Part shown: positions 1 through 5,245 of the stretch, piece after piece
Layout: every line of letters begins with the position of its first letter
Position numbering within the stretch: the first letter of the stretch is position 1
DNA from: a virus
Lineage: Duplodnaviria; Heunggongvirae; Uroviricota; Caudoviricetes
Reading direction: 5' to 3' (one strand)
Length of the DNA: 5,245 nt
Virus record (IMG/VR): IMGVR_UViG_2698536677_000001
Translations under genes and position numbers: made by a program
The notes under the pieces: model-generated
The model's database searches: none
What the model saw: the letters and a program-made list of their open reading frames with translations, nothing else
What the model was told of the DNA's origin: nothing

Positions 1-86
1 CGGCAAACCGGGTACGCGATCTGTTGCCCTGGAAAGTTGATCTGAGCTCTCAGTAAATATCAATACGGTTCTGACGAGTCGCTTAC

Positions 87-707
87 AAAGTTAAAGACCT
101 GACGCCCGGCGAACTGACCGCTGAGTCCTATGACGACAGCTATCTCGATGATGAAGATGCAGACTGGACTGCGACCGGGCAGGGGCAGAAATCTGCCGGA
201 GATACCAGCTTCACGCTGGCGTGGATGCCCGGAGAGCAGGGGCAGCAGGCGCTGCTGGCGTGGTTTAATGAAGGCGATACCCGTGCCTATAAAATCCGCT
301 TCCCGAACGGCACGGTCGATGTGTTCCGTGGCTGGGTCAGCAGTATCGGTAAGGCGGTGACGGCGAAGGAAGTGATCACCCGCACGGTGAAAGTCACCAA
401 TGTGGGACGTCCGTCGATGGCAGAAGATCGCAGCACGGTGACGGCGACAACCGGCATGACGGTGACACCCGCCAGTGCTTCCGTAGTGAAAGGGCAGAGC
501 ACCACGCTGACCGTGGCATTCCAGCCGGAGGGCGCAACCGACAAGAGCTTCCGTGCGGTGTCTGCGGATAAAACAAAAGCCACCGTGTCGGTCAGTGGTA
601 TGACCATCACCGTGAAAGGTGTTGCTGCAGGCAAGGTCAACATTCCGGTCGTATCCGGTAATGGTGAGTTTGCTGCGGTTGCAGAAATCAACGTCACCGC
701 CAGTTAA
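87..707 (+). CDS. V: Major tail (tube) protein V, C-terminal ~207 codons; 5' part missing or disrupted in this window
   Basis: Frame-3 translation from 93 reads [49 protein letters not shown]..., matching lambda gpV, and ends ...[10 protein letters not shown] with TAA at 705-707. The 225..707 ORF in the track is the same frame. Upstream of ~87 the frame has stops at 54-56 and 72-74 and no in-frame ATG/GTG/TTG before 225, so no intact start is present. Confidence 0.85.
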
Positions 708-710
708 TCC

Positions 711-716
711 GGAGAG
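711..716 (+). promoter_or_regulatory. Shine-Dalgarno (GGAGAG) for G
   Basis: GGAGAG lies 6 nt upstream of the G ATG at 723. Confidence 0.6.
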
Positions 717-722
717 TCAGCG

Positions 723-1145
723 ATGTTCCTGAAAACCGAATCATTTGAACATAACGGTGTGACCGTCACGCTTTCTGAACTGTCAGCCCTGCAGCGTATT
801 GAGCATCTCGCCCTGATGAAACGGCAGGCAGAACAGGCGGAGTCAGACAGCAACCGGAAGTTTACTGTGGAAGACGCCATCAGAACCGGCGCGTTTCTGG
901 TGGCGATGTCCCTGTGGCATAACCATCCGCAGAAGACGCAGATGCCGTCCATGAATGAAGCCGTTAAACAGATTGAGCAGGAAGTGCTTACCACCTGGCC
1001 CACGGAGGCAATTTCTCATGCTGAAAACGTGGTGTACCGGCTGTCTGGTATGTATGAGTTTGTGGTGAATAATGCCCCTGAACAGACAGAGGACGCCGGG
1101 CCCGCAGAGCCTGTTTCTGCGGGAAAGTGTTCGACGGTGAGCTGA
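723..1145 (+). CDS. G: Tail assembly chaperone G
   Basis: 140-aa ORF MFLKTESFEHNGVTVTLSELSALQRIEHLALMKRQAEQ...SAGKCSTVS, recognised as lambda gpG; directly follows V and has a good SD. Confidence 0.93.
   Translation: MFLKTESFEHNGVTVTLSELSALQRIEHLALMKRQAEQAESDSNRKFTVEDAIRTGAFLVAMSLWHNHPQKTQMPSMNEAVKQIEQEVLTTWPTEAISHAENVVYRLSGMYEFVVNNAPEQTEDAGPAEPVSAGKCSTVS
1121..1127 (+). promoter_or_regulatory. Slippery heptamer G_GGA_AAG for the programmed -1 frameshift that fuses G to T
   Basis: GGGAAAG sits 6 codons before the G stop, read as G GGA AAG in the G frame. A -1 slip continues in the T frame (GTG TTC GAC ... = VFDGELSFALK) to the stop at 1559-1561. Confidence 0.85.
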
Positions 1146-1561
1146 GTTTTGCCCTGAAACTGGCGCGTGAGATGGGGCGACCCGACTGGCGTGCCATGCT
1201 TGCCGGGATGTCATCCACGGAGTATGCCGACTGGCACCGCTTTTACAGTACCCATTATTTTCATGATGTTCTGCTGGATATGCACTTTTCCGGGCTGACG
1301 TACACCGTGCTCAGCCTGTTTTTCAGCGATCCGGATATGCATCCGCTGGATTTCAGTCTGCTTAACCGGCGCGAGGCTGACGAAGAGCCTGAAGATGATG
1401 TGCTGATGCAGAAAGCGGCAGGGCTTGCCGGAGGTGTCCGCTTTGGCCCGGACGGGAATGAAGTTATCCCTACTTCCCCGGATGTGGCGGACATGACGGA
1501 GGATGACGTAATGCTGATGACAGTATCAGAAGGGATCGCAGGAGGAGTCCGGTATGGCTGA
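1127..1561 (+). CDS. T: Tail assembly protein T, expressed only as the G-T fusion (723..1561 with -1 shift at 1121-1127)
   Basis: Open frame 1127..1561 in the -1 frame relative to G, translating FDGELSFALKLAREMGRPDWRAMLAGMSSTEYADWHRFY..., recognised as lambda gpT. It has no independent ATG or SD, consistent with frameshift-dependent expression. Confidence 0.88.
   Translation: MFDGELSFALKLAREMGRPDWRAMLAGMSSTEYADWHRFYSTHYFHDVLLDMHFSGLTYTVLSLFFSDPDMHPLDFSLLNRREADEEPEDDVLMQKAAGLAGGVRFGPDGNEVIPTSPDVADMTEDDVMLMTVSEGIAGGVRYG
1540..1546 (+). promoter_or_regulatory. Shine-Dalgarno (AGGAGGA) for H
   Basis: AGGAGGA lies 7 nt upstream of the H ATG at 1554, inside the 3' end of T. Confidence 0.65.
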
Positions 1562-4115
1562 ACCGGTAGGCGATCTGGTCGTTGATTTGAGTCTGGATGC
1601 GGCCAGATTTGACGAGCAGATGGCCAGAGTCAGGCGTCATTTTTCCGGTACGGAAAGTGATGCGAAAAAAACAGCGGCAGTCGTTGAACAGTCGATGAAC
1701 CGGCAGGCGCTGGCTGCACAGAAAGCGGGAATTTCCGTCGGGCAGTATAAAGCCGCCATGCGTATGCTGCCTGCGCAGTTCACTGACGTGGCCACGCAGC
1801 TTGCAGGCGGGCAAAGTCCGTGGCTGATCCTGCTGCAACAGGGGGGGCAGGTGAAGGACTCCTTCGGCGGGATGATCCCCATGTTCCGGGGGCTTGCCGG
1901 TGCGATCACCCTGCCGATGGTGGGGGCCACCTCGCTGGCGGTGGCGACCGGTGCGCTGGCGTATGCCTGGTATCAGGGCAACTCAACCCTGTCCGATTTC
2001 AACAAAACGCTGGTCCTTTCCGGCAATCAGGCCGGGCTGACGGCAGATCGTATGCTGGTCCTGTCCAGAGCCGGGCAGGCGGCAGGGCTGACGTTTAACC
2101 AGACCAGCGAGTCACTCAGCGCACTGGTTAAGGCGGGGGTAAGCGGTGAGGCTCAGATTGCGTCCATCAGCCAGAGTGTGGCGCGTTTCTCCTCTGCATC
2201 CGGCGTGGAGGTGGACAAGGTCGCTGAAGCCTTCGGGAAGCTGACCACTGACCCGACGTCGGGGCTGACAGCGATGGCGCGCCAGTTCCATAACGTGACG
2301 GCGGAGCAGATTGCGTATGTTGCTCAGTTGCAGCGTTCCGGCGAAGAAGCCGGGGCATTGCAGGCGGCGAACGAGGCCGCGACGAAAGGGTTTGATGACC
2401 AGACCCGCCGCCTGAAAGAGAACATGGGCACGCTGGAAACCTGGGCAGACAGGACAGCACGGGCATTCAAATCCATGTGGGATGCGGTGCTGGATATTGG
2501 TCGTCCTGATACCGCGCAGGAGATGCTGATTAAGGCAGAGGCCGCGTTTAAGAAAGCGGACGATATCTGGAATCTGCGCAAGGATGATTATTTTGTTAAC
2601 GATGAAGCGCGGGCGCGTTACTGGGATGATCGTGAAAAGGCCCGTCTTGCGCTTGAAGCCGCCCGAAAGAAGGCTGAGCAGCAGAGTCAACAGGACAAAA
2701 ATGCGCAGCAGCAGAGCGATACCGAAGCGTCACGGCTGAAATATACCGAAGAGGCGCAGAAGGCTTACGAACGGCTGCAGACGCCGCTGGAGAAATATAC
2801 CGCCCGTCAGGAAGAACTGAACAAGGCACTGAAAGACGGGAAAATCCTGCAGGCGGATTACAACACGCTGATGGCGGCGGCGAAAAAGGATTATGAAGCG
2901 ACGCTGAAAAAGCCGAAACAGTCCGGCGTGAAGGTGTCTGCGGGCGATCGTCAGGAAGACAGTGCTCATGCTGCCCTGCTGACGCTTCAGGCAGAACTCC
3001 GGACGCTGGAGAAGCATGCCGGAGCGAATGAGAAAATCAGCCAGCAGCGCCGGGATTTGTGGAAGGCGGAGAGTCAGTTCGCGGTACTGGAGGAGGCGGC
3101 GCAACGTCGCCAGCTGTCTGCACAGGAGAAATCCCTGCTGGCGCATAAAGATGAGACGCTGGAGTACAAACGCCAGCTGGCTGCACTTGGCGACAAGGTT
3201 ACGTATCAGGAGCGCCTGAACGCGCTGGCGCAGCAGGCGGATAAATTCGCACAGCAGCAACGGGCAAAATGGGCCGCCATTGATGCGAAAAGCCGGGGGC
3301 TGACTGACCGGCAGGCAGAACGGGAAGCCACGGAACAGCGCCTGAAGGAACAGTATGGCGATAATCCGCTGGCGCTGAATAACGTCATGTCAGAGCAGAA
3401 AAAGACCTGGGCGGCTGAAGACCAGCTTCGCGGGAGCTGGATGGCAGGCCTGAAGTCCGGCTGGAGTGAGTGGGAAGAGAGCGCCACGGACAGTATGTCG
3501 CAGGTTAAAAGTGCAGCCACGCAGACCTTTGATGGTATTGCACAAAATATGGCGGCGATGCTGACCGGCAGTGAGCAGAACTGGCGCAGCTTCACCCGTT
3601 CCGTGCTGTCCATGATGACAGAAATTCTGCTTAAGCAGGCAATGGTGGGGATTGTCGGGAGTATCGGCAGCGCCATTGGCGGTGCTGCCAGTGGTGGAGC
3701 ATCCGCGTCAGGCGGTACAGCCATTCAGGCCGCTGCGGCGAAATTCCATTTTGCAACCGGAGGATTTACGGGAACCGGCGGCAAATATGAGCCAGCGGGG
3801 ATTGTTCACCGTGGTGAGTTTGTCTTCACGAAGGAGGCAACCAGCCGGATTGGCGTGGGGAATCTTTACCGGCTGATGCGCGGCTATGCCACCGGCGGTT
3901 ATGTCGGTACACCGGGCAGCATGGCAGACAGCCGGTCGCAGGCGTCCGGGACGTTTGAGCAGAATAACCATGTGGTGATTAACAACGACGGCACGAACGG
4001 GCAGATAGGTCCGGCTGCTCTGAAGGCGGTGTATGACATGGCCCGCAAGGGTGCCCGTGATGAAATTCAGACACAGATGCGTGATGGTGGCCTGTTCTCC
4101 GGAGGTGGACGATGA
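1554..4115 (+). CDS. H: Tail tape measure protein H
   Basis: 853-aa ORF MAEPVGDLVVDLSLDAARFDEQMARVRRHF...MRDGGLFSGGGR. Length and sequence are recognised as lambda gpH, with a central Ala/Gln/Glu/Lys-rich region and a Gly-rich C-terminal region. It overlaps the T stop by 8 nt. Confidence 0.96.
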   Translation: MAEPVGDLVVDLSLDAARFDEQMARVRRHFSGTESDAKKTAAVVEQSMNRQALAAQKAGISVGQYKAAMRMLPAQFTDVATQLAGGQSPWLILLQQGGQVKDSFGGMIPMFRGLAGAITLPMVGATSLAVATGALAYAWYQGNSTLSDFNKTLVLSGNQAGLTADRMLVLSRAGQAAGLTFNQTSESLSALVKAGVSGEAQIASISQSVARFSSASGVEVDKVAEAFGKLTTDPTSGLTAMARQFHNVTAEQIAYVAQLQRSGEEAGALQAANEAATKGFDDQTRRLKENMGTLETWADRTARAFKSMWDAVLDIGRPDTAQEMLIKAEAAFKKADDIWNLRKDDYFVNDEARARYWDDREKARLALEAARKKAEQQSQQDKNAQQQSDTEASRLKYTEEAQKAYERLQTPLEKYTARQEELNKALKDGKILQADYNTLMAAAKKDYEATLKKPKQSGVKVSAGDRQEDSAHAALLTLQAELRTLEKHAGANEKISQQRRDLWKAESQFAVLEEAAQRRQLSAQEKSLLAHKDETLEYKRQLAALGDKVTYQERLNALAQQADKFAQQQRAKWAAIDAKSRGLTDRQAEREATEQRLKEQYGDNPLALNNVMSEQKKTWAAEDQLRGSWMAGLKSGWSEWEESATDSMSQVKSAATQTFDGIAQNMAAMLTGSEQNWRSFTRSVLSMMTEILLKQAMVGIVGSIGSAIGGAASGGASASGGTAIQAAAAKFHFATGGFTGTGGKYEPAGIVHRGEFVFTKEATSRIGVGNLYRLMRGYATGGYVGTPGSMADSRSQASGTFEQNNHVVINNDGTNGQIGPAALKAVYDMARKGARDEIQTQMRDGGLFSGGGR
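4101..4105 (+). promoter_or_regulatory. Shine-Dalgarno (GGAGG) for M
   Basis: GGAGGTGG ends immediately upstream of the M ATG at 4112. Confidence 0.6.
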
Positions 4116-4441
4116 AGACCTTCCGCTGGAAAGTGAAACCCGGTATGGATGTGGCTTCGGTCCCTTCTGTAAGAAAGGTGCGCTTTGGTGATGGCTATTC
4201 TCAGCGAGCGCCTGCCGGGCTGAATGCCAACCTGAAAACGTACAGCGTGACGCTTTCTGTCCCCCGTGAGGAGGCCACGGTACTGGAGTCGTTTCTGGAA
4301 GAGCACGGGGGCTGGAAATCCTTTCTGTGGACGCCGCCTTATGAGTGGCGGCAGATAAAGGTGACCTGCGCAAAATGGTCGTCGCGGGTCAGTATGTTGC
4401 GTGTTGAGTTCAGCGCAGAGTTTGAACAGGTGGTGAACTGA
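4112..4441 (+). CDS. M: Tail tip/initiator complex protein M
   Basis: 109-aa ORF MKTFRWKVKPGMDVASVPSVRKVRFGDGYSQRAPAGL..., recognised as lambda gpM. Its ATG overlaps the H stop (ATGA). Confidence 0.94.
   Translation: MKTFRWKVKPGMDVASVPSVRKVRFGDGYSQRAPAGLNANLKTYSVTLSVPREEATVLESFLEEHGGWKSFLWTPPYEWRQIKVTCAKWSSRVSMLRVEFSAEFEQVVN
4428..4433 (+). promoter_or_regulatory. Shine-Dalgarno-like AGGTGG for L
   Basis: AGGTGG lies 7 nt upstream of the L ATG at 4441. Confidence 0.5.
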
Positions 4442-5139
4442 TGCAGGATATCCGGCAGGAAACACTGAATGAATGCACCCGTGCGGAGCAGTCGGCCAGC
4501 GTGGTGCTCTGGGAAATCGACCTGACAGAGGTCGGTGGAGAACGTTATTTTTTCTGTAATGAGCAGAACGAAAAAGGTGAGCCGGTCACCTGGCAGGGGC
4601 GACAGTATCAGCCGTATCCCATTCAGGGGAGCGGTTTTGAACTGAATGGCAAAGGCACCAGTACGCGCCCCACGCTGACGGTTTCTAACCTGTACGGTAT
4701 GGTCACCGGGATGGCGGAAGATATGCAGAGTCTGGTCGGCGGAACGGTGGTCCGGCGTAAGGTTTACGCCCGTTTTCTGGATGCGGTGAACTTCGTCAAC
4801 GGAAACAGTTATGCCGATCCGGAGCAGGAGGTGATCAGCCGCTGGCGCATTGAGCAGTGCAGCGAACTGAGCGCGGTGAGTGCCTCCTTTGTACTGTCCA
4901 CGCCGACGGAAACGGATGGCGCTGTTTTTCCGGGACGTATCATGCTGGCCAACACCTGCACCTGGACCTATCGCGGTGACGAGTGCGGTTATAGCGGTCC
5001 GGCTGTCGCGGATGAATATGACCAGCCAACGTCCGATATCACGAAGGATAAATGCAGCAAATGCCTGAGCGGTTGTAAGTTCCGCAATAACGTCGGCAAC
5101 TTTGGCGGCTTCCTTTCCATTAACAAACTTTCGCAGTAA
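4441..5139 (+). CDS. L: Tail tip protein L
   Basis: 232-aa ORF MQDIRQETLNECTRAEQSASVVLWEIDLTEVGGERYFF...FLSINKLSQ, recognised as lambda gpL. Its start overlaps the M stop (TGATG), and it has a C-terminal cysteine cluster. Confidence 0.94.
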   Translation: MQDIRQETLNECTRAEQSASVVLWEIDLTEVGGERYFFCNEQNEKGEPVTWQGRQYQPYPIQGSGFELNGKGTSTRPTLTVSNLYGMVTGMAEDMQSLVGGTVVRRKVYARFLDAVNFVNGNSYADPEQEVISRWRIEQCSELSAVSASFVLSTPTETDGAVFPGRIMLANTCTWTYRGDECGYSGPAVADEYDQPTSDITKDKCSKCLSGCKFRNNVGNFGGFLSINKLSQ

Positions 5140-5144
5140 ATCCC

Positions 5145-5245
5145 ATGACACAGACAGAATCAGCGATTCTGGCGCACGCCCGGCGATGTGCGCCAGCGGA
5201 GTCGTGCGGCTTCGTGGTAAGCACGCCGGAGGGGGAAAGATATTT
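5145..5245 (+). CDS. K: Tail tip assembly protein K, N-terminal 33 codons (runs off the 3' end of the window)
   Basis: ATG at 5145, 6 nt after the L stop; frame-3 translation MTQTESAILAHARRCAPAESCGFVVSTPEGERY matches the N-terminus of lambda gpK as I recall it. No clear SD upstream. Not in the ORF track because there is no stop inside the window. Confidence 0.8.
   Translation, partial: MTQTESAILAHARRCAPAESCGFVVSTPEGERY

Follow-up and report, generated by a model that had tools for sequence, protein, structure and literature searches.

The window, meaning the whole stretch of 5,245 bp that was analysed, was matched by exact-protein look-ups to contig CYFX01000091.1 of the draft assembly GCA_001285605.1, with which it is identical base for base; this contig was seen in two samples. 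It carries the right end of an insertion sequence, followed by a truncated gene V and the genes of a lambda-type tail module, with the following features:

1–86, plus strand: right end of ISCro1, cut by the contig start (86/86 identity to reference copies)
3–56, plus strand: last 17 codons of tnpC (ANRVRDLLPWKVDLSSQ) and its TAA stop, from the frame 3 translation
65–86, plus strand: right terminal inverted repeat, with reverse complement GTAAGCGACTCGTCAGAACCGT, ending in ...GAGTCGCTTAC at base 86
87–94, plus strand: predicted right copy of an 8-bp target-site duplication, AAAGTTAA, the left copy of which would lie outside the contig
87–707, plus strand: 3' fragment of V, codons 41–246 and stop, a pseudogene, mapped to the intact V of a reference prophage
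225–707, plus strand: the 160-aa ORF that is the longest left in the V frame, annotated as gene CTZ82199.1 in the deposited record
723–1145, plus strand: tail assembly chaperone G, intact (PF06894)
1121–1561, plus strand: T frame, an ORF entered via a −1 slippery heptamer (PF06223)
1554–4115, plus strand: tape measure protein H, an intact ORF of 853 aa (CTZ82222.1)
4112–4441, plus strand: tail tip gene M, intact (ORF, Pfam)
4441–5139, plus strand: tail tip gene L, intact (ORF, Pfam)
5145–5245, plus strand: 5' part of K (C40 peptidase), truncated at the contig end (translation); the matches carry the annotation 'C40 family peptidase'

Bases 87–5245 align over their full length, with 99.8% identity, to lambdoid prophages of Escherichia coli in which V, G, T, H, M, and L are intact, and all the genes located 3' of V look functional. 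The G product is identical to lambda G (UniProt name G_LAMBD), and the M and L products likewise match, with full identity, proteins that bear lambda's own names in UniProt. The lambda-type heptamer GGGAAAG (G GGA AAG) is conserved at the G/T overlap, at positions 1121–1127, and we take it to be the −1 frameshift site, from the known lambda G/GT. By this analogy, the G–T fusion chaperone should still be made. The exact H sequence is found on this contig only in a collection of 15 billion proteins, and the 90% cluster to which it belongs has 26,172 members, making it a private allele of a very common protein.

When bases 1–800 were searched by megablast against 5426 complete E. coli genomes, the query divided at 86/87. 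The matches for bases 1–86 are annotated as 'IS66-like element ISCro1 family transposase', and those for bases 87–800, which show 100% identity to intact V/G in many genomes, as 'phage tail protein' or gpG. Aligning the window start to host genomes, as the first-pass annotation had proposed, thus returns ISCro1, and not V, for the first 86 bases. These are identical (86/86) to the last 86 bp of the ISCro1 (IS66 family) copies in reference loci L001 and L002, which are 2699 bp long, lie between perfect 8-bp duplications, and contain tnpA, tnpB, and tnpC; the same tnpA-tnpB-tnpC organisation (~2.7 kb) is present in references L014–L018.

Two features typical of this family are found in the 86 bases. 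The tnpC gene reads towards the right end of the element, of which 17 codons and the stop are present, and the window's frame 3 is identical to the end of the L001 product (WP_000381395.1), which terminates in ...DWPANRVRDLLPWKVDLSSQ followed by the stop. The terminal repeat is imperfect and begins 5'-GTAAGCG, and the two ends of a full ISCro1 copy (GTAACCGGCTCATTTAAACCGT and GTAAGCGACTCGTCAGAACCGT) match at 16 of 22 positions. The remainder of this ISCro1 copy falls beyond the contig end. The boundary between IS and V coincides with the last nucleotide of the IS terminal repeat (base 86). Such a boundary is the mark left by transposition rather than by decay, substitution, or a random chimera. 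The 86 bases should not be read as a novel sequence or a recombination product. ISCro1, an IS66-family element, has undergone expansion in Citrobacter rodentium and also occurs in E. coli ST131 (PMC3072379, PMC8764528), and the IS elements of such genomes lie disproportionately in prophages and islands (PMC3072379). An ISCro1 in a prophage V was not reported in the ISCro1 literature searched (PMC3072379, PMC8764528).

The V stop codon is located at 705–707, and as reference for the complete gene we used the intact V of L013 (NZ_CP142915.1), which has 246 codons. Window base 87 aligns to nt 121 of this gene, i.e. codon 41 in phase 0, and bases 87–707 correspond to V nt 121–741 of intact homologues, so that V nt 1 would fall 34 nt upstream of the window. 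This agrees with the first-pass annotation, which had placed the V start about 34 nt upstream; it had also correctly recognised the KVKDL motif as V, although the homology begins at base 87 (K41 of this motif) and not at 93. Its observation of stops in all three forward frames at the window start holds at the positions it gave. Overall, the stops up to base 130 are at 43, 100, and 115 in frame 1, at 38, 92, and 122 in frame 2, and at 54 and 72 in frame 3, the latter two closing the V frame upstream. The first ATG, GTG, or TTG in the V frame past the last stop is ATG 225, as had been noted before, which corresponds to codon 87 and opens the 160-aa ORF (hereafter V').

Lambda gpV consists of an N-terminal tube domain and a C-terminal Ig-like Big_2 domain. 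The V of the window keeps codons 41–246, with homology over both the tube and the Big_2 domains, and V' matches PF16461 Phage_TTP_12 (partial) and PF02368 Big_2. Compared with lambda gpV, however, codons 1–40 are missing, together with the start codon and the ribosome-binding site, and there is no complete ORF with its own start; the gene is thus a pseudogene and not a working V. A rescue of the fragment by an outward promoter or an internal restart was rejected, given that no promoter-like site was found in window positions 1–760 and that the ORF starts only at codon 87.

As the window is an entire draft contig, position 1 is a contig break inside a multicopy repeat. Bases 1–92 alone match 6559 places, on chromosomes and plasmids, in 2063 of the 5426 complete E. 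coli genomes, and this IS end is thus a repeat of the type at which assemblies break. Short-read assemblers normally produce unique contigs that extend briefly into a multicopy repeat and then end, and the length of 86 bases would correspond to k−1 for a k-mer of 87. At the other side, the contig stops 101 nt into K. The L/K segment is present in a median of two copies per E. coli genome, and in up to 13, because of which this 3' end, too, is plausibly an assembly break, at a repeat common to co-resident lambdoid prophages.

Taking these observations together, a simple insertion of ISCro1 into V, combined with a contig break inside the IS, is very probably the correct explanation. An ISCro1 element (~2.7 kb, tnpA-tnpB-tnpC) would have transposed into V of a lambda-like E. 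coli prophage, where it reads in the direction of the tail operon. Assuming the usual 8-bp duplication, AAAGTTAA, the insertion point would be V nt 128/129. The multicopy ISCro1 would then not have been resolved by the short-read assembler, leaving a contig with V'-G-T-H-M-L that begins 86 bp inside the IS right end, and placing the rest of the IS and the 5' stub of V on other contigs. In this process, V would be split into a stub of 43 codons and a promoterless, start-less 3' fragment. The right flank of the duplication, AAAGTTAA (87–94), is alone visible in the contig, and we infer that the IS copy is full-length and that a left junction with the target duplication exists.

A simple insertion makes specific predictions for the left side. 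The junction there is expected to read ...GGCAAAAGTTAA/GTAACCGG..., such that a contig of CYFX01 should end with ...GGCAAAAGTTAA followed by GTAACCGGCTCATTT, and GGCAAAAGTTAAGTAACCGGCTCATTT is the sequence expected on the left-side contig carrying the V stub. The frame of the stub would run through K41-V42-K43 and then meet a TAA provided by the IS's own GTAA, to give a product of 43 aa. This exact 43-aa peptide is present in a public protein collection (P0001), under the accessions CTT19449.1, CTY21967.1, CTZ33261.1, and CTZ78696.1, in a cluster whose representative is a 52-aa fragment. The V' ORF is found as CTT32658.1, CTY36018.1, CTZ45047.1, and CTZ82199.1, so that the stub and V' share the same four ENA accession blocks, in one of which the H protein of the window (CTZ82222.1) is also included. 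In the simplest reading, four related assemblies each carry both halves of V. This co-occurrence gives circumstantial support to a simple insertion, since the accessions of one genome do not run consecutively: V' and H, three genes apart, have accession numbers that differ by 23.

The contig ends within the IS and its left side is outside the contig, as would also be the case if the far side of ISCro1 was not the 5' stub of V, following an adjacent deletion or a recombination or inversion between two IS copies. In that case, the head genes, U, and the V start would either have been deleted or be found elsewhere. Such IS-associated rearrangements have a precedent in the complex arrangement of this region in L019, where two tandem ISCro1 copies lie beside a U fragment. 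Nevertheless, we consider this unlikely, as the very 43-aa stub that a simple insertion would yield is on record, within the accession blocks that also contain the window proteins, and as simple insertions with perfect duplications account for six of the eight ISCro1 copies examined nearby.

A chimeric misassembly, in which reads of an ISCro1 located elsewhere were wrongly joined to an intact V, could be suspected for a short draft contig with a junction that is found in no finished genome. Yet the join sits precisely on the final nucleotide of the IS terminal repeat, the point at which transposition links DNA and which a random chimera would not hit; moreover, the same 160-aa V' ORF was called under four ENA accessions and the contig was seen in two samples, making an assembly error highly improbable. 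Finally, the proposal of the first-pass annotation that the 5' region of V was substituted by, or decayed into, an unrelated segment of the same length can be dismissed, as this equal length is the one point in its favour and is itself due to the contig edge, whereas the 86 bases are a perfect ISCro1 right end (86/86) with no similarity to V, bounded by the terminal nucleotide of the IS and followed directly after base 86 by sequence identical to V. The length match is uninformative: the contig breaks off 86 bp inside the IS, and whatever foreign sequence extends to an edge will seem to fit in length. This is a textbook example of how a contig edge within a repeat mimics a replacement.

The exact right junction was absent from all the sets searched, namely GTDB representative genomes (34-mer), JGI metagenome contigs (24-mer), and IMG/VR (24-mer), all by exact-pattern scan, and a megablast of an 80-bp junction against the 5426 complete E. 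coli genomes found the two halves solely as separate pieces with other spacings. Thus, there is no finished reference for this insertion, and the insertion at V nt 121 is an independent event so far known from this draft lineage only. Other contigs with the identical 160-aa V' ORF were also considered as a possible upstream extension, and the nine displayed, of the 24 read, have neither the IS end nor the junction; they are otherwise disrupted or metagenome assemblies and are not relevant here.

The tail tube subunit of lambda is gpV. With V split and its 3' fragment lacking a start, the prophage presumably cannot make its own tail tube, and it would be unable to produce virions unless V came from a co-resident lambdoid prophage. 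The statement of the first-pass annotation that no intact major tail protein can be made from this locus is supported, and V lacks codons 1–40 here. Of the three options that this annotation had offered, two, a defective prophage and an assembly boundary, turn out to be true at once. The appropriate annotation for the locus is a V pseudogene disrupted by an IS, within a lambdoid prophage that is defective or depends on complementation. The disruption of a prophage gene by an IS is an ordinary and already known kind of event, and apart from correct annotation the present case is of little consequence.

The nearest known parallel is E. coli WS0115A (NZ_CP035882.1; L001), which shares with the window the IS, its orientation, the gene, and the prophage type, and in which the IS end is identical to the 86 bp of the window. 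In this strain V is also divided, with the short 5' stub and the long 3' fragment annotated as pseudogenes by RefSeq, and both junctions are visible. In contrast, its insertion site is at V nt 104, 17 bp upstream of that of the window, with the duplication ACTGGTCG, which indicates an independent event. Across complete genomes, ISCro1 insertions with perfect 8-bp duplications were found at V nt 104, 54, −6, −26, −48, and −429, these being the six clean insertions among the eight copies examined in the prophage region. GZ2408C has ISCro1 within V at nt 54, with a perfect 8-bp duplication, and NCTC86 at about nt 75, where the left end was read by eye only. In 1504D004, EC1722-1, and A1, the element is located just upstream of V, again with perfect 8-bp duplications, and V is left intact.

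The frequency of ISCro1 in this region was assessed with synthetic IS-end/V junction queries against complete E. coli genomes, counting ISCro1 within 540 bp upstream of each position, with the following results:

V nt 121 (Z end / U / V-5'), same orientation as the window: 12 genomes, at least 7 sites
V nt 121 (Z end / U / V-5'), opposite orientation: 10 genomes, at least 4 sites
Window position 5001 (L), same orientation: 1 genome, 1 site
Window position 1601 (end of G / T / H start), same orientation: 0 genomes, 0 sites

ISCro1 is thus present at no fewer than 11 other sites, in both orientations, in the U/V-5' region of other E. coli prophages, to be compared with controls that comprise two positions in one orientation each and small numbers. 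Any insertion in the tail operon would inactivate the tail, and the regional difference therefore points to a target preference and not to selection. We tentatively suggest that the Z/U/V-5' segment (~550 bp) of lambda-like E. coli prophages could be a regional hot spot for ISCro1, with this contig as one more independent hit, although we rate this as somewhat short of an even chance. Among the duplicated 8-mers no consensus is visible, and GC content is unremarkable. The repeated, independent targeting of U/V by ISCro1 across E. coli is a mildly interesting by-product of this analysis.

Two further arrangements were observed among the reference loci. In E. coli O103:H2 strain 129 (NZ_AP038976.1; L019, 1–3540), the two ISCro1 copies are arranged head-to-tail directly upstream of the U fragment, which is annotated without its N-terminus. 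In NZ_CP081192.1 (L018, 934–3540), the ISCro1 copy is decayed, with 2607 bp versus 2699 bp and a tnpC annotated as frameshifted, and it keeps a perfect 8-bp duplication, TCATTACC.

What the first reader, a model, noticed from the sequence alone, without database searches (positions are those of the whole stretch)
1115..1150. Programmed -1 ribosomal frameshift joining G to T
The heptamer GGGAAAG at 1121-1127 fits the X_XXY_YYZ slippery pattern in the G frame, 6 codons before the G stop at 1143-1145. The -1 frame is open from 1127 to 1561 and has no start codon or SD of its own. In lambda this shift makes the gpGT fusion at a low fixed ratio to gpG, and both act as tail assembly chaperones on the tape measure. 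I see no obvious strong stem-loop immediately downstream.
Basis: partly seen in the sequence, partly recalled or inferred. Interest (0 to 1): 0.45.

Follow-up and report, generated by a model that had tools for sequence, protein, structure and literature searches.

The report
Phage lambda G/GT tail-chaperone frameshift site
This is the textbook programmed -1 ribosomal frameshift of phage lambda, which makes a small amount of a G-T fusion protein needed to build the phage tail; here it sits unchanged in a lambda-like prophage, so it is real but already well known.

Summary
GGGAAAG lies at 1121-1127 in X_XXY_YYZ phase of gene G (723-1145). Five sense codons separate it from the TGA at 1143-1145, and a -1 frame runs on to 1561.

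Window 87-5245 is 98.8% identical to phage lambda 9075-14233. The G/T overlap is identical to lambda for more than 150 nt on each side of the heptamer. This is therefore the experimentally characterised lambda G/GT frameshift site (about 4% shifting, roughly 30:1 gpG:gpGT), between tail tube gene V and tape-measure gene H.

In 69 homologous loci, with G identity down to 28% and T identity down to 36%, the homologous position always keeps an in-phase N_NNA_AAR shift site followed by a 110-150-codon -1 extension.

There is no conserved downstream RNA structure. A lambda-lineage-specific three-way fold is predicted to start 7 nt downstream, and its role is untested.

The -1 frame opens at 1082. 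GTG 1127 is the start that databases use for "T", but it has no usable Shine-Dalgarno.

Context: the tail tube gene V is truncated here by an IS66-family insertion, so this prophage is probably tail-defective.

Novelty: already known. Interest: low.

The parts
723..1145 (+). Gene G: tail assembly chaperone gpG (140 aa), the zero-frame product
   Evidence: ORF. PF06894 E=9e-62. TIGR01674 equivalog E=1.5e-65. 100% protein identity to lambda G.
1121..1127 (+). Slippery heptamer G_GGA_AAG, the site of the -1 tandem tRNA slip (tRNA-Gly in the P site, tRNA-Lys in the A site)
   Evidence: Phase verified. Identical to the lambda site. Named as the lambda G/GT site in PMC3296357 Table 1 and PMC7618472. 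The homologous position is conserved in 69 of 69 loci analysed as N_NNA_AAR.
1143..1145 (+). TGA stop of G, bypassed by ribosomes that have shifted
1127..1561 (+). T segment: -1 frame extension (144 codons plus TGA 1559-1561), translated only as the C-terminal part of the 279-aa gpGT fusion. Databases annotate it as a separate CDS 'T'.
   Evidence: PF06223 E=2e-14. TIGR01715 E=1.9e-56. Annotated as T in NC_001416 and as 'tail assembly protein GT' in HK630. No usable SD.
1135..1205 (+). Predicted lambda-lineage RNA fold: helix A (1135-1142 with 1198-1205) enclosing hairpins 1145-1161 and 1162-1195. A possible weak stimulator, not established.
   Evidence: MFE (helix A mean pair probability 0.59 in the window, 0.87-0.98 in its closest relatives). 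z about -2. Not conserved family-wide.
87..707 (+). Gene V (tail tube protein), codons 41-246 only. It is the binding partner of the T domain and is truncated at its 5' end by an IS.
   Evidence: Window 87 corresponds to lambda 9075, which is V codon 41.
1554..4115 (+). Gene H: tape measure protein (853 aa), the substrate that gpG and the G part of gpGT coat
   Evidence: PF06791 and PF09718. TIGR01541. Annotation.

Best explanation
This is the lambda-type G/GT programmed -1 ribosomal frameshift.

Mechanism:
- Ribosomes translating G reach G_GGA_AAG (1121-1127) with tRNA-Gly on GGA in the P site and tRNA-Lys(mnm5s2UUU) on AAG in the A site.
- In a few per cent of passages both tRNAs re-pair one base back, on GGG and AAA.
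- Decoding then resumes at GTG 1127. The ribosome misses the G stop at 1143-1145 and adds 144 residues, producing the 279-aa gpGT.
- Unshifted ribosomes terminate and give the 140-aa gpG.

Function:
- Many gpG molecules and few gpGT molecules coat the tape measure protein gpH.
- The T domain recruits the tail tube protein gpV.
- Both chaperones leave the finished tail.

What is shown here: sequence identity with the lambda site, phase, ORF architecture, protein families, synteny and deep conservation of the slip site.

What is taken from the literature on the identical lambda sequence and not tested here: the slip itself, its roughly 4% frequency and the chaperone roles.

The signal appears to rest mainly on the heptamer, because no conserved stimulatory RNA structure or upstream SD-like element was found. 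In this particular genome the tube gene V is cut by an IS66-family element, so the signal is intact but the tail module is probably not functional.
For: - Window 87-5245 is 98.8% identical to lambda 9075-14233.
- Window 700-1600 differs from lambda at 4 of 901 nt, none within 150 nt of the heptamer.
- Phase, stop and -1 ORF are verified.
- G matches PF06894/TIGR01674, T matches PF06223/TIGR01715, and H is a tape measure.
- The order V-G-T-H-M-L is as in NC_001416. HK630 labels the same interval 'tail assembly protein GT'.
- There is no SD for GTG 1127.
- Conservation: in 13 phage loci and 58 species-level prophage loci the homologous position is always in phase and reads GGGAAAG, AAAAAAG, GGAAAAG, AGAAAAG, GGTAAAG, GGCAAAA or GGGAAAA. 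It lies 1-5 codons before the G stop and is followed by a 110-150-codon -1 frame. AAA is invariant in 57 of 57 distinct segments.
- Literature: the lambda slippery sequence is GGGAAAG and the zero frame is kept about 96% of the time (PMC3296357). [quoted passage not shown] G_GGA_AAG is among the three most shift-prone heptamers in E. coli (PMC4066793; PMC6924986).
Against: - Nothing contradicts the identification.
- Caveat 1: no expression or protein data exist for this particular locus.
- Caveat 2: V is truncated by an IS insertion at window 86/87, so selection on the signal may have lapsed in this host.
- Caveat 3: the bare motif gives only 0.277% shifting in a stimulator-free reporter, against 3.8% with moderate stimulators (PMC4066793 Table S3). 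Lambda G-T gives about 4%, so 'heptamer alone' may be an incomplete account.
Confidence: 0.97

Rival explanations
1. The signal is an intact relic. The prophage is defective because tail tube gene V is truncated by an IS66-family element, so the frameshift site is no longer used or under selection in this genome. This is compatible with the best explanation for what the element is. It differs only on whether the element still works for tail assembly here.
For: - Window 1-86 is 86/86 identical to the right end of ISCro1.
- The lambda match starts at 87, which is V codon 41.
- The V frame has a stop 4 codons upstream, inside the IS, and its first in-frame start is ATG 225.
Against: - G, T, H, M and L are full-length and 98.8% identical to lambda with no frameshifts or stops, so any decay is recent.
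- The V 5' part may lie beyond the IS, outside the window.
- V could be supplied by another prophage. E. coli genomes carry a median of 2 matching places.
Confidence: 0.3
2. T is an independent gene translated from GTG 1127, as RefSeq lambda and many records annotate it, and no frameshift is needed.
For: - A GTG sits at 1127.
- NC_001416 lists T as CDS 10115-10549, and PGAP calls 'phage tail assembly protein T' at the same place.
Against: - There is no usable Shine-Dalgarno: -4.3 kcal/mol at 1-nt spacing, which is background level.
- In relatives the codon at that position is GTC, GCC, GCA, GTA or ATA rather than a start, yet the -1 frame and the GK junction are conserved.
- The literature describes T sequence only as part of gpGT (PMC5009743, PMC3296357).
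Confidence: 0.02
3. The fusion arises from transcriptional slippage by RNA polymerase on the A run, not from ribosomal slippage.
For: Some relatives have a longer run (AAAAAAG in VT1-Sakai-type phages), where polymerase slippage is more conceivable.
Against: - Here the run is only three A's.
- Polymerase slippage needs long homopolymer runs (general knowledge; PMC5009743 treats lambda GT as ribosomal).
- Frameshift frequency responds to tRNA-Lys modification (PMC3296357), which is a translational property.
Confidence: 0.01
4. The heptamer is a chance occurrence with no recoding role.
For: GGGAAAG occurs twice in the window against 0.87 expected. 24% of codon-shuffled G genes carry some in-phase XXXYYYZ.
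Against: - Correct phase, position in the last 7 codons (3.7% by chance) and a 144-codon open -1 frame encoding a recognised protein family.
- Invariant AAA at the homologous site in 57 distinct relatives.
- Identity with the experimentally proven lambda site.
Confidence: 0.005

Closest known systems
Bacteriophage lambda G/GT programmed -1 frameshift (Levin, Hendrix & Casjens 1993; Xu, Hendrix & Duda 2004, 2013, 2014)
   Same: Everything testable is the same: identical heptamer, identical flanks for more than 150 nt, the same phase, the same distance to the G stop, the same V-G-T-H gene order, and G and T proteins with 100% and 99% identity.
   Different: Only context differs. There are four substitutions elsewhere in G/T, including one amino-acid change (A to T) in the T tail. 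The neighbouring V gene is truncated by an ISCro1 insertion.
G/T-like tail chaperone frameshifts of other lambdoid and N15/HK97/phi80/Gifsy-type siphophages
   Same: The same architecture and a homologous slip position. The -1 extension carries the conserved motif EL.F...LARE.(G/R)R.DWR.ML.
   Different: Most of them use G_GAA_AAG (55 of 69 loci), which has been described as less slippery than G_GGA_AAG (PMC6924986). T is shorter, at 113-121 aa against 144.
Stimulated bacterial -1 frameshifts: dnaX, and IS911/IS3 orfAB
   Same: The same class of heptamer (X_XXA_AAG) and the same tRNA-Lys-dependent slip (PMC4066793).
   Different: Those sites depend on an upstream SD-like element and/or a downstream hairpin, three-way junction or pseudoknot, and they reach 4-50%. 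Here no SD-like element lies 5' of the site and no conserved 3' structure is found.

Membership tests
Lambda-type tail assembly chaperone G/GT -1 frameshift | Two overlapping ORFs lying between the major tail (tube) gene and the tape measure gene | tested here: met
   V (87-707), G (723-1145), T frame (to 1561) and H (1554-4115).
Lambda-type tail assembly chaperone G/GT -1 frameshift | [quoted passage not shown] | tested here: met
   G_GGA_AAG at 1121-1127, five sense codons before the stop.
Lambda-type tail assembly chaperone G/GT -1 frameshift | Downstream ORF in the -1 frame, long, and without its own ribosome binding site | tested here: met
   144-codon extension. The anti-SD duplex is -4.3 kcal/mol at 1-nt spacing, which is background level.
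Lambda-type tail assembly chaperone G/GT -1 frameshift | Proteins belong to the gpG and gpT families | tested here: met
   PF06894 and PF06223. TIGR01674 and TIGR01715 equivalogs, well above their cut-offs.
Lambda-type tail assembly chaperone G/GT -1 frameshift | Slip site conserved at the homologous position while the protein sequences diverge | tested here: met
   69 loci with G identity down to 28% and T identity down to 36%. AAA is invariant and the site is in phase in all loci with intact genes.
Lambda-type tail assembly chaperone G/GT -1 frameshift | A fusion protein is actually made at a few per cent of the short product | not testable with these tools
   Known for the identical lambda sequence (PMC3296357, PMC5009743). 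No protein data exist for this locus.
Lambda-type tail assembly chaperone G/GT -1 frameshift | Both products are required for tail assembly and absent from virions | not testable with these tools
   Literature only (PMC5009743). In this genome V is truncated.
Stimulator-dependent -1 PRF (dnaX / IS3-family type) | Conserved RNA structure starting 5-9 nt 3' of the heptamer | tested here: inconclusive
   - The lambda-type sequences are predicted to form a three-way fold starting 7 nt downstream.
- On 57 distinct relatives the consensus fold is empty (-1.5 kcal/mol), and the robust covariation measures are at chance.
- The adjacent 81 nt is more stable than protein-preserving recodings (mean z -1.2 to -1.6) and than the control windows.
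Stimulator-dependent -1 PRF (dnaX / IS3-family type) | SD-like element about 10-14 nt 5' of the heptamer | tested here: not met
   Window 1101-1120 (CCCGCAGAGCCTGTTTCTGC) has no GGAG or GAGG. The best anti-SD pairing in the 20 nt before 1127 is the GGGA of the heptamer itself.
Transcriptional slippage | Long homopolymer run at the shift site | tested here: not met
   Only three A's at 1124-1126.

The most novel reading that the evidence does not exclude
The lambda G-T shift may not be stimulator-free. The GC-rich, stably folding roughly 80 nt that begins 7 nt after the heptamer would act as a moderate stimulator that raises shifting from about 0.3% (bare G_GGA_AAG in a reporter) to the about 4% seen in lambda. 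In lambda-type phages this stretch is predicted as a three-way fold, with helix 1135-1142/1198-1205 enclosing two hairpins. Different lineages would achieve the same effect with different folds and no single conserved architecture.
Probability: 0.2. Interest if true: 0.3.

Novelty: already known. Interest (0 to 1): 0.08.

Why it matters
The element itself is a classic: it sets the gpG:gpGT ratio that lambda needs to assemble tails of the correct length. Finding it here adds nothing new beyond correct annotation. The 'T' CDS in many records should be joined to G as a frameshifted GT product.

Two minor points have some practical value:
1. The surrounding prophage has its tube gene cut by an IS, which is useful for judging prophage viability.
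2. Published reporter values for the bare heptamer (0.28%) fall well below lambda's roughly 4%. The region just downstream is unusually stable in most relatives, so the common statement that this site needs no stimulator deserves a direct test.

Tried and rejected
- Rfam scan of the whole window at E<=1 gave only a spurious miRNA hit in H and nothing at the site.
- The simple downstream hairpin in 1128-1200: the only strong one (1162-1195) starts 34 nt downstream, too far for a canonical stimulator.
- Covariation on 10 relatives looked positive on lenient measures. It disappeared on 57 distinct sequences: 381/500 and 294/500 shuffles reached the observed values, and the alifold consensus was -1.5 kcal/mol. 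Helix A alone gave the same result and is predicted at P>0.5 in only 13 of 57.
- The first recoding null (pooled codon usage) was judged biased by GC differences. It was replaced by own-locus codon usage and by exact codon-permutation nulls with control windows. The signal shrank to modest (z -1.18, against -0.92 for the best control window).
- The upstream 9-bp hairpin 1101-1123 overlaps the GGG of the heptamer. It is broken without compensation in PhiR11 and Turner and absent in Stx2a-type phages, so it was rejected as a conserved element.
- The viral-contig scan returned only copies about 99% identical to lambda, which were no use for covariation. The genome-contig scan supplied the diversity.
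- Xu et al. 2013 (PMC3762263) is not held, so it could not be read. Levin et al. 1993 is not in the library, so its deletion and mutagenesis details are not cited.
- Search for the exact IS/V junction in complete E. coli genomes: none has it in one piece.

Full report
OBSERVATION. The window was read in full and its ORFs listed. GGGAAAG lies at 1121-1127. Gene G runs from ATG 723 to TGA 1143-1145 (140 aa). Position 1122 is a first codon position, so the heptamer is phased G_GGA_AAG. Five sense codons follow AAG before the stop. After a -1 slip the next codon is GTG 1127-1129, and the frame stays open for 144 codons to TGA 1559-1561. This predicts a 279-aa fusion with the junction ...PVSAGK/VFDGEL.... 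Two details of the finding need correction. The -1 frame is open from 1082, not 1127. Position 1127 is itself a GTG, the codon from which RefSeq lambda annotates a separate 'T' CDS.

IS IT MORE THAN CHANCE? The heptamer string alone is not. It occurs twice in the window against 0.87 expected, and 42 of 200 shuffles reach that count. The second copy (5233-5239) lies in K in the wrong phase. About 24% of codon-shuffled G genes carry some in-phase XXXYYYZ, but only 3.7% carry one in the last 20 codons. Significance comes from the combination of phase, position, a long open -1 frame that encodes a known protein family, and conservation.

IDENTITY. Window 87-5245 matches phage lambda 9075-14233 at 98.8% identity, along with dozens of lambda derivatives. 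Across 901 nt spanning G and T there are four substitutions relative to lambda, none within 150 nt of the heptamer. G hits PF06894 (E=9e-62) and the TIGR01674 equivalog. The -1 extension hits PF06223 and the TIGR01715 equivalog. The next gene is a tape measure protein (PF06791, PF09718, TIGR01541). The gene order V-G-T-H-M-L is that of NC_001416. HK630 labels the same interval 'tail assembly protein GT'. This is therefore not merely a relative of the lambda site. At the sequence level it is the lambda site.

INDEPENDENT INITIATION OF T? The 20 nt upstream of GTG 1127 pair with the anti-SD at only -4.3 kcal/mol and with 1-nt spacing. That value is reached or beaten at 39% of positions in the window. 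The true starts of G, H, M and L give -6.6 to -10.8 kcal/mol at 4-7 nt. In relatives the codon at this position is not a start codon (GTC, GCC, GCA, GTA, ATA), yet the -1 frame is conserved.

CONSERVATION. Twelve annotated phage loci were fetched, with G identity from 86% down to 28%. One scan of species-representative genomes added 58 usable prophage loci from many Enterobacterales genera, with T identity from 78% down to 36%. In every locus with intact genes the homologous position carries an in-phase shift-prone motif: GGAAAAG 55, GGGAAAG 4, AGAAAAG 3, GGTAAAG 3, GGCAAAA 2, AAAAAAG 1, GGGAAAA 1. The motif lies 1-5 codons before the G stop and is followed by a 110-150-codon -1 frame beginning GK(V/A).. 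and carrying EL.F...LARE.(G/R)R.DWR.ML. In 57 distinct 87-nt segments the AAA of the motif is invariant and the following base is G in 54, while neighbouring columns have 1-1.8 bits of entropy. One Shigella flexneri copy is broken (L142).

MECHANISM. The mechanism comes from the literature on the identical sequence. Lambda's G/GT slippery sequence is GGGAAAG, and the zero frame is kept about 96% of the time. The single tRNA-Lys(mnm5s2UUU) reads both AAG and AAA, and loss of its 2-thiolation raises shifting and lowers phage yield (PMC3296357; PMC7618472). gpG and gpGT are needed at about 30:1. Both bind the tape measure through the G part, the T domain binds the tube protein gpV, and neither is in the virion. 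[quoted passage not shown] G_GG.A_AA.G is one of the three most efficient heptamers in E. coli (PMC4066793) and works almost as well as A_AAA_AAG, whereas G_GAA_AAG is less slippery (PMC6924986). None of this was tested on this locus.

STIMULATORY ELEMENTS.
- No Rfam family matches the site.
- No SD-like element lies 5' of the heptamer.
- Folding 1128-1200 gives -28.3 kcal/mol (z=-2.15), mostly from a hairpin at 1162-1195 that starts 34 nt downstream.
- Folding 1090-1260 adds an 8-bp helix, 1135-1142 with 1198-1205, that closes two hairpins and starts 7 nt after the heptamer, which is canonical spacing. With the ribosome placed on the site, this helix has mean pair probability 0.59 in the window and 0.87-0.98 in its closest relatives.
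- On 10 relatives a consensus fold looked weakly supported. On 57 distinct sequences the RNAalifold consensus is essentially empty (-1.5 kcal/mol). The lambda structure is paired in 68.7% of cells against 65% after shuffling. The two measures that are robust to relatedness sit at chance (381/500 and 294/500). Helix A alone behaves the same way and is predicted in only 13 of 57.
- Protein-preserving recoding tests give a modest residual signal. The 81 nt after the site has mean z -1.64 (own-locus codon usage) or -1.18 (exact codon permutation), against +0.1 to -0.9 in five control windows. Its mean MFE is -31.5 kcal/mol against -18 to -23, and its GC content is 0.61 against 0.48-0.56.
- Conclusion: there is no conserved stimulatory architecture. 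A stable GC-rich stretch follows the site in most relatives, partly because of the amino acids it encodes.
- One loose end remains. In a stimulator-free reporter G_GGA_AAG shifts at 0.277%, and it reaches 3.8% only with moderate stimulators (PMC4066793 Table S3). The same study marks a predicted structure for the AAAAAAG tail-chaperone prophage cluster (Table S4). Lambda's roughly 4% is thus about 14-fold above the bare motif. I could not read Levin et al. 1993 to see what flanking sequence they tested.

CONTEXT. Window 1-86 is 86/86 identical to the right end of an IS66-family ISCro1 element, with the tnpC stop at 54-56 and the element ending at 86. It abuts V at codon 41, so the tube gene lacks its first 40 codons at this junction. 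The V frame meets a stop four codons into the IS, and the first in-frame ATG is at 225. No complete E. coli genome has this junction as one piece. G, T, H, M and L are intact. The frameshift signal is therefore intact, but the module is probably defective unless V is provided elsewhere.

VERDICT. The only idea with any novelty is that the lambda site may have an unrecognised, non-conserved downstream stimulator. I put that at about 0.2 probability and modest interest.

Noticed in passing
window 1-86 (junction at 86/87): This is the right end of an IS66-family ISCro1 element (tnpC stop TAA at 54-56), joined to lambda V at codon 41. The tail tube gene therefore lacks its first 40 codons. No complete E. 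coli genome shares this exact junction, although ISCro1 sits at other offsets near U/V in several genomes.
   Followed up: partly
L097-L111, L124, L130, L153: Lambda G/T DNA at 98-99% identity occurs on short or low-coverage contigs in assemblies of unrelated taxa (Neobacillus, Oceanobacillus, Kitasatospora, Shewanella, Pseudomonas, Leeuwenhoekiella, Chromatium, Tardiphaga, Paenibacillus, Enterococcus and others). This is most likely lambda DNA contamination of those assemblies.
   Followed up: no
window 5233-5239: A second GGGAAAG lies inside the 5' part of K (ATG 5145). It is phased XX_XYY_YZ, so it is not a -1 slip site.
   Followed up: yes
window 1841-1847 and 4548-4554: Two other in-phase heptamers. 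G_GGG_GGG in H has an 83-codon -1 extension, but the motif is essentially non-shifty (0.03% in PMC4066793 Table S3). T_TTT_TTC in L has only a 1-codon -1 extension.
   Followed up: partly
window 5145 onward: K appears to start at ATG 5145 (lambda 14133), directly after L, as PGAP calls it in E. coli genomes (C40 family peptidase). RefSeq lambda annotates a shorter K starting at 14276.
   Followed up: no
window 1101-1123: A 9-bp hairpin (CCCGCAGAG/UUCUGCGGG) has a 3' arm that includes the GGG of the slippery heptamer. It is broken without compensation in the close relatives PhiR11 and Turner, so it is probably incidental.
   Followed up: yes
L142 (Shigella flexneri CP182557.1) 1144-1230: In this lambda-like copy the T-type frame is open for only about 29 codons and the G-type frame is interrupted, so the G/T region is pseudogenised.
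   Followed up: no
A4 alignment (69 loci): Most relatives (55 of 69) use G_GAA_AAG, reported as less slippery than lambda's G_GGA_AAG. If output ratios are similar across lineages, something else must compensate. This was not examined.
   Followed up: no
PMC3296357 main text versus Table 1: The body text of that paper prints the lambda slippery sequence as GGGTTTG (GGT-TTG / GGG-TTT), while its Table 1 gives GGGAAAG. The table matches the sequence.
   Followed up: yes
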